Shown piece by piece: positions 1 to 64,000 of a DNA stretch of 64,000 nt. Position 1 is the first letter of the stretch, and the number at the start of each line of letters is the position of its first letter. Position numbers and translations under genes: made by a program. A model generated the notes under the pieces. The model was given only the letters and a program-made list of their open reading frames with translations, made no database searches and had not been told where the DNA came from. The stretch comes from Candidatus Amunia macphersoniae. Its GTDB lineage: Bacteria; Chloroflexota; Dormibacteria; Aeolococcales; Aeolococcaceae. The stretch lies in the NCBI GenBank assembly GCA_016464795.1, contig JAEKNN010000030.1:3328-67327 (forward strand), in the 5' to 3' direction.

Positions 1-1
1 G

Positions 2-370
2 CTCGCCGAACCGGATCCCGCCGCCGCTTTCCAAACCCACTGGCTCGCCCTCCCTGCCAGACTGCGGCTCTCAGACCACGAGCCCGATCGCCGGCCGATC
101 ACCGTCGAGCTTCGAACGGGCGACGAGCCGCTCACCCTCACCACCCGCGATGGCCGGATTGACGCCCGTCCGGGAGCCGCCGAGACCCCCGACCTCGTAC
201 TCGACGGCCCCCCACAGATCGTCATCGGCGTCCTGCTCGGTACGCTCGAACCCGATCAAGCCCAAGCACACGGCCTGCGCCACGAGGGCGACATCGCACT
301 CCTGCGCCGGGTGCAGCCGCGGACCCCCGGCGCCCGTCCTAACGACCTCATCTCCCCGACGGTCGCCTAA
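2..370 (+). CDS. 3' part of a gene cut by the window edge; probable HxlR-family regulator with SCP2-like C-terminal domain
   Basis: Frame 2 is open from the edge: LAEPDPAAAFQTHWLALPARLRL...ITVELRTGDEPL...PDLVLDGPPQIVIGVLLG...GLRHEGDIALLRRV, TAA at 368-370. Not in the ORF track because the start lies outside the window. Confidence 0.5.
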   Translation, partial: LAEPDPAAAFQTHWLALPARLRLSDHEPDRRPITVELRTGDEPLTLTTRDGRIDARPGAAETPDLVLDGPPQIVIGVLLGTLEPDQAQAHGLRHEGDIALLRRVQPRTPGARPNDLISPTVA

Positions 371-564
371 CGCTGCTTCTCGGTCGGGTCACAGCGACCG
401 GCTTAGACGTCCGACCGACCGAAGATCGGCACGAGCCAAGTGTTGCGAGCACCCGGTGCCGTCGAGTTATCGCGCATACACGGCAACATGTCCGGCTGCC
501 GGTCGAAACGCGGGTCTGCCACGGGCGTCCGACTCCAGCGATGTGCCTCGGGCATGATTACTCC

Positions 565-1035
565 ATGCCGGAGTCGGTCTGGGACTACCCTCGTCCGCCG
601 CGGTGTGCGCCGACGGCGAAGCGGGTGCAGGTCATCCTCGGAGACTTGGTCATCGCCGACACCACGCGCGCGCATCGGGTCCTCGAGACCAGCCATCCTC
701 CCGTCTACTACATCCCCCGCGAGGACATCGTCGGCGGCGCACTGCAACCGTCTGGCGGACTCGGAAGCTTCTGCGAGTGGAAGGGCGCTGCGTCGTACCT
801 CGACGTCATCGGCGGTGATGGCCACCGCGCGGCGCGCGCAGCATGGATCTACGCGAAGCCAACTCCGGCCTTCGCGGCGATCGCGGACGCCGTCGCCTTC
901 TACCCCGGCCGCATGGGCCAGTGCACCGTGGACGGCGAGGACGTGCAGGCTCAGGAGGGGGACTTCTACGGCGGGTGGATCACCTCCGACATCGTCGGAC
1001 CGTTCAAGGGCGGGAGGGGAACGATCGGCTGGTGA
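565..1035 (+). CDS. DUF427 domain protein
   Basis: ESVWDYPRPP start, RVLETSHPPVYYIP, SFCEWKGAASY and FYGGWIT..VGPFKG motifs. Start placed at ATG 565, 6 nt after CATGAT. Confidence 0.85.
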   Translation: MPESVWDYPRPPRCAPTAKRVQVILGDLVIADTTRAHRVLETSHPPVYYIPREDIVGGALQPSGGLGSFCEWKGAASYLDVIGGDGHRAARAAWIYAKPTPAFAAIADAVAFYPGRMGQCTVDGEDVQAQEGDFYGGWITSDIVGPFKGGRGTIGW

Positions 1036-1129
1036 CCCGGGCTGTCAGCCGCCGAAACAACCCAGATCTCCTCAGCGATTGCAAGTTCACCAGGTGGACC
1101 CTCCAACCTTCACCCCCGAACAGGAAGGG

Positions 1130-1326
1130 CTACGACAGGATCTCGACGTACCCGTCCGTCCCATGCACGCGGATGTCTTCCTTCTCACACAGCAGGTGTG
1201 CAAGCACCAGGCGCTCGGCTTCTTCCAGCAGGGCCTGCTCTTGGACGAAGTAGCGGCTGGCCATGCCGTACTTCGGATACTCGCGGTACCCGATAAACGC
1301 GCGAACCCGGTCGATCATCCGCTTGG
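1130..1326 (-). pseudogene. rph: Remnant of rifamycin phosphotransferase / PEP-utilising enzyme with a large internal deletion
   Basis: KRMIDRVRAFIGYREYPKYGMASRYF..QALLEEAERLV..EKEDI (central RPH segment) is joined directly to RVHGTDGYVEILS (RPH C-terminus). About 65 aa remain. Confidence 0.7.
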
Positions 1327-1456
1327 CGGGATGGATTCTCTGACCATGCGCAGGCTCGGACAGGAGCTCCACTCCAGCAGGTCGGAATTGGCAAGCGTTT
1401 GGCGCCCGGGCCACGGATCAAGCACGGCGCCACGTGCTCTGGCACGATCACTTCCT

Positions 1457-1840
1457 GTGACGAGTCGCATCGCGTGCGTATGCATCGACTCCGTCGATCC
1501 CTTCCCCTTGGCCGAGTTCTGGATGGCGGTTCTCGGCTGGGTGATCGTCGACCGGGACGACACCGGAGTGAGCCTGGCCGCTCCGGGGACGAGGATGCCG
1601 ACTCTCGACATCTTCAAGGTGCCGGAGGGCAAGGTGGTGAAGAACCGCCTGCATCTCGACCTGCGGGCCGACGGGTGCAGCACCGCGGAAGAGCTGGACC
1701 GGCTCCTGGGATTGGGGGCGACCCGGGCGAACGTCGGCCAGGGTCCGGACGTCTCCTGGGTCGTCCTGGCTGACCCCGAGGGCAACGAGTTCTGCTTGCT
1801 GAAACGGACCGCGCAGGAGGTCGACACGGCCGCTGACTGA
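1457..1840 (+). CDS. VOC / glyoxalase family protein
   Basis: IDSVDPFPLAEFWMAVLGW, KVPEGKVVKNRLHLDL and WVVLADPEGNEFC motifs; GTG start at 1457 inside the long 440..1840 ORF. Confidence 0.85.
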   Translation: MTSRIACVCIDSVDPFPLAEFWMAVLGWVIVDRDDTGVSLAAPGTRMPTLDIFKVPEGKVVKNRLHLDLRADGCSTAEELDRLLGLGATRANVGQGPDVSWVVLADPEGNEFCLLKRTAQEVDTAAD

Positions 1841-2145
1841 ACGCCGCCAACCCAGGACGACGCCTGCACTGGTCGCGGATCGCGGCCGCGCGGCCGTAGT
1901 GCCCAGGCACCGGAGTGTGCAGGCCCAGCCCTGAGTGACGATGCTCGCCACACGCGCGCCCGAGGGCCGCCCCGCCCTACAGCACGGCCAGCCTCGTCGT
2001 GTCGGCTACGGGGCTTGGCTGTGCCGTCGAAGACCGCCTGGCTGCGCGGGACTGCCGGGCACAAGAGCCCTGAGATCCTCCAGGAAAGCCGATGCGATAT
2101 CGCGGGCGGTACCCTGTCTCGACCACACGAAAGAGGAGTGAGCGA

Positions 2146-2682
2146 ATGGGCGACTTCCTGACCGATGTCACGGACCTTCGCAAGCGCGCCCGCGAGCACA
2201 TTGAGCAGGGTCCGATCACCTCTGCCTACGGCGCGGACCGCGACCGGGTCATTGAGGTCCTCAATCAGGCGCTGGCGACAGAGCTGGTCTGCGTCCTGCG
2301 CTACAAACGCCACTACTTCACTGCCAGCGGCATCGAGGCTGGTCCGGTCGCGGCGGAGTTCCTGCAGCATGCCACCGAAGAGATGGGACACGCTGACCAG
2401 ATCGCCATGCGCATAACGCAGCTTCAGGGGCAGCCCAACTTCGACCCGGCCACGCTCAGCGAGCGCAGCCATTCGGAGTACGACGCGAGCACCGGTCTTG
2501 GAGACATGATCAAAGAGGACCTCGTCGCGGAGCGGGTCGCCATCGCGTCATATAACGAAATCATCAGGTGGCTCGGCGACAAGGATGTCACCACGCGACG
2601 CATGCTGGAGACGATCCTTGCCGTCGAGGAGGAGCACGCGACGGACCTCCTCAGCCTGCTCGAGCAGGTCGGCAGAGTCTAG
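2146..2682 (+). CDS. Ferritin-like / bacterioferritin family protein
   Basis: ALATELVCVLRYKRHY, EEMGHAD, EDLVAERVAI and EEEHA di-iron motifs; RBS GAGGAG upstream of ATG 2146. Confidence 0.85.
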   Translation: MGDFLTDVTDLRKRAREHIEQGPITSAYGADRDRVIEVLNQALATELVCVLRYKRHYFTASGIEAGPVAAEFLQHATEEMGHADQIAMRITQLQGQPNFDPATLSERSHSEYDASTGLGDMIKEDLVAERVAIASYNEIIRWLGDKDVTTRRMLETILAVEEEHATDLLSLLEQVGRV

Positions 2683-2939
2683 TCAATCCAGCCGCGGGGC
2701 GGACTTGCGGGAAGATCTTCGGGGTTGGCGCCAAGACGACGCTCGACATCGACCGCACCATGGCTCAGGCCCTGCACACGGCCCCGCTCTGCAGCGCTGC
2801 TGATCCGCCTCACCGCCATCTGAGGCGATGCGGCGAACCCGCTCCGTAGAACGGCCACAGCGAAGGCCGGGCCGGCGCCCTTCACGCCCTTGCTCGCCAC
2901 CCCGTTGCGCAAGGGCTGCAAAGCGCGCCACTGCGTGGC

Positions 2940-3791
2940 TTGGCTCGATATGCTGGCTGGCTATGTGGCAGGCTAGCGGGCCGCGGGCTGAGGCGGCGGA
3001 CAAGCGATCCGAGCTCCTGTGTCCCTCGGCAGCGATTCCCCACCGAGCGTCGCGCCGTGAGGTGGAAACGCAGCACAGAGCGGCAGCCGCCCGCGGCGGC
3101 GGAGGCACCCGCCGCGGCACCAACCCCCGCGCCCGTAGGGCTTGCCGGAGACCTGCAGTGCGAAAGGTCAGGATGCGAGGCCCGTAATGGGACGCCTTGC
3201 CGCTACGTCGATCGCAGGGGGCGGCAGTGCGGGACAGCGTGGTGCCCGGGCCACCAGATGGTGGCCTCCGGCCGACCGTACTGCTCCCGCCACGGCAACA
3301 TCATGGCCGGCGTGTTCGAGGGGACGATTCTCGCGGCGCCTCTTCCCGACATCGACAATCGCGCTCCAGGGCTGGTCCGTGCCGTGGGCCGAGCCGTGGA
3401 ACCGCACATGACCAAACTGCTCGGGGAGCAGCGAGAGGAAGGTTCCGAGCTCACTGCTCGCCCGGTGGGCATCGCCTATCTCGGCATCGAGCGCCGGCGC
3501 GCCTGGACACGGCGCTGGGCTTTGGCCTCCCACACGGGCGTATCTGTAGCCGTGGTGCTGCTCGTCGACGAGGAGCGTCCCAGCCTGTTGAGCGTCACCG
3601 TCGACGGCAACGAGGTGTTCCGTACAGAGCGGTGGGCCCTGACGGCCTTGAGGGTCGGTGCCGGAAAGGAGCTGACCCAACTTGACGAGGTGGTTGGCGA
3701 GATGGTCACGGCGGTGCTCGCGGCGGTGACGAAGCGTCTCGCTGAGCTCCTGGCGGAGGCGGCGCGGGCGAAGATGAGTCGACATCCATGA
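2940..3791 (+). CDS. Hypothetical protein with a Cys/His-rich putative zinc finger (true start probably near 3057)
   Basis: CERSGC..PCRY..CGTAWCPGH..PYCSRH cluster; the stop overlaps the next ATG (ATGA at 3788-3791). Confidence 0.6.
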   Translation: MARYAGWLCGRLAGRGLRRRTSDPSSCVPRQRFPTERRAVRWKRSTERQPPAAAEAPAAAPTPAPVGLAGDLQCERSGCEARNGTPCRYVDRRGRQCGTAWCPGHQMVASGRPYCSRHGNIMAGVFEGTILAAPLPDIDNRAPGLVRAVGRAVEPHMTKLLGEQREEGSELTARPVGIAYLGIERRRAWTRRWALASHTGVSVAVVLLVDEERPSLLSVTVDGNEVFRTERWALTALRVGAGKELTQLDEVVGEMVTAVLAAVTKRLAELLAEAARAKMSRHP

Positions 3792-4285
3792 TGAGCTACC
3801 CCCAACCGGACGATGAGCAGGATCGCCAGGCAGCCGTGGCCCGCCTCGACGGCCGCGCTCCCGGCGCTCAGGACACCTGGGACGACATCACGCGGCTGGC
3901 GTCGCTGATTTGCGAGACGCCTATGGCTCTGGTCACCGTCATCGACGGCGCGCGGCAGTGGTTCATGTCACAGGTGGGCATGGACGCGACCGAGACCACG
4001 CGCGACGTTGCCTTCTGCGCACACGCCATTCTCGAACCCGACCGGCCAATGGTCATCCCGGATGCCAGCGAGGACCCCATCTTCGCCACTAACCCCGCCG
4101 TCACCGAGGCTGGCGGCATCCGCTTCTACGCTGGGCTTCCACTGCGCTGCGGCGAGCAGCCCCTGGGCACGCTCTGCGTCGTCGATCGCCGCCCTCGTGA
4201 GTTGCGCGCCGACCAACTTGAGGCGCTGACGCTCCTTGCGCGCATCGCCGAGCGGCAATTCGAGTCGGCGACGGCGATCGACTGA
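3788..4285 (+). CDS. Stand-alone GAF domain protein
   Basis: DDITRLASLICETPMALV, RQWF, ETTRDVAFCAHAI, IRFYAGLPL and LGTLCVVDRRPR motifs. Confidence 0.85.
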   Translation: MMSYPQPDDEQDRQAAVARLDGRAPGAQDTWDDITRLASLICETPMALVTVIDGARQWFMSQVGMDATETTRDVAFCAHAILEPDRPMVIPDASEDPIFATNPAVTEAGGIRFYAGLPLRCGEQPLGTLCVVDRRPRELRADQLEALTLLARIAERQFESATAID

Positions 4286-4600
4286 CCAGGCTACCACCTC
4301 TCGCACTCGACCAGCAGGTGTCGTCGCAACGTGATGCACCGGAGCTCCAGCGCGGGTGGAGTCATTCAGGCTCGCTTGCTCCTGCTGTAGTCAGATGCAG
4401 TATCGGTGCAATGGTTGATGAGGAACCAGACGAGGACAACCAGGCCACCAACCGCTGGTTTCGGCTCTTTCACTCGGCACCAGTAGGCATCGCATAGGCT
4501 TCGTCCGACGGTCGCTCCGTGCTCGTTCCCCTGCGTCTCGGCTGCGTTACGGATGTCGCACGCCGGTCCCGGTGGTGTCGGTTGCACCTACGATCCGGCC

Positions 4601-5665
4601 ATGATCACCGACCCCACCGGGACGAGCGAGCTGGCGCACGTCGCCCGCCCACTGCTCACCCTCATGCACCGCCTCAGCGGTCTCGAGACCACCTTTATCA
4701 GCCGCATCGACTGGGCCGACCAGCGCCAGGAAGTCGTGGTGGCCTTAAACACCGACGGTGGGCTCCAGATCGCTGAGAAGTCGTGGGTCGACTGGTCGGA
4801 CTCGATGTGTCGCTGGATCTTCCTGAGCGGGCATGAGCAGAGCACCGACGTGGCCGGCGACTTCCCGGGCAGCCTCGGCGACGTCCATCTCGGGATGAAG
4901 ACGTTCGTGGCCGTCCCGATCGTCACTGGTGAGGACGAGGTGCTCGGTACCGTTTGCGGCGCCAGCCGCGCCACCATCCCCGTCGCCGAGGAGACGTTGG
5001 AGATGATGCGGCTCGTCTCGCAGGCGCTCGGCCACCTCATGGAGAGCGAGGTCGCCGCACGAGCCGACCGTCTCCGCGCCGAGCACGCCGAACTCGACTC
5101 CATGGCCATGCGCGCGCAGGCCGCCGACGCTGTCAACGTGGCCCAGGCGCTCGAGACGCTCGCGCTCATCGACTCGCTCACCGGGCTTGCCAACCGCCGC
5201 GGCTTCATGGTGCGACTCGAGGAGGAACTGGCCCGCTCGGGTCGGCACGACTACCCCATCGCCGTGCTCCGCCTCGACATCGACAAGTTCAAGGCCGTCA
5301 ACGACACCCACGGCCACGACGCCGGTGACCGCGTGCTCGCCACGCTCGGCGCGGTACTGGGCGACGTCGCCCGCGTCGAGGACGTCTCCGGTCGACCCGG
5401 CGGCGACGAGTTCGCCGTGGCCCTCCCGTACTGCAACACTGGCGGTGCGCGTGACATCGCCGCACGCATCGCGGACGAGTTCGCGGCCGCGCAGACTTTC
5501 CTGCCCCACCCGTGCACGGTGAGCATCGGCATCGCCAACAGCCTGCTTACTCCGCGCCGGGAGATCTGGGAGGCTGCCGACCGCGCTCTGTACGCCGCGA
5601 AGCGTGCGGGTGGCAACGGCACACACACCTGGCCAGGTGCATTGACGGAGGCGGCCATCGCCTGA
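4601..5665 (+). CDS. GAF-GGDEF diguanylate cyclase
   Basis: N-terminal GAF; DSLTGLANRR, LDIDKFKAVNDTHGHDAGD, intact GGDEF, and ADRALYAAK. Confidence 0.9.
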   Translation: MITDPTGTSELAHVARPLLTLMHRLSGLETTFISRIDWADQRQEVVVALNTDGGLQIAEKSWVDWSDSMCRWIFLSGHEQSTDVAGDFPGSLGDVHLGMKTFVAVPIVTGEDEVLGTVCGASRATIPVAEETLEMMRLVSQALGHLMESEVAARADRLRAEHAELDSMAMRAQAADAVNVAQALETLALIDSLTGLANRRGFMVRLEEELARSGRHDYPIAVLRLDIDKFKAVNDTHGHDAGDRVLATLGAVLGDVARVEDVSGRPGGDEFAVALPYCNTGGARDIAARIADEFAAAQTFLPHPCTVSIGIANSLLTPRREIWEAADRALYAAKRAGGNGTHTWPGALTEAAIA

Positions 5666-5862
5666 CCGGGCCAACCCGGACTCACACGCGGTGTACGCGC
5701 ATCTCGGCGGAGAGTCGGCGGCTCGCAACGGCTACAGCTCGCCCTTCACCTGAGGCGCAACTCCAGCCGTGCCACGCGCCCGCGAGTCACATCCCCGGAC
5801 CGGAACGTTGTCGCGCAGCACGGCCGCGACGCGGGGATCACCGAGGGTGAAGGTGTCTCCGC

Positions 5863-5920
5863 CCCGGAGTCGTCGATGAGCCGGAACCTGTCGACGTCAA
5901 GCAGCAGCAAGCCCGGCGCC
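5863..5920 (-). pseudogene. Short remnant resembling the start of a GGDEF domain
   Basis: GLLLLDVDRFRLIDDSG resembles the LxxLDxDxFKxxNDxxG motif; nothing else of the domain follows. Confidence 0.35.
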
Positions 5921-6069
5921 ACTTGATCCGGCGCCACCTCGGCGGAGCGCCGCCTCGGACTGTCGAGATGTGCCGCGGCCAAATGTGCCCACCTAGGCCC
6001 GCGGGAACAGCTCATGATCAGATCACCGTGGATCTACGGGAAAGTAGTGACTCTGGAAAACCAAATCCA

Positions 6070-6430
6070 CTACCTGTCGAAGCCGGACGCTGGCGTGAGC
6101 GGACTCCGGAACTCAATGAATCCCTCTGGGGACATGGTCTCCAAGCAAGCGAGTTGGTGGTGGAGTACGTCTTCCACCAGCAAAACGCGACGGAGGGCAG
6201 TCCCAGCGCCGAGGCAGTCTCCGTTCAAGAGTCGGAACCAGAGTTCATAGCCCTGATGGATCACCCCGAATAGCATCTCGTCATGAGCTGCCGCGGTCAG
6301 GGATCGTTGAAGTTCGAGCAAGCGGGGGATCAGGAGATAACTTTCGTAGTCAGTGGCCGTCGCGGCAGATGGACTGTCTACGGCGGTGTTGGCCGTGGCG
6401 GTGCGCGGCGAGCTCGGCGACGTTACGTCG
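6070..6430 (-). pseudogene. kynA: Truncated tryptophan 2,3-dioxygenase
   Basis: DYESYLLIPRLLELQ, HDEMLFGVIHQGYELWF and ETMSPEGFIEFR..LTPASGF motifs, then a stop where the family continues ASGFQS. The C-terminal half with the heme ligand is missing. Confidence 0.8.
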
Positions 6431-7276
6431 TCAGGTGGGGTCGCGCAGCATCTCATCGAGGAACCGGGCTACGGTGCTGGCCGCATCAGCGTGCCCCCTT
6501 TCCCACAGGCTATCCATCAAGGCGGAAGCCACGATGACGGCTTCGCACGCGCCCTTCATGGAGTCCAAATGAGCGCGTCCGGATATTCCGAAGCCGAGCG
6601 CGCGCGGCATCAACGTGCAATTGCGAACACGGGTAAGCAGATCGTATGCCTCTGGACCGACGTTCTGCCGCGCCCCCGTAGTACCGGTGACGCTGACGCA
6701 GTACACGAATCCCGTTGCCTGCTCGCAAGTCTCGCGGATTCGACTGTCCGGCGTCGTGGGGGCGACCATGGGAACGAAGGCCAGTCCCAAGGATTGACAG
6801 ATCGCTCGAAGTCCGAGACTCTCCTCGAGCGGAAGGTCTGGCACGATGACTCCGTCGACTCCCGAATGCACGGCGTCAAAGACGAACCGTCCAAGGCCAT
6901 ACGCATGGATGAGATTGAAGCACGTCATCACGACGAGGGGGATCGAAACACCATGCGCGCGGGCGCTGCTGGCCTGCTCCAACCCCAAGCCGAGGGTCAT
7001 GCCATTGTCGATCGCCAAGCGGCCAGTCTTTTGAATGGTCGGTCCGTCCGCCAGCGGATCACTGTGCGGTATCCCAATCTCTGCGGCGAGGCATCCGGCT
7101 AGTTCAAATTCGCGAAGGATGCGGACGGTGTCATCGAGCTTCGGGAAGCCGGCGGTGATGTAGGGGATGACACCTGGGCCCGCGTTGGGAGGCCGTGAGG
7201 CGAACGCCGTTGCCAAGCTTGGCCGTTCCGGCTCTGATTGCGCAACCGAAGTCGCGGCCGTCCCAAGTCGACCCAC
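6431..7276 (-). CDS. trpA: Tryptophan synthase alpha subunit
   Basis: PYITAGFP, EIGIPHSDPLADGPTIQ, DGVIVPDLP, GFVYCVSVTGTTGAR and GFGIS motifs. Confidence 0.95.
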   Translation of the reverse strand: MGRLGTAATSVAQSEPERPSLATAFASRPPNAGPGVIPYITAGFPKLDDTVRILREFELAGCLAAEIGIPHSDPLADGPTIQKTGRLAIDNGMTLGLGLEQASSARAHGVSIPLVVMTCFNLIHAYGLGRFVFDAVHSGVDGVIVPDLPLEESLGLRAICQSLGLAFVPMVAPTTPDSRIRETCEQATGFVYCVSVTGTTGARQNVGPEAYDLLTRVRNCTLMPRALGFGISGRAHLDSMKGACEAVIVASALMDSLWERGHADAASTVARFLDEMLRDPT

Positions 7277-7279
7277 AGC

Positions 7280-8479
7280 TCAGCCAAGCTCAGGTACGCG
7301 CGCCCGGATGGTATCGATGTCCTTGTCGCCGCGACCGGACAGGCAGACCAGTACGATTTCGTCGGGACGCCTCCCCGCGGCCTGCGTCATCGCCGCCGCA
7401 ACTGCATGGCTGGATTCGAGTGCAGGCAAGATTCCCTCGAGCTGACACAGCTGCTTGAGGGCATCCAGACAGTCGCCGTCGGAAATCGCGAGGTACTCGA
7501 CCCGTCTGCTGTCCTTCAGAAACGCATGCTCCGGACCGACTCCCGGATAGTCGAGGCCCGCGCTGACGGAGTGCGTGGGCAGTATCTGTCCATGGCCATC
7601 TTGCAGAAGGTAGGTGAGCGTCCCATGCAACGTGCCCGGTGTGCCGATGCTCAGAGACGCAGCATTGCGGCCGCAGACGAGACCCTCACCCGCGGCCTCC
7701 GCGCCAACCAGGCGAACGTCGGCGTCTCCAATAAATGCCGTGAACATTCCGATGGCGTTGCTGCCGCCTCCAACACATGCGACGACGACGTCGGGAAGCT
7801 GCTTCCATCTCTCCAATCCATCGGCCCTGGCCTCGTCGCCAATAACACGCTGAAGGTCGCGGACGAGAACGGGGTATGGGTGAGGGCCGATCGCGCTGCC
7901 GATCACGAAATGCGTGTCTCGAACGTTAGCCACCCAATCCCGGATGGCAGCCGCGGTGGCATCCGTAAGGGTCTGCGAACCAGTAGTCACCTCGCGGACC
8001 TCTGCCCCCATGAGGCGCATCTTGTAGACGTTGAGAGCTTGACGCCGCATGTCCTCGGCACCCATGTACACCACACACCGGAGGCCCAGCGCCGCACACG
8101 CAGTCGCCGTTGCCACGCCGTGCTGTCCCGCCCCTGTCTCAGCAACGATCCGGGTCTTGCCCATGCGCCTTGCCAGCAGGACCTGACCAATGGCGTTGTT
8201 GATCTTGTGAGCACCGGTGTGCAAGAGATCCTCGCGCTTGAGCCAGATCTGCGCGCCACCCACACGTTGGGTGAGTCGGCCCGCGTACGTCATCGGCGTT
8301 GGCCGACCTGCGCTATCGGTCAACCAGCCACGAAGTTCCTCAAGAAAGAGCGGGTCCGCCATGGCAACAGGGATTTCGTGCTCGAGCTCGTTGAGGGCGG
8401 GCACGACGGTCTCCGGAACGTAAGCTCCCCCATATTCCCCAAATCGGCCTGGAGCGGTTGCTTCGAGCGTCGCCGACAT
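7280..8479 (-). CDS. trpB: Tryptophan synthase beta subunit
   Basis: KREDLLHTGAHKINN (PLP lysine), AETGAGQHGVAT, CVGGGSNAIG, SAGLDYPGVGPEH and LSGRGDKD motifs. Confidence 0.97.
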   Translation of the reverse strand: MSATLEATAPGRFGEYGGAYVPETVVPALNELEHEIPVAMADPLFLEELRGWLTDSAGRPTPMTYAGRLTQRVGGAQIWLKREDLLHTGAHKINNAIGQVLLARRMGKTRIVAETGAGQHGVATATACAALGLRCVVYMGAEDMRRQALNVYKMRLMGAEVREVTTGSQTLTDATAAAIRDWVANVRDTHFVIGSAIGPHPYPVLVRDLQRVIGDEARADGLERWKQLPDVVVACVGGGSNAIGMFTAFIGDADVRLVGAEAAGEGLVCGRNAASLSIGTPGTLHGTLTYLLQDGHGQILPTHSVSAGLDYPGVGPEHAFLKDSRRVEYLAISDGDCLDALKQLCQLEGILPALESSHAVAAAMTQAAGRRPDEIVLVCLSGRGDKDIDTIRARVPELG

Positions 8480-8505
8480 CGCCTCTCCTAACTCCGGCGC
8501 TTGAC

Positions 8506-9342
8506 TCAGTTGTTGGCGCTGACCGGCGCCACCTCGGCGAGGGAGTGCGCCGAGAGGATCGAAGCGGCGATGGGTAGGTACTCCGCCGTGAATGCGACGC
8601 CCTTCTTTTCCACGACGAGTTCGATCCGCTCAGGAGCCATGTACGCCTGGTCGTACACGAAGGGCACACCTGTTGCGGCGAACGTGATCCGGTGTGACAG
8701 CAGCGTCGGGCATCCGGGCGTCACCTGCAGCGCTCGGGCTACCGACGTGGGAGCTGCGCACGCAGTCACGTGCTCACGGTATGACGTGGGAGTGAATCCG
8801 CCACCCTCGCGGAGCATGACGTACAGCGACCGCGAAGCATCGTACTGCCGCATGACGTTATGAAACCTTCCCGCCATGAACGATCGCTGATGGACTACGG
8901 GCAGCCCGCCAACACTTCGGAGCCGGGTTAAGACGGACAAACCTGCTCTCGCACGCAGGCCGAGCATCTCGGCAGCCTTCGGCTCCTCAACACTGGCGTC
9001 CAACCCCAGGACGGCTGTGGAGAGACCGATGTGGTGGGCGTTCATCTCTTCGGTGAAGCCCCCCAGGCTAACGATCTCATGGCCGGCGCCCACCGATGCA
9101 ACAAACGTCCCTAACCCATGCTCAACCACAAGGAGTCCCTCCTGACAGAGCAGGTCCAGAGCCTGGCGGACAGTCATCATCGCCGTGCCAAAGTGCGAGG
9201 CGAGGTCACGCTGCGATGGAAGCGGCTCATCCGCCTCGTACTCACCGCTGAGAATCCGGCTACGTAGCGCGTCGGCGATGATCTGATATCGAGCCACGTC
9301 GCCTCCGAGCACTCTTCTAGAACAGTCCTTGAACTCTATCAT
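8506..9342 (-). CDS. GntR family regulator (HutC type, UTRA domain)
   Basis: YQIIADALRSRILSGEY..LPSQRDLA..TVRQAL..GLGTFV winged HTH; C-terminal UTRA-like region (SLYVML). Confidence 0.9.
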   Translation of the reverse strand: MIEFKDCSRRVLGGDVARYQIIADALRSRILSGEYEADEPLPSQRDLASHFGTAMMTVRQALDLLCQEGLLVVEHGLGTFVASVGAGHEIVSLGGFTEEMNAHHIGLSTAVLGLDASVEEPKAAEMLGLRARAGLSVLTRLRSVGGLPVVHQRSFMAGRFHNVMRQYDASRSLYVMLREGGGFTPTSYREHVTACAAPTSVARALQVTPGCPTLLSHRITFAATGVPFVYDQAYMAPERIELVVEKKGVAFTAEYLPIAASILSAHSLAEVAPVSANN

Positions 9343-9442
9343 CCTGCCGCCGGCGAGTCAATGGAGGGCTCGTTACCCTGCTCACCAGTTGCGGGGGGCA
9401 GCGCTTCCTGGGTTTCGTGGATGCTCCATCGCTTGAGATTCT

Positions 9443-9754
9443 CTACGGCTTGTCGAAGATGTCGTGGCCACCGACGCGGCGCCAGCGGATCATCGGCTGG
9501 CCGTCGATGGTCCGCCATTCAAACGTGGCGCGACCGTCGGGGCCACTGAAACTCCAGGTCATCTCCATGATCCCAGCCGCTCCCTTGAGCGACTTCACCC
9601 TCAGTCCCCGCGGCCACGGGCGTATGGGGTCCTGGGCACGCGCATCACACGCAGGGATGAAGTGATCGTGCAGGGCCGTACGAAACAGCGCCTGCTCTCC
9701 GGCCGAGAGCCTCCGCCAGTCACCGTCGAAGGCCGGAGCGGTGCTGAACTTCAC
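9443..9754 (-). CDS. Putative RelE/ParE-fold toxin
   Basis: 103 aa; F..DWRRL, LRVKSLKG..GIMEMTW..DGRATF and WRRVGGHDIF. Start overlaps the antitoxin stop (GTGA). Confidence 0.65.
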   Translation of the reverse strand: MKFSTAPAFDGDWRRLSAGEQALFRTALHDHFIPACDARAQDPIRPWPRGLRVKSLKGAAGIMEMTWSFSGPDGRATFEWRTIDGQPMIRWRRVGGHDIFDKP

Positions 9755-10050
9755 CCGTGGTCGGTGGCGAGCTCGTCGAGGTGTGCCAGGAGGTCATCCC
9801 CGCTGTCGTGGACGATGCCACGACCGTCAGCGTACTGCTCGTCGACCTCCCGCTCCATCGCCTGCCAGCGCTTCGTCCAGAACCACGCCTGGTCAGCAGG
9901 AACGGTCACCACCGGATGGAGCTCGATCACCCCATCGTCTCGTTCAATCACCTCGACCTGGCTGCCAGGCTGGTCGAGATGGTGGCGCCGGCGGAGGTCG
10001 GGGGGCAACGCCACGGTCCCGCGCTTCTGGATGGTGAGGAACCGTTCCAT
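9751..10050 (-). CDS. AbrB/MazE/SpoVT family antitoxin
   Basis: IQKRGTVALPPDLRR..GVIELHPV swapped-hairpin motif, followed by DQAWFWTKRWQAMERE and an acidic tail. Confidence 0.85.
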   Translation of the reverse strand: MERFLTIQKRGTVALPPDLRRRHHLDQPGSQVEVIERDDGVIELHPVVTVPADQAWFWTKRWQAMEREVDEQYADGRGIVHDSGDDLLAHLDELATDHG

Positions 10051-10056
10051 ACGCGC

Positions 10057-10083
10057 AGTATAGCACCGTTGCCGTAATGCGGC
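10057..10083 (-). promoter_or_regulatory. Extended -10 (TGcTATACT) 6 nt before the antitoxin ATG, plus near-palindrome GCCGTAATGCGGC as a candidate autoregulatory operator
   Basis: Minus strand reads TGC TATACT gcgcgt ATG; the GCCG-N5-CGGC inverted repeat is at 10071-10083. Confidence 0.55.
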
Positions 10084-10117
10084 TTAGCGCTTACGCCAGG
10101 TATGCCACAGTTGACGA

Positions 10118-10567
10118 ATGCAGACCTTGCACGAGGCTGCGGGTGGTGACCGGGGCCTCCGCCGCCTGGCGGCCGCGTGGCATCGCCGAGTTATGGCCGA
10201 CGAAGTGGTCAGTCACGCATTCAGCCATGGGTTCCACCCCCGGCACGGCGAGCGACTAGCGGCCTATTGGTCCGAGGCACTCGGCGGCCCTGCCACCTAT
10301 TCCGAAACCATGGGCGACGAAACCTCGGTCGTGCGGATGCACAGCGGCAATGGAGAGCACCAGGAGATGAACCGCCGCGCCATCGCCTGCTTCGACCAAG
10401 CCTTGACTGACGTGGGACTCATCGAAGACGGACCGCTGCGGCAAGTGCTTCACAACTACTTCGCGTGGGCCACAACAACGACCATGTCCCGCTACCACGA
10501 TTCCGCTGACGACGTTCCCAACGGCCTTCGCATCCCCCGCTGGTCGTGGGACGGTCTCCAAGACTGA
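10118..10567 (+). CDS. Group II-like truncated hemoglobin
   Basis: LHEAAGG..GLRRL, H.ERLAAYWSEALGGP..YS and a proximal His in VVRMHSG. Confidence 0.75.
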   Translation: MQTLHEAAGGDRGLRRLAAAWHRRVMADEVVSHAFSHGFHPRHGERLAAYWSEALGGPATYSETMGDETSVVRMHSGNGEHQEMNRRAIACFDQALTDVGLIEDGPLRQVLHNYFAWATTTTMSRYHDSADDVPNGLRIPRWSWDGLQD

Positions 10568-10636
10568 GCAGAACTGGCTCGCCAGCCTCTGTCGCGACCC
10601 GTCAGAAACCCGCCGCCCGGGGTTGACCAGATGCTC

Positions 10637-11449
10637 CTACATGGCTTTGAGCGACGCGAGCGGCCACAGGCGGTGCTCGACCTCTGCCAAGCCGGCATCG
10701 GTGATCGCCTGGATCACCTCGGCGCTGGACTTGTACGCGGGGCCGGACTCGTCGATGGGCACGCGGCCATCGAGGTTGACAACGATGCCGGCGCGGCGGT
10801 AGTCCGCGTTGACCACCTCCTGGTCGAGAAGCTTCCTGGCCGCCGTGCGCGACATCCGGCGGCCCGATCCGTGGTTGACCGTGTAGGCGCTCTTGGCCGA
10901 GCCGGTGGGTCGCAGGATGTACGACCAGTCCCGATTGCTCCCAGGAATCAGCACCGGGTGGCCGGTCTCGCACCACAGAGTCCCGTCAAGCGCGCGATGG
11001 CCGGCAGGGAATGCGCGCGTCGCGCCCTTGCGATGCACGTTGACCCCGCCGAATTCGTCGCTCCACTCGCGCTGCACCAGGTTGTGGCTGATCTCGTACA
11101 CCAGGTCCAGCTCGGCATTGAAGACGTCGCGGAAGGCCACGCTCACCTCCTCGGCGATCACCAGGCGGTTGATGATGGCGTAGTTGCCGCCTGCGGCGAC
11201 GGCGGCCAAGTACTCGTCGCGATGCACGGATTCAGGCGCGAACCAGGCCTCGTCCAGGTTGCGGATGACGTCCGGCTGCTCGTCCCTGGCCACCCGGAAG
11301 TAATGTTCGGCGAGACCGGAGAGACGGCCGACACCGCGCTTACCCAACAGACGGACCGGTACGCCGCGCACCGCCTCGTCACTCAGCACGAAGAAGCGGC
11401 CCTCGTTGTCGAAGGTGAGCCGTTCCTTCCAGCCAGTGGTCGGAATTAT
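10637..11449 (-). pseudogene. rtcB: RtcB-family RNA ligase with an internal deletion and probable start-codon loss
   Basis: Keeps YEISHNL, VHRKGATRAF, PVLIPGS, NHGSGRRMSR and DESGPAYK. The N-terminal half with the metal ligands is missing (VPVRLL joined to GKRGVG near 11345). RBS GGAGGAG is followed by ATA, not ATG. Confidence 0.8.
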
Positions 11450-11503
11450 GGAATTTCTCCTCCGCGTCTGTCGTGATTCATCCGGTGCCGAGTCCTTCAC
11501 GGG

Positions 11504-11528
11504 CTGAGGGCGGACGTCCCGCCCTCAG
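11504..11528. other. Perfect 10-bp stem hairpin between the SEC-C microgene and rtcB
   Basis: CTGAGGGCGG-acgtc-CCGCCCTCAG; no U-tract follows. Confidence 0.6.
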
Positions 11529-11670
11529 TCGCGAAAAGTAGTCGGACGGCTGGGCTCCATCCCGCCGGCCGGAGCGGAGGCAGCACTGCTTGAAAGCGAC
11601 GACCCGAACCGCACCGGCAGGGATCGTTGCGTCCCAGCTTCTCGAGCAGCTCCTTGTCTCCGCCGCTGCC
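11525..11670 (-). pseudogene. SEC-C motif microprotein split across two frames; N-terminus missing
   Basis: GDKELLEKLGRNDPCRCGSGRRF in one frame; KQCCLRSGRRDG..DYF continues in the +1 frame after CGC TTT C AAG. Confidence 0.7.
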
Positions 11671-11708
11671 TCGAGCCGTGCCTGCTGAGCCTGCGGTCGG
11701 CCAATCGC

Positions 11709-12674
11709 TCAGCCGCGGCGGGTTCGGGAGCGGCGCCGACCCTCGTGCATCGCCTGCACACGGCCTGCAGGGATCGCCCTCCCCTCTTCGACCAGTCCGG
11801 GTGGCAACGGCTGCGCCCGCGGCATGGTGGCCGCCCATCGGTCGCCATCACCGAGGAGCCGCAGCGCCGTGTGCACAGTGAAGTCGCCGGGCCTCACCCG
11901 GTCGAGCTCTTCCCAGTCGACCGGGAACGATACGGGCGTCCCCGCCCGCAGTCGCGGGCTGTACGCGGCCACCACGGTCGCGCCACCGACCCTTGTTGCA
12001 TCGACGAACACACGGCCGCCGCGGTCCTCCTTCATGAACGCCGTGGTGGCCAGGCTCGGATCGAGTCGCTCTGCGCGTGTCGCGAGGGCGCGTGTCGCTG
12101 CCGCCGCCTCCTCGACCGGCGCTCCGCCGGCAATGGGCACGAAGACATGCACGCCCTTGGCGCCGCTGGTCTTGACGGCTCCCTCGAGGGCCGCATCGGC
12201 GAGCGCCTGGCGAACCATATGTGCAGCCCGGACTGCCATGGGGAAGGGGTCGGCGCCGGGCGGGTCGAGGTCGAGCACCAGGTGCGTGACGCGGTCGGGA
12301 GAGGCGGCCGTGGTGAGGGCTGGGTGGTACTCGACGGCACGCTGATTGGCGAACCACAGCAGAGTCCGACGGTCGTTGCACAGCGCGTACGTAACCTCCC
12401 GCTTCGAGGATTCCGCCCACGAGCTGACCCGCTCGACCCATTCCGGGGCGTAACTCGGCAGGTTCTTTTGCATGAACGCCTCCTGCCCGCGGTGCACCCG
12501 GATCACGGAGAGCGCGTGGTCACGCAGCACCGGAAGAAGGCGATCGGCCACACCGTCGAGGTAGTCGACGAGGTCACGCTTGGTGGCGCTTGCGCCCTCG
12601 AACAAGGGGTCATCGAGGTTGCTGAGCGGAACTCCCTCCCGCTCATCCCCACCAGCGGTCGGTGCTGCTGCCAT
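11709..12674 (-). CDS. Stand-alone LigD-type polymerase (primase-polymerase) domain
   Basis: LSNLDDPLF, TKRDLVDY, FMQKN.P, WFANQRAVEYH, LDLDP, KTSGAKGVHV and AYSPR..PVSFPVDW motifs. Confidence 0.88.
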   Translation of the reverse strand: MAAAPTAGGDEREGVPLSNLDDPLFEGASATKRDLVDYLDGVADRLLPVLRDHALSVIRVHRGQEAFMQKNLPSYAPEWVERVSSWAESSKREVTYALCNDRRTLLWFANQRAVEYHPALTTAASPDRVTHLVLDLDPPGADPFPMAVRAAHMVRQALADAALEGAVKTSGAKGVHVFVPIAGGAPVEEAAAATRALATRAERLDPSLATTAFMKEDRGGRVFVDATRVGGATVVAAYSPRLRAGTPVSFPVDWEELDRVRPGDFTVHTALRLLGDGDRWAATMPRAQPLPPGLVEEGRAIPAGRVQAMHEGRRRSRTRRG

Positions 12675-13023
12675 GAACACCCCTGACGCCCTTCGCGGGC
12701 CATGTTGCTGAGCGCCGTCCCAGTCCAATCATGTCGCCCCGTCACCACGAGCCCTCAGCCCCCGGCCCAAGAATATGACAGTGACACTATCACGCCGCTG
12801 CTGCCGCCGACGTCACTGCTGAAAGGCGGTGAACCTCGTCAGCTCGGTGGTGGACCAGCCGTCATCCTCACGCGGTTTGAATCGGCGGGTCTCGGCGCGG
12901 CACGGGCGTCGCGTTATCAGCGACGTGCTGGTTTCACCGTGGGTGAGGAACCGATCGAGAATTTCGACCGAGGTCCAGCGACCAGCTCACCAGAGCCAGG
13001 CGGGACAAGGTGCTTGGCGCTCG

Positions 13024-14199
13024 CTACTGACCCGCTCGCGAGCTCCCACCGCCACTGGGCGATTCCAAGGGATTGACGCTCGCCCTGCCGGCGGCGAGCG
13101 CCGCGCGGTCCTTCACGCCCGGTAGCTCAGCAGGTGGTTCTTGGGCGTTCGCCTCCCAGTTGCCCTCGTCGTACAAGCGAAGGTATGACGCAGCCATCTG
13201 GGACGGACTGAATCGCACGCGCGTAGCCTCGGCGCAGGCCCATGGATCGAGTCCTGCCACTGCCGGCACCGCGGCAGCCATGCCGTCGACATCCTGGACC
13301 AGGAAGCCTGTAACGCCCTCGGTGACCAGTTCGGGCGCGGCGCCGCGAGCCATGGCGATCACCGGAGTACCGCTGGCCATCGCCTCCACGATCGCCAGAC
13401 CGAAGGGCTCGTCCCACTGGATCGGGGCCAGTGCAGCATGAGCGCGCGCCAGCAGTTGGGCCTTCTGCTCGCCAGCGGCGTTGACGACGTGCACCACCCG
13501 ATCGCCATCGACAGCCGGCGCGACGTGCCGCTGGAAGTAGTCGGTGGCCTCTGGGATGTCTTCAACCTTGCCCGCCAGCACCAGGCGCATCCCGACCCGA
13601 CGGGCCACCTCGATGGCGAGGTGCTGGCCCTTGTCCGGGCAAATGCGCGCCAGACAGAGGAGATATGGCTGCTTCTCCGCGGGCGTCACTCGGAGAGCCT
13701 CGACATCGACCGCATTGTGGACGGTGCCGATCCAGGGCAGTTCCGAGGCGAGGTTGCGCTGGGCCGCGCTGATGGCGACGAATCCGACGTGGCCCGGGAC
13801 TGTTGAGTAAAAGGTCGAGTACGCCTCGGGGATGCTGCCGTGCACCGTGTGCACCACCGGCGCGACGTTGACGAGGGAGGCTGCGACCAGACTGGAAAAG
13901 CCGCAGTGGTCATGAATGACGTCGATCCTGCCGAGTTGCGTGAGTGCAGTGCTGATACGACCCGCGTAGGTCAGCTCTCGCAGGCGCTCATCCGGTCTGC
14001 CGAGATCACGCCGCCACCAACGCGGCGCGAGGACTGTCGCGTCCGGCCGCGACCCCTCGGCAGCGAGAAGCGTGACACGCTGGCCTCGGTCCCGGAGCCC
14101 GTCGCAGAGCAGGTCGACGACAAGTTCGATGCCCCCGTAACCGTCGGGTGGAACGGGGTACCACGGCGGCGCCACCAAGACGATATGGAGTTGTCTCAT
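13024..14199 (-). CDS. Glycosyltransferase family 4
   Basis: APPWYPVPPDGYGGIE, ARICPDKG and WDEPFGLAIVEAMASGTPV motifs. Confidence 0.9.
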   Translation of the reverse strand: MRQLHIVLVAPPWYPVPPDGYGGIELVVDLLCDGLRDRGQRVTLLAAEGSRPDATVLAPRWWRRDLGRPDERLRELTYAGRISTALTQLGRIDVIHDHCGFSSLVAASLVNVAPVVHTVHGSIPEAYSTFYSTVPGHVGFVAISAAQRNLASELPWIGTVHNAVDVEALRVTPAEKQPYLLCLARICPDKGQHLAIEVARRVGMRLVLAGKVEDIPEATDYFQRHVAPAVDGDRVVHVVNAAGEQKAQLLARAHAALAPIQWDEPFGLAIVEAMASGTPVIAMARGAAPELVTEGVTGFLVQDVDGMAAAVPAVAGLDPWACAEATRVRFSPSQMAASYLRLYDEGNWEANAQEPPAELPGVKDRAALAAGRASVNPLESPSGGGSSRAGQ

Positions 14200-14425
14200 C
14201 CAGATACCGTGCGAGAGCGAGGGCATAGGCGATGTCGGGTGCTCACATGCAACCGTCGGCCGCGGCGGCGGAAAGCGCCAGTGCTGCCGGCATCCTCATG
14301 AGGATTGCGCCGACGCCGCACTGCAACATGCCGCGCAATTTGCAAGAACGCGTATCCAACCCTTTAGGGTACCAGCCTCGCTGCTGCCTTGTCTGCGCAG
14401 CGCGTACACGCCCGTCGGGTCTCGC

Positions 14426-16975
14426 TCAGCCCTGGGTAACCTTCACGTCGAGGGGGCGGTCGGTCTCCACCTGGGCTCCGTCGTGGTCGATTCGGACCTT
14501 CACGCGCACTCCACGGTAGACAACGCGAACTGTGAGGTCCTGCCAGGCGTCGGGTAGGCGCGGATTGACCGTCAGGCCATCGCCGTTCGGCTGGATTCCC
14601 GCAAAACCCTCCGCCATGGCCAGCCAGACACCACCCATGGTGGCCGTGTGCAACCCATGAGCGGTCGTCGGGGAGGCATTGTCGACGTCGATGCCTGCGG
14701 CAAAGTGGAGCAGGTCCAGCGCCTCGGGATGGCGCCAAGCGCGGGCAAGCAGAGCCGCGTGAACGGCCGGGGACAGCGAGCTGCCGTGGGCGGTGATCGG
14801 CAGATAGCGATCGAGGTTGGGCAGCAGTGAACCCGGCTCGACTTCCCCCGGCACCATCAGATGCAGCATCAGCGCGTCGGCCTGCTTCAACACCTGGAGC
14901 GACTGGATACGGTCGAACCCGATCAGCGAGTCGGCCGCGAGCGGACCGGGCCCGTAGGCCTCGCGAAGGGGAAATGGGGTCAGGCTCGAGAACCCGGCGA
15001 ACTGTTCGTAAACACGGCTGTGCGGGTCGTACCCATCCACCAGGCGGTCGGCCAACGTGCCCCACCGTTGCACCTCACGGTCGTCGCAGTGTGATGCTGC
15101 GCGGGTGACCGCGGCTCTCAGGTTCCATCGGGCGATGACGTTGGTGAATGCGTTGTCATCGACGTCGTCGTGGTATTCGTCGGGTCCGATGACGTGACGG
15201 ATGTGCGCCGAGCCGTCAGAGTCACTCTCAATGCGCGAAGCCCAGTACCGCGCAGTCTCGACCAGGAGTTGCTCGAGTGGGCCGCGACGGAAGCCGTCGT
15301 CACCCGTCCAGTCGACGTAACGGCATGCCGCCCAAGCCACGTCAGCGACGATGTGCTCCTCCATCTCACCGGTGCGAACCACCACCTTCTCCCCGCGCGG
15401 TCCGGTCACCATCGTGGGGGTGATCTCGCGACCGGTGCTCGCCGACTCCCACGGGAACTTGGCTCCGTCACGGCCCAGCTGGCGCGCCTGTTCCATGGCG
15501 GGACCGATGCGACGGACCCGGTACTCGAGCATCGCCCGGGCAGCCGCCGGGCATGTCGCCGCCAGAAATGGAATCACGAAGACATCCGAGTCCCAGAAGA
15601 CGTGGCCGCTGTAGCCATCACCGCTGAGACCGCGCGCGCCCAGCGCAGCCTCTCCACTGGTTGCGACCGCGCTCATGAGCTGGAACAGCGAGAACCGAAC
15701 GTTGCGCTGCAGCTCGTCGTCGCCGCTGATCTGGATATCAGCGTCAGTCCATCGAGCTGCCCATGCCTGCCGGTGTGCGCGATACGCAGCGGTGACCCCG
15801 CGCGCTCGTGCGTCGTCGGCTCGCGAGCGTGCCACGCCCACATCGCCCGACGCATACACTGCGATCCGCTGGAGGATGGCGGACCCTCGGCCGTCATCCT
15901 CCCGCACGTCGCTCACATGGATCGCCAGCGGACCGTTCTCCGACGTGTCGATCTCACTCTCGCTCCGGCGAGGCTCTGACGGCCCCAGGAGCGTCGGTTC
16001 ACCCGCAGCCCACAGCACTGCGGTTCCGGGGTCAGCCAGCGAGCTGAAGCCCACCGAGGACGCCCGCTGACCGTCCTGTTCAATCTGCTGAGCAAGCACT
16101 CCGGCGCGCAGGTCGAGCACCCGGGATAGGCGCGCATTTGCTTCCAGCGTGGCGGGGAGCTGGTTCCACGCGGCGTACGGGCGCAGATGCTCTGCCGATC
16201 CCTCTCCCTCGTAGACGCCTGCGGCCAGCGTCTCGGCGCGAACGGACGGGTGGGACAGCAGCGGTGCTCCGATGGTGCCGATGACACCGTCGGCGACGGT
16301 GAGGACCGAGGCACGGGCACGTTCGTTCTGCTCGTCAAAGCCATCGATGGCTACGGACCACTCCGCCGCGGGGCTGAGCACCGGCGGGTCGCCCTGGCAC
16401 CGTCGACGGCGTTGGTCATCGAGGACCGCGAGGAGGCGGTCTGGGCCAGCTGGCAAGCCCGGGGCGCCGGGCAACGTGCCGAACTCGTCCCCGATGACGA
16501 TCACATCTGCGGGTGCGATTCCGTGGTCCCAGAGATTCGCAAACGTCCAGCGGGCAGCCTCGGCCTTGTCGGGCGTCCCCTCGCGCCGCAGAAAAAGGGT
16601 GGGACCAGCGTGCCCACACTCGAAGATCTCGGAACCGCGGTTGACACACAGGATGAGTCGACCCGGACCGGCGGGGCGCGCTCGGAGCTGTCCGTCAACG
16701 GTATCCACATCGGTGCTGGTGATCACCACCATGTCGAACCCTGCCGCGCAAAGATCCTCGATGACCTCGCGCAGCCGCCCGGCGTCGGCGCTGCGATGGG
16801 CGACCAATGTGCCGTCCCCGTCTGCGACACATGCTTCACAGCGACGGAGGGCCACGCCAAACGGCGGCGTCGGAAGGATCAGCCGGGCTTCGTCGCCACC
16901 GCTGAGCGGCGCGGAGGTTGGGGTTGACCGGCGGCGACGTGACAGTCTGTCGGCCGCCCCGTCCAGGTCCTTCAT
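14426..16975 (-). CDS. Glycoside hydrolase family 65 (trehalose/maltose/kojibiose phosphorylase-like) with N-terminal HAD-like domain
   Basis: ARGLSGDGYSGHVFWDSD, GAKFPWES, VIGPDEYH..DDNAFTN, KQAD and HGSSLS motifs; N-terminal ADGDGTLV and VIGDEF; RBS GGAGGA. Confidence 0.88.
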   Translation of the reverse strand: MKDLDGAADRLSRRRRSTPTSAPLSGGDEARLILPTPPFGVALRRCEACVADGDGTLVAHRSADAGRLREVIEDLCAAGFDMVVITSTDVDTVDGQLRARPAGPGRLILCVNRGSEIFECGHAGPTLFLRREGTPDKAEAARWTFANLWDHGIAPADVIVIGDEFGTLPGAPGLPAGPDRLLAVLDDQRRRRCQGDPPVLSPAAEWSVAIDGFDEQNERARASVLTVADGVIGTIGAPLLSHPSVRAETLAAGVYEGEGSAEHLRPYAAWNQLPATLEANARLSRVLDLRAGVLAQQIEQDGQRASSVGFSSLADPGTAVLWAAGEPTLLGPSEPRRSESEIDTSENGPLAIHVSDVREDDGRGSAILQRIAVYASGDVGVARSRADDARARGVTAAYRAHRQAWAARWTDADIQISGDDELQRNVRFSLFQLMSAVATSGEAALGARGLSGDGYSGHVFWDSDVFVIPFLAATCPAAARAMLEYRVRRIGPAMEQARQLGRDGAKFPWESASTGREITPTMVTGPRGEKVVVRTGEMEEHIVADVAWAACRYVDWTGDDGFRRGPLEQLLVETARYWASRIESDSDGSAHIRHVIGPDEYHDDVDDNAFTNVIARWNLRAAVTRAASHCDDREVQRWGTLADRLVDGYDPHSRVYEQFAGFSSLTPFPLREAYGPGPLAADSLIGFDRIQSLQVLKQADALMLHLMVPGEVEPGSLLPNLDRYLPITAHGSSLSPAVHAALLARAWRHPEALDLLHFAAGIDVDNASPTTAHGLHTATMGGVWLAMAEGFAGIQPNGDGLTVNPRLPDAWQDLTVRVVYRGVRVKVRIDHDGAQVETDRPLDVKVTQG

Positions 16976-17095
16976 GTATCCTCCGCGATGCTGGCAGGAC
17001 CCGGTCTGAGCAGATGCCTCGTGTGAGCCTAGCGCACCAAGCGCGATCGCGCCCTCGGAATCGTCAAACCGCCCCTGCACGCACGTCGATTCGCT

Positions 17096-17428
17096 CTATT
17101 TCGCAGGCAGCGACCGTGCGTACGCCACACCCCGAGCGACCCATGCCTCGAGCTGGCGCTTGGTCCGGACTCCGTCAGCGCCGATGCGCAGCCAGCCGTC
17201 CATCTCGCGTCCGCGCATCACGGCGATGTGAGCATGTGCTCGGTGAGCGAGGTCCGCGCTTTCGGCCGGGTCGACGCGCAGCAGCAGTCCGCCTTGACCG
17301 CTGGCGCTCACCGCCATGTTTCCCTGAATCAGGAACGCCAGCCCACCGAACATGCGCTTCTCAGTGACGCCGGTCTCCGAGCGCACCAGCTCACGCACGC
17401 GGTTGGCGAGCTCTTCATCCAAGGCCAT
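17096..17428 (-). CDS. TfoX/Sxy family protein
   Basis: DEELANRVR, EKRMFGGLAFL.GNM, GREMDGWL and SLPAK motifs. Confidence 0.88.
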   Translation of the reverse strand: MALDEELANRVRELVRSETGVTEKRMFGGLAFLIQGNMAVSASGQGGLLLRVDPAESADLAHRAHAHIAVMRGREMDGWLRIGADGVRTKRQLEAWVARGVAYARSLPAK

Positions 17429-17496
17429 CGGAACAGCAGTGTAGGAGCTCAGCCGCCGGTGCGCCGTCAACCCCCCAGACGCCTCCACCAGCGCTC

Positions 17497-18396
17497 CTAC
17501 GACGGGCGCTCGACGATGGTATTGCGCAGCAGACCCACACCTTGGACCTCGGTCTCCATGACGTCACCGGGACGCAGGAACTCGGGGGGATTGCGCGCGA
17601 AGCCGACGCCCTCGGGTGTCCCGGTGGCGATGAGCATTCCGGGCAGGAGGGTCATCCCGACGGAGAGCCACTCGATGACGGCGTCGACCGGGTAGATCAT
17701 GTCGCGCGTGTTGGCGTCCTGCTTGACCACCCCGTTGACCCGCAGCCGCAGCCGCAGCGACTGAACGTCGGGCACCTCGTCCTTGGTCAGCACCCACGGG
17801 CCCGTCGGGCACGATCCGTCCAGGCTCTTGCCCTTGAACCACTGTCCGCCCCACCCCTTCTGGAGGTCACGCGCGGTGATGTCGTTGACCACCGTGTAGC
17901 CGAACACGTGGTTGAGCGCGTTCGCGCGCCTGATGTTGTCTCCCGCGCGGCCCATCACCACGCCCAGCTCCACCTCCCAGTCGATGCTGGTGCTGATGGC
18001 GGGATTGATGGTCACGTCGGCGTAGGGACCGTTGATGGTGGTGATCGCCTTGGTGAAGATGGTCGGTGGCTCCACCTGTGTGTTGGTCGCGCGGGCGCCC
18101 TCCTCGGCGTGCTTCTGGTAGTTGCGCCCGATGCAGAGCACGTTTCCGCGGGGCGGATCGAACGGCGCAAGCAGCTCCAGGTCGGCGAGCTTTCGCACGC
18201 TTCCGGCCGCGGGTGACGACGCCAGCTCGCGGAGGCGTCTGAGGGCATCGTCGCCGCCGTCGATGACGCCGAGGATGTCCACCGGCAGGGTGGCCCGGCC
18301 GGACGCCGCGGCCACGTCAACGATCTCCCCCGCTGTGGCATCGCGGGCCACGCCGAGGCGGCGATGCCCGCTGTCCCGGAACATCAGCAGTTTCAT
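17497..18396 (-). CDS. Fumarylacetoacetate hydrolase family protein
   Basis: CIGRNYQKH, DWEVELGVV, GYTVVNDITARDLQ, WFKGKSLD and ATGTPEGVG motifs. Confidence 0.92.
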   Translation of the reverse strand: MKLLMFRDSGHRRLGVARDATAGEIVDVAAASGRATLPVDILGVIDGGDDALRRLRELASSPAAGSVRKLADLELLAPFDPPRGNVLCIGRNYQKHAEEGARATNTQVEPPTIFTKAITTINGPYADVTINPAISTSIDWEVELGVVMGRAGDNIRRANALNHVFGYTVVNDITARDLQKGWGGQWFKGKSLDGSCPTGPWVLTKDEVPDVQSLRLRLRVNGVVKQDANTRDMIYPVDAVIEWLSVGMTLLPGMLIATGTPEGVGFARNPPEFLRPGDVMETEVQGVGLLRNTIVERPS

Positions 18397-18493
18397 GAAC
18401 CCTATTCTGGCCCGCCGGTCACCACCATCAGGCGTCGGGCCGTCGCTGATTTGCGACACTCGGACACATCCGTCAGTCGCAGGAGGCTTCACC

Positions 18494-19594
18494 TTGGCGC
18501 GCCACACCATCACGTTGATCCCCGGGGACGGGATCGGATACGAGGTCAGCCAGGCGGCGCGCCGCGTCATCGACGCCACCGGTGCCGACATCGAATGGGA
18601 CGTCCAGAACGCAGGCCTCGATGTGGTCGAGCAGTACGGCCAACCCATGCCTGACCACGTCCTCGAGTCGATCCGTCGCAACAAGGTGGCCATCAAGGGC
18701 CCGCTCACCACCCCGATCGGTACCGGCATCCGCAGTGTCAACGTCGCGCTGCGGCGTGAGCTCGACCTCTTCGCGCTGGTGCGACCCACCAAGTGGTATC
18801 CCGGCGTGCGCAGCCGTTACCAGGAGGTCGACCTCGTGGTCATCCGCGAGAACACCGAGGACCTCTACGCGGGCATCGAGTTCGCCGAGGGCGAGGAGGG
18901 GACGCTCGAGGTCATCGACACCATCGAGCGGCTCACCGGTCGCAGCATCCGCAGAGACTCCGGCATCAGCATCAAGCCGACCAGCATCACCGGCACCCAG
19001 CGAGTCTTTCGCTTCGCTTTCCAGTGGGCCATCGACAACGGCCGCCGCAAGGTGACCGCGGTGCACAAGGCGAACATCATGAAGCACACCGACGGCCTCT
19101 GGCTCCGCATCGCCCAAGATGTGGCCAAGGAGTTTCCGCAGATCGAGTTCGATGACCGCATCGTCGACAACATGGCCATGCAGCTAGTGCAGAAGCCCGA
19201 GCTGTACGACGTCATGGTGATGCCCAACCTGTTCGGTGACATTCTCAGCGACCTCTGCGCCGGCCTGGTCGGCGGTCTCGGGCTCGCGCCCGGCGCCAAC
19301 ACCGGCGATGAGATCGCGCTCTTCGAGGCGACACATGGGAGCGCGCCCAAGTATGCCGGCAAGAACGTGGCCAACCCGATGGCGATGATGCTCAGCGGGA
19401 TGATGATGCTGCGTCACATCGGCGAGAAGGACGCCGGCGACCGTCTGGAGGCTGCGGTCGCCCGGGTCATCGCCGGGGGCGCGCAGGTTACCTATGACAT
19501 GAAACCCAACCGCGACGACCCCAGCGCCGTGGGCACCTCACAGGTCGCCGACGCGGTCATCGCCGAGTTGGAGCGCGCGCCGGTCGCGCGCTGA
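18494..19594 (+). CDS. icd: Isocitrate dehydrogenase (IDH/IPMDH family)
   Basis: IPGDGIG, KGPLTTP..IRSVNVALR, RENTEDLY, VHKANIMK, NLFGDILSDL and HGSAP motifs; AGGAGG then TTG start at 18494. Confidence 0.8.
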   Translation: MARHTITLIPGDGIGYEVSQAARRVIDATGADIEWDVQNAGLDVVEQYGQPMPDHVLESIRRNKVAIKGPLTTPIGTGIRSVNVALRRELDLFALVRPTKWYPGVRSRYQEVDLVVIRENTEDLYAGIEFAEGEEGTLEVIDTIERLTGRSIRRDSGISIKPTSITGTQRVFRFAFQWAIDNGRRKVTAVHKANIMKHTDGLWLRIAQDVAKEFPQIEFDDRIVDNMAMQLVQKPELYDVMVMPNLFGDILSDLCAGLVGGLGLAPGANTGDEIALFEATHGSAPKYAGKNVANPMAMMLSGMMMLRHIGEKDAGDRLEAAVARVIAGGAQVTYDMKPNRDDPSAVGTSQVADAVIAELERAPVAR

Positions 19595-19618
19595 GCGCGA
19601 CGGCCCGACGACCTCCCT

Positions 19619-19843
19619 TCAGCCAATCCCACCGGCGGCGGTGAGCTTGCCGAGCAGCTCATGGCAGCGCACCGCGCGCTGTGCGTCCTCGGCCTTGCAT
19701 TGCCTGAGAAATTCCACCACGTCCTGATGACCATGAGCGTCCTGCTCGTACTTCCCGTGTGCCTCCGCAGCCCTGAGCGCGTGGTACTGGATGCTCACCA
19801 GGTCATACACGATGTCGTCCGCGGGTGTGTGCTCGCTTGCCAT
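19619..19843 (-). CDS. Small hypothetical protein, two-helix ferritin-like half
   Basis: YDLVSIQYHAL..KYEQDA..EFLRQCKAEDAQRA; RBS GAGAGGAGG upstream. Confidence 0.7.
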   Translation of the reverse strand: MASEHTPADDIVYDLVSIQYHALRAAEAHGKYEQDAHGHQDVVEFLRQCKAEDAQRAVRCHELLGKLTAAGGIG

Positions 19844-19934
19844 TGTGCCTCCTCTCGATATCAGTTGTTGATGTCTGTCGATCCATGACCATTCGGCACG
19901 CGGCGTTGGTGCGTCAGAAACTGCTCTCTGGCGC

Positions 19935-21962
19935 TCATCGATCCAGCACCTCCGCCAGGTTCACCGCGTGGCTGGCGGCCACCGCCGGCCTGCTCACGTT
20001 CGCCACCCGCAGGATCTCGTCGGCGTAGAGGGTGTCGTGCTCCAACAGGGCATGGGCAAGTGCGTCGAGCCTCGAGCGATTGGCCTCGAGCAGGTCCATC
20101 GCTTGGACGAGGCACTCGTCCGATATGCGCTTCACCTCGGCATCGATCAGGTGAGCTGTGGCGTCGCTGTACGGACGCTGGGTTCCGAAGGCCGACCCCC
20201 CGCCATCGTCAGCGTAGTTGAGCGCGCCCACCTTCGCACTCATCCCCCACCGCACCACCATCTCCCGTGCGATGCCCGTCACCAGGCGCAGGTCCGATTC
20301 AGCACCGGTGGTGACAACGCCGTAGACGAGTTGCTCCGCGGCCCTGCCACCCAAGGCACCGGTGATCCGCCCACGGAGGTAGTCCTCGCCATAGTTGAAG
20401 CGGTCGTCAACAGGCGTCTGCGTGGTTGCTCCGAGAGACTGGCCGCGCGGGATGATCGACACACGGCTGACCGGGTCTGCCCCGGGAAGGAGCAGGCCGA
20501 GCAGGGCGTGGCCGGACTCGTGGTACGCGATCCGTTCGCGGTCGAGCGACGTGAGCATCAGCTTCCTCTCCGACCCCAGCTCGACCTTCTCGATGGCGAT
20601 GGTGAAGTCTGCGAGGGTCACCAGCGATGCGCCGCGCCGCGCCGCGGAGAGGGCGGCCTCGTTGGCGAGGTTGCGCAGGTCGGCGCCGACCATGCCGGCG
20701 GTCTGAGCGGCGATCTCGTTGAGGTCGACAGTGGTGTCGATCGGAATGTTCCGGGTGTGGATCGCCAGGATCGCCGCGCGGCCGCTGCGGTCGGGAGGGT
20801 GAACCTGGATGCGGCGATCGAATCGCCCCGGGCGCAGCAACGCGGGATCAAGCACATCAGCGCGGTTGGTCGCCGCCAGGACGATCACGCCCTCGTGCGC
20901 ATCGAAGCCGTCCATCTCCGTGAGGATCTGGTTGAGCGTCTGCTCCTGCTCGTCGTTGCTCCCCACGCGCAGCGCCGCGCTCCGCGATCGCCCCACCGCG
21001 TCCATCTCGTCGATGAAGATGATCGCCGGGGCGGCGGTGCGTGCCTTGCTGAAGAGGTCACGCACGCGCGACGCGCCGACCCCGACGATGGCTTCGATGA
21101 ATTCCGAAGCTGAGATCGAGAAGAACGGAACCCCGGCCTCGCCGGCGACCGCGCGCGCCAGCAGCGTCTTGCCGGTGCCCGGTGCGCCGATCAGGAGCAC
21201 CCCTTTGGGCACGGTGCCGCCGAGTCGCTCGTACTTGGCGGGCTGCCTGAGAAAATCCACCACCTCCAGCAGTTCCGCCTTGACCTCGTCGATGCCGGCC
21301 ACATCAGCGAAGGTGGTCGGTGGATGCTCGGCGTTGTACAGCCGCGCACCGCTCTGACCGAAGCGTCCGAGGATGCCGCCCGCCCCGCCCGCCCGCATCG
21401 AGGCCATGCGCCGGCTGACGTAGACGAAGAGCAGCACCAGCAATAGCACCGGGCCGAAGCTGAGCAGAAGCGTTTCCCACAGCGGAGTGGCCGGGTTCGG
21501 ATTCTTCGCGTTGGTGGTGACCTTGTGCTTCAGCAGCAGAGCCACCAGATCATCAGTGGCGAACGACGGCCGCTGCGTGGAGAAGGCTGTGGCGCTGTCC
21601 TGACCAGGGGCAGCGGACACCGGGCTCTTGGCAGTGCCGATGATCGCGTCCGAGGTGGTGGTGACGCTGGTCACGTTGTCGCCCGTCACCTGCTGTACGA
21701 ACACGTCGTATGGAATCACCACCGACTTGGCTTGGGTGGGGGCGAACAACACGTTCGTGAAGAAGATGTTGACGGCAAGGAGGATGGCCAGGGTGATCCA
21801 GAAGTTCCGTGAGCGAAAGCGGTTCTGGGCCGGTGAGGGTGCGCTCGGTGGCATCCGCCGAGCGGGGTTGGGGGAGCCCGGGCCGGGCTTGGACGCGGGA
21901 CGCCAACGTTCCAGGAACGGGCGGCGCGGCTTGGTGTCAGCGCTTCTCGAATCGGCGGCCAT
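19935..21962 (-). CDS. ftsH: ATP-dependent zinc metalloprotease FtsH
   Basis: Two TM helices, [27 protein letters not shown] and HESGH motifs. Confidence 0.96.
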
Positions 21963-21986
21963 GGATCTAGCCTACCGCCCGCGCGG

Positions 21987-22529
21987 CTACGGGAGCGGCG
22001 GGGGCATCCAGTCGCGCCCGGGGACCTCAGGGTAGGAGGCTACTCCCAGGGCGTCGTCGGGGTCGAGCTCGAGCAGGAAGCTGCGGCAGCGGGCCGCTTC
22101 GTCCTCCTCGCCGAGCGCGGCCGCGGCGGCGAGGAGCGCGTGAAGCCCGCGCAAGAACCCACGGCTTCCGGGCTGCGCCCAGCGAACCATGCCCGTCCCT
22201 CCCCAACCCTCGCGGCGCAGGCGGTCGAGCCCGCGGTGGTATGCGACCCGCGCGAAGGCGTACGCGGCGACGGGCTCGTCAGCGGCGAGGCTCAGCTCGC
22301 TCAGCCGCGCCCACGCCTCGAGGAGGGTTGGATGGTCGGCCGCGACTCGGAGGAGCGCGTTGCGGCGGGTCGAGTCGTCGGTACGGGCGATCGCGGCCGC
22401 CAGGGCCTGGACCGCTTCGGCGGGCTCTGGGGGGAGGACGGTCTCGTGACGCGAGGGCGAGGGCGACATCGAGGCGGGCGCGCCGGCCACGGACAGCTGG
22501 TGGAGCGGGCGCTGCGGGGGGTTCGGCAT
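21987..22529 (-). CDS. DUF3151 family protein
   Basis: VAADHP..AWA.L, AYAFARVAYHRGLDRLRREGW.G.G.V.W, RGFLR and EAARC..FL motifs. Confidence 0.75.
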   Translation of the reverse strand: MPNPPQRPLHQLSVAGAPASMSPSPSRHETVLPPEPAEAVQALAAAIARTDDSTRRNALLRVAADHPTLLEAWARLSELSLAADEPVAAYAFARVAYHRGLDRLRREGWGGTGMVRWAQPGSRGFLRGLHALLAAAAALGEEDEAARCRSFLLELDPDDALGVASYPEVPGRDWMPPPLP

Positions 22530-22674
22530 GATCGGGGAGCGTAGCCGAGATCGCCTGGCTCGACGCCAGGCCCCTCGGCCGCCGAGATGGTGCGACCCGT
22601 CACCGCGGTGCCATGATGGTCAACGGGTCCCCAACGACGCGAGATTCGCGTGCTGGTGGCCAGAGGAGTGTCTT

Positions 22675-22830
22675 ATGGGCCCAATCCTGTGGGTTGTGGT
22701 GGCAGTGCTGGTGGTGCTGTGGCTGCTCGGATTCGTTGTGGTGCACGTCACCGGCTTCTTCATCCACATCCTGCTGATCCTCGCCGTGCTGGCTGCGATC
22801 TTCGCCCTGTTCGACAGGTCGCGCGCCTGA
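22675..22830 (+). CDS. lmo0937/DUF5670-type small membrane protein
   Basis: 51 aa, LW.V..VLVVLWLLGF..G.FIHILLILAV; RBS AGGAG. Confidence 0.8.
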   Translation: MGPILWVVVAVLVVLWLLGFVVVHVTGFFIHILLILAVLAAIFALFDRSRA

Positions 22831-23003
22831 GCTTCTCGGTTCAGGCCGTGGCCCCCACGTGGCGAGGCCGTGTGCTGCGACTCAGCGGGTGGTCACCCTC
22901 GGCGTCCACGGCGTGCCACAGCTCACTGATCGCCCAACGGCTCGAGCGCGAGCACGGCCTCACCGTCACCCACCTCGTCCCCTGACCACCAACGACACGA
23001 CCG

Positions 23004-24485
23004 TCATCGCACAGCGCGGATGCGGCTGACCATGACCGTCCCCAGCACGAACCACAGCGTCGCCGCACCGAAGACCACCCGATAGCCGAGGTTGTGGCCG
23101 CTGGCAATGCCCGCAAAGGCATGACCACTCTCATTGAAGTGATGCAGCACACCGGCAAGAAGCGCCGGTGCCAGCACTTGGGGCAGCGTGAAGGAGATGT
23201 GCCAGAGCGCCATGTCCTTGCCGGCGTCGGCCCCACCGTTGGGCAGGACGTCGCACGCCAGGGCCCAGTCGACAGCGTAGTACGTGCCGTACCCGACACC
23301 GAAGACCACACCGAGCAGGTAGAGCAGGGGCAGGCTGCTCACCAGCCCGAAGAGCAGTACGGCCACCGCCCCGGCCATGATGCCCCCGGCGCCGTACACG
23401 AACATCTTTCGCCGCCCGGTGCGGTCGGAGGTGGCACCGCAGACCAGCGCCGGAGCGATGCCGGCCACGATCACGAAGGCCAGCCACAGTGAGCTGGCGA
23501 ACCCTGTGTTGTCGCCGGTGCCCACCACGTCCTGAAAGTAGAAGCCGATGAACGGAACGATGCTGAAGATGCCGAACTGCACAAGGAAGCGGGTGGCGAA
23601 CACCCAGAAGAAATCGCGCTGAGCAAACGGGGTGACGAAGTCGCGGAGCGCCGGCATGTGCCGCCCGATCGCCAGAGACCCGAGCAGCGCCAGCAGAAGG
23701 ATCGCCAGATTCAGGAGATGGACGTGATCGTCGATGAGCAGCCACAGAGTTGCCACGATGAGCACTGTGAAGACCAGGCCGAATGCCCCGGCGATCGGCT
23801 GGATGGCCGGGGAGCGGCCCGCGGCGGAGGCGGCGCGCACGGAGGGCCGCTCATGGGTGCCACGACAGGTGACCACCAGGGTGACGGTCAACACCACCGC
23901 GATGAAGCCGTAGCCGAGCACGACGCCGGCACGCGAGTCATGGAAGATCGCGAAGATCACGATCACGCCGACCAGCCCAAAGACGGTGCCGACACCGTTC
24001 ATCACCCCGAGCAGCCCCGACGCGCGACCGCGCTCGGCTTCAGGAACCACGTCGGGGATGACTCCCGAATAGGCCGCGCCGGCGACGTTGTTGCTGGCCT
24101 GCAGCAAGAGGTAGAAGCCGACCAGGAAGTAGGCGGTGCCGGCAAGTGAGAGCAGGATCAGACCGATCACATTGATGAGGCTTCCGGCCACCATCCACGG
24201 TCGTCGCCTCCCCCACCGGGTCGCGGTTCGATCCGAGAGCCAGCCGACAGCGATCGGCACCAGCAGCGCGAACACCCCGCCGGCGGCGGTGACCTTGCCG
24301 ACCAGGATGTCCTTGTTGACTGGATCGACCAGCTTGGCGCCCACCGGGATCAGGGAGACGAAGATCGGCTGCCAGTGGGCGCCGTTGCCGAACCAGAAGG
24401 CGTTGATCGCCAGCAGCCGGCGGTATCCGAGGCGTGCAGGTGGTGCCGGACGATCACCCGCAATCAACGGCCCCGGCGTGGTCAC
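23004..24485 (-). CDS. MFS transporter
   Basis: 12 or more hydrophobic segments; GWLSDRT..WGRRRP and SDRTGRRK motif A copies. Confidence 0.9.
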   Translation of the reverse strand: MTTPGPLIAGDRPAPPARLGYRRLLAINAFWFGNGAHWQPIFVSLIPVGAKLVDPVNKDILVGKVTAAGGVFALLVPIAVGWLSDRTATRWGRRRPWMVAGSLINVIGLILLSLAGTAYFLVGFYLLLQASNNVAGAAYSGVIPDVVPEAERGRASGLLGVMNGVGTVFGLVGVIVIFAIFHDSRAGVVLGYGFIAVVLTVTLVVTCRGTHERPSVRAASAAGRSPAIQPIAGAFGLVFTVLIVATLWLLIDDHVHLLNLAILLLALLGSLAIGRHMPALRDFVTPFAQRDFFWVFATRFLVQFGIFSIVPFIGFYFQDVVGTGDNTGFASSLWLAFVIVAGIAPALVCGATSDRTGRRKMFVYGAGGIMAGAVAVLLFGLVSSLPLLYLLGVVFGVGYGTYYAVDWALACDVLPNGGADAGKDMALWHISFTLPQVLAPALLAGVLHHFNESGHAFAGIASGHNLGYRVVFGAATLWFVLGTVMVSRIRAVR

Positions 24486-24519
24486 TGCGCCAGGGCCCCC
24501 CTCCTCCCGTCGAGCGAGG

Positions 24520-25689
24520 TCATCGGCTGTCGGCCAGGGAGTCGAGAGCCGCGGTGACGCCGCCCGGCGTGGAGGGCACCGTCGACCGAGCCAGGCCCAT
24601 CTCCACCCCGCCGAGAGTGCCGATCAGCGACAACTCGTTGAGATGGCCGACGTGGCCGATGCGGAACACCCTGCCCGCCACCTTGCCCAACCCGGCCCCG
24701 AGTGACATGTCGAAATCGTCGAGGATCTGGGCCCGCAACTGGTCGGCGTCGTGACCATCCGGCAGGAGCACGGCGGTGACTACCGGGGAGTGTTCGCGTT
24801 GGTCCTGACAGAGCACCTCCAGGCTCCAGGCGCGCACCGCGCGGCGAGTGGCGTCGGCAAACCGTTGGTGGCGCGCGAACACGGCAGGCAGCCCCTCCTC
24901 CTCGAGCATGAGCAGCGCCTCACGCAACCCGTAGAGGAGGTTGGTCGGTGGCGTGTAGGGGAAGAACCCGCGGCTGTTGAACGCGAGTATCTGCGCCCAA
25001 TCCCAGTAGGAGCGCGCCATGCCGGCGGTCTGCGACGCTGCCAACGCCTTCTCACTCACCGCGTTGAAGCCGAGACCGGGGGGCAGCATCAACCCCTTCT
25101 GGGAGCCGCAGATGGTCACGTCGACGCCCCACTCGTCGTGCCGGTATTCGGTGGCGCCCACTGAGGAGACTCCGTCGACCATCAGCAAGGTGGGGTGACC
25201 GGCCTCATCGATGACGCGGCGGATCTCGGGGATGCGGCTGCAGATTCCTGTCGAGGTCTCGCTGTGGACCACCATCACCGCCCGGATGGTTCTGTGGGTG
25301 TCAGCCTCGAGCTCCGCCGCCAGAGCCTCCGGGGAAGCGCCGTGGCGCCAGTCGCCGGCAAGCGTGGTGACCTCCAGCCCGAGGTTGGCGGCCATGTCGC
25401 GCCAGAGCACGGCGAACTGGCCCGTCTCGAAGCACACGACCCGGTCGCCGGGTGACAGCGTGTTGACGATCGCCGCCTCCCAGGCGCCGGTGCCCGACGA
25501 GGGATACATGATCACCTGCCCCTGGGTCCCGAACGGCGTCCTGACCCGCTCGAGGAGATCGTGGACAAGTGCCGCGAACTCGGGTCCGCGATGGTCGATG
25601 GTGGGCATGGAGATGGCGCGCAGGACGCGGTCCGGCACGTTGGTGGGGCCGGGAATCTGCAGGAAGTGGCGGCCGGTGTGGGTTGTCAT
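24520..25689 (-). CDS. sgaA: Serine/alanine--glyoxylate aminotransferase (class V)
   Basis: GRHFLQIPGPTNVP, SSGTGAWEAA..NTLSPGD, HSETSTG, GSQKGLMLPPG and FRIGH motifs. Confidence 0.85.
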   Translation of the reverse strand: MTTHTGRHFLQIPGPTNVPDRVLRAISMPTIDHRGPEFAALVHDLLERVRTPFGTQGQVIMYPSSGTGAWEAAIVNTLSPGDRVVCFETGQFAVLWRDMAANLGLEVTTLAGDWRHGASPEALAAELEADTHRTIRAVMVVHSETSTGICSRIPEIRRVIDEAGHPTLLMVDGVSSVGATEYRHDEWGVDVTICGSQKGLMLPPGLGFNAVSEKALAASQTAGMARSYWDWAQILAFNSRGFFPYTPPTNLLYGLREALLMLEEEGLPAVFARHQRFADATRRAVRAWSLEVLCQDQREHSPVVTAVLLPDGHDADQLRAQILDDFDMSLGAGLGKVAGRVFRIGHVGHLNELSLIGTLGGVEMGLARSTVPSTPGGVTAALDSLADSR

Positions 25690-25754
25690 CCCTTGATCTT
25701 CACAGGCGGGACGAGCCACAGTGGCAACAGCGGCCCACCACCTATGCTCTGGGC

Positions 25755-27203
25755 ATGGACAGTGGCCTGGTCGCGGCCCTCGCCCGCGCGGTGCCGACGG
25801 GGGGCTTGATCACCGCGCCGGAGGCGTTGCGGACGTACGAATGTGACGGGCTGACCGGTCACCGTGTGGTTCCCTCCGCTGTCGTCCTTCCCGAGAGCAC
25901 AGACCAGGTGGCCGCCTGCGTGTCCGCTTGTCACCAGGCACGGGTTCCCTTCGTCGCGCGCGGCGCCGGCACCGGGCTCTCGGGCGGCGCTCTGCCGGTC
26001 GCCGATGGCGTGGTCATCTGTCTGACACGGATGCGCGCGATCCTCGATGTCGACATCCAGGGGCAGCGGGTCACCGTGCAGCCCGGCGTCGCCAACCTCC
26101 AGGTCAGCGACGCGGTTCGTGCCAACGGTCACTACTACGCGCCCGATCCCTCGAGCCAGTCCGTGTGCACCATCGGCGGCAACGTCGCCGAGAACTCGGG
26201 CGGCGCTCACTGCCTCAAGTACGGCTTCACCACCACTCACGTCGTCGGCGTCACCCTGGTCACCCCCGACGGCCGCGTCACCACGCTCGGTGGCGCCGTC
26301 GCGGATGCGCCTGGGTACGACCTGCTTGGCGTTGTTGTCGGCAGCGAAGGCACGCTCGGCATCGTCACCGAGGTGATCCTCAACATCATCCCCATCCCAG
26401 AGACGGTGCGCACCATGCTGTGCGGCTTCGCCTCGATGTCCGCGGCGGGCCTCGCGGTGTCGGCGATCATCGCCGAGGGAATCACCCCGGCGGCCATCGA
26501 GATGATGGACCGGCTCGCCATCGAGGCCGTCGAGGCGGCGGTGCACGCCGACTACCCTCGGTGCCAAGCGGTGCTGCTCGTCGAGCTCGACGGACCGCGG
26601 GCGGAGTGCGCCTCCACGTTTGCCCGCGTTGAGGAGATCTGCCGCCAGTCCGAGGCACAGGAAATTCGTGTCGCCGCCGATGCGTCACAGCGGGCGATGA
26701 TGTGGAGGGGACGTCGGGCAGCGTTCGCTGCCATGGGACGGATCAGCCCCGACTACTACGTGCAGGATGGGGTCATCCCACGCGGTCGCCTCGCCCCGGT
26801 TCTGGACGGCATCGCCGCCCTGGAGCAGGAATACGACCTGCGCGTGGCCAACGTCTTCCACGCGGGTGACGGCAACCTCCACCCCCTGGTGCTGTACACC
26901 GGCTCGCACCACGGCGAGGGCGACCGCGCGCTCGAGCTCGCCGGGCGCATCCTCGATCTGTGCCTCAGCGAAGGAGGCTCGATCACCGGTGAGCACGGCG
27001 TCGGGTCGGACAAGGCGTGCGCCATGCCCAAGATGTTCAGCGAGGGCGCTCTCGAGGTCTTCACCCGGGTTCGCGCCGCCTTCGATCCCGACGGAGTCTG
27101 CAATCCCGGCAAGGTGTTGCCGACACCGCGGCTGTGCGGGGAGGTGCCCGGACCGTACCGTCCGCATCCTCTCGAGATCGCCGGCGTGGCCACACGGATG
27201 TGA
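25755..27203 (+). CDS. glcD: Glycolate oxidase subunit GlcD
   Basis: YECDGL, RGAGTGLSGG, APDPSSQ..CTIGGNVAENSGGAHCLKYG, NVFHAGDGNLHP and GEHGVG motifs. Confidence 0.9.
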   Translation: MDSGLVAALARAVPTGGLITAPEALRTYECDGLTGHRVVPSAVVLPESTDQVAACVSACHQARVPFVARGAGTGLSGGALPVADGVVICLTRMRAILDVDIQGQRVTVQPGVANLQVSDAVRANGHYYAPDPSSQSVCTIGGNVAENSGGAHCLKYGFTTTHVVGVTLVTPDGRVTTLGGAVADAPGYDLLGVVVGSEGTLGIVTEVILNIIPIPETVRTMLCGFASMSAAGLAVSAIIAEGITPAAIEMMDRLAIEAVEAAVHADYPRCQAVLLVELDGPRAECASTFARVEEICRQSEAQEIRVAADASQRAMMWRGRRAAFAAMGRISPDYYVQDGVIPRGRLAPVLDGIAALEQEYDLRVANVFHAGDGNLHPLVLYTGSHHGEGDRALELAGRILDLCLSEGGSITGEHGVGSDKACAMPKMFSEGALEVFTRVRAAFDPDGVCNPGKVLPTPRLCGEVPGPYRPHPLEIAGVATRM

Positions 27204-28438
27204 GCACCGCAACTGCCATCGACGTTCTCCCCTTCGCGGCGCTGGTGGGTGAGGAGCACGCACTCGCCGCCCGAGCAGACGACACCGTGCAGGGGGTCTC
27301 GCCATCGCTCGTGGTCGAGCCGGCCGACGAGGCAGAGGTGTCGGCGGTGATGCGCGAGGCGTCGCGACAGCGGCTGACGGTGGTGGTCCGCGGCGGTGGA
27401 ACGACACTCGCCTGGGGAACGCCACCGCGACGCTGCGAGCTGCTGCTCTCGACACGCCGCCTCGACCGCCTGGTCGAGCATCAGCCTGGCGACCTGATCT
27501 GCGTCGCCGGCGCCGGGATGACCCTGGCGGCGTTGCAGGCTCACCTGGGACGCGCCCAGGGTCACCGCCAGCGGCTGATGCTCGATCCCCCGGTCCCGCC
27601 GGAAGTGGCCACACTTGGCGGTATCGTCGCCACCGGCTGCTCCGGGCCCCTGAGAACCCGCTACGGCACGGTGCGCGACCTGCTCATCGGGGTGCGCTTC
27701 GTCCTCGCCGACGGCACCGTCGGCCACGCCGGTGGGAAGGTGGTCAAGAACGTTGCCGGGTACGACATCGGCAAGCTCCTCACCGGTTCCCTGGGCACGC
27801 TGGCGGTGATCACCCAGGTGGCGCTGCGCCTTCATCCCGCGGCGCCGGACTCGCGCGTGGTGCTGCTCGACGACAGCACCCCGGAAGCGCTCGCCGCCAG
27901 GGTGCAGGGGCTGGCCCGCCTGCCGGTGACGCCGAGCTGCGTCGACGTCATCTGGCCCGACCGCACCTGCGCCGTCCGTGTCGACAGCTCGGCGGAGGGA
28001 GCCGAGCGGCAGGTGCAGATCATCGCCGCGCGCGTTGGTGGGCGCATCCTCGGTGAGGGGGAGGCGGCCGCGCTGAACTCGTCGCTGGCGCAACGGCCCT
28101 GGATGGGCGACGGCGTGGTCGCGGGCATCGCCGCCCCGCGCAGCCGGCTCGCGGAGCTGATCCGGCTGGCCGGCCGGCACGCCGACGAGGTGGTCGTCCG
28201 CGGGCTCATCGGCGTGGCCGAGGCGCGACTTGGCGCGGACCCGGCGCCCATCACCGCACTGCGCAACGGCGTGGAACAGCTCGGCGGCCACCTGGTGCTC
28301 CACCGATCGCCCCTCCCCCTACGCGACCTGGTCTGGCCCGCGGCGGCCGGGGCCGCGGTCGAGCTGATGCGCTCGGTCAAGCATGCGCTCGACCCCCAGG
28401 GCGTTCTCGCTCCCGGACGGCACCTGGGGGGCATCTGA
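27200..28438 (+). CDS. glcE: Glycolate oxidase FAD-binding subunit GlcE
   Basis: RGGGT, ATLGG, GP.R.RYG.VRD, GGKVVKNVAGYD..KL..GSLGTL and LDP.GVL.PGR motifs; GTGA overlap with glcD. Confidence 0.88.
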   Translation: MSTATAIDVLPFAALVGEEHALAARADDTVQGVSPSLVVEPADEAEVSAVMREASRQRLTVVVRGGGTTLAWGTPPRRCELLLSTRRLDRLVEHQPGDLICVAGAGMTLAALQAHLGRAQGHRQRLMLDPPVPPEVATLGGIVATGCSGPLRTRYGTVRDLLIGVRFVLADGTVGHAGGKVVKNVAGYDIGKLLTGSLGTLAVITQVALRLHPAAPDSRVVLLDDSTPEALAARVQGLARLPVTPSCVDVIWPDRTCAVRVDSSAEGAERQVQIIAARVGGRILGEGEAAALNSSLAQRPWMGDGVVAGIAAPRSRLAELIRLAGRHADEVVVRGLIGVAEARLGADPAPITALRNGVEQLGGHLVLHRSPLPLRDLVWPAAAGAAVELMRSVKHALDPQGVLAPGRHLGGI

Positions 28439-29781
28439 GTGTCGACCGCCTTCGACGATCACCACCCGCCGGCAGCCGATCTGATCGCCGATTGCGTCCA
28501 CTGCGGCTTCTGTCTGCCTGCCTGTCCCACCTACCAGCTCTGGGGCGAGGAGATGGACTCTCCGCGCGGGCGAATCCTTCTGATGGACGCGGCGCGCCGT
28601 GGCGAGGTGGACCTGAACGACACCGTCGTGCAGCACTGGGACGCGTGTCTGGGGTGCATGGCGTGCGAGACGGCGTGCCCGTCGGGGGTGCGCTACGGAC
28701 GCCTCATCGAGCAGACCAGACAGCAGGTGGAGCGCCGTTACCGCCGTCCCTGGCCAGAACGCATGTATCGCGCCGTCCTCTTCGCGATGCTGCCCTACCC
28801 GCTCCGCCTGCGCGTGGTCGCGCAGTTGCTGGCCCTCTACCAGGACAGCGGCGCGCGACGTGTGCTGCGCCGCTCAGGTGTCATTCGCAGACTTCCCCAA
28901 CGGCTCCGCGAGCTGGAGGCACTGGCACCGGCACTGAGTCGGCGCCGTCTCGAGGAGAGCCCGCCGGAAAGGTCCGCTGTGTCAGTGGGACGAGCGCGCC
29001 TTCGTGTCACGCTTCTGCGCGGCTGCGTCCAGCGGGCCTTCTTCGGCGACGTCAGCGCGGCGACGGCGCGCGTGCTGGCCGCCTTCGGCTGCGAGGTGAG
29101 CGCTCCCCGGCAGCAGGGGTGCTGCGGTGCGCTCGAGCTGCACAGTGGGCGCGAGCAGGCCGCGCTGGCCCGCGCACGCGCCCTGATCGCTGCACTGGAG
29201 GCCGGTGATCCTGACCGCATCGCAGTCGATTCGGCGGGTTGCGGCGCGTCGATGAAGGAGTACGGCGAACTGCTCGCGGACGACCCGATCTGGGCCGAGC
29301 GCGCCGCCGCCTTCTCCGCAAGGGTTCGCGACGTGTCGGAGATCCTCGACGAGTTGGGACCACCGGCACTCCCAATGCACCCCTTGCCGATGCGGCTGGC
29401 CTACCACGACGCGTGCCACCTCGCCCACGCCCAGAGGGTGCGCGCTCAACCGCGCCGAGCGCTCAGCGCCATCCCCGGTGTGGAGCTGATCCCACTTGAC
29501 GACGCGGATCTCTGCTGCGGCAGCGCCGGCGTCTACAACCTCGTGGAGCCAGGGCCGGCCGCCGATCTCGGACGGCGCAAGGCGGCATCCATCGCCACGG
29601 CCGCGCCGCAGGCACTGGCTGCAGGCAATCCCGGCTGCTTGCTGCAGATCGGCGCCCATCTGTCGCTCGCGGGACAGGCGATTCCCACCTTTCACCCGGT
29701 CGAGCTGCTCGACGCCTCGCTGCGCGGCATCCCCGTCGAACGGTTGCTCGCCGACCGCTCTCGTCTGCTGGCGATCGACCG

Positions 29782-29785
<4 letters not shown>
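28439..29785 (+). CDS. glcF: Glycolate oxidase iron-sulfur subunit GlcF
   Basis: [12 protein letters not shown] and [12 protein letters not shown] 4Fe-4S motifs, two CCG domains, YHDACHL. Confidence 0.9.
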
Positions 29786-31395
<1,610 letters not shown>

Positions 31396-33109
31396 GCACC
31401 AGGTAGGCCAGCAGCGCCAGGGTCCACGGCATGTTGTGCCGGATGATCGCGCCCTCGTTGCGCACGTAGCGGCTCGTCGACACCCCGACGCTCGCCGTCT
31501 GCGGGGCCACCGGCTTGCCCACCTCCGCTCCCACCGAGTTCAGTGAGGGAAGCAGCAGCAACGGGAAGTGGAGCAGCTTGCCGACGGTGTTCTGGAACGC
31601 CCCGAACAGCGCGTTGGTCGAGGTGTTGCTGCCCGAGAGGGCCACGCCGATCCAGCCGAGGATCGGGGCGATCAGGATGAACGCGGTGCCCGCCTTGGAG
31701 AAGGCGAACGCAAGTGAGTTGCCGAGCCCCCCGAAGGTGAAGACGAACGCCAGCCCGAAGATCAGCACGCCGACGATCAGCGCACCCCACATCTGGTGGA
31801 AGGTGCGTGACGCGACCTCACGGAACTGCCCGGCCGAGGGACGCAGCAAGAGCAGCATCACGATCCAGGCGCTGGCGATCGCTGTCCCGGCGATGAACGG
31901 GGTGAAGTTGAAGACCGAGACCACCGTCTTGCCTGTCACCGACGACACCGCGCTGACGCTGGCCTTGGCGAGGCTGTAGGCGGGCAGGCGCGACCAGGGA
32001 CCGGTCCAGGCGACCACCACCGCGATGAGCACCAGGAACGGAAGCACCGCTCCGACGATCTGACGGGTGGCCAGCGGCTCCTCGCGGGGGCGGGCGTCCT
32101 CGGAGATGGGCACCCCGCCATAGCCGAGCACGGTGCGCGGCCGCCAAACCCGCAGGAAGAGCAGGGTGACGGTGAACGCGGTCAGCGCGCCCACCACGTC
32201 GGGGAGGTAAGGGCCGAAGAACTGGGAGACCGGGAACTGCCCGAGGATGTACCCGAATGAACCCACTATCGCCAGGGGCCAGCCGTCGCGCAGGCCGCGC
32301 CGGCCGCTCACCAGGTAGATGAGGATCCATGGCGGCAGCAGCGCGAGCACCGCGACGATGCGGCCAATCGATGCCGTCAGCGCGTTGAGCGACAGTCCCG
32401 TGACCGCCGCCAAGGAGATGATCGGTGCGCCCAGCGCCCCGAATGACACAGGAGCGTTGTTGGCGATCGCGGCGACCCGGATGGCATCGATCTCGACCAC
32501 ACCGAGACTGACGAGAATCGGCGCCACCACCGCCCAGGGATAGCCGAACCCGACAAGTCCCTCCAGGAGCGCGCCGAACGCCCAGGCCAGCAGGATGGTC
32601 TGGACCCGGATGTCGGCGGTGGCCTGGGAGACCAGCCAGCGCTGAAACGTGGGGAACACGCCGGTGACCATCAGGGTGTTGAAGATCACCACCCCCCAGA
32701 GCGTGATCCAGTCGACGGCGATGAGGCCGGTGAGGGCGCCGTACAGGAACGACTTGGCGGTGAGGTCGGCCGGCGCCTCCCAGAACGTGATCGCCAGCCC
32801 AACCGTCACCGCGGCGCCGATGATCGTGGCCACCCAGGCGCTGAGGCGGAAGACGGCGAGCAGGACCAGCAACACGATCACCGGCACCAGCGCCACCAGC
32901 GCGGTCAGCGCGAGGTTGCGCGCGGGATCCAGCACCTGATGAAACGCGGCGACGACCATGTGGTCCTCTCGGGTTCGACTGCTGAGCGACGGGATGATAG
33001 CCCAGGGTCACGTGCTCCTACGTCCCGCCCGCCTGCGGCCCCCGATCGACCTGCGCGACGCCTCCGCCCGGCGTCTGCTTTGCAGCGGCTACCCGCCGCT
33101 GGCGTTCGG

Positions 33110-34105
33110 CTACTGAGAGGGGAGTGTCGCGAGATCCGCGACGCGGCGGAGAGGCGTCGGCCGCCCCGGCGCGCTGACGCTCGGCGACCGCCACTCGCCA
33201 GAGGCCAGCACGTGGTCGACGAACCGCCGCGCCATCGGCGGCAGGTCGAGCTGCCCAACCAGGTGAAAGGGCCTGCTCAAGGGCGTGCCGGGAAGCGGCA
33301 CCTCGACGAGGCGCCCGCCCGCCAGTTCGGAGACGACAGTCTCCCGAGCCACCAGAGTCGCGCCCAGCCCCGCGACCGCGCCGGCGATGACGGCGCCGTG
33401 GGAGCCGAGGGTGAGACAGGGCGCATCGTTGCCGAGGGAGTGGAGGATGCTCTCGAGGGTCGCCCGCATCCCACTGCCGGGCTCGCGGAGCAGCCAGGCC
33501 GTCTCGTGCCCGCGCACCCCGTGCCGTCCGGGTGTGGCGACGATGACGAGATCATTGGCATGCACTGCGTAGGTCACCATGCCGGAGTCCAGTGGAGGCC
33601 GGCCGGCAACCGCAAGGTCGACATGATGGCCGCGCAGCCGGCTCCACACCCTGTTGCGCGGCGCCACCTCCAGCTCGACACCGACGTCGGGCAGCAGCCC
33701 GCGGAAACCGGCGAGCAGGTCTGGTAGGTGAACCTCGGCGACGCTGCTGACGGCGGCGATCCGCAACCATCCGCGGTCCGGGCTCGCCTCGCCCAGGGCT
33801 GCCATCGCCGCCGCCTCGAGCTCGCCGAGCAGGTGCCGCACACGTTCCGCGTACCGGACCCCCGCCGGCGTGAGCCTGACCCCGCGACCCGCCCTCTCGA
33901 TGAGCGCAGCGCCGATCTGCCGCTGCAGCGAAGCGACCGACGCCGAGACGGCGGACTCTGTGACATTGAGCTGCTCGGCGCCGGCTCGGACTGAGCCGAG
34001 CTCGGCCACAGCTGCGAAGGTGCGCAGCTGTCCGGCCGTGACCGCGAGCACGCTGTTGCGCCGAGCCCGGGAGAGGCTCCCCAGCGGTGGGCTGTCCGAC
34101 GACAT
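33110..34105 (-). CDS. LysR family regulator, actinobacterial CbbR-like
   Basis: LysR HTH (GSVR..AEQL.VTESAVS..GRGVRLT), GEASPDRGWLRIAAV, AVAGRPP, WLLREPGSG.R, LTLGSHGAVIAGAVAGLG and PGTPL.RPFH, all resembling mycobacterial CbbR. Confidence 0.8.
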   Translation of the reverse strand: MSSDSPPLGSLSRARRNSVLAVTAGQLRTFAAVAELGSVRAGAEQLNVTESAVSASVASLQRQIGAALIERAGRGVRLTPAGVRYAERVRHLLGELEAAAMAALGEASPDRGWLRIAAVSSVAEVHLPDLLAGFRGLLPDVGVELEVAPRNRVWSRLRGHHVDLAVAGRPPLDSGMVTYAVHANDLVIVATPGRHGVRGHETAWLLREPGSGMRATLESILHSLGNDAPCLTLGSHGAVIAGAVAGLGATLVARETVVSELAGGRLVEVPLPGTPLSRPFHLVGQLDLPPMARRFVDHVLASGEWRSPSVSAPGRPTPLRRVADLATLPSQ

Positions 34106-34197
34106 GGGGCGATCATTTCAAATCCTCAACTTGGAGTCGAGCGAAATCGGTGGCGAGGTATGAGCCAGGGCTCAACGATCAGTGCAGACATTCTTGA

Positions 34198-34226
34198 TTG
34201 ACACCCTGCAGAGCCCTCCATAGGCT
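34198..34226 (+). promoter_or_regulatory. Sigma70-type promoter for the small-membrane-protein operon
   Basis: TTGACA (34198-34203), 17 nt, TAGGCT (34221-34226). An ATCA-N13-TGAT inverted repeat at 34178-34198 abuts the -35 and is a candidate LysR site. Confidence 0.7.
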
Positions 34227-34377
34227 TGCGCTGACCTGCATGCCCCGGTGAGCGACTCGTTGTCGGGGTCACGCGGGTTGGGCAGACAGCCCAAGCGCTG
34301 CCGGTCAGACACCAGTGCCGGCGCACAAGAGAGTCGAGGAAGGCGCGTCGGACCTCACCAATTGGGAGGAGAGCACG

Positions 34378-34686
34378 ATGACCGACGCTGGGGTGGTCCA
34401 CCGCTGGCTGCTGGGCTTGGCCGCGGCCCTGATCGTGGTCATCATCGCGGCAACGCTCGTCCTGGTGATCGTCAACCACGCCAGGGCGATCCTCGTCTCG
34501 GTGACCCGCAGCCGGCACGCGGTCTCGCGGGTTCACTCCAACGTCGCCGCCATCGCTGAGCTGGGAGCCGCAGCCACCACCACCGACCGCATCCTGGCCG
34601 GCGCGCTGGGCATCGAGGCCAAGGTCCACCTGGTCGCCGATGCCCTCGAGCGAACCAACGTGCCGGCCGGGCGGGGAGGGCGCTGA
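34378..34686 (+). CDS. Uncharacterised single-TM coiled-coil protein 1 (102 aa)
   Basis: RBS GGAGGAG; N-terminal TM WLLGLAAALIVVIIAATLVLVIV, then a heptad helix. Confidence 0.8.
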   Translation: MTDAGVVHRWLLGLAAALIVVIIAATLVLVIVNHARAILVSVTRSRHAVSRVHSNVAAIAELGAAATTTDRILAGALGIEAKVHLVADALERTNVPAGRGGR

Positions 34687-34688
34687 GC

Positions 34689-35066
34689 ATGCAGACGTCC
34701 GCGCAGAGCCAGCTGCTGTGGTGGCTGGCCCTCGCCACCGGGGCCCTGGTGATCATCGTCGTCGCCACCCTGTTGACGCTGGTGCTCACCGAGGCGAGCG
34801 CCATCGCTGAGGAAGCGCAGATCATCAGCCACAAGGCCAGGAGCGTCAGCCTCGCGACCATCAAGCTTCTCTACGCGCTCCGGATCAACTCCGCCCTCAC
34901 CGGCGTGGGCGACGGGGCCGGAGCCATCCTGCGCCAGGCGGGGCGTGTTGTTGTGCACGTGCAGTCGTGTCCCGGCTGCCCCAATTGCCGATCGCCGCGC
35001 GAGCTGCAGCCATCCGCTGTCAGGCCGAAGGGGCCGGGGCCGCCCGGCCCGTCGAGCTGGACATGA
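34689..35066 (+). CDS. Uncharacterised single-TM coiled-coil protein 2 with H-x3-CPGCPNC (125 aa)
   Basis: TM WWLALATGALVIIVVATLLTLVL; INSALT; HVQSCPGCPNC. Confidence 0.8.
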   Translation: MQTSAQSQLLWWLALATGALVIIVVATLLTLVLTEASAIAEEAQIISHKARSVSLATIKLLYALRINSALTGVGDGAGAILRQAGRVVVHVQSCPGCPNCRSPRELQPSAVRPKGPGPPGPSSWT

Positions 35067-35347
35067 TCGTTCTGCTCATGGTGCTCACTGCCCTCTTGAC
35101 AGTCGTGTTCTTCGTCGTGCTGCTGCGCTTCCTAGCGGCCATTGCCGCCCGCCTGCACTCGATCGGCGGCTCCTTGGGGCAGATCAACGTTGAGGTAGCA
35201 GGCGTCCAGGGACACACCTCCTTCATCACACCGGAGCTGACCAAGCTCAACAACGGGCTCGGCAGTGCCAACGCGGGCCTGGCCGCCGTCGACGGCGGTC
35301 TGGTCGCTCTGGCGGAAGCGGCCGTCGCCCAGAGGGGATACCGATGA
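35063..35347 (+). CDS. Uncharacterised single-TM coiled-coil protein 3 (94 aa)
   Basis: ATGA overlap; TM followed by ...VQGHTSFITPELTKLNNGL. Confidence 0.8.
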   Translation: MIVLLMVLTALLTVVFFVVLLRFLAAIAARLHSIGGSLGQINVEVAGVQGHTSFITPELTKLNNGLGSANAGLAAVDGGLVALAEAAVAQRGYR

Positions 35348-35664
35348 TCGCCGACGACGGGCAGTACACAGCAGTCCTGGTGATCTGGACGCTCCTTCTC
35401 GTTCTGGTGGTGCTCGTGCTGCTCCCGGCCAGCCTGTTGGCGGCGGCCCGCCTGGTCAGGTCTGCGCGCAGGGTCGACGCACGGTTGGCCGCGACCCTGA
35501 AGGCCGCGACGGCCATCGTCGACAACACCGCACCCACCCGCGGCCTGCTCGATACGACCATCCGGTCGGCCAGCGACGTGCTGGCGACTGTGCGCGGCAT
35601 CGACCAGCACGCCGGCGCCACCGAGGGCGTCCTGGTCAGGCGTGCCGCCGGCGCGAAGTCGTGA
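35344..35664 (+). CDS. Uncharacterised single-TM coiled-coil protein 4 (106 aa)
   Basis: ATGA overlap; TM followed by ...AIVDNTAPTRGLL. Confidence 0.8.
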   Translation: MIADDGQYTAVLVIWTLLLVLVVLVLLPASLLAAARLVRSARRVDARLAATLKAATAIVDNTAPTRGLLDTTIRSASDVLATVRGIDQHAGATEGVLVRRAAGAKS

Positions 35665-35951
35665 GCCTCGACAGCTGGGACAGCGTTCTGACGATCGTTT
35701 CGATGGTCGTCGCCTCGATCCTTGCCATCGTGCTGGCGGTCACCCTGGTGTTGACCGCCGCGGCCCTTGGACGGGTCCGCCGCGCGGCTGCGCAGCTCCC
35801 CGGCGGGCTCGAGGCCGCCGCCGACAACACCGCCAGCCTGCCCGACCAGATCCCCACCATCAACAGCGCCTTGACCGCCATCCAGGATGGCCTCGACTCC
35901 GTCGACACCAGCGTCCTCGGCATCGCGCGCGCCTACGGCCTGGTGCGCTGA
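35661..35951 (+). CDS. Uncharacterised single-TM coiled-coil protein 5 (96 aa)
   Basis: GTGA overlap; TM followed by ...AAADNTASLPDQIPTINSALT. Confidence 0.8.
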   Translation: MSLDSWDSVLTIVSMVVASILAIVLAVTLVLTAAALGRVRRAAAQLPGGLEAAADNTASLPDQIPTINSALTAIQDGLDSVDTSVLGIARAYGLVR

Positions 35952-35961
35952 GGGTGACGCC

Positions 35962-37551
35962 ATGACTCGTCGCGCGGAGCGCAATTTCAACACGTTGTCC
36001 TGGTCAGTGGTGGTGTTCGTCGGCCTGGTCGTGATCACGCTCGTCCTGGCGCTGCAGCTCTTTCCCCGCCTGAGCAGCGGCCAGCGGGTCCTCGACGGCG
36101 CGCGTCCCGCATTCACCGACGAGCGCGTCGCCGGCGACGTCGCAGGAGTCAAGATGGTGTCGAACATCGTCGACCTCGCCGACCCGCTGGTCAGGGATCC
36201 GCGGACAGCGCCCGAGGTCACCGGGCTCATCGCCTATGTGTCACAGCAGACCGGCCTTCCCCAAGCTGCTGTTGTCAGCGCGCTGCAATCCAAGTTCCCC
36301 CACTCGTTGGCACTGCTGCAGGCGATCCCACTGCAATCGGTCAGCGCTGAGCTCCCTCAGCTGATCGCGTTCGTGGCGAGCCATTCCACGCTCACACCCG
36401 TGGCTCTCCTCGCCGCCCTCAACCAGAACTTCCCTCACCTCGCCCAAGCGATCAATGCCCTGCCACGCATGACCTCAGGCTGGAACAACGTACCGGGCAC
36501 GGCTGGCGTGACCCGGTTCGACGGCTCGCCGGTGACCACCGTCCCGCAGGTGCGCGACTACCTTGCCGGCGATGTGGTCGGCGCTGTCCAGAGCCAGCGG
36601 GCCAACTTCCAGACGCTGGACCGCACCTCGCCCGGGCTTGTTGTCATCCCCGCGGTGCTGCTGGCGATCGGGATCATCGCCACCCTGTACGGACTGGTGA
36701 TGCTTCTGGCCCTGCGGCGGGTCGGGGTGCTCGATACGGGCAGCCGTGAGCGCCGGCTCACACTGGGCGCGTGGGCAGTCGTCGGCGTGGTCGGGATCAT
36801 CGTGCTCGCGCTCGTCCCCATCTGGTCTCTGGTCGGGCGTCTCGACGCCGGCCAGTCAGTGCTCGACAACCTCCGGCCCGCATTCACCGACGCCCGAGTC
36901 GCGGGCGATGCGGCCGGCGTGAGCATGGTCTCGACCATCGTCGACGTGGCCGATCCGATCGTCCTCGAGTCGGGTGGAGCCGCCTCCGAGGTGCCCAAAC
37001 TGGTGAGCTTCGTGGCCACGGCCACGGGTTTGTCTGCTGCCCAGGTCCTGTCTGCCATCCAGCAGAACTTCCCCCACGTCTACGGGCTGCTCAACGCCAT
37101 CCCGCTGGAGTCGGTCACTGCCGAGCAGTCTGGGCTGACCACCTTCCTGACCACCACTTTGAAGATCACGCCCGACCAGTTGAACGCCGCCCTGCAGAAG
37201 AATTTCCCGCAGATCGCACAGAGCCTGGCGGTGCTCCCTGCGGTCACCGCCGGATGGGCCAACGTGCCCGGTACCCAGAATCTCACAAGGTTCGACGGGA
37301 CCCCGGTGCGATCGGTGACGCAGGTGCGCAACTACTTCGCGCTCGACGTGGTTCCGGCTCTGCAGACGACGCGAGCCGACTTTCAACGGCTCGATGGTTT
37401 GCCGCCGCCGGTCACCTGGGTCCCGCCACTTCTCCTCATCGCCGGTGGCCTCGTCCTCTACTACTCCCTGGTGATGATGTACATCTGGCGGCCTCGACCG
37501 CGAGGCTCGCCGGCGGTCGATAGGTCCGCCAATCGGGCACCTGCAGCGTAG
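35962..37551 (+). CDS. Uncharacterised 4-TM membrane protein made of two tandem TM-loop-TM modules (529 aa)
   Basis: Two ~250-aa repeats share GQxVLD..RPAFTDxRVAGD.AGV.MVS.IVD.ADP, FPH..L.AIPL.SV.AE and GW.NVPGT..TRFDG.PV..V.QVR.Y. Confidence 0.85.
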   Translation: MTRRAERNFNTLSWSVVVFVGLVVITLVLALQLFPRLSSGQRVLDGARPAFTDERVAGDVAGVKMVSNIVDLADPLVRDPRTAPEVTGLIAYVSQQTGLPQAAVVSALQSKFPHSLALLQAIPLQSVSAELPQLIAFVASHSTLTPVALLAALNQNFPHLAQAINALPRMTSGWNNVPGTAGVTRFDGSPVTTVPQVRDYLAGDVVGAVQSQRANFQTLDRTSPGLVVIPAVLLAIGIIATLYGLVMLLALRRVGVLDTGSRERRLTLGAWAVVGVVGIIVLALVPIWSLVGRLDAGQSVLDNLRPAFTDARVAGDAAGVSMVSTIVDVADPIVLESGGAASEVPKLVSFVATATGLSAAQVLSAIQQNFPHVYGLLNAIPLESVTAEQSGLTTFLTTTLKITPDQLNAALQKNFPQIAQSLAVLPAVTAGWANVPGTQNLTRFDGTPVRSVTQVRNYFALDVVPALQTTRADFQRLDGLPPPVTWVPPLLLIAGGLVLYYSLVMMYIWRPRPRGSPAVDRSANRAPAA

Positions 37552-37620
37552 CCGCGCGCGGCTTCGTCGAACAGGTCACTGCGTCCTTCGGCGTGGTCTC
37601 CTAAAAACCCCTCGGGTCGT

Positions 37621-38793
37621 TCAACCGGCGTCGGCCGAGACCGAGGCAGCGAGATCCACCAGCCGGCGCAGACCCTCGCTCACCGCCGCGGCCGGCGAGG
37701 CCAGGGAGACGCGCAGGAACCCCTCACCGCGCTCACCGAATGCCGAGCCCGGCGCCACCGCCACGCCAAGCTCGTCGAGCAACCGCATCGCCAGCACGCG
37801 CGATGGGATCCCGGTGCTGCGGACGTCGACCCACAGGTAGAACGCGCCCTGGGGCGTGAATGCTTGCAACGGAGACCCCTCGAGCACCGAGAGCGCCAGC
37901 TCGCGCCGCTCCAGGTACGCATCGCGCATTGCCCGCACAATCTCCTGGGGCCCGGTCACCGCGGCCAGCGCCGCGTGCTGGGTTGGCGTGTTGACGCAGG
38001 AGATGAGCGGTTCCTGGCACTTTGCCAGCGTCGCCGAGAGCTCCCGAGGCGCGACCGCATACCCGATTCGCCAGCCGGTCATCGCGTACGTCTTCGAGAA
38101 GCTGTACACCGAGACCACTCGCTCTGGGGAGATCGACGCCGGGCTGACGAAGCTGCCGTCGAAGCTGATCTCGTCGTAGCACTCGTCGGAGACCAGCCAG
38201 AGGCCGTGGCGGTCGGCAAAGTCGAGCAGCTCGGTCATGCGGGCCCGGTCGATCACAGCGCCGAGCGGGTTCGACGGCGAGTTGACGACCATGACCGAGG
38301 TGCGCTCGCTGACCAGCTGCTCCAACGTGTCCACCGTGGGCACGAAGCCCGATTCCAACGTCAGCGGATAGCTCACAGCAGTGAGGTTCAGCAACCGCGC
38401 CATCATCAGGAAGTTCGGCCACGCCGGGTCGGGCAGGAGGATCTCGTCGCCCGGGCATGTCAATGTCAGCAGCGCCGCGTAGATCGCCTCCACCCCTCCC
38501 TGGGTGACGATCGTCTGCTCAGGCGCAACCAGGTAGCCGTTGCGCTCGCGCACCTTCTCGGCGAGTGCCTCGCGCAGCGGCGGGATCCCTGCGCTCGGCA
38601 TGTACCCGGTGTGGCCCTCCAGCGCGGCGACGTGTGCGGCCTCGACGATGTGCGCCGGCGTCGGGAAGTCCGGTTCGCCCACCTCCAGGCGAAGCACATC
38701 GGGCCGTCCCCACGCCGCGTCCATGATCTCGCGGATGCCCGACCGCGCCATGCCGGTGACCGCCGGGTTCAGGCGTGACGACTTGGTGCTCAC
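37621..38793 (-). CDS. Class I/II PLP aminotransferase (AspC-like)
   Basis: GEPDFPTP, NSPSNPLG, SDECY and SFSKTYAMTGWRIGY motifs. Confidence 0.92.
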   Translation of the reverse strand: MSTKSSRLNPAVTGMARSGIREIMDAAWGRPDVLRLEVGEPDFPTPAHIVEAAHVAALEGHTGYMPSAGIPPLREALAEKVRERNGYLVAPEQTIVTQGGVEAIYAALLTLTCPGDEILLPDPAWPNFLMMARLLNLTAVSYPLTLESGFVPTVDTLEQLVSERTSVMVVNSPSNPLGAVIDRARMTELLDFADRHGLWLVSDECYDEISFDGSFVSPASISPERVVSVYSFSKTYAMTGWRIGYAVAPRELSATLAKCQEPLISCVNTPTQHAALAAVTGPQEIVRAMRDAYLERRELALSVLEGSPLQAFTPQGAFYLWVDVRSTGIPSRVLAMRLLDELGVAVAPGSAFGERGEGFLRVSLASPAAAVSEGLRRLVDLAASVSADAG

Positions 38794-38796
38794 GCT

Positions 38797-39912
38797 TCAG
38801 CCACCGACCACGCGGAGGTGATACAGCTCACGCGCATTTCGTTCGAAGATGCGCTCACCTGTCTCATCCAGCCAGGCCGCGCTCACCGAGCCCGCCAGTC
38901 GTTCGCGTACCGTCCGCCACGCGTCGCGAAGCACCACGCAGCCGAACCAGTGGCTCTCCGGGAGTCCGTGGCCATCGCTGCCCAGGGTGATGCGCGCTGT
39001 CGGCGCCACATCGAGCAGTCGGAGCAGGCGGTCGGCGGTGGTGGCAGGGCTGAAGAGGTTGCAGAGCGAGTACTCAGTCCACACGCGTGGCCGAACCGAC
39101 GCCAGGTATCCGGCCTGCTCGTGCCACGGGTAGGAGGCGTGGATGAGCACGACATCGACGCTCGAGCCGGCCGGAGTGCGCAGCACCTCATCGAGCAACA
39201 GCGGATCGGACTCGGCCAAGCGGATCTCGGAGTCGCCCATCCCGGTGTGCACCTGCAGCGGCAGGCCGGCATCCGCGCACCGTTCCAGGACTCGGTGGAA
39301 CAGCAGGTCGCGCAACGCCTTGCCGCTGCGTCGCAGCGCCACGCCGGCGGTGCGGTCGGCCGCCAGACCGCGCTCCGCCTTCTCGAGAGTCGCGTCGGGA
39401 TCCACCGCGAGACCGGTGCGGTAGGCGAGCACTGTCTTGAAGCCCACTGCACCGTCGGCCACCGCCTTGCCCATGTACGTGTCGACGGCGTCGACCACCT
39501 CCGCGGCGTCGGCACCCTCCTCCAGCAGCCGATCGACGACTGGCTCGAGGCGGGCGAGCTCCCACACCGGCACACCGGCCACCTCGGCGTAGCGCGCCGC
39601 GTCCCCCGGCGCAAGACCCTGCCAGCCGGCGTCCAGCACCATCCCCGTGATGTCGGCGTCGGCGAAGAGGGCACGAACGTAGCCGCTCCAGTCGGCACGC
39701 GCGCCGTCATCGCGCGCCGACACCGCGTCCGCCGGCTCGACCCCGAGGCGACGCGCCACGCGGATGCGAAGCATCTCCACTGCCAGCCGCGCCGGTTGCA
39801 GCGCCAGCCGTCGCTGATCGCCGTTCGGCCCCCCCTCCACGTCCAGGCTGAACCCGCTCAGGTCCAGGGGTGTGAACGCCAGAGGGAAGGGATGGGCGTG
39901 GTCATCGATCAC
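38797..39912 (-). CDS. Amidohydrolase family protein (Amidohydro_2, FluG-N-like)
   Basis: IDDHAHP, FKTVLAYRTGL, QVHTGMGD, HASYPW and GSDGH motifs. Confidence 0.88.
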   Translation of the reverse strand: MIDDHAHPFPLAFTPLDLSGFSLDVEGGPNGDQRRLALQPARLAVEMLRIRVARRLGVEPADAVSARDDGARADWSGYVRALFADADITGMVLDAGWQGLAPGDAARYAEVAGVPVWELARLEPVVDRLLEEGADAAEVVDAVDTYMGKAVADGAVGFKTVLAYRTGLAVDPDATLEKAERGLAADRTAGVALRRSGKALRDLLFHRVLERCADAGLPLQVHTGMGDSEIRLAESDPLLLDEVLRTPAGSSVDVVLIHASYPWHEQAGYLASVRPRVWTEYSLCNLFSPATTADRLLRLLDVAPTARITLGSDGHGLPESHWFGCVVLRDAWRTVRERLAGSVSAAWLDETGERIFERNARELYHLRVVGG

Positions 39913-41417
39913 GCTGACAGCAGCTTGGCGTCCTCGCCACCCTCCTCGCCGAGGATCGAGCCGATCCGCTCCACAGCGGCGGGATTCTGCGACCGCAGCA
40001 CAACCACGGCGACGATGCCGATCACCAGCCAGGCCGCGGTGATGTACGGGGTCAGGTTGAGCGGGAACGGCGGCTGGGGGTACACCGAGCCGTAGAAGGC
40101 GGCGCCGAAGATGACGGCGCCGATGAGCGGGACGACCGCGTGCAGGAGCACGTTGTAGCTGGCCTTGGTGCGGCGAAAGAAGGCCATGCCGCCAAGGCAG
40201 AGCATGATGTAGACGAGGATGACGCCCAGCGTCCCGAGCGTCGCGAAGAAGAAGTACACGGTCTGAGGTGCGCCACCGAAGGCATCCTGAGACCAGAGGT
40301 ACCCGACGAGTGCAGCCAGCACTGTGCTGATTCCCGCCACCGTGAGGGTGGCGTTGGCCGGCGTCCTGAAGCGCGCGTTGGTCTTGCCGAACCAGCGTGG
40401 CATCACGCCTTCACGGCCCATGGCGAACAGCGTTCTCGCGGCGGCGGTGGCGCATGCCAAGCAGACGATGAATGCCGACAGCATGCCGCCGATCTCGACG
40501 AGCTGCGGAAACGGGCCGCCCACGAAGTTCTTGGCCACCGTCTTGAGCGCGAAGGCATCCGACCCGAAGGCTGCATTGTCAACCCCAAAGCCGACAGTCA
40601 TCGCATAGGTGGTGAAGAGGTAGAAGACGATGGCGAAGCCGGTGGCCGCGATGATGGCGATCGGGATCGACCGGCGTGGATTGTCAGTCTCCTCGCCGAA
40701 GTCGGCTGCGGTCTCGAAGCCGATGTACGAGGTGACCCCGAGGATGATCCCGTAGAACACGCCGTTGAAGCCGCCCGAGATGGTGTGCCCGAACGTGAAG
40801 GGCTGCACCGTGTTGCCTCCGGCGCCGCCCTTGGCGGTGGTGATGACGTCGACGACGACGATGACCGCCACGGTGATGGCACCGACCAGCAGCTGGACTC
40901 GAGTGGTCACCCTGATGGCGATGATCGACAGCGTGACCAGCAAGGCCATACCGATCAGGAAGAAGAGGAACCAGAGCTTGGGATCCAGGCCGAGCAGGTT
41001 GACCGCGAGAGCGGCGGTACCGGCCATGGTCATGGGCACGAAGCACGAGAGACCAAACGCGTAGAGCCAGCCGGCAACGAAGCCACCCTCCTTGCCGATG
41101 CTCCGCGACGCGTACGTGTACGCGTACCCCGCCGATGCCATGCGCCGGGTGAAGCCGATCACCACGAACGCCAACGCCAAGATGCCGACGCCACCGAGGA
41201 GGAACGACAGCGGCGTCGAGCCGCCGGCCACGGCGGCGACGCCAGGCACGTTGAGGAACATCGCCATTCCCGGCGCCAGCACCGAGACCGAGATGGCGAC
41301 CGCGTCCCACGTGGTGAGCGTGCCGCGGGCCAGCTGATTGGCTCCGGTCGCCGTGAGCACACCCGGTCCACTGGCGGACACCGGGTCCGGACCACGGGTG
41401 GTCTTCGTCTGCGTCAT
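39909..41417 (-). CDS. APC family amino acid/amine permease
   Basis: About 12 TM segments; SAGYAYTY, YIGFETAADFGEET.NP and RTLFAMGREG motifs. Confidence 0.9.
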   Translation of the reverse strand: MTQTKTTRGPDPVSASGPGVLTATGANQLARGTLTTWDAVAISVSVLAPGMAMFLNVPGVAAVAGGSTPLSFLLGGVGILALAFVVIGFTRRMASAGYAYTYASRSIGKEGGFVAGWLYAFGLSCFVPMTMAGTAALAVNLLGLDPKLWFLFFLIGMALLVTLSIIAIRVTTRVQLLVGAITVAVIVVVDVITTAKGGAGGNTVQPFTFGHTISGGFNGVFYGIILGVTSYIGFETAADFGEETDNPRRSIPIAIIAATGFAIVFYLFTTYAMTVGFGVDNAAFGSDAFALKTVAKNFVGGPFPQLVEIGGMLSAFIVCLACATAAARTLFAMGREGVMPRWFGKTNARFRTPANATLTVAGISTVLAALVGYLWSQDAFGGAPQTVYFFFATLGTLGVILVYIMLCLGGMAFFRRTKASYNVLLHAVVPLIGAVIFGAAFYGSVYPQPPFPLNLTPYITAAWLVIGIVAVVVLRSQNPAAVERIGSILGEEGGEDAKLLSA

Positions 41418-41767
41418 CGTCTCTCCTCCTCTTCGCGGTGAGATGCCTGCGGCATCAGAGCTGTGTCAGGGTCCAGGAAGTAATCGAAGGCGAGCGGCGT
41501 GCACTGCCGCTCCACGATCCAGCGGTTGAATGCCTGGTGGACGGGGTGCTGCCGGTATCGCTCCAGCTCGGCGGTCCCGGCGAACTCCATGTACAGCAGC
41601 CGTGAGTACCCGTTGGTTCGAGCGCCGGTGAGGTCCGCACCGAAACGCAGCTGGGTCATGCAGCCGATCTGGCTCGGCCACGACGCCACCTGCGCCTTCA
41701 TGTCTGCGGCGTCCTGGGTGGACAGCTCCTGCGGGAACGAGAAGAGCACCACGTGCTGGAGGGTCAT
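41414..41767 (-). CDS. Dabb (stress-responsive A/B barrel) protein
   Basis: QHVVLF, YMEF..LERYRQHPVHQ and AFDY motifs. Confidence 0.85.
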   Translation of the reverse strand: MTLQHVVLFSFPQELSTQDAADMKAQVASWPSQIGCMTQLRFGADLTGARTNGYSRLLYMEFAGTAELERYRQHPVHQAFNRWIVERQCTPLAFDYFLDPDTALMPQASHREEEERR

Positions 41768-41770
41768 GCG

Positions 41771-43282
41771 TCAATACACCTCGAAGTACTCACGCATCTC
41801 CCAGTCGGACACCACCTGGCCGTCGGCGAGCGGCGTCTCCGCGAGCGCTGCCTGATAGCGCGCGTACTCGGCGCGCTTCATCATCAGGTAGTAGTCGACG
41901 AAGCTGTCCCCGAACTCGCGCGCAAACAGCTCGTCGTTGGCCAGCGCGGCGATGGCTGCCTCGAGCGAGGTGGGCAGCAGCTCAGCGTCCTCGACGTAGG
42001 GATCGGCTGATACCGGGGGCGGCGGTTCCAGGCCACGGCGAATGCCATCGAGGCCCGCGGCGATGTTCGCCGCCATGTAGAGGTAGGGGTTGGCGGCGGG
42101 CTCGCCGAGGCGGTTCTCGATGTGGGTACCCGTGTCCCCGGCCCCTCCCTGCACGCGCACCATGGCACCACGGTTCTCCAGCGCCCAGCCGATCCGGTCG
42201 GGCGCGAAGGAGTACGGGCGGAAGCGCCCGTAGCCGTTGACCGTCGGGGTGGTGAAGATGGTCATCGGCTTGGCGTGCTCGAGCAAGCCGGCGACGAACT
42301 GGCGGCCGACGCGCGAGAGCATCTCATCCTCTGACGCAAAGGCGTTGCTGCCGGTGTCGGCAGCAACCAGCGACTCGTGAAGGTGCCAGCCGGACGGGAA
42401 GAAGTTGGGCAGTGACGGCCAGCACATGAAGGTCGCCAGGAGTCCACGGCGGCGGCAGATCGCCTTGACCGCACTGCGGAAAAGGATCATCGCGTCGGCG
42501 GCGGCGAGGCCGGTCAGGGGGCTGAAGGTGGCCTCCATCTGGCCGGGACCCCATTCGTCCTCCATGGTCCGCGGCGGCAGGCCGACGTCGTAGAGGGCGT
42601 CGCGCAGGGCGCTGACTGTGCTCTCGACGCCGTCGAGCCGTGTCTCGGAGAGGAACTGGTATCCGTGCTCGAAGATGTCCACAGCCGGAGTGGGTGCCGG
42701 GGCACCCGTTTGGTCGAGCCCGATGCGGTCGCTGATCAGGCGCACGATGTAGTACTCGACCTCGAGGCCCGCCGCGTACAGGTATCCCGCCGCCTCGAGG
42801 CGGCGCAACTGCTCGCGCATGATCGCCCGGCCGTCGAGCGGCACCGGCTTGCCGTTGCTGAAGTACACGTCGCAGAGCACCCAGCCGGTGCGGTCTGCCC
42901 ACGGAAGAACGCGAAAGGTGGCCGGGTCGGGCACGATCACAACGTCGGGGAACCCGGTGAACTCGTCGATGCCGAAGCCGCCGCCGGCTCCGAAGGCGGT
43001 GGGGAAGACGGCATTGCCGGTGTCGAGGCTGTAGATGGCGCCGGAGAAGTCAGCCCCGTTGCTCATCGCCGCGATGGCTGCCTCGGCGGAGAGGAACTTG
43101 GTGCGCGGCACGCCGTGCTGGTCGACCAGGACAACCCGAACGGTGCGCAGGCCCCTCTCGCGTATCTCGGCAGCGACCCCGCGTGCGGTCTCCTGCTGCT
43201 CCGCTGTGTGCAGCCCGTGTCTGGCCACGAAGCCGGGTGTGCCGATGCCGTGGTCGATCCGGCCGGCCTCGGGCGCGCTCAC
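41771..43282 (-). CDS. Glutamine synthetase-like gamma-glutamyl-amine ligase, TdnQ/AtdA1-like subfamily
   Basis: DQHG..R.K, VPDPATFRVLPWADRTGW, GLEVEYY, EDEWGPGQME, SGWHLHESL, ENRGAM.R, ENRLGEPAANPYL and WEMREYF motifs; GTG 43282 overlaps the Lrp stop. Confidence 0.85.
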   Translation of the reverse strand: MSAPEAGRIDHGIGTPGFVARHGLHTAEQQETARGVAAEIRERGLRTVRVVLVDQHGVPRTKFLSAEAAIAAMSNGADFSGAIYSLDTGNAVFPTAFGAGGGFGIDEFTGFPDVVIVPDPATFRVLPWADRTGWVLCDVYFSNGKPVPLDGRAIMREQLRRLEAAGYLYAAGLEVEYYIVRLISDRIGLDQTGAPAPTPAVDIFEHGYQFLSETRLDGVESTVSALRDALYDVGLPPRTMEDEWGPGQMEATFSPLTGLAAADAMILFRSAVKAICRRRGLLATFMCWPSLPNFFPSGWHLHESLVAADTGSNAFASEDEMLSRVGRQFVAGLLEHAKPMTIFTTPTVNGYGRFRPYSFAPDRIGWALENRGAMVRVQGGAGDTGTHIENRLGEPAANPYLYMAANIAAGLDGIRRGLEPPPPVSADPYVEDAELLPTSLEAAIAALANDELFAREFGDSFVDYYLMMKRAEYARYQAALAETPLADGQVVSDWEMREYFEVY

Positions 43283-43854
43283 GCCGCCCCTCCCTGGGAT
43301 GCGCGGGTGTCGGCCAGGTCGGTGCGCATCGATGAGATCAGCTGCGCAGCGAAATGCTTGGGCTGCATGCCCGCCAGCGTCAGCAGGGTCTCCGTCCTCT
43401 GCACGCCGGTGATCTGCCACACCCGTTCGAGGAGCAGCTTCTGGAGGTGGTTGTGATCGCGGACGACGAGCCGGGCAAGCAGGTCGATGGCCCCGGTCAC
43501 GAGGCTCACGTCGGCCACCTCGGGAAGGGCTCTCAGCTCCTCGATGATCGGCGCCAGTGACTGTCCCTGCACGGCGGTGATGGTCAGGAACACCGTCACC
43601 GGGAATCCCGCCTCCGCCCAGCCGATGTCGACGGTGTAGCCGCGGATCACGCCCGAGCGCTCCAAGCGCGCCAGGCGCTCCCCGACAGCCGGGGGAGACA
43701 TGCCCAGGTCGCGGGCCAGGCGGCGCTGGGACATCCGAGCATCCCCGGCCAGGAGACGAAGGAGATCCAGGTCGACCGCATCGAGGCTGGCGGCTCGAAC
43801 CGGCGGCGCCACCACCTCGACCAGGCCGGCCAAGGGACCCGAACTCTTACGCAT
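43279..43854 (-). CDS. Lrp/AsnC family regulator
   Basis: LDAVDLDLLRLL..DARMS..LA..LGMSPPAVGERL.RLE..GVIRGY. Confidence 0.92.
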   Translation of the reverse strand: MRKSSGPLAGLVEVVAPPVRAASLDAVDLDLLRLLAGDARMSQRRLARDLGMSPPAVGERLARLERSGVIRGYTVDIGWAEAGFPVTVFLTITAVQGQSLAPIIEELRALPEVADVSLVTGAIDLLARLVVRDHNHLQKLLLERVWQITGVQRTETLLTLAGMQPKHFAAQLISSMRTDLADTRASQGGAA

Positions 43855-43993
43855 ACGTTAGCCTCACGGCCGTGCCGACTTGCCAATCGCGCGCCATTTC
43901 GACAATATCTCCTTTCGCGCGGACGTTTTCGGTGGGCAAAGTCTGCCGGTCGAGTCCGGCGGTGTCAAGGTGAACCCGGGAGATCCTGCACAG

Positions 43994-45205
43994 ATGGCAA
44001 CGCTGCCTCAGCCTGGTTGGTCGCCAGCCTTCGCGCGCCGCACCCAGGGTGCCAGCGGTGAGCTGGCCGCCATCCTGGCCCTGGCCGCCGGCACCGGCAT
44101 GATCAGCTTCGCGGGCGGACTGCCGGACCCCCGGACGTTCCCGGTCGGGGTGCTGGCGGAGCTGACCAAACGCCTCCTGGCCGGCGACGCCGCGGTCAGC
44201 CTGCAGTACTCGCCCACCCCGGGGCTCCCCGGCCTTCGCCAGGCCTTCGGGGATCGGCTCGCGCACACCGAGGGGCGGCGGCCGCAGCCGGGCGAGCTGA
44301 TGGTCACCAGCGGCACCATCGACGCCATCGGGCTCCTGGCCAAGGCACTGATCGACGCCGGGGACGTCGTGGCCGTGGAAGCACCCACCTACCTCGGGGC
44401 CATCGACGGTTTCCGCGGCTTCCAGGCCGACATTCGCGGCATCCCAGTCGATGAGGATGGCGTCGATGTCGCCGCCTTCGAGCGGCTCTGCGCGAGCAAC
44501 GCACCGCCAAAGCTCCTCTACACCATCCCCGACCACCAGAACCCGACCGGGATCACGATGTCGGCGGAGCGGCGCACCGCCCTCGTCGAGGTGTGCCGAA
44601 AGCACGGTGTGCTGCTGGTCGAGGACGTCGCGTACCGTGAGCTGTCCTTCACCGCCGATCGGCCGCCGACACTGTGGTCACTGGCGCCAGACGTTGTCGT
44701 CCAGGCCGGCACCACGTCGAAGACGTTCTTCCCCGGGGTGCGCCTCGGCTGGGCGGTCGGTCCCGCCGAGGTCATCGCCCAGATGGTCATCGCCAAGCAG
44801 AATTCAGACCAATGCGCGGGCGCGTTCGGCCAGCGCCTGCTCGAGGAGTACCTGCGCGGACACCACCTCGACCCCCAGTTGCGCGCCTCCAGGGCTCTGT
44901 ACGCGGGGCGCTGCCACCTGATGCTGGCCGCGCTCGACGAGTACATGCCACCGGCGATCACCTGGACGCGCCCGCGTGGGGGCTTCTTCACCTGGCTGAG
45001 CGGGCCTGAGTGGCTCGACACCACCGCGCTCGCGCGGCGAGCCCGGGATGCGGGTCTCGCCTTCGTGCCCGGCCGTCCATTCCATCCCACCGGCGGCGGC
45101 GGCAACCAGCTTCGACTTGCCTACAGCCTTGCCGATGACGGTCAGATCATCGAGGGCGTGCGTCGTCTGGGCACCTTGATCAGGTCAACCATGGAGAACC
45201 GATGA
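43994..45205 (+). CDS. PLP-dependent aminotransferase (LysN/ARO8-like)
   Basis: ISFAGGLPD, EAPTY, QNPTG, EDVAY and SKTFFPGVRLGW motifs. Confidence 0.9.
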   Translation: MATLPQPGWSPAFARRTQGASGELAAILALAAGTGMISFAGGLPDPRTFPVGVLAELTKRLLAGDAAVSLQYSPTPGLPGLRQAFGDRLAHTEGRRPQPGELMVTSGTIDAIGLLAKALIDAGDVVAVEAPTYLGAIDGFRGFQADIRGIPVDEDGVDVAAFERLCASNAPPKLLYTIPDHQNPTGITMSAERRTALVEVCRKHGVLLVEDVAYRELSFTADRPPTLWSLAPDVVVQAGTTSKTFFPGVRLGWAVGPAEVIAQMVIAKQNSDQCAGAFGQRLLEEYLRGHHLDPQLRASRALYAGRCHLMLAALDEYMPPAITWTRPRGGFFTWLSGPEWLDTTALARRARDAGLAFVPGRPFHPTGGGGNQLRLAYSLADDGQIIEGVRRLGTLIRSTMENR

Positions 45206-45627
45206 CCGACAGCCTGCAACACTTCAGCACTGAGGCCGAAGGCGTCCCCACCGCGGCGGGGCGCTACGTCGATGTCGACGCCATCGAGTCTGTGGAGTTC
45301 GTCCCCGGGCTGGGCTTTCGCCCCGTCCTGGGCGAGCGCACCATGGTCAACTTCGTGTCGTTCGAGCCCCACACCGAGGCCCCCCTGCACGTGCACGAGG
45401 AAGAACAGATAGTCCTGGTCATCGACGGTGAGTTCGAGTTCAACATCGACGGGGATGTGCGGATGATGCGCACCGGCGACGTGGCGGTGATCCCGAGCTG
45501 GGTCCCGCACGGCGCGCGCACCCACGCCAGCAGCTGCAATGAGATCGACGTGTTCAACCCGCCGCGCCGGTCGCTGCTCGATCACGCCGGCAGGTCCTCG
45601 CCTCCGCCTGCGGGCGCGGGTGTGTAG
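45202..45627 (+). CDS. Cupin domain protein
   Basis: PLHVHEEEQ, IPSWVPHG and DVFNPPR motifs. Confidence 0.88.
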   Translation: MTDSLQHFSTEAEGVPTAAGRYVDVDAIESVEFVPGLGFRPVLGERTMVNFVSFEPHTEAPLHVHEEEQIVLVIDGEFEFNIDGDVRMMRTGDVAVIPSWVPHGARTHASSCNEIDVFNPPRRSLLDHAGRSSPPPAGAGV

Positions 45628-46410
45628 GTGGACCTCAAGCTCACCGGCCGGCGCGCCCTGGTCACCGGCGGTTCCAAGGGGATCGGGCTGGCGGTGGCGG
45701 AGGAGCTCGCTGGCGAGGGAGTCGACGTGGCCATCTGCGCACGCAACGCGGCCGAGGTGGAGGCGGCGGCCGAACGGCTGCGTCGGCTCGGGCACACAGT
45801 GCATGCCCAAGCGGCCGACGTCACCATCCCAGGGCAGGTCATCGACCTCGTCGAACGATCGGCGCAGGCGCTCGGGGGGCTCGACATCCTGGTCAACAAC
45901 GCCGGGGCGGCGCATCCCGGCAATTTCGAGTCCCTGACCGACGAGGACTGGCAGGGTGACCTCGACGTCAAGCTGTACTCGCAGATCCGCTGCACGCGCG
46001 CGGCACTCCCCCACCTCCGTCAGAGCCCGGCGGCGCGGGTCATCAACATCAACTCGGTCTACGCCCGCTATCCCGATCCCTCGTTCTTCGCCACCACCGT
46101 GAACCGTGCCGCCTGCCTCAACCTCTCCAAGGCACTGGCTCGCGAGTTCGCCGGTGAGGCGATTCTGGTCAACAGTGTCAACATCGGCCTGGTGGTCACC
46201 CCTCAGTGGCAGAACATCCGCGCCCGGCGGGCGCCGGACCTCAGCGAGGAGGAGTTCTTCGCGAGCCTGGCGAGGGACGAGGTTCCCCTGGGCCGTTTCG
46301 GGAGCGTCGCCGAGGTGAGCGGGCTGGTCGCCTTCCTGGCCAGTGACCGGGCCAGCTACCTCACCGGCACGTCGATCGATGTGGCCGGCGGCATGGGCAA
46401 GTACGTCTGA
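45628..46410 (+). CDS. SDR family oxidoreductase
   Basis: TGGSKGIG, NNAG and PLGRFG motifs; the catalytic YxxxK appears replaced by TTVNR. Confidence 0.9.
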   Translation: MDLKLTGRRALVTGGSKGIGLAVAEELAGEGVDVAICARNAAEVEAAAERLRRLGHTVHAQAADVTIPGQVIDLVERSAQALGGLDILVNNAGAAHPGNFESLTDEDWQGDLDVKLYSQIRCTRAALPHLRQSPAARVININSVYARYPDPSFFATTVNRAACLNLSKALAREFAGEAILVNSVNIGLVVTPQWQNIRARRAPDLSEEEFFASLARDEVPLGRFGSVAEVSGLVAFLASDRASYLTGTSIDVAGGMGKYV

Positions 46411-47246
46411 TGTGCCGGCTGCTCGGCTGGGCCGGAGCCGAGCCGGTCCCCGTCGCCACCGCGCTCGGGGACGACGACCTGGCCGCCTTCACCGCGCTGT
46501 CGCGCCAGCACGCGGACGGCTGGGGCATGGCCTGGTGGGGGGCCGACGCCGCTCGACGGGAGGGGGCACCGTCGGTGGCGAGGTCGACGACCTGTGCGGC
46601 GGACGACCCGCGGTTCAACGAGCTCGCCACCGGAGTCGCCGCCGACGCCGGCTTCGCTCACCTGCGCTGGGCGACCCCGGGACTCCCCGTGGTCACCGCC
46701 AACACCCATCCCTTCACCCATGGGCGACTGGCCTTCGCCCACAACGGAGCCATCCATCCGCAGCCGAGACTCGACGAGCTCCTGCCTGCCGGCTGGCGGT
46801 CGCAGATGGGGGGCACGACCGACAGCGAGCGGTACTTCCTGGCGATCGCCGCACGGCTGGACGGTGGCGAATCGCCCGTCGAGGCGGTGGCGGCTGTGGT
46901 CCACCACATCTTCGGTGAATTCGAGCCCACCAGCCTCAACGCGATGATGCTGGCACCGGACGCGCTCTACGTGATCAGCGCATACGACCAAGCACGGGTG
47001 CCGCCGCTGGGCGCCTCGGCAGGCCGTGCGTCCTCATCCGGCGAGCTGGACACAGTGTTCTACGACCTCCACTACCGTCGCCGAGTCGCTTCCGTGGTGG
47101 TGGCGTCGTCGGGCTTTTCCCAGCGCCGTGAGGATGGTTGGGAGCCACTGGGGAACATGCGCCTCTTGCGCATCGAGCGGGACACGCTGTCGACGTCCGT
47201 GTCCTCGCTGGAGAAACGTCCTGCCATCATCGGCGAGAGTTCATGA
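46410..47246 (+). CDS. Class II glutamine amidotransferase (EgtC-like gamma-glutamyl hydrolase)
   Basis: N-terminal MCRL nucleophile; HADGWG, HLRWAT, NTHPF, AHNG and TDSE motifs. Confidence 0.88.
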   Translation: MCRLLGWAGAEPVPVATALGDDDLAAFTALSRQHADGWGMAWWGADAARREGAPSVARSTTCAADDPRFNELATGVAADAGFAHLRWATPGLPVVTANTHPFTHGRLAFAHNGAIHPQPRLDELLPAGWRSQMGGTTDSERYFLAIAARLDGGESPVEAVAAVVHHIFGEFEPTSLNAMMLAPDALYVISAYDQARVPPLGASAGRASSSGELDTVFYDLHYRRRVASVVVASSGFSQRREDGWEPLGNMRLLRIERDTLSTSVSSLEKRPAIIGESS

Positions 47247-47407
47247 TCACCGGGGGGTGCTGCTCGGCGCGTTGACGGTTGACGCCATCGCTCGGCGCGG
47301 TCGCATGGCTGCCGGACGCGTCGCCCAGTTCGCGGCGCAGGCGCGCCTCATGCTGATGTAGGCTTCGGCCACCTGCCGGTGGGAAGATCTGGGGAAGGGA
47401 GAGCGAG

Positions 47408-49084
47408 ATGCAATCGATGACGCGCATGGGTTGGCACAGGAAGCTGCTCCTCGCCACCGGCACACTGGTGATGTGCGGCGGCGGTCTCGCCTCCTCCACC
47501 GCCGCCCACGCCAGCGGGCCGGCTGCCAACCAGGCCCTGACAGTGGCGGCGACACAGCTGTCCTACAGTGCCACTCCCGAGACCACCAATCCCGACACCG
47601 AGCCGGTCAACGGGGCGGCGCCATACACCGGTGCGCCGCTGGTCCTGCAATCGTCGATCACCGGACGCGAAGCCGGTGAGCCGACCATCGGGATCAACAA
47701 GAAGGGCACAGTGTTCATCCCCGGCGACACCTTCGACTCCACCGGCGGCGCCCTGGCCCGCAACATCGAGCTGAAGACCACCGACCACGGCGTCACCTTC
47801 AAGGACATCTCACCGAACGTCGCCGGCGTCAACACCCACCCGGTGACCCTCGACACGATCACCTATGTGGACAAGACCTACGGACGGCTGTTCACCCTCG
47901 ACACCACCGCCGCCGCGGGATCGCTGCTCTCCTTCAGCGACGATGAGGGTGCGACCTACACCACCACCATGGCTCTCGCCGCCGGGGTCAACGACCACCA
48001 GACGGTCGTCACCGGTGTGGTGCCTCCGGGATCGCCGCTGATCACGCTCGACCCGAAGTTCCCAAAGCTCGTGTACTACTGCGTCAACACAGTCGCCGCG
48101 GTGAGCTGCTCGCGCAGCCTCGACGGCGGGGTGAGCTTCATCCAGATGAACTCGCCGTTTCCGTTGCACATTGCCCAGAGCCTGCCACTGAGCGGACTGT
48201 GCAGCAGCCTGGTGGGGCACATGGTCACCGACCCGGCGGGCAACCTCTATGTCCCCAGCGCCTTCAATGAGATCGCGGGCTGCGGCCAGCCACAGGTGGC
48301 CGTCTCGCACGATGCCGGCAACACCTGGACCCAGGCCTTCGTCAACACCAACATCAACGACCCCTACAACAACGTTGGCCTGGCTTCCGACACCGCAGGT
48401 AACATCTACAGCATCTGGCAGGACGACAAGCACAACCTTCCGTACATGTCGGTCTCCAGGAACCAGGGGGCGCAGTGGAGCACGCCGGTGATGGTGGCTC
48501 CACCCGGCGTTCGGGTCAGCAACTTCCCGGCGATCGACGCGGGCGACCCGGGAAGGGTGGCGATCAGCTTCCCCGGATCGGCTGATGCCCTTGCCAACAC
48601 CGACAACACCAAGGCTCCCTGGCAGTACTACGTCGCGTTCTCCAACGACGCGCTGGCACCGTCGCCGCACTTCGTCTCGCAGGTGACCCAGATCGCCAAT
48701 GGCCCAGGGACGACGACCACCACCATGCATCGCGGAGCATGCAATGGTCGCTGCGGTGGCCTCTTCGACTTCCTCGATGTCAAGGTGGCGCCGACCGCCG
48801 GTGGGCCTGGGTGGGCGGCGCTGTCAGACGACTGCACGGGTCCGTGCGGCACACCCGGGGGTGGCGTCAGCAATGACCCCTCCGCTGGAATGGGCCTCAC
48901 CGTCGAGGAGATCTCGGGCCCTGCCCAGTTGGGCAGCGGGATGGACCTCGGCCCCCCCGCGGGCAACGTGCCGGAGACGCCGATGGCATTGTTGCTGCCC
49001 CTTGCCGCCGTTTCCGTGGGCGTGGGGATGATTGTGCAGCGCCGGCGGGCCGGCCGAGGCGGCCGAATGACTGCGGTCCGGTGA
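47408..49084 (+). CDS. Secreted BNR/Asp-box (sialidase-like beta-propeller) protein with C-terminal VPETP-TM-basic tail
   Basis: Signal peptide (AHA); Asp-boxes TTDHGVTF, SDDEGATY, SLDGGVSF, SHDAGNTW and SRNQGAQW; ends VPETP-hydrophobic-QRRR. Confidence 0.8.
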   Translation: MQSMTRMGWHRKLLLATGTLVMCGGGLASSTAAHASGPAANQALTVAATQLSYSATPETTNPDTEPVNGAAPYTGAPLVLQSSITGREAGEPTIGINKKGTVFIPGDTFDSTGGALARNIELKTTDHGVTFKDISPNVAGVNTHPVTLDTITYVDKTYGRLFTLDTTAAAGSLLSFSDDEGATYTTTMALAAGVNDHQTVVTGVVPPGSPLITLDPKFPKLVYYCVNTVAAVSCSRSLDGGVSFIQMNSPFPLHIAQSLPLSGLCSSLVGHMVTDPAGNLYVPSAFNEIAGCGQPQVAVSHDAGNTWTQAFVNTNINDPYNNVGLASDTAGNIYSIWQDDKHNLPYMSVSRNQGAQWSTPVMVAPPGVRVSNFPAIDAGDPGRVAISFPGSADALANTDNTKAPWQYYVAFSNDALAPSPHFVSQVTQIANGPGTTTTTMHRGACNGRCGGLFDFLDVKVAPTAGGPGWAALSDDCTGPCGTPGGGVSNDPSAGMGLTVEEISGPAQLGSGMDLGPPAGNVPETPMALLLPLAAVSVGVGMIVQRRRAGRGGRMTAVR

Positions 49085-49094
49085 GCTGCCGCAG

Positions 49095-49271
49095 GTGAAC
49101 AAGGTCGTCCTGACAGCGTGGGTGGTTGTCGCGGTGTGCGTCGTCGCCGCCGTTGTCGCCGCCGTGGCTCAGCCGCTGCACTGGGAGCGGACGGTCGGCG
49201 CCGCAGTGGTGCTTGGCGTCATCGCCGCGGCTGTGGCAGTGGTCCGATCGCGGCGGCCAACACAGGGCTGA
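49095..49271 (+). CDS. Small two-TM membrane protein (58 aa; below the ORF-track cutoff)
   Basis: MNKVVLTAWVVVAVCVVAAVVAAVAQPLHWERTVGAAVVLGVIAAAVAVVRSRRPTQG; starts 10 nt after the previous stop. Confidence 0.55.
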   Translation: MNKVVLTAWVVVAVCVVAAVVAAVAQPLHWERTVGAAVVLGVIAAAVAVVRSRRPTQG

Positions 49272-49304
49272 CCTCCGCCAGCAGGGCGCACCCGCGATCC
49301 AGGG

Positions 49305-50423
49305 CTAGGCCGCGGCGGTGTTGCCCAGCGTGTGGTCCGTCTGCGGGTCGAACGTGTGCACAAGGTCGTCGGCGATGGCGAGCTCGACCCTGTCCCCCAC
49401 CGCAACGCCGCGGGCAACTGGCACCAGGGCGACCACCTCGGTGCCACCCACGGTGGCATGGAGCAACGCGTCGTTGCCAAGGAACTCGACAACGTCCACC
49501 AGCACCGGCACCCGGACAGCGTTGGACGTGTGGGCGGTGGCGACGTCCAGGTGTTCGGGACGCATCCCGATGGTCAGGGTCTGTCCGTCGCCGCAGGTCC
49601 GAGCCGCCGCGGCCGCTCGCCCGCTCAGGGTGATCTGCAGGCCGTCCAGCGCGAGCGCAGCGGCGGCTCCGTCGTGAGCCACGCGGCCGGTGAGGAAGTT
49701 CATCGCCGGCGAGCCGATGAAGCCGGCAACGAAGAGATTGACGGGGTGCTCGTACAGCTCCTGCGGGGTGCCCACCTGCTGCAGAAGGCCATCGCGCATC
49801 ACGCAGATCCTGTCGCCCATGGTCATCGCCTCCACCTGATCGTGGGTGACGTAGACGATGGTGGTTCCGAGACGCTGGTGGAGGCGTGCGATCTCGGCGC
49901 GGGTCTGCACCCGCAGCTTGGCGTCGAGGTTGCTGAGTGGCTCATCCATGAGGAAGGCGGCCGGGTCGCGGACGATCGCCCGTCCGAGCGCCACGCGCTG
50001 CCGCTGACCACCGCTCAACTCACCTGGCTTGCGGTCCAGCAGCTTCTCCAGCCCGAGGATCTGCGCAGCCTCACGCACCTTGCTCTCGACCTCCGCCTTC
50101 GGCGCCTTGCGCATGCGGATGCTGAACGCCATGTTCTCGAACAGGCTCATGTGTGGGTACAGCGCGTAGCTCTGGAACACCATGGCGATGTCGCGATCCT
50201 TGGGCGGCAGGTCGTTGACCACGCGGTCACCGATCAGGATGTCTCCGGAGCTGATGTCCTCGAGCCCGGCGAGACAGCGCAGCGCTGTCGTCTTCCCGCA
50301 GCCTGACGGGCCCACCAGCACCAGGAACTCACCGTCCTTGACATCCAGGTTGAGATCGTTGACCGCCAGTCCCTCCGCACCGCTGTAGCGCTTGTCGACG
50401 TGCTGGAACTCGATGCGCGCCAT
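49305..50423 (-). CDS. Sugar ABC transporter ATPase (MsiK/UgpC family)
   Basis: GPSGCGKT, MVFQSYALYPH, LSGGQRQRVA, DEPLSNLDAKLR and GFIGSPAMN motifs. Confidence 0.95.
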   Translation of the reverse strand: MARIEFQHVDKRYSGAEGLAVNDLNLDVKDGEFLVLVGPSGCGKTTALRCLAGLEDISSGDILIGDRVVNDLPPKDRDIAMVFQSYALYPHMSLFENMAFSIRMRKAPKAEVESKVREAAQILGLEKLLDRKPGELSGGQRQRVALGRAIVRDPAAFLMDEPLSNLDAKLRVQTRAEIARLHQRLGTTIVYVTHDQVEAMTMGDRICVMRDGLLQQVGTPQELYEHPVNLFVAGFIGSPAMNFLTGRVAHDGAAAALALDGLQITLSGRAAAAARTCGDGQTLTIGMRPEHLDVATAHTSNAVRVPVLVDVVEFLGNDALLHATVGGTEVVALVPVARGVAVGDRVELAIADDLVHTFDPQTDHTLGNTAAA

Positions 50424-50444
50424 CTCAGACCGCCCTCCCCGTGC

Positions 50445-51335
50445 TCACTTGACAGCGCCGGCGAGCACGCCGCGCACGAAGTAGCGCTGGAAGGCGAAGA
50501 ACACTCCCAGCGGGATGATCATCGACACGAACGACGCCGTCGAGATGAGATCGATGTTGGAGCCGAACTGCCGGAGCTGGCCCAGGATCGCCACTGTGAT
50601 CGGCACATGCGAGGAGCCGCTCAGGAAGACGAGCGAGACCAGGAGGTCATTCCACACCCACAGGAACTCGAAGATGGCCAGAGAGGCCAGGGCGGGCTTG
50701 CCGAGCGGGAGCACGATGCGGCGGAACATCATCCATTCGTTGGCCCCGTCGATGCGGGCGGCTTCGAGAAGGTCCTTGGGTATGCCTGTGTAGAAGTTTC
50801 GCATCAGGAAGATCGCGAACGGCAGCCCGAACGCCACATGAAAAAGGACCACACCCGGGATGGAGTTGAACAGTCCGACGCTGCGGTACAGGCTGGCCAC
50901 CGGGATCAGCGCCATCTGCAGCGGCACCACCATCAGGGCGACGATCAGAACCAGCACCCAGTCGCGTCCGCGCCAGCGCAGGAACACCAGCCCATACGCG
51001 GCCAGGGAAGCGATCAGCACCACCAGCAGCGTCGCCGGCACGGTGATCAGAGCGGTGGTGAGGATCGCGTCGCCGATCCCGCCCGTCTGCAGGATGTGGC
51101 GGTAGTTGTCGAGGGTGAGCGTGAAGGGATGCGCGATCGCCTGCCACCAACCGGCCGAGAAGAAGTCCTGGGCGGGCCGGAATGAGGTGACCAGCAGGCC
51201 AAAGCTGGGCAGCAGCCAGAGCAGCCCGATGACCACAAGGATGATGTTGACGGTGCTGCGGGAGAAGAGCCGGCGCAGCCGGCCCTGTCGCCGCCCCTGT
51301 CGAGGTGTGGTCAGCGGCGCGGCGACAGCCGTCAT
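50445..51335 (-). CDS. Carbohydrate ABC transporter permease (AglG/MalG-like)
   Basis: EAARIDGA, FLWVWNDLL and QRYFVRG motifs; ATG 51335 overlaps the upstream stop. Confidence 0.93.
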   Translation of the reverse strand: MTAVAAPLTTPRQGRRQGRLRRLFSRSTVNIILVVIGLLWLLPSFGLLVTSFRPAQDFFSAGWWQAIAHPFTLTLDNYRHILQTGGIGDAILTTALITVPATLLVVLIASLAAYGLVFLRWRGRDWVLVLIVALMVVPLQMALIPVASLYRSVGLFNSIPGVVLFHVAFGLPFAIFLMRNFYTGIPKDLLEAARIDGANEWMMFRRIVLPLGKPALASLAIFEFLWVWNDLLVSLVFLSGSSHVPITVAILGQLRQFGSNIDLISTASFVSMIIPLGVFFAFQRYFVRGVLAGAVK

Positions 51336-52738
51336 CCGCGGATCCTGCGGATGTTGACGAAGATCACCGGCACCACCAGCACGAACAGGAACACCGCGAG
51401 GGCGCTGCCCAGGCCGTAGTCCGGCGAGCCACCGAACCCGATGCGCCACATCTCCAGGGCGATGACGTTGGCCTGCTGCTGCGCTGAGTCCGGGACCAGC
51501 GCCAGGATGATGTCGAAGATCTTCAGGACATTGATGATCATGGTGATGAAGACCACGATGAGCACCGGTCGCAGCAACGGGAAGGTGATGTAGCGGAAGG
51601 TCTGCAACTCGCTCGCGCCATCCATTCGCGCCGCCTCGAGCACCTCGCGGTTGAGCGCAGCCAGCCCTGCCCCGATCACCACCATGGCAAATCCCGACCA
51701 CATCCAGAGCATCGCCATGATTGCGGCGAGATCCACCAACGGAATCGTCAGCAGGGCCTGCCCGGTGGTGCCGAGGCTGCTCGTCGGCGTCAGCGATTGC
51801 GTCCCCAGCCAGTTGACGCCGCCGAAGGCAGTCCTGAAGTTGGAGGCGTCCAGCGCCACGTGGTACGTCCCTGCGGCAGCGCCGTCGAACCTGAACGCTC
51901 CGTCGTTGCCGCTGGTGGTGGTCGCCACCGTCTTGTCATCCGCGCCCACCAGGTTCAGATGGAGGCCGGGAAGCCCCTTCTCACCGGGATCGATGGTTCC
52001 GACGTGGCCGCCCGGCGAGAAATCGCGCCAGACCAAACCGGAGATGGCGGTCGCCACTGTCGCGGCGGCCCTGGCGTCCTGCGCCGCCGGAGGCACGGCG
52101 CTGAGGGGGATGCCCGTCAGTCCCAGCCTCACGGTCCCACCGGGCTGCACTGTCTGCGCGCTGACCATGCTGCCGTCAGCAGCGCCGGAGACACCGCTGA
52201 TCGGCTTGATGTTGGGAAGCGCGTAGAGGCCAGGCGGATGGATCACATCGACCACCGTGCCCACCGCCGAGTTGATGACCCCGCGGTGAGGGTCGGTCTC
52301 GTACACGATCCGCCAGATCACGCCGGTGGCGAAGAGGCTGATCGCCATCGGCATGAAGACGACAGTCTTGAAGGCTGTCGCCCAGCGGATGCGCTCGGTG
52401 AGGACCGCGAACACGAGCCCGAGGAAGGTGACCAGGAAGGGGAAGACGATGACCCAGATGGCGTTGTTGCGGATCGCCACCAGGATGTCAGAGGTGCCGA
52501 AGAGCGTCCTGTAGTTGTCGGCGCCGACGAAGGTGTTGCCGTTCTTGTCGTAGAGGCTTCGTGCCACGCTGGCGACGGCGGGATAGACGACGATCGCCCC
52601 GAGCAGCAGGGCCGCCGGGAACATGAACAGCACCACCACCGCGCTGCGCGGGACGCCCCCCCGCCGGGGCGGGCGTCCGGTGCGCACCTCGGGGATGGGC
52701 CGGGCTCGCGGCGCTGCGGCAGAAGGGACTGCCGTCAT
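51332..52738 (-). CDS. Carbohydrate ABC transporter permease (AglF/MalF-like) with an inserted SdrD-B/Cna-B-like domain
   Basis: EAARMDGA motif; loop insert ISGLVWRDF..IDPGEKGLPG..LVGADDKTVATTTSGNDGAFRF. Confidence 0.88.
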   Translation of the reverse strand: MTAVPSAAAPRARPIPEVRTGRPPRRGGVPRSAVVVLFMFPAALLLGAIVVYPAVASVARSLYDKNGNTFVGADNYRTLFGTSDILVAIRNNAIWVIVFPFLVTFLGLVFAVLTERIRWATAFKTVVFMPMAISLFATGVIWRIVYETDPHRGVINSAVGTVVDVIHPPGLYALPNIKPISGVSGAADGSMVSAQTVQPGGTVRLGLTGIPLSAVPPAAQDARAAATVATAISGLVWRDFSPGGHVGTIDPGEKGLPGLHLNLVGADDKTVATTTSGNDGAFRFDGAAAGTYHVALDASNFRTAFGGVNWLGTQSLTPTSSLGTTGQALLTIPLVDLAAIMAMLWMWSGFAMVVIGAGLAALNREVLEAARMDGASELQTFRYITFPLLRPVLIVVFITMIINVLKIFDIILALVPDSAQQQANVIALEMWRIGFGGSPDYGLGSALAVFLFVLVVPVIFVNIRRIRG

Positions 52739-52759
52739 GCCGCGACCCGGCCCCTGCGC

Positions 52760-54094
52760 TCAGTGGCCGTATGCAGCGACGGCATCTGCCTCGAGCTTGG
52801 CCTCGGTGCCGGCGATGTCGCTGGTGTTGCGGACCCAGTTCTGCAGGTCAGCCCACTCCCCTGACCCGGCGGTGCCGCCAAAGGCCGCAGGCGCCTGGTC
52901 ACTCATGTCGAAGACGGCGTTGTTGCCGGCGTCGACCAGCGCTTTGGCGGCGGCACGCGAGATGTCGTCGGGGTAGACGGACTGGTTCACCTGCTTGTTG
53001 GGGGACGTGAACCCGCCGAGGTGGGCCCAGATCGAGCCTGCGTCAGGCGATGCCAGGTACTTCATCAGCGCCTCCGACTGTGGCGTGTCCTTGAGCATCA
53101 CCGCCACATCGCCACCAGCCGACACGGCTGCGGGCGAACCGTTGATCGACGGGAAGGGGAAGAAGTTGAAGCCGGTGCCCGCGGCAAGGCCGCTGTTGAC
53201 AGTCGGGATCACACCGGCCACGAAGTCGGCCTCGTACAGCATGGCGGCCTTCGGCGTGCTGCCGAACGCCTGGCTGACGCAGTCCGGGAACGGGGTGGAC
53301 ACCGCGCCCGCCTTGCCGCCCACCATGTTGGCGTCGGTTCCGAAGATCTTCGACAGGGTCTGGAACGTGGTGGTCACGGTGGGATCAGTCCAGGGGATGG
53401 TGTGCGCCGCCAGCTGGTTGTACTTGTCGACGCCGGCAACCCGCAAATAGACGTTCTCGAACCAGTCGGTCAGCGTCCAGCCGGAGCCACCGCACATCGC
53501 AAACGGGGTGACGCCCGACTGCTGCAGAGTGCTCATGTCGGTGAGCAGCTGGTCGAACGTGGCCGGGGGCTTGGTGATGCCCGCGTCGGTGAAGCTCTTG
53601 ACGTTGTACCAGACGGTGCTCTTGTTGGCTGTCTTGAAGTACACGCCGTACGTCTTGCCGCTGTCGGTGGCGAGGTTCTTCCACACCGGCGCGTACTGGC
53701 TGGTGAGGATGTCGCCGACCACGCTGTCGATCGGCTTCAACGCGTTCTTCTTGACCAGGTCGTGGAGCAATCCGGGTTGCGGCAGGATGGCGACGTCTGG
53801 CGGCGCGCCGCCGGCGATGGCGGTGCCGAGAACGGTGGGCAGCTGGTCGCCCTTCGACTGGAACTGGCCGGTGACCCCGGTCTTGGTGTTGAAGTCGGCG
53901 AGGACAGCCTGGAAGTCCTTCTGCTCGGTGCCGGACCACACCGCCCAGACGCTGACGTTGCCGCCGATGGCCTGCGGAGTGCCACCACCGGCGGGGCTGC
54001 TGCTGGAGGTGCTCGAGCTGCCGCAGGCCGACAGCGTGAGCACGGCGGCGGTGGTCAGCACTCCAAGGGCTCGCCGCTGATCTCTCGTCTGCAT
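52760..54094 (-). CDS. Sugar ABC transporter substrate-binding lipoprotein (AglE-like)
   Basis: Lipobox LSAC; PPDVAILPQPG, KS.VWYN, GWTLTDWFEN and FDMSD motifs. Confidence 0.9.
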   Translation of the reverse strand: MQTRDQRRALGVLTTAAVLTLSACGSSSTSSSSPAGGGTPQAIGGNVSVWAVWSGTEQKDFQAVLADFNTKTGVTGQFQSKGDQLPTVLGTAIAGGAPPDVAILPQPGLLHDLVKKNALKPIDSVVGDILTSQYAPVWKNLATDSGKTYGVYFKTANKSTVWYNVKSFTDAGITKPPATFDQLLTDMSTLQQSGVTPFAMCGGSGWTLTDWFENVYLRVAGVDKYNQLAAHTIPWTDPTVTTTFQTLSKIFGTDANMVGGKAGAVSTPFPDCVSQAFGSTPKAAMLYEADFVAGVIPTVNSGLAAGTGFNFFPFPSINGSPAAVSAGGDVAVMLKDTPQSEALMKYLASPDAGSIWAHLGGFTSPNKQVNQSVYPDDISRAAAKALVDAGNNAVFDMSDQAPAAFGGTAGSGEWADLQNWVRNTSDIAGTEAKLEADAVAAYGH

Positions 54095-54182
54095 GCTGAC
54101 TCCTCCGTTCGCCATCCCCGCAGTCATCGTCGGCCGGCGGCATCCGTGAGGGGCTGTTCACGCCACCATTTCGGATGCTACG

Positions 54183-54197
54183 CCGGTTGTTAACCGG
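54183..54197. promoter_or_regulatory. Candidate operator upstream of the sugar ABC operon
   Basis: Inverted repeat CCGGTT-gtt-AACCGG, about 90 nt upstream of the binding-protein start. Confidence 0.35.
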
Positions 54198-54203
54198 TGC
54201 GCA

Positions 54204-55000
54204 ATGCCCAAGCCGTCGTGGATGCGAACTGTGCAGCGCGCACGGGTCTGGCTTTGGGCCTCGATCACCTGGCCGCAGGTGCTCGCGTGGAGGCTCCGAC
54301 GCCAGCACCTCGATCCCCCGGGCGGTGTCGGGGCCGTGGAGGTGGTGCGGCGGCTCGCCGGCGTCCAGGCCCAGGTCGCCTCAGCCGCGGAGCTGGCGAT
54401 TCGCATTCGTCAGCTCGCTCCGGCCCGGGATGAGGTGAGGCGCGCACTCGTCGAGGACCGCTCGCTCGTCAACGCCTCGGCCGCGGCCACCCCCAGGGCC
54501 TGCCCTCTACCGAGGCGGCCGCACCTCGTGTGATCCGGCGCTACCTCGCTGCGCACGGGCCGGCCACTCCGGCAGCCTTCAGCGCCTGGTTGGCGCGGGG
54601 GCTGGGGGCCGGCATGGTCAAGCGCTGGTTCGATGCGATGCAGGACGAGCTGGCGGCCGTCGACGTTGCCGGCCGGCCGATGCAACTCTTGCGCAGCGAC
54701 GTGGGCAGCCTTCATGCGCAGCAACCCAGCGATGTCGTCTGCCTGCTGGGCGGCTTCGACCAGTACCTCCTGGGCGCCGGCACCGACGCTGAGCAGATCG
54801 TCCCCAAAGAGCACCGCACCAAGGTGAGTCGAACGGCCGGGTGGATCTCACCGGTGGTCGTCCGGGGCGGTCGCGTGGTCGGGACCTGGACGTGGGAGGC
54901 CGCCGGCGGCGAGGTGGCACTGTCGCTCTGGGAGACGCTGCCGCGAGCGCTGTCGGAGCCGGCGGTGGCGCGCATTCGCAGCCTGCTGCGAGCCGTGTGA
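54204..55000 (+). pseudogene. AlkZ/YcaQ-like (HTH_42) DNA glycosylase, internally deleted and frameshifted
   Basis: N-part WRLRRQHL..GVQAQ..AELA..EDRSLV breaks near 54470. C-part RRYLAAHGPAT..LLGGFDQYLL..GRVVGTW is in another frame. The conserved RGTLH segment is absent. Confidence 0.75.
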
Positions 55001-55119
55001 TGCGCCGCTGACCCGAGCGGACAGTTGCGCTGAGGTCAGGTCCTGTCCACGCGAGAGCTGACCGCCGTCGGCCTGCATGGTTACAGACGCCAACGCTGCG
55101 CGGCTGTGAACCGCGCGAC

Positions 55120-56775
55120 GTGTACCCTGTGAGTGTTCCCACACCCATACCTTCAGGACGTCCTCTTGTGCTCACCCTCACCTCCGCCCGCGTCGAGATC
55201 GGCGCGCGCACGCTCCTGAAGGACACCTCCCTGCTGATCAAGCAAGGAGAGAAGGTGGCCCTGGTGGGCGCCAACGGCATGGGCAAGACCACCCTGCTGC
55301 GGTCGATCGCCGGTGATCACACACTCACCGCCGGCAGCGTGATGGTGCCCAATCGCACCGGGTATCTCCGTCAGGAGACGCCCCGGCTGGACGCCACCGA
55401 CGGTCAGACCGCCCTGGACTACCTGATGGAGTCGAGCCCGCTGACGGCGATGCATCGGGAGATGGATCGCCTCACCGCCGCCATGTCCGCCACCACCGGC
55501 GCGGAGCTCGACATGGCGATCGAGCAGTACGGAGAGCTCCAGGACCGCTTCGCGCAGGGCGGCGGGTACGAGCTCGAGGCCACCGCGGAGCAGATCGCCA
55601 ATGGTGTCGGCCTGGACGACGAGACGCTGTTGACACCGGTCGCCGCCCTCTCCGGCGGCCAGCGCCGCAAGCTCGACCTCGCCGGGCTGCTGCTGGCCGG
55701 GGGCGATCTCTTCATCCTCGACGAGCCCACCAACCATCTGGATGTCTCAGCCAAGAGATGGGTGATGAACTTCCTCGGCCAGACCGAGGCGACAGTGCTG
55801 GTGGTCAGCCACGACCTCAAGCTCATGGATTCCTCGTTCGATCGCGTGCTGGCGCTCGAGAACGCGCAGATCGACAGCTACAAGGGCACCTACAGCGACT
55901 TCGTTCGCCAGCGCGCGGAGAGCGCGGCGCAACGCGCTCATCAGGCGAGGAGCCTTGGCAGGGAAGCGTCGCGGCTGACCGAGACCAAGAAGGTGTTCTC
56001 CAAGGGCAACGCCACCCATGCCGCCAAGCGCAGGGCTCTGCAGCGTCGCATCGATGCGCTCACCGAGCGCATGAAGGACCACGCGCCGCCGGTCCAACGG
56101 CGCCAGCTGCGGGTTCGCTTTCCGGAACCAGAGCGCGCCGGCGACCAGGTGCTCGACGTCACCGGCCTGTCCAAGGCCTTCGACGCGCACCAGGTGTTCT
56201 CGGGCGTGGAGCTCAACCTCCGGCGCGGCGACATGCTCCTGCTGGTGGGGGTCAACGGGGCCGGCAAGACGACCTTGCTGCGCTGCCTGGCGGGCCGCGA
56301 GACACCTGACTGCGGGTCGGTGCGCATCGGGGCCAATGTCAAGGTCGGCTACTACGCGCAGGAGCACGAGGACATCCTCCCCATGGTGTCAGTGCTCGAC
56401 AACCTGCGCAGCAGCGTGCCCGATGCCTCCGAGGGCGAGCTCCGTGGCGTGCTCGGACATTTCGGCCTGGTCGGCGACGTGGCCGCTCAGCGGGCAGGGA
56501 CTCTCTCCGGCGGCGAGAAGACCAAGCTGGCCCTGGCCCGCCTGATGGTTGCCCGGGCCAACCTGCTGCTGCTCGACGAGCCCACCAACAACCTCGACCC
56601 GCAGTCGGTCGAGGCGCTGCTGGCGGCCCTGCAGCACTACGAAGGCACAGTGGTGCTGGTCAGCCACGACGCCGAGTTCGTCTCTCAGCTGGCCCCGGAG
56701 CGGATCCTGCTGCTGCCTGAGAGCCAGGTGACCTACTTCGACGAGAAGATCCTGGAGATGATCCCCCAGCGTTAA
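55120..56775 (+). CDS. ABC-F family ATPase
   Basis: Two ABC domains (GANGMGKT / LSGGQ / DEPTNHLD and GVNGAGKT / LSGGE / DEPTNNLD), no TM segments. Confidence 0.93.
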   Translation: MYPVSVPTPIPSGRPLVLTLTSARVEIGARTLLKDTSLLIKQGEKVALVGANGMGKTTLLRSIAGDHTLTAGSVMVPNRTGYLRQETPRLDATDGQTALDYLMESSPLTAMHREMDRLTAAMSATTGAELDMAIEQYGELQDRFAQGGGYELEATAEQIANGVGLDDETLLTPVAALSGGQRRKLDLAGLLLAGGDLFILDEPTNHLDVSAKRWVMNFLGQTEATVLVVSHDLKLMDSSFDRVLALENAQIDSYKGTYSDFVRQRAESAAQRAHQARSLGREASRLTETKKVFSKGNATHAAKRRALQRRIDALTERMKDHAPPVQRRQLRVRFPEPERAGDQVLDVTGLSKAFDAHQVFSGVELNLRRGDMLLLVGVNGAGKTTLLRCLAGRETPDCGSVRIGANVKVGYYAQEHEDILPMVSVLDNLRSSVPDASEGELRGVLGHFGLVGDVAAQRAGTLSGGEKTKLALARLMVARANLLLLDEPTNNLDPQSVEALLAALQHYEGTVVLVSHDAEFVSQLAPERILLLPESQVTYFDEKILEMIPQR

Positions 56776-56856
56776 TAGAATGGTGAGCCCTCTCCTTCAC
56801 AGGGGGCCGATGACGACCCGCCAGGAGGCGACGACGGGGGGTCGCCCCTCCCCCGG

Positions 56857-57399
56857 TCAGCTCGGGGACGAGACGTAGGGTGGCCGGTCACCCCCAGGGT
56901 TGAGGGCGGCACGCGCAAGGATCCCGGCGGCGGCCCCCGCCAGGAGCACACCGTAGGCCCAGCCGTCACTGAACGCCAGATACAAGGGGCCTCCGCTCAG
57001 TGATGCCGGAGTGATCGTCAGCACGACCTCCAGGGCGGCCACCGACAACAGGGTCATCGCTGACGCCACATACGCTGTCGAGGCGTGAAGTGCGCGCAAG
57101 CTGAGGAGTGCCGCCGCAACCGCCAGGAAGATGAGCTCGTCGCGATACCGTCCGGCCTCGATGTGGTCGGCCACGGTCAGCGCGATCCCAAGTGCCAGCA
57201 GGGTGCAGCCACTGCCGACGAATCGACGGCCGCGCTCGACCAGCCAGGCGGCGAGCAGGGTCGCCCCGAGCGCGATGACGATCTCCTGGACATGGTGGCG
57301 GGTCAGACCCATGGCCACGGTCAACGCGGCACCGGCGAGCAGGACGACGGCGGCGGCAGCGGTGCGCCGGCTCGCGCTCGTCATCGTCCCAGTCACCAT
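56857..57399 (-). CDS. Hypothetical multi-pass membrane protein
   Basis: About 6 hydrophobic segments; RBS GGAGG before ATG 57399. Confidence 0.65.
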   Translation of the reverse strand: MVTGTMTSASRRTAAAAVVLLAGAALTVAMGLTRHHVQEIVIALGATLLAAWLVERGRRFVGSGCTLLALGIALTVADHIEAGRYRDELIFLAVAAALLSLRALHASTAYVASAMTLLSVAALEVVLTITPASLSGGPLYLAFSDGWAYGVLLAGAAAGILARAALNPGGDRPPYVSSPS

Positions 57400-57455
57400 G
57401 CCTCCAGTGTGGGCCGTGCGGCACCTCGCTCGACCTCCCCGATCGGCCGCATCAG

Positions 57456-57833
57456 TCAGGCACGGCGCGATGGCGCGCTGCACGGTACGCAGACATCGGC
57501 CCACGGGACCAGCTCGAGCCTGGCCGCGGGGATGGGCCGCCCGCAGACAGCGCAGTGTCCGTACGACCCATCGTCGAGCCGGTCCAGGGCTCGGTCGATC
57601 TCGCGCACCGTCTCGTACAGGGTGCGCGCCTGGAAGGCGCCGTTCATCCGCTCGATGGCGTAGGTGGTGCCGTCGCCGATGCGCTTGCCGAAGTTGAGGT
57701 TGGAGGTCTCCGCAGGGTCGTGAGCGCCGAGGTGCGCGACGGTGGCGAGCAGCTCGGCTCGTTTCTCGGCCAGCGCTGCGCGGACATCCTGCGACGACGA
57801 CAGGGTGCCGAGCTGGTCGTCCTGCTGGTCCAC
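57456..57833 (-). CDS. TraR/DksA C4-type zinc finger protein
   Basis: EIDRALDRLDDGSYGHCAVCGRPI..RLE..PWA..CVPC. Confidence 0.9.
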   Translation of the reverse strand: MDQQDDQLGTLSSSQDVRAALAEKRAELLATVAHLGAHDPAETSNLNFGKRIGDGTTYAIERMNGAFQARTLYETVREIDRALDRLDDGSYGHCAVCGRPIPAARLELVPWADVCVPCSAPSRRA

Positions 57834-57899
57834 CAGCCCACGGTACGCCTCACCGGCGATCCGGCAAAGTCCCGCGTGGGAAGCGAGGGGGTCCGGGCC

Positions 57900-58817
57900 T
57901 CAGACTGCCGGCTGGTGGCGGCGGCGCGCTCTGGCAACCCAGACGGCGAGGAGCGAGCCGAGGCCGGCGATGACCAAGGCGGACGCTTCGGGCTGCCCGG
58001 CGGCTCCGCCGGTGTGGGGGACGTTGGGAACGGGCGGCTGCCCGTTGCCCGTGGTCGGGCCGCCTGGGCCGCCGCCGGGCGATGCCGTGGTCGGAGTGGT
58101 CGTCGGTCCGGGACTCACCACACTCGCGGTGACGTTGTTGGTGATCGCAGTGCTGCACATCACCTTGCTGCCACCGCCATTGTCGGAGCCGTTGCACTCG
58201 TTGACAGCGATCGGCAGCGTCGCGGCTGCGGTGGTGCCAGACGTGACTGTGCAGTTCAGACCCACCAGGGTGCCCCCGTTCGCGGACCCGTTGCACTCGG
58301 TGACATCGGCGCCGGTCGTGGTCGCGGGAAATGGGTTGCAGCTCACCTTGGGGGCTCCGAGCCCGTCACCGGAGCCGTTGCACTGGTTGACGGTGGCAGG
58401 GGTGACCGTGGTTGCGCCGGTGATGTTGTTGGTGACCCGAACCGTGCAGGTCATGGTGCTGCCGCCACCGTTGCCAGCGTTGTTGCACTGGTGGACTGAC
58501 GTGACCAGCTGGGTCGGATAGTTTGTGGTGGTGCCAGCGGTCTCGCCGCAGACCACGTTGGTGCCGGCACAGTGCCGGGCCACGGTGACCTGCGAGCTGG
58601 TGACGTTGCCGTCGAGGGTGTTGGTGATGGTCACGTCGCAGGAGATCACGCTCCCGCCACCGTCCGCGCCGTTGCACTGGGCGATGTCGACTGGTGCGCT
58701 GGCACTGACCGGCGTCGACCCGAGAGCGGTCGCCACCAGGATGAGTCCGAGCGCCCCGGTCAGCGACCACCCCAGGCGAAAACCATCTCGGGCGCGAGTC
58801 GTACGTCTGAAGGTCAC
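57900..58817 (-). CDS. Secreted Cys/Gly/Thr-rich repeat protein with LPXTG-like (VPHTG) anchor
   Basis: Signal peptide; five (Q/E)CN..xGG..C repeats; Pro/Thr linker; VPHTG-TM-RARRR. Confidence 0.8.
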   Translation of the reverse strand: MTFRRTTRARDGFRLGWSLTGALGLILVATALGSTPVSASAPVDIAQCNGADGGGSVISCDVTITNTLDGNVTSSQVTVARHCAGTNVVCGETAGTTTNYPTQLVTSVHQCNNAGNGGGSTMTCTVRVTNNITGATTVTPATVNQCNGSGDGLGAPKVSCNPFPATTTGADVTECNGSANGGTLVGLNCTVTSGTTAAATLPIAVNECNGSDNGGGSKVMCSTAITNNVTASVVSPGPTTTPTTASPGGGPGGPTTGNGQPPVPNVPHTGGAAGQPEASALVIAGLGSLLAVWVARARRRHQPAV

Positions 58818-59238
58818 TGGTGAAATTCCTCATGAGCCACATGTCTGGGTGGTTCAGAGGGCCCCGGAACTGAACCCCTTCTCATGGGACCATGCCATGA
58901 AGTCTCGCGTGCGCGAGGTCTGTGACTGAGTGTCCACGAGCCCGTTACGCTGTTGACGCGCTGGGGGGTGTGAGGGAGCGCCGGCGGCCTCGGGGTTTGC
59001 TGACAACACACCGCGCTGAGGAGGGTATGGCGACCCCCACCCCGGGGGCCGGCACCGCTTGTACCACGGTCGTACCCGCGGTGGCAATAGTTGATCGAGG
59101 GAAGGTAGGTGGCTGGCCGGGACGAGTACTCTACGCGCCGAGGTCTGGCCGAACCTTGCCCACGATTGTGCAGGGAGAGATTGGACGTTCGATAATGGGG
59201 GCACTCAACGAGTGTCCGGGAAGCTTTGGGAGGATCTC

Positions 59239-60819
59239 ATGCGGCGACAGCTTGTGGCCATTGGCGGAGTGCTGGCGTGCGCCAGCCTCCTGGGGGCGCC
59301 GACGGGCGCCCGTGCATCGAGCCACCGTGAGGCTCCCCTGATCGCGGGGGATCCCCAGGTGGACAACACCGACGTCTACGCGTTCACCAGTCCAGATGAC
59401 GCCAACAGCGTCACGTTGATCGCCAACTGGATACCGTTCGAGGAGCCCAACGGAGGCCCGAACTTCTATCCGTTCGCGGAGGGCGCGCAGTACAACATCA
59501 ACATCGACAACAGTGCGAGTGCGACGCCGAACATCACATACCGGTGGACATTCACCAATCACCGCAAGAGCGTTGATACGTTCCTGTACAACACCGGCGT
59601 GGTCAACAACATCACCGACGGAACGCTCAACTTCACCCAGACCTACAACCTCGAGATGATCGCTAAGGGCGTTGCGCCGGTTCGCCTCCTTACGGACGCG
59701 CCGGTGGCCCCATCGGATGTAGGCCTCGCCTCGATGCCCAACTACGCCGCACTGCGCGACCAGGCCATCTCCCCGCTTCCCGGTGGAGGCAAGTCCTTCA
59801 CCGGCCAAGCCGACGATCCCTTCTTCCTGGACCTTCGCATCTTCGACTTGCTCTACGGTGCGCCCAGCATGAAGGAGGTGGGCCACGATACGCTCGCGGG
59901 GTACAACGTCAACAGCATCGCGCTGCAGGTGCCCAAGACCGCGCTCGCCGTCGGCGGTGACGGCAGCAGCATCATCGGCGTTTACAGCACCACTGATCGT
60001 CAGAACGTCACGTTGAGCGCGGACGGGACGCGGCCACCCTCCGGCGCCCCCGTGCAGGTGTCTCGTCTCGGCAACCCCTTGGTCAACGAGGTCGTGGTGC
60101 CTGTCGGCTCCAAGGACCTGTTCAACGCATCGAAGCCGATCGATGACGCTCAATTCCTGCCCAAGGTCCAGGATCCCGAGGTGCCTAAGCTCATCCAGAA
60201 GCTCTATGGCATCCCAGCACCGGCCACGCCTCGCGACGACCTAGTCCAAGTCTTCTTGACCGGTGTACCGGGGCTGAATCAGCCGCCCGGCTTTCAAAGC
60301 CCTCCCCCAACAGGGATCGCCGCGGGCAAGGACGCCGAGGAGCTGAGGCTCAACATGTCCACCCCTACCTCGGCGTCACCAAACCGGCTGGGTGTGGTCG
60401 GCGGTGACAAGGCGGGGTTCCCGAACGGGCGCCGACTCACCGATGACGTCGTCGACATCGAGCTCCAGGCTCTCGAGGGCATCCTGCGGCCAAGTCCCCC
60501 TGCTGGAGTCGCGGCACTCGGTGACGGCGTCAATGCCAACGACAGTGCCTTCGGTGCCACCTTCCCCTACCTGGCGCTGCCGCACACTGCTGCGGTCAAC
60601 CAGGGCAACACCCAGGCCGTGAACCCTGGTCCAGGGCCATCGTCGGCTCCGAATGGTGGGACCCCCACCGGTCCGAATGCCTTGCCCCCCACTGGAGAGG
60701 GAGGTGCGGCAACTGCTGCCGCGTCACTGCCCATGCTCCCCATCGGGTTGGGTGCGGCTGGTCTGATCGTTGCCATCCTGGGCTTCGGCACGCTGGTGCT
60801 CTCTCGCCGGCGAGCCTGA
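59239..60819 (+). CDS. DUF4331 domain protein with LPPTG sortase signal
   Basis: ASSHREAPLI..DNTDVYAF, DDPFFLDL, QVSRLGNPLVNE and GFPNGRR..DDVVDI motifs; ends LPPTG-TM-SRRRA. Confidence 0.9.
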   Translation: MRRQLVAIGGVLACASLLGAPTGARASSHREAPLIAGDPQVDNTDVYAFTSPDDANSVTLIANWIPFEEPNGGPNFYPFAEGAQYNINIDNSASATPNITYRWTFTNHRKSVDTFLYNTGVVNNITDGTLNFTQTYNLEMIAKGVAPVRLLTDAPVAPSDVGLASMPNYAALRDQAISPLPGGGKSFTGQADDPFFLDLRIFDLLYGAPSMKEVGHDTLAGYNVNSIALQVPKTALAVGGDGSSIIGVYSTTDRQNVTLSADGTRPPSGAPVQVSRLGNPLVNEVVVPVGSKDLFNASKPIDDAQFLPKVQDPEVPKLIQKLYGIPAPATPRDDLVQVFLTGVPGLNQPPGFQSPPPTGIAAGKDAEELRLNMSTPTSASPNRLGVVGGDKAGFPNGRRLTDDVVDIELQALEGILRPSPPAGVAALGDGVNANDSAFGATFPYLALPHTAAVNQGNTQAVNPGPGPSSAPNGGTPTGPNALPPTGEGGAATAAASLPMLPIGLGAAGLIVAILGFGTLVLSRRRA

Positions 60820-60838
60820 GCACAACCGCTACCAATTG

Positions 60839-61945
60839 ATGATCGGCAGGTTGTCCGGCAGGACGCGTCAGCGTCCTGCCGGAGCCCGCTATGACCTTGT
60901 CTTCGACGCCGACGGTCCCGGCGACCACCCGGTGGCAGAGCGCAACCACCGGGTGGTTTTGCTGGGCCACGGCCTCAGGCTTCGCCTGACGCGGACCCGC
61001 ACCGGTGTCTCGCTTCTCGCGTCTGGTGCGGCGCTCAGCGCCGTCGCCGTGGTGCTGATGGCGACTCTCGGACATCCTGGCGCTGGCAATCCCCTGGCGC
61101 TGCGCGTCCTGGGACAACCACCCGCGCCGCTGGTCGCAGCCGACAGGGCGCTCTCCACGTCCTCGCCACCGGTGGAGGTCACCATTCCCGCCATCGCCGT
61201 CAAATCCCTCCTGGAAGGGCTGCGTGTCAACCGGGATGGCTCGCTGCAGGCCCCGCGCGACCCCAACCGGGTCGGCTGGTATTCGGATGGCCCGGCTCCC
61301 GGCGACAAGGGCGCTGCGGTGTTCGCCGGCCACCTCGACTCGACGACGGCACCGGCCGTGTTCTGGAGGCTGGCCGGGCTTCTCCCCGGCGATCGCATCT
61401 ACGTCCGGCGCGCCGACGGCAGAATCCTGACCTTCGTGGTCGACCACAGCGCCGCCTATCAGCGAACCAACCAGGCCGCTCCTGCGGCGGCGTACGGCGC
61501 GTCCGGCTCTGAGCTTCACCTGATCACCTGCCACGGCACCTACGACGCCAACGTCGGCCGCTACGACCAGAGCCTCTTGGTGGTGGCGAAGCTGGCCGCG
61601 AGCGACAGCCCGCCGGCTCCGGCTGCGACACCGCCGACAGAGCCTTTCCAGCCGCTCCCCACCGCGGGGCATCCGATCCCGAGCGCATCCGGGTCGACGG
61701 GCGGCCGGCCTACGTCAGCGCCCCCCGGCAGCCCTCCGCCCGCAGCGTCGAGCCAGGCGCCGAGGCCGACGCCGACCCCGCCGGGATCGCCAGGGTCAAC
61801 ACCCTCGCCGAAGCCGTCGCCGAAGCCGTCGCCGAATCCTTCCCCGACGCCTCCTCCAACACCAGCCCCGACGCCGACACCCATCATCCCGATCCCGACG
61901 CTGTCACCGGGGAGCGCACCGACGCACACGTCGGCAGGACAATGA
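60839..61945 (+). CDS. Class F sortase with long Pro-rich C-terminal tail (start uncertain)
   Basis: IPAI.V, VGWY..GPAPG..G.AV.AGHLDS, L.PGD.I.V and LHLITC motifs. Confidence 0.88.
   Translation: MIGRLSGRTRQRPAGARYDLVFDADGPGDHPVAERNHRVVLLGHGLRLRLTRTRTGVSLLASGAALSAVAVVLMATLGHPGAGNPLALRVLGQPPAPLVAADRALSTSSPPVEVTIPAIAVKSLLEGLRVNRDGSLQAPRDPNRVGWYSDGPAPGDKGAAVFAGHLDSTTAPAVFWRLAGLLPGDRIYVRRADGRILTFVVDHSAAYQRTNQAAPAAAYGASGSELHLITCHGTYDANVGRYDQSLLVVAKLAASDSPPAPAATPPTEPFQPLPTAGHPIPSASGSTGGRPTSAPPGSPPPAASSQAPRPTPTPPGSPGSTPSPKPSPKPSPNPSPTPPPTPAPTPTPIIPIPTLSPGSAPTHTSAGQ
61790..61890 (+). repeat. Low-complexity Pro-Ser/Thr coding repeat
   Basis: About 2.5 tandem copies of TCGCCGAAGCCG within a tract encoding PSPKPSPKPSPNPSPTPPPTPAPTPTP. 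Confidence 0.7.
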
Positions 61946-63273
61946 CCCGGAACCGGCGCATCTCGGGGCTGCTGGTGGCGGTCGGTCTGGGGTTGGTGGG
62001 CGTGTCGTCGTTCTGGATCCTGCAGCCACGGTCGCCCGCCACTGCCACGGCGTCGCCCACGCGAACCTCCGCCCCTGCCACAGCGCCGGCAAGCACCGAC
62101 GCCGTCCAGGCATCCATCGCCAAGGCGCAGGCTCGACTGCGCGCCGCGCCCAAGGACTGGAGCACCTGGGCAGCCCTGGGCAGCGCCTACGTGCAGGAGG
62201 CTCGCATCACCGCAGACCCGTCCTACTACCCCAAGGCTGAGGGAGCCCTGCAGCAGTCACTCCACCTGCAGCCCTCGAACAATCCAACGGCGATGGTGGG
62301 CATGGCCGCGCTCACCTCGGCGCGACACGAGTTCACCACCTCGCTGGACTGGGGGATGCGGGCGCAGGCGGTGGCTCCCGACACCGCCGCCGTGTACGGG
62401 GTCATCGACGACGCCCTCACCCAGCTGGGCCGCTATCCCGAGGCGCGTGTGGCGGCGCAGCGGATGCTCGACCTGGCGCCGTCCGTGTCCTCCCTCTCGC
62501 GCGGCTCGTACGACCTCGAAGAGCATGGCGACGTGGCGGGTGCAACCGCTGCGCTGCAGCAGGCCCTCGTCGACGCCTTCGCGCCCGCCGACATCGCCTT
62601 CTGCCGCTACTACCTCGGGGAGCTCGCCTTCAACTCGGGGCAGCTCAGCGAGGCCATGAACCAGTACCAGTTGGGCCGCCAGCAGGACCCGTCGTACTTT
62701 CCGCTCCTGGAAGGGATCGCCAAGGTGGAGGCCGCCGGCGGACAGGTGGACGCGGCCCTGCGCGACTACAACGCGGTGCTCTCACGCGTCCCGTTGCCAC
62801 AGTACGTCAACGAGCTGCTGGACTACGAGCAGTCGCTGGGTCGGACCAAGGCCGCCGCCGCGCAGGCCAGCCTCTTTGCCACCGAGGCTCAACTGTTCGT
62901 CGCCAACGGGGTTGACGTCGACCTGGAGCAGGCGATCCTCGATGCCGACCACGGCGACCCGGCGAGCGCTGTTGAGCACGCTCAGCGCGAGTGGGCGCGA
63001 CGGCACAGCGTGCTGGTCGCCGACGCGCTCGGCTGGGCGCTGCATGCCGCCGGGCGCAACGCCGAGGCCCTCACCTACGCCAATCAGGCTCTGTCGTTGG
63101 GCTGGCGGAACGCGCTGATGTATTTCCATCGCGGGATGATCGAGCAGGCGCTGGGGATGACCGGCGCGGCCCGCAGTGACCTGGCCACCACGCAAGCCAT
63201 CAATCCCCACTTCTCGACCCTGTGGGGCACGGTCGCCCAGCAGACCCTGGCCTCGCTCGGGGGCAAGCCCTGA
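61942..63273 (+). CDS. Membrane-anchored tetratricopeptide repeat protein
   Basis: N-terminal TM; WAALGSAY..ARITADPSYYPKAE, ADALGWAL and YFHRGMI TPR-like helices; ATGA overlap with the sortase gene. Confidence 0.85.
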   Translation: MTRNRRISGLLVAVGLGLVGVSSFWILQPRSPATATASPTRTSAPATAPASTDAVQASIAKAQARLRAAPKDWSTWAALGSAYVQEARITADPSYYPKAEGALQQSLHLQPSNNPTAMVGMAALTSARHEFTTSLDWGMRAQAVAPDTAAVYGVIDDALTQLGRYPEARVAAQRMLDLAPSVSSLSRGSYDLEEHGDVAGATAALQQALVDAFAPADIAFCRYYLGELAFNSGQLSEAMNQYQLGRQQDPSYFPLLEGIAKVEAAGGQVDAALRDYNAVLSRVPLPQYVNELLDYEQSLGRTKAAAAQASLFATEAQLFVANGVDVDLEQAILDADHGDPASAVEHAQREWARRHSVLVADALGWALHAAGRNAEALTYANQALSLGWRNALMYFHRGMIEQALGMTGAARSDLATTQAINPHFSTLWGTVAQQTLASLGGKP

Positions 63274-64000
63274 GACGCGGGTGGGTGCGCTCGATCGCGG
63301 GAGCCACCCTCGGTCTGTCGGCTCTGGTGCTCCTCCCGATTGTCGCCAGCGCGCACCCGCTGGGCAACTTCACCGTCAACCAGTACAGCGGGCTGGTGGT
63401 GCGCAGCGACGGAGTCGACGTCAACTACGTGCTCGACATGGCGGAGATCCCCACCGCTCAGTTGCTGTCACAGCTCGACAGCGACGAGAGCCGGCTGCTG
63501 ACGACTTCCGCCGCCGACAACTACCGGCACTCCGAGTGCAGCACGCTCGAGGCAGCCATCGCCGTGCGCATCGACGGTGCCACGGCGCGCCTGACTGTGG
63601 CCAGCAGCTCTCTGGCATTTCCACCCGGTGCGGCGGGGCTGCACACCCTGCGGCTCACCTGCCGTTTCAGCACCACCTCGACCACCTCGCCCGCCGGCCA
63701 CTCGCTGACCTACGCCAATCGCAACTTCGACGACCGGGTGGGCTGGCGTGAGATCACCGCGGTGGGAAGCTCCGCGCGGCTGGCGTCCAGCGACGTGCCC
63801 GCGACCAGCATCAGTGCTCAGCTCACCAGCTACCCCGCTGACCTGCTCAGCTCGCCGCTCGATCTGCGCGGCGCTTCCCTCGCCGTGGTCGACGGCTCCG
63901 GAGGAGGCGGCCCGACCGGCGTCGCCCCCGGACCCGCCAGCATCCTCCCGCGCGGCGTGGACCAGTTCACCACCGCGTTCGTCGGCCTGATCTCACGCCA
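63270..64000 (+). CDS. 5' part of a HoxN/HupN/NixA(RcnA)-type nickel/cobalt transporter-like protein; cut by the window end
   Basis: Signal peptide ending ASA, then HPLGNFTVNQY..YVLDMAEIPT..GLHTLRL..RVGWREIT..L.SYP.DLL.SP; frame open to the edge. Confidence 0.7.
   Translation, partial: MRRGWVRSIAGATLGLSALVLLPIVASAHPLGNFTVNQYSGLVVRSDGVDVNYVLDMAEIPTAQLLSQLDSDESRLLTTSAADNYRHSECSTLEAAIAVRIDGATARLTVASSSLAFPPGAAGLHTLRLTCRFSTTSTTSPAGHSLTYANRNFDDRVGWREITAVGSSARLASSDVPATSISAQLTSYPADLLSSPLDLRGASLAVVDGSGGGGPTGVAPGPASILPRGVDQFTTAFVGLISR

What the first reader, a model, noticed from the sequence alone, without database searches (positions are those of the whole stretch)
34178..37551. Uncharacterised operon of five paralogous single-TM coiled-coil proteins plus a duplicated 4-TM protein: candidate new membrane complex
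Seen: five consecutive 94-125 aa ORFs, tightly linked (one 2-nt gap, then three ATGA/GTGA overlaps). Each has one N-terminal TM helix and a ~60-aa heptad helix. They share motifs: INSALT in ORFs 2 and 5, DNTA in ORFs 4 and 5, and corresponding HTS/LNNGL and SNVA segments in ORFs 3 and 1. A 529-aa two-module membrane protein follows. The unit has a TTGACA-N17-TAGGCT promoter and is divergent from a CbbR-like LysR gene. No enzyme or ATPase motif is present. Inference: coupled, diverged paralogs suggest a fixed-stoichiometry hetero-oligomeric helical bundle (stalk, tunnel or pore) docking on the large protein. The neighbours raise the possibility of a role in C1/CO2, gas or small-solute handling. 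I know of no characterised system with this layout.
Basis: partly seen in the sequence, partly recalled or inferred. Interest (0 to 1): 0.85.

Follow-up and report, generated by a model that had tools for sequence, protein, structure and literature searches.

The report
Uncharacterised membrane module linked to CO-dehydrogenase
Six adjacent genes encode five small membrane-anchored helical proteins and one large duplicated membrane protein that fit no described family; in many soil bacteria the same gene set sits inside the operon for the enzyme that oxidises carbon monoxide, so it may be an unrecognised membrane partner of that enzyme.

Summary
Six tightly linked + strand genes (O1-O5 of 94-125 aa, O6 of 529 aa) lie at 34378-37551, divergent from a LysR gene. 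None matches Pfam, NCBIfam, PDB sequences or a solved fold.

O6 is a confidently modelled all-helical 4-TM protein made of two modules that are 51% identical. The five small proteins are not five equal paralogs. They are orthologs of five distinct conserved subunits, A to E. A/B(/D) form one super-class and C/E another. Their cyclic order A-B-C-D-E held in 40 of 40 informative related loci.

The main new result concerns context. Of 19 distinct metagenome locus groups with at least 2.5 kb on both sides, 15 carry small subunits. Eleven of these lie directly beside form-I CO dehydrogenase genes (coxMSL, coxG, coxI). One further locus lies inside a NiFe-hydrogenase/hyp cluster.

The window's own copy belongs to a deep, cox-unlinked lineage that keeps the LysR gene. 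The genome's cox operon is on another contig.

Best reading (about 0.35): a heteromeric membrane scaffold that couples quinone-reducing trace-gas dehydrogenases to the membrane. Physical assembly is not shown. I found no description in print.

The parts
33110..34105 (-). Divergent LysR-family regulator, probably the module's own regulator in this lineage
   Evidence: HTH_1 + LysR_substrate. It is 74% identical to the LysR in the same divergent position in L008, whereas none of the other five window flanking proteins queried matched L008. CbbR model: 140 bits against a cut-off of 450.
34198..34226 (+). Candidate promoter: TTGACA, 17-nt spacer, TAGGCT
   Evidence: Read. A similar sequence stands before the L008 operon. 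Not called by the E. coli-type consensus scan. The TANNNT -10 rule for actinobacteria is recalled, not tested.
34378..34686 (+). O1 = subunit A (102 aa, N-terminal TM plus helical part)
   Evidence: hhalign gives 95% probability to class A2 and 71% to A1. Alignment A5.
34689..35066 (+). O2 = subunit B (125 aa, TM plus helical part, with a C-terminal tail)
   Evidence: hhalign gives 92% to B2 and 70% to B1. The A2 class model also hits this frame, one of only two hits in the whole genome.
34968..34988 (+). C-x2-C-x2-C motif (CPGCPNC, residues 94-100 of O2), specific to this lineage
   Evidence: Present in the window and as CAGCPGC and CQGCPKC in L008 and L010. Absent from the class B proteins printed from cox-linked loci.
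35063..35347 (+). O3 = subunit C (94 aa)
   Evidence: hhalign gives 93% to C2, 94% to O5 and 88% to E. The class profile matches designed antiparallel coiled coils.
35344..35664 (+). O4 = subunit D (106 aa)
   Evidence: hhalign gives 90% to D2 and 51% to D1. Heptad periodicity z 5.3.
35661..35951 (+). O5 = subunit E (96 aa, GTG start; lacks the tail of about 110 aa seen in type-1 cox-linked E)
   Evidence: hhalign gives 95% to E. The E class model hits only this frame among 33,029 frames of the genome. Heptad periodicity z 8.7.
35962..37551 (+). O6: 529-aa 4-TM protein of two homologous modules (TM, about 200-aa all-helical domain, TM)
   Evidence: (pLDDT 93.9, pTM 0.88).

Best explanation
The six genes encode a conserved, so far undescribed heteromeric membrane module.

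Composition:
- Five different single-pass proteins, subunits A-E (here O1-O5). Each is anchored by an N-terminal TM helix and carries a helical, largely coiled-coil segment of about 60 residues. This segment most likely faces the cytoplasm.
- One 4-TM protein, O6, with two large all-helical domains that most likely face outward.

Proposed function: a membrane scaffold that holds soluble, quinone-reducing trace-gas dehydrogenases at the membrane and so couples them to the quinone pool. The main client would be form-I Mo-Cu CO dehydrogenase with its quinone shuttle CoxG; in some lineages it would be NiFe hydrogenase. The window carries a deep-branching version that has left the cox operon, has lost or never had the long tail of subunit E, has gained a CxxCxxC tail on subunit B, and is probably controlled by the divergent LysR.

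Shown: the genes, their conservation, their order, their families' isolation, and the linkage to cox and hyp genes.

Inferred: the assembly into one complex, the topology, and the docking function.
For: (1) The module is real and conserved.
- O6 has 347 relatives at E<=1e-3 among the 8000 candidates scored.
- 79 distinct metagenome loci were fetched. With L002 and L007 this makes 81 loci in 68 distinct groups.
- 42 of the 68 groups carry small-subunit ORFs in the DNA held. Among groups with at least 2.5 kb on both sides, 15 of 19 do.

(2) There are five distinct orthologous subunits. hhalign gives O1-A2 95%, O2-B2 92%, O3-C2 93%, O4-D2 90% and O5-E 95%. The cyclic order A-B-C-D-E held in 40 of 40 loci with two or more classes called. 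Four gene layouts occur: ABCDE-6, 6-ABCDE, EDCBA<->6 and DE-ABC-6.

(3) The detection is specific. Class models built without the window lineage hit only two of the 33,029 open frames of 50 aa or more in the genome. Both are in this cluster.

(4) Linkage to CO dehydrogenase.
- Pfam confirms CoxM, CoxS, CoxL, CoxG and CoxI(XdhC+YHS) next to the module.
- 15 large ORFs in the loci carry AYRCSFR and none carries a form-II-type motif.
- 11 of the 19 well-flanked groups have cox genes, and all 11 have small subunits. No group has cox genes without small subunits (0 of 68).
- The linkage survives in three different layouts that sit in separate O6 clades.
- Gaps are operon-like: E to coxM is 15 nt in L036, and coxG overlaps D by 4 nt in L025.

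(5) One ABCDE-6 locus (L010) lies between a NiFe-hydrogenase small subunit gene and hypC/hypD/hypF genes.

(6) Same side as the enzyme. Basic residues follow the TM in O1 and O4 and in classes A, C, D and E. Type-1 E carries a conserved basic tail of about 110 aa.

(7) The CoxG proteins encoded directly upstream of subunit D have no predicted TM helix. M. smegmatis CoxG has its own C-terminal TM helix (PMC12202499, legend of Extended Data Fig. 6, seen as a passage).

(8) The C and E profiles match designed antiparallel coiled-coil bundles, E 5e-10 and 2e-5. This fits bundle-forming subunits.
Against: - No physical evidence of assembly or of contact with CODH exists.
- In the window the module is not next to cox genes. 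The genome's cox operon, including coxG, is on contig C42.
- Twelve of 60 relatives have a CoxL at least 61% identical to this genome's. None of them had an O6 match. The one other O6 carrier, G014 (54% complete, unpublished), had no CoxL match. CODH therefore does not need the module in this order.
- Four of the 19 well-flanked groups have O6 with neither small subunits nor cox genes (L007, L046, L055, L083).
- In two Mycobacteriaceae plasmids an O6 homolog lies near an mce operon, in pELW1-1 directly at its end, without small subunits.
- Most of O6's mass is predicted to lie outside the cell, which a cytoplasmic docking site does not explain.
- I noted no cofactor or quinone-binding motif in the sequences and alignments I read. 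The TM helices look purely hydrophobic.
- M. smegmatis CODH is reported to work through CoxG, and that paper mentions no such proteins (passages seen).
- The loci come from a pattern-based scan biased to O6 relatives and are not independent samples.
Confidence: 0.35

Rival explanations
1. Metal or cofactor supply for metalloenzyme maturation. The module would take up or hand over a metal (Cu or Mo for CODH, Ni or Fe for hydrogenase) to cytoplasmic insertion factors.
For: - In the DE-ABC-6 layout the module follows coxI, which is an XdhC-type protein carrying a YHS domain.
- In L010 it lies among hyp maturation genes and is flanked by two CbiA/CooC-type P-loop NTPases.
- Such NTPases also sit next to the 6/ED layout in L009, L059 and L076.
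- Both O6 modules keep an invariant R, E, H, E, W, Y set in the outward domain.
- The window lineage adds a CxxCxxC tail to subunit B.
Against: - The nine TM helices show no conserved polar or charged residues that could line an ion path.
- No known transporter or metallochaperone family is hit.
- The window genome has no CbiA-type homolog of the L010 ATPases.
- Metal-binding roles for YHS and for the conserved residues are recalled or inferred, not tested.
Confidence: 0.2
2. A general envelope or membrane-lipid accessory module. O6 would act as a scaffold for lipid-handling machines such as Mce transporters. The module would be co-regulated with starvation enzymes but would play no direct part in CO oxidation.
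For: - O6 homologs (37-39% identity) lie near mce operons on plasmids of Mycolicibacterium chubuense NBB4 and Mycobacterium sp. ELW1. In pELW1-1 the homolog lies directly at the operon's end.
- O6 occurs without cox genes in several loci.
- The best, though weak, Foldseek rows for O6 are TTYH proteins, one entry being titled 'in complex with lipids'.
- The module is patchy among relatives that have CoxL.
Against: - Small subunits were never seen with the mycobacterial O6 homologs, so that context may concern O6 alone.
- Operon-level coupling to coxMSL and coxG in three layouts is hard to explain by co-regulation alone.
- The TTYH matches have E about 1e-2 and TM-scores of 0.2 or less.
Confidence: 0.15
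3. A transmembrane sensor. O6's outward domains would sense a signal and the small coiled-coil proteins would pass it to the cytoplasm to control cox or hyd expression or activity.
For: - The architecture pairs large outward domains with cytoplasmic coiled coils.
- The class C profile has weak rows for methyl-accepting chemotaxis proteins, E 0.01.
- A LysR regulator is kept beside the module in the window and in L008.
Against: - No kinase, HAMP, cyclase, MHYT or other output domain is found in any of the six proteins.
- Five separate conserved subunits are unusual for a sensor.
- The MCP rows rank below matches to designed coiled coils and probably reflect heptad composition only.
Confidence: 0.1
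4. The genes are neighbours but do not form one complex. They would be independent small membrane proteins, or O6 would act alone.
For: O6 occurs alone in some loci. A D-E pair occurs without A-C (L009, L059, L076).
Against: Fixed subunit order in 40 of 40 loci, 4-nt overlaps, and retention of all five classes across O6 proteins only 45-55% identical.
Confidence: 0.08

Closest known systems
Accessory genes of aerobic CO dehydrogenase (cox) clusters: CoxG, and the membrane proteins CoxB/C/H/K of Oligotropha carboxidovorans (the latter recalled from Santiago et al. 1999, which I saw only as a reference)
   Same: Non-catalytic genes encoded in the same operon as coxMSL. CoxG links the enzyme to the membrane and to menaquinone (abstract and passages of PMC12202499). 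In the DE-ABC-6 layout the module follows coxG directly.
   Different: No sequence or family relation. No COXG, MHYT or other Pfam domain is found in any of the six proteins. The module is six proteins, five of them single-pass. The window copy is not in a cox cluster.
HucM stalk of the mycobacterial Huc hydrogenase (recalled; no sequence at hand)
   Same: The idea of a helical, membrane-associated scaffold that connects a soluble trace-gas oxidising enzyme to membrane quinone. One module locus lies in a NiFe-hydrogenase cluster.
   Different: Homology was not tested. PDB-wide profile searches with O6, A, C and E returned no hydrogenase chain. HucM is a single protein, not a six-gene set.
Mce transporters and their accessory membrane proteins (Mam/Mas, LucA; roles recalled)
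   Same: Several paralogous N-terminally anchored proteins with helical parts plus accessory multi-pass proteins. O6 homologs sit near mce operons on two mycobacterial plasmids, in pELW1-1 directly at the operon's end.
   Different: No MCE/MlaD domain or other hit. No small subunits in the mce loci. No mce genes next to the window cluster. Any relation to LucA could not be tested.
Four-TM bundle proteins (TTYH, sarcospan, MARVEL/synaptophysin, pannexin/connexin/LRRC8, CD20, claudin)
   Same: O6's four TM helices superpose as a four-helix bundle: VIA Z 12.3, rmsd 3.5 over 150 residues for sarcospan. TTYH gives the top Foldseek rows.
   Different: The scores are within the range that unrelated helical bundles reach, according to the tool's own notes. 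The ectodomain alone has no match above Z 7.0 and no Foldseek row below E 1. There is no sequence relation.
Designed antiparallel coiled-coil bundles (sc-apCC-4/6) and natural coiled coils
   Same: The class C and E profiles match them at E 5e-10 and 2e-5 over about 55 residues. This shows a canonical heptad pattern.
   Different: The likeness is one of composition and periodicity, not descent. The natural proteins also have a TM anchor and class-specific conserved motifs.

Membership tests
Form-I cox (Mo-Cu CO dehydrogenase) gene cluster | Lies in one cluster with coxM, coxS and coxL carrying the AYxCSFR active-site loop (motif meaning recalled) | tested here: not met
   The window has no cox genes within about 6 kb of the module. 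The genome's cox operon (CoxL AYACSFR, coxG) is on contig C42. The feature is met in related loci: 11 of 19 well-flanked groups.
MCE / Mce-associated proteins | MCE (MlaD) domain, or a position inside a yrbE-mce operon | tested here: not met
   No Pfam or NCBIfam hit for any of the six proteins. No mce genes flank the window cluster. Only distant O6 homologs on two mycobacterial plasmids lie near mce operons.
Tweety (TTYH, PF04906) | Match to the Pfam model and the shared fold | tested here: inconclusive
   O6 has no Tweety row. O1 has a chance-level row: E 0.1, 11.7 bits against a cut-off of 31.8. Foldseek gives E about 1e-2, probability 0.69-0.85 and TM-scores of 0.20 or less.
YhgE/Pip-type xxxLxxG heptad repeat (TIGR03057) | Score over the model's cut-off | tested here: not met
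   O3: E 0.36, 11.2 bits against 18.6.
DUF948-type single-TM helical proteins (a lead from memory) | Match to the Pfam model | tested here: not met
   No such row at E<=1 for O1-O5 or for ten small subunits from L036 and L050. A profile-profile comparison was not done.
MHYT-domain membrane proteins (CoxC/CoxH type; recalled) | MHYT domain | tested here: not met
   No MHYT row for any of the six proteins at E<=1.
LysR family / CbbR | HTH_1 plus LysR substrate domain; for CbbR, a score over the equivalog cut-off | tested here: met
   The LysR family is met: E 5.8e-19 and 1.8e-31. CbbR is not met: 140.3 bits against a cut-off of 450.
HucM-like hydrogenase stalk | Sequence or fold relation to HucM | tested here: inconclusive
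   PDB profile searches with O6, A, C and E listed no hydrogenase chain. No direct comparison was possible because no HucM sequence was at hand.

The most novel reading that the evidence does not exclude
The A-E + O6 module is a new respiratory accessory complex of soil Actinomycetota and allied phyla. It would be a heteromeric membrane platform, with pseudo-twofold make-up (A/B, C/E and the two O6 modules as old duplicates, D unpaired). It would physically dock Mo-Cu CO dehydrogenase with CoxG, and in some lineages NiFe hydrogenase, and so feed electrons from trace gases into the quinone pool. The LysR-controlled version in this window would be a re-purposed offshoot serving a different, unknown client enzyme.
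Probability: 0.3. Interest if true: 0.9.

Novelty: categorically new. Interest (0 to 1): 0.78.

Why it matters
Atmospheric CO oxidation by Mo-Cu CO dehydrogenase is said to remove about 250 million tonnes of CO a year (abstract of the Kropp et al. preprint, seen in the listing). How the soluble enzyme meets the respiratory chain has only just begun to be answered, through CoxG.

A six-gene membrane module that sits in operon-like spacing with coxMSL or coxG in many uncultured soil lineages, and belongs to no described family, is a concrete and testable candidate for a missing part of that link. It may instead be a missing part of enzyme maturation.

It also adds two or more new protein families. 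One is a confidently modelled duplicated 4-TM protein whose ectodomain has no recognisable fold. The others are five small coiled-coil membrane proteins. The work also yields a rule, the fixed A-B-C-D-E order, for finding the module in genomes.

Tried and rejected
Searches that found nothing:
- Pfam and NCBIfam scans of O1-O6, of small subunits from L036 and L050, of the L036 O6 homolog, and of ten single-module or weak O6 relatives. The only row was a sub-threshold DUF6463 match on one weak relative.
- The PDB sequence profile search with O6.
- Foldseek and VIA searches. The whole O6 model gave only generic 4-TM bundles, with TTYH at E about 1e-2. The ectodomain model (pLDDT 84.8) gave nothing above Z 7.0.
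- The ESM Atlas listed only 'hypothetical protein' clusters.
- A full HMMER search of 1.84 billion representatives with the ectodomain profile found 145 proteins at E<=1e-3. Pfam named no family for the ten of them that I scanned.
- tblastn of type-1 subunit E against plasmids gave no match.

Complex prediction with O6 + O1 + O3 + O5 (collected) returned 'no answer' (score 0.00, controls not run). This is no evidence either way. Only four of the six chains could be sent.

The look-up of sequencing runs listed no RNA holder.

Literature: three searches and passages of PMC12202499 gave no description of these proteins. Supplementary tables of that paper, including its gene-cluster table, could not be seen and may bear on this.

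Ideas dropped:
- Type IV pilin-like or pseudopilin set. By eye I saw no pilin-type leader in the sequences; this was not tested with a model.
- Tat, ATP-synthase b or FtsL-like proteins. No family hits.
- The idea that the module tracks CODH in this order of bacteria. Rejected.

Full report
WHAT IS IN THE WINDOW

- O1 34378-34686 (102 aa)
- O2 34689-35066 (125 aa)
- O3 35063-35347 (94 aa)
- O4 35344-35664 (106 aa)
- O5 35661-35951 (GTG start, 96 aa)
- O6 35962-37551 (529 aa)

The junctions are a 2-nt gap followed by ATGA, ATGA and GTGA overlaps. Third-position GC is 0.82-0.90. Each small protein has one N-terminal hydrophobic segment, and O6 has four.

The two halves of O6 are 51% identical over 240 residues, E 9e-71. 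A 3.5-residue hydrophobic periodicity after the TM is strong in O5 and O4, modest in O3 and O2, and not significant in O1.

The divergent gene 33110-34105 is a LysR-family regulator. 'CbbR-like' holds only loosely: 140 bits against a cut-off of 450. TTGACA-N17-TAGGCT stands at 34198-34226. The E. coli-type scan does not call it, but a similar sequence precedes the orthologous operon in L008.

NO KNOWN FAMILY

None of the six proteins reaches any Pfam or NCBIfam model. The same is true of small subunits taken from two related loci and of the L036 O6 homolog.

With a 118-sequence alignment, O6 folds with pLDDT 93.9 and pTM 0.88 into an all-helical protein. Foldseek against the PDB finds nothing at E<=1e-3; the top rows are TTYH proteins at E about 1e-2 with TM-scores of 0.2 or less. 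An exhaustive structural search gives only generic four-TM bundles: sarcospan Z 12.3, then synaptophysin, LRRC8, pannexins, connexins, CD20 and a designed claudin fold. This is within the range the tool reports for unrelated helical bundles.

The ectodomain folded alone (pLDDT 84.8) has no match above Z 7.0 and no Foldseek row below E 1. PDB sequence profiles give nothing for O6 or class A.

Classes C and E match designed antiparallel coiled-coil bundles at E 5e-10 and 2e-5. I read this as a canonical heptad pattern, not descent.

A full HMMER search of 1.84 billion representative proteins with the ectodomain profile finds only 145 proteins at E<=1e-3. Both two-module proteins (about 500-540 aa) and single-module proteins (about 260-350 aa) are among them. 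Pfam names no family for the ten of them that I scanned. The ESM Atlas lists only 'hypothetical protein' clusters from Actinomycetota.

THE ARRAY IS CONSERVED, AND ITS MEMBERS ARE FIVE DIFFERENT SUBUNITS

O6 has 347 relatives at E<=1e-3 among the 8000 candidates scored. All of the 120 listed are unnamed or named uninformatively. They come from MAGs labelled Mycobacteriales, Solirubrobacterales, Thermoleophilaceae, Acidimicrobiales, Actinomycetota and Dormibacteraeota.

The family is rare near the window's own genome, a 2.9-Mb, 72-contig assembly that is 91% complete:
- 2 of 61 relatives have it. The second is the unpublished G014.
- Only the window's genome matches strongly among 401 genomes sampled over the phylum.

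A metagenome scan gave 79 distinct loci. In these, open frames related to O1-O5 lie beside the O6 homolog.

Clustering and profile-profile comparison separate five classes. The window proteins map one to one:

| Window protein | Best class | hhalign probability |
|---|---|---|
| O1 | A2 | 95% |
| O2 | B2 | 92% |
| O3 | C2 | 93% |
| O4 | D2 | 90% |
| O5 | E | 95% |

A and B are related to each other (A2-B2 95%). C and E are related to each other (C1-E 94%, O3-O5 94%). D is only loosely tied to B. Most comparisons between the A/B group and the C/E group score under 35%, the highest being A2-O5 at 69%. 'Five paralogs' is therefore only partly right.

As a specificity control, class models built without the window lineage were run against all 33,029 open frames of 50 aa or more in this genome. 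They hit only two frames, both in this cluster: E on O5 at 1.4e-4 and A2 on O2 at 2.5e-5.

In all 40 loci where two or more classes were called, the order along the direction of transcription follows the cycle A-B-C-D-E. Four layouts occur:
- ABCDE-6 (the window, L008, L010)
- 6-ABCDE (most loci)
- EDCBA divergent from 6
- DE-ABC-6

A reduced layout has only D-E next to O6 (L009, L059, L076).

The 81 loci with an O6 homolog collapse to 68 distinct groups. Of these, 42 hold small-subunit frames in the DNA held. Among the 19 groups with at least 2.5 kb on both sides, 15 do. One of these, L045, rests on weaker calls.

THE CONTEXT ELSEWHERE: CO DEHYDROGENASE

The genes that recur next to the module are CoxM, CoxS, CoxL, CoxG and an XdhC-type CoxI with a YHS domain, all confirmed by Pfam. 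Fifteen large ORFs in the loci carry AYRCSFR, and none carries a form-II-type motif. That this loop marks form-I enzymes is recalled knowledge.

Eleven of the 19 well-flanked groups have cox genes, and all eleven have small subunits. No group has cox genes without small subunits. The four groups with O6 alone have no coxM, coxS, coxL or coxG match.

The linkage is kept in three layouts: 6-ABCDE-coxMSL, coxLSM<-EDCBA | 6, and coxL-coxI-coxG-DE-ABC-6. These fall in different O6 clades.

The spacing is operon-like. E to coxM is 15 nt in L036, and coxG overlaps D by 4 nt in L025.

In the 6-ABCDE and divergent layouts, subunit E carries a conserved basic tail of about 110 residues. This tail is missing in the window, L008, L010, the DE-ABC-6 loci and the D-E-only loci.

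The CoxG proteins encoded just upstream of D have no predicted TM helix and end in an amphipathic basic segment. M. smegmatis CoxG is described with a C-terminal TM helix (PMC12202499, figure legend seen).

OTHER CONTEXTS

- L010 has the same ABCDE-6 layout as the window. It lies between a NiFe-hydrogenase small-subunit gene and hypC, hypD and hypF genes, and is flanked by two CbiA/CooC-type P-loop NTPases.
- Such NTPases also sit next to the D-E-only layout. The window genome has none of that type.
- O6 homologs of 37-39% identity lie on plasmids of Mycolicibacterium chubuense NBB4 and Mycobacterium sp. ELW1. The ELW1 copy sits directly after an mce operon, and neither has small subunits.
- L007 (a Mycobacteriales MAG) and L002 (G014) also have O6 alone.

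THE WINDOW'S OWN LINEAGE

The window and L008 (O6 63% identical) share the divergent LysR (74% identical), while none of the other five window flanking proteins queried matched L008. LysR plus module therefore looks like one unit there.

In a module tree this lineage branches deep and is not nested among the cox-linked clades. The tree used midpoint rooting and FastTree, and its support values were not inspected.

The genome has a cox operon with CoxL (AYACSFR), coxS, an XdhC-type gene, two further ORFs that I took for coxD and coxE by eye, and coxG, on contig C42.

Twelve of 60 relatives have a CoxL at least 61% identical to this genome's, yet none of them had an O6 match. In this order of bacteria CODH does not depend on the module.

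The window lineage has a CxxCxxC tail on subunit B that the class B proteins printed from cox-linked loci lack.

HOW IT MOST LIKELY WORKS

Shown:
- Six conserved genes with a fixed subunit order.
- Translational coupling between them.
- Two old duplications among the small subunits, beside a duplicated O6.
- Repeated operon-level linkage to form-I CODH genes, and one linkage to a hydrogenase cluster.

Inferred:
- The six proteins form one complex.
- The helical parts of A-E face the cytoplasm. Basic residues follow the TM in O1 and O4 and in classes A, C, D and E, and type-1 E has a basic tail.
- O6 has its N terminus, middle loop and C terminus inside and its two domains of about 200 residues outside.

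My preferred reading (0.35) is a membrane scaffold that holds CODH with CoxG, or a hydrogenase, at the membrane. The window copy would be an offshoot serving the same enzyme in trans or another client.

The main rival (0.2) is a role in metal or cofactor supply. It is favoured by the CoxI-YHS, hyp and CooC-type neighbours, by the invariant R/E/H/E/W/Y set of both ectodomains, and by the Cys tail of O2. It is weakened by purely hydrophobic TM helices.

Further rivals are a general envelope or lipid accessory role (0.15), a sensor (0.1), and no common complex (0.08).

NOVELTY

I found no family, solved structure or paper that covers these proteins. The family and structure checks are. The literature searches were made, with passages of PMC12202499. 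Supplements were not seen.

The nearest known things are functional analogies (CoxG, HucM, Mce accessory proteins), not relatives. I therefore rate the module as categorically new in kind, with its function still open.

Noticed in passing
G000 contig C42, about 37.4-46.6 kb (not in the window): The genome's cox operon, on the - strand: an XdhC-like gene, coxS, coxL (AYACSFR), a second XdhC-like gene, two ORFs that I took for coxD (AAA) and coxE (VWA) by eye only, and coxG. It is not linked to the window module.
   Followed up: partly
L010:870-13526: The ABCDE-6 module lies inside a NiFe-hydrogenase cluster: a small-subunit gene, two CbiA/CooC-type NTPases flanking the module, then HypD, HypC, a HypC-SIS fusion and HypF.
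   Followed up: partly
L088:289-13497 (pELW1-1) and L087 (pMYCCH.01): A distant O6 homolog is the last gene after a complete mce operon and Mce-associated genes on a plasmid of Mycobacterium sp. ELW1. A second lies a few kb from mce genes on the M. chubuense NBB4 plasmid. No small subunits were found in either locus.
   Followed up: partly
L036:8603-9226, L035:3870-4505 and other type-1 loci: Subunit E of cox-linked 6-ABCDE loci has a conserved basic C-terminal tail of about 110 aa, with blocks such as RIGEVYT.GTLTLARLGREAP and SPVIG.DAP.QYEQR.DIG.PRKR. It is absent from all other layouts.
   Followed up: partly
O6 modules in L009, L025, L050, L055, L087/L088 compared with the main cox clade (tree): In several lineages the two modules of one protein are each other's closest relatives. 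In the main clade all first modules and all second modules form separate groups. This points to repeated duplication or to gene conversion between modules.
   Followed up: no
L025:2656-3711, L015:1366-2484: The XdhC-type CoxI next to the module carries a C-terminal YHS domain.
   Followed up: no
window 25569-32959: Upstream genes look by eye like glycolate-oxidase-type subunits, a malate synthase (29782-31395) and a lactate-permease-type transporter (31349-32959, - strand). These names rest on my reading of the translations and were not checked by a family scan.
   Followed up: no
window 9443-10050 (- strand): Two small overlapping ORFs (103 and 99 aa) that look like a toxin-antitoxin pair. 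The upstream one resembles an AbrB/SpoVT-type antitoxin by eye. Not checked.
   Followed up: no
L046:7664-12676 and L052:1354-6366: A 1671-aa ORF directly follows an O6 homolog that has no small subunits. It was not examined.
   Followed up: no
Alignment A5 (class A): Class A proteins of cox-linked loci are almost invariant over the last 30 or so residues (QTAELGGIARINDSGVRILHAARSLRKVAVGK). All class A proteins, including O1, have a glycine at the second-to-last position (VGK, LGG, GGR).
   Followed up: no
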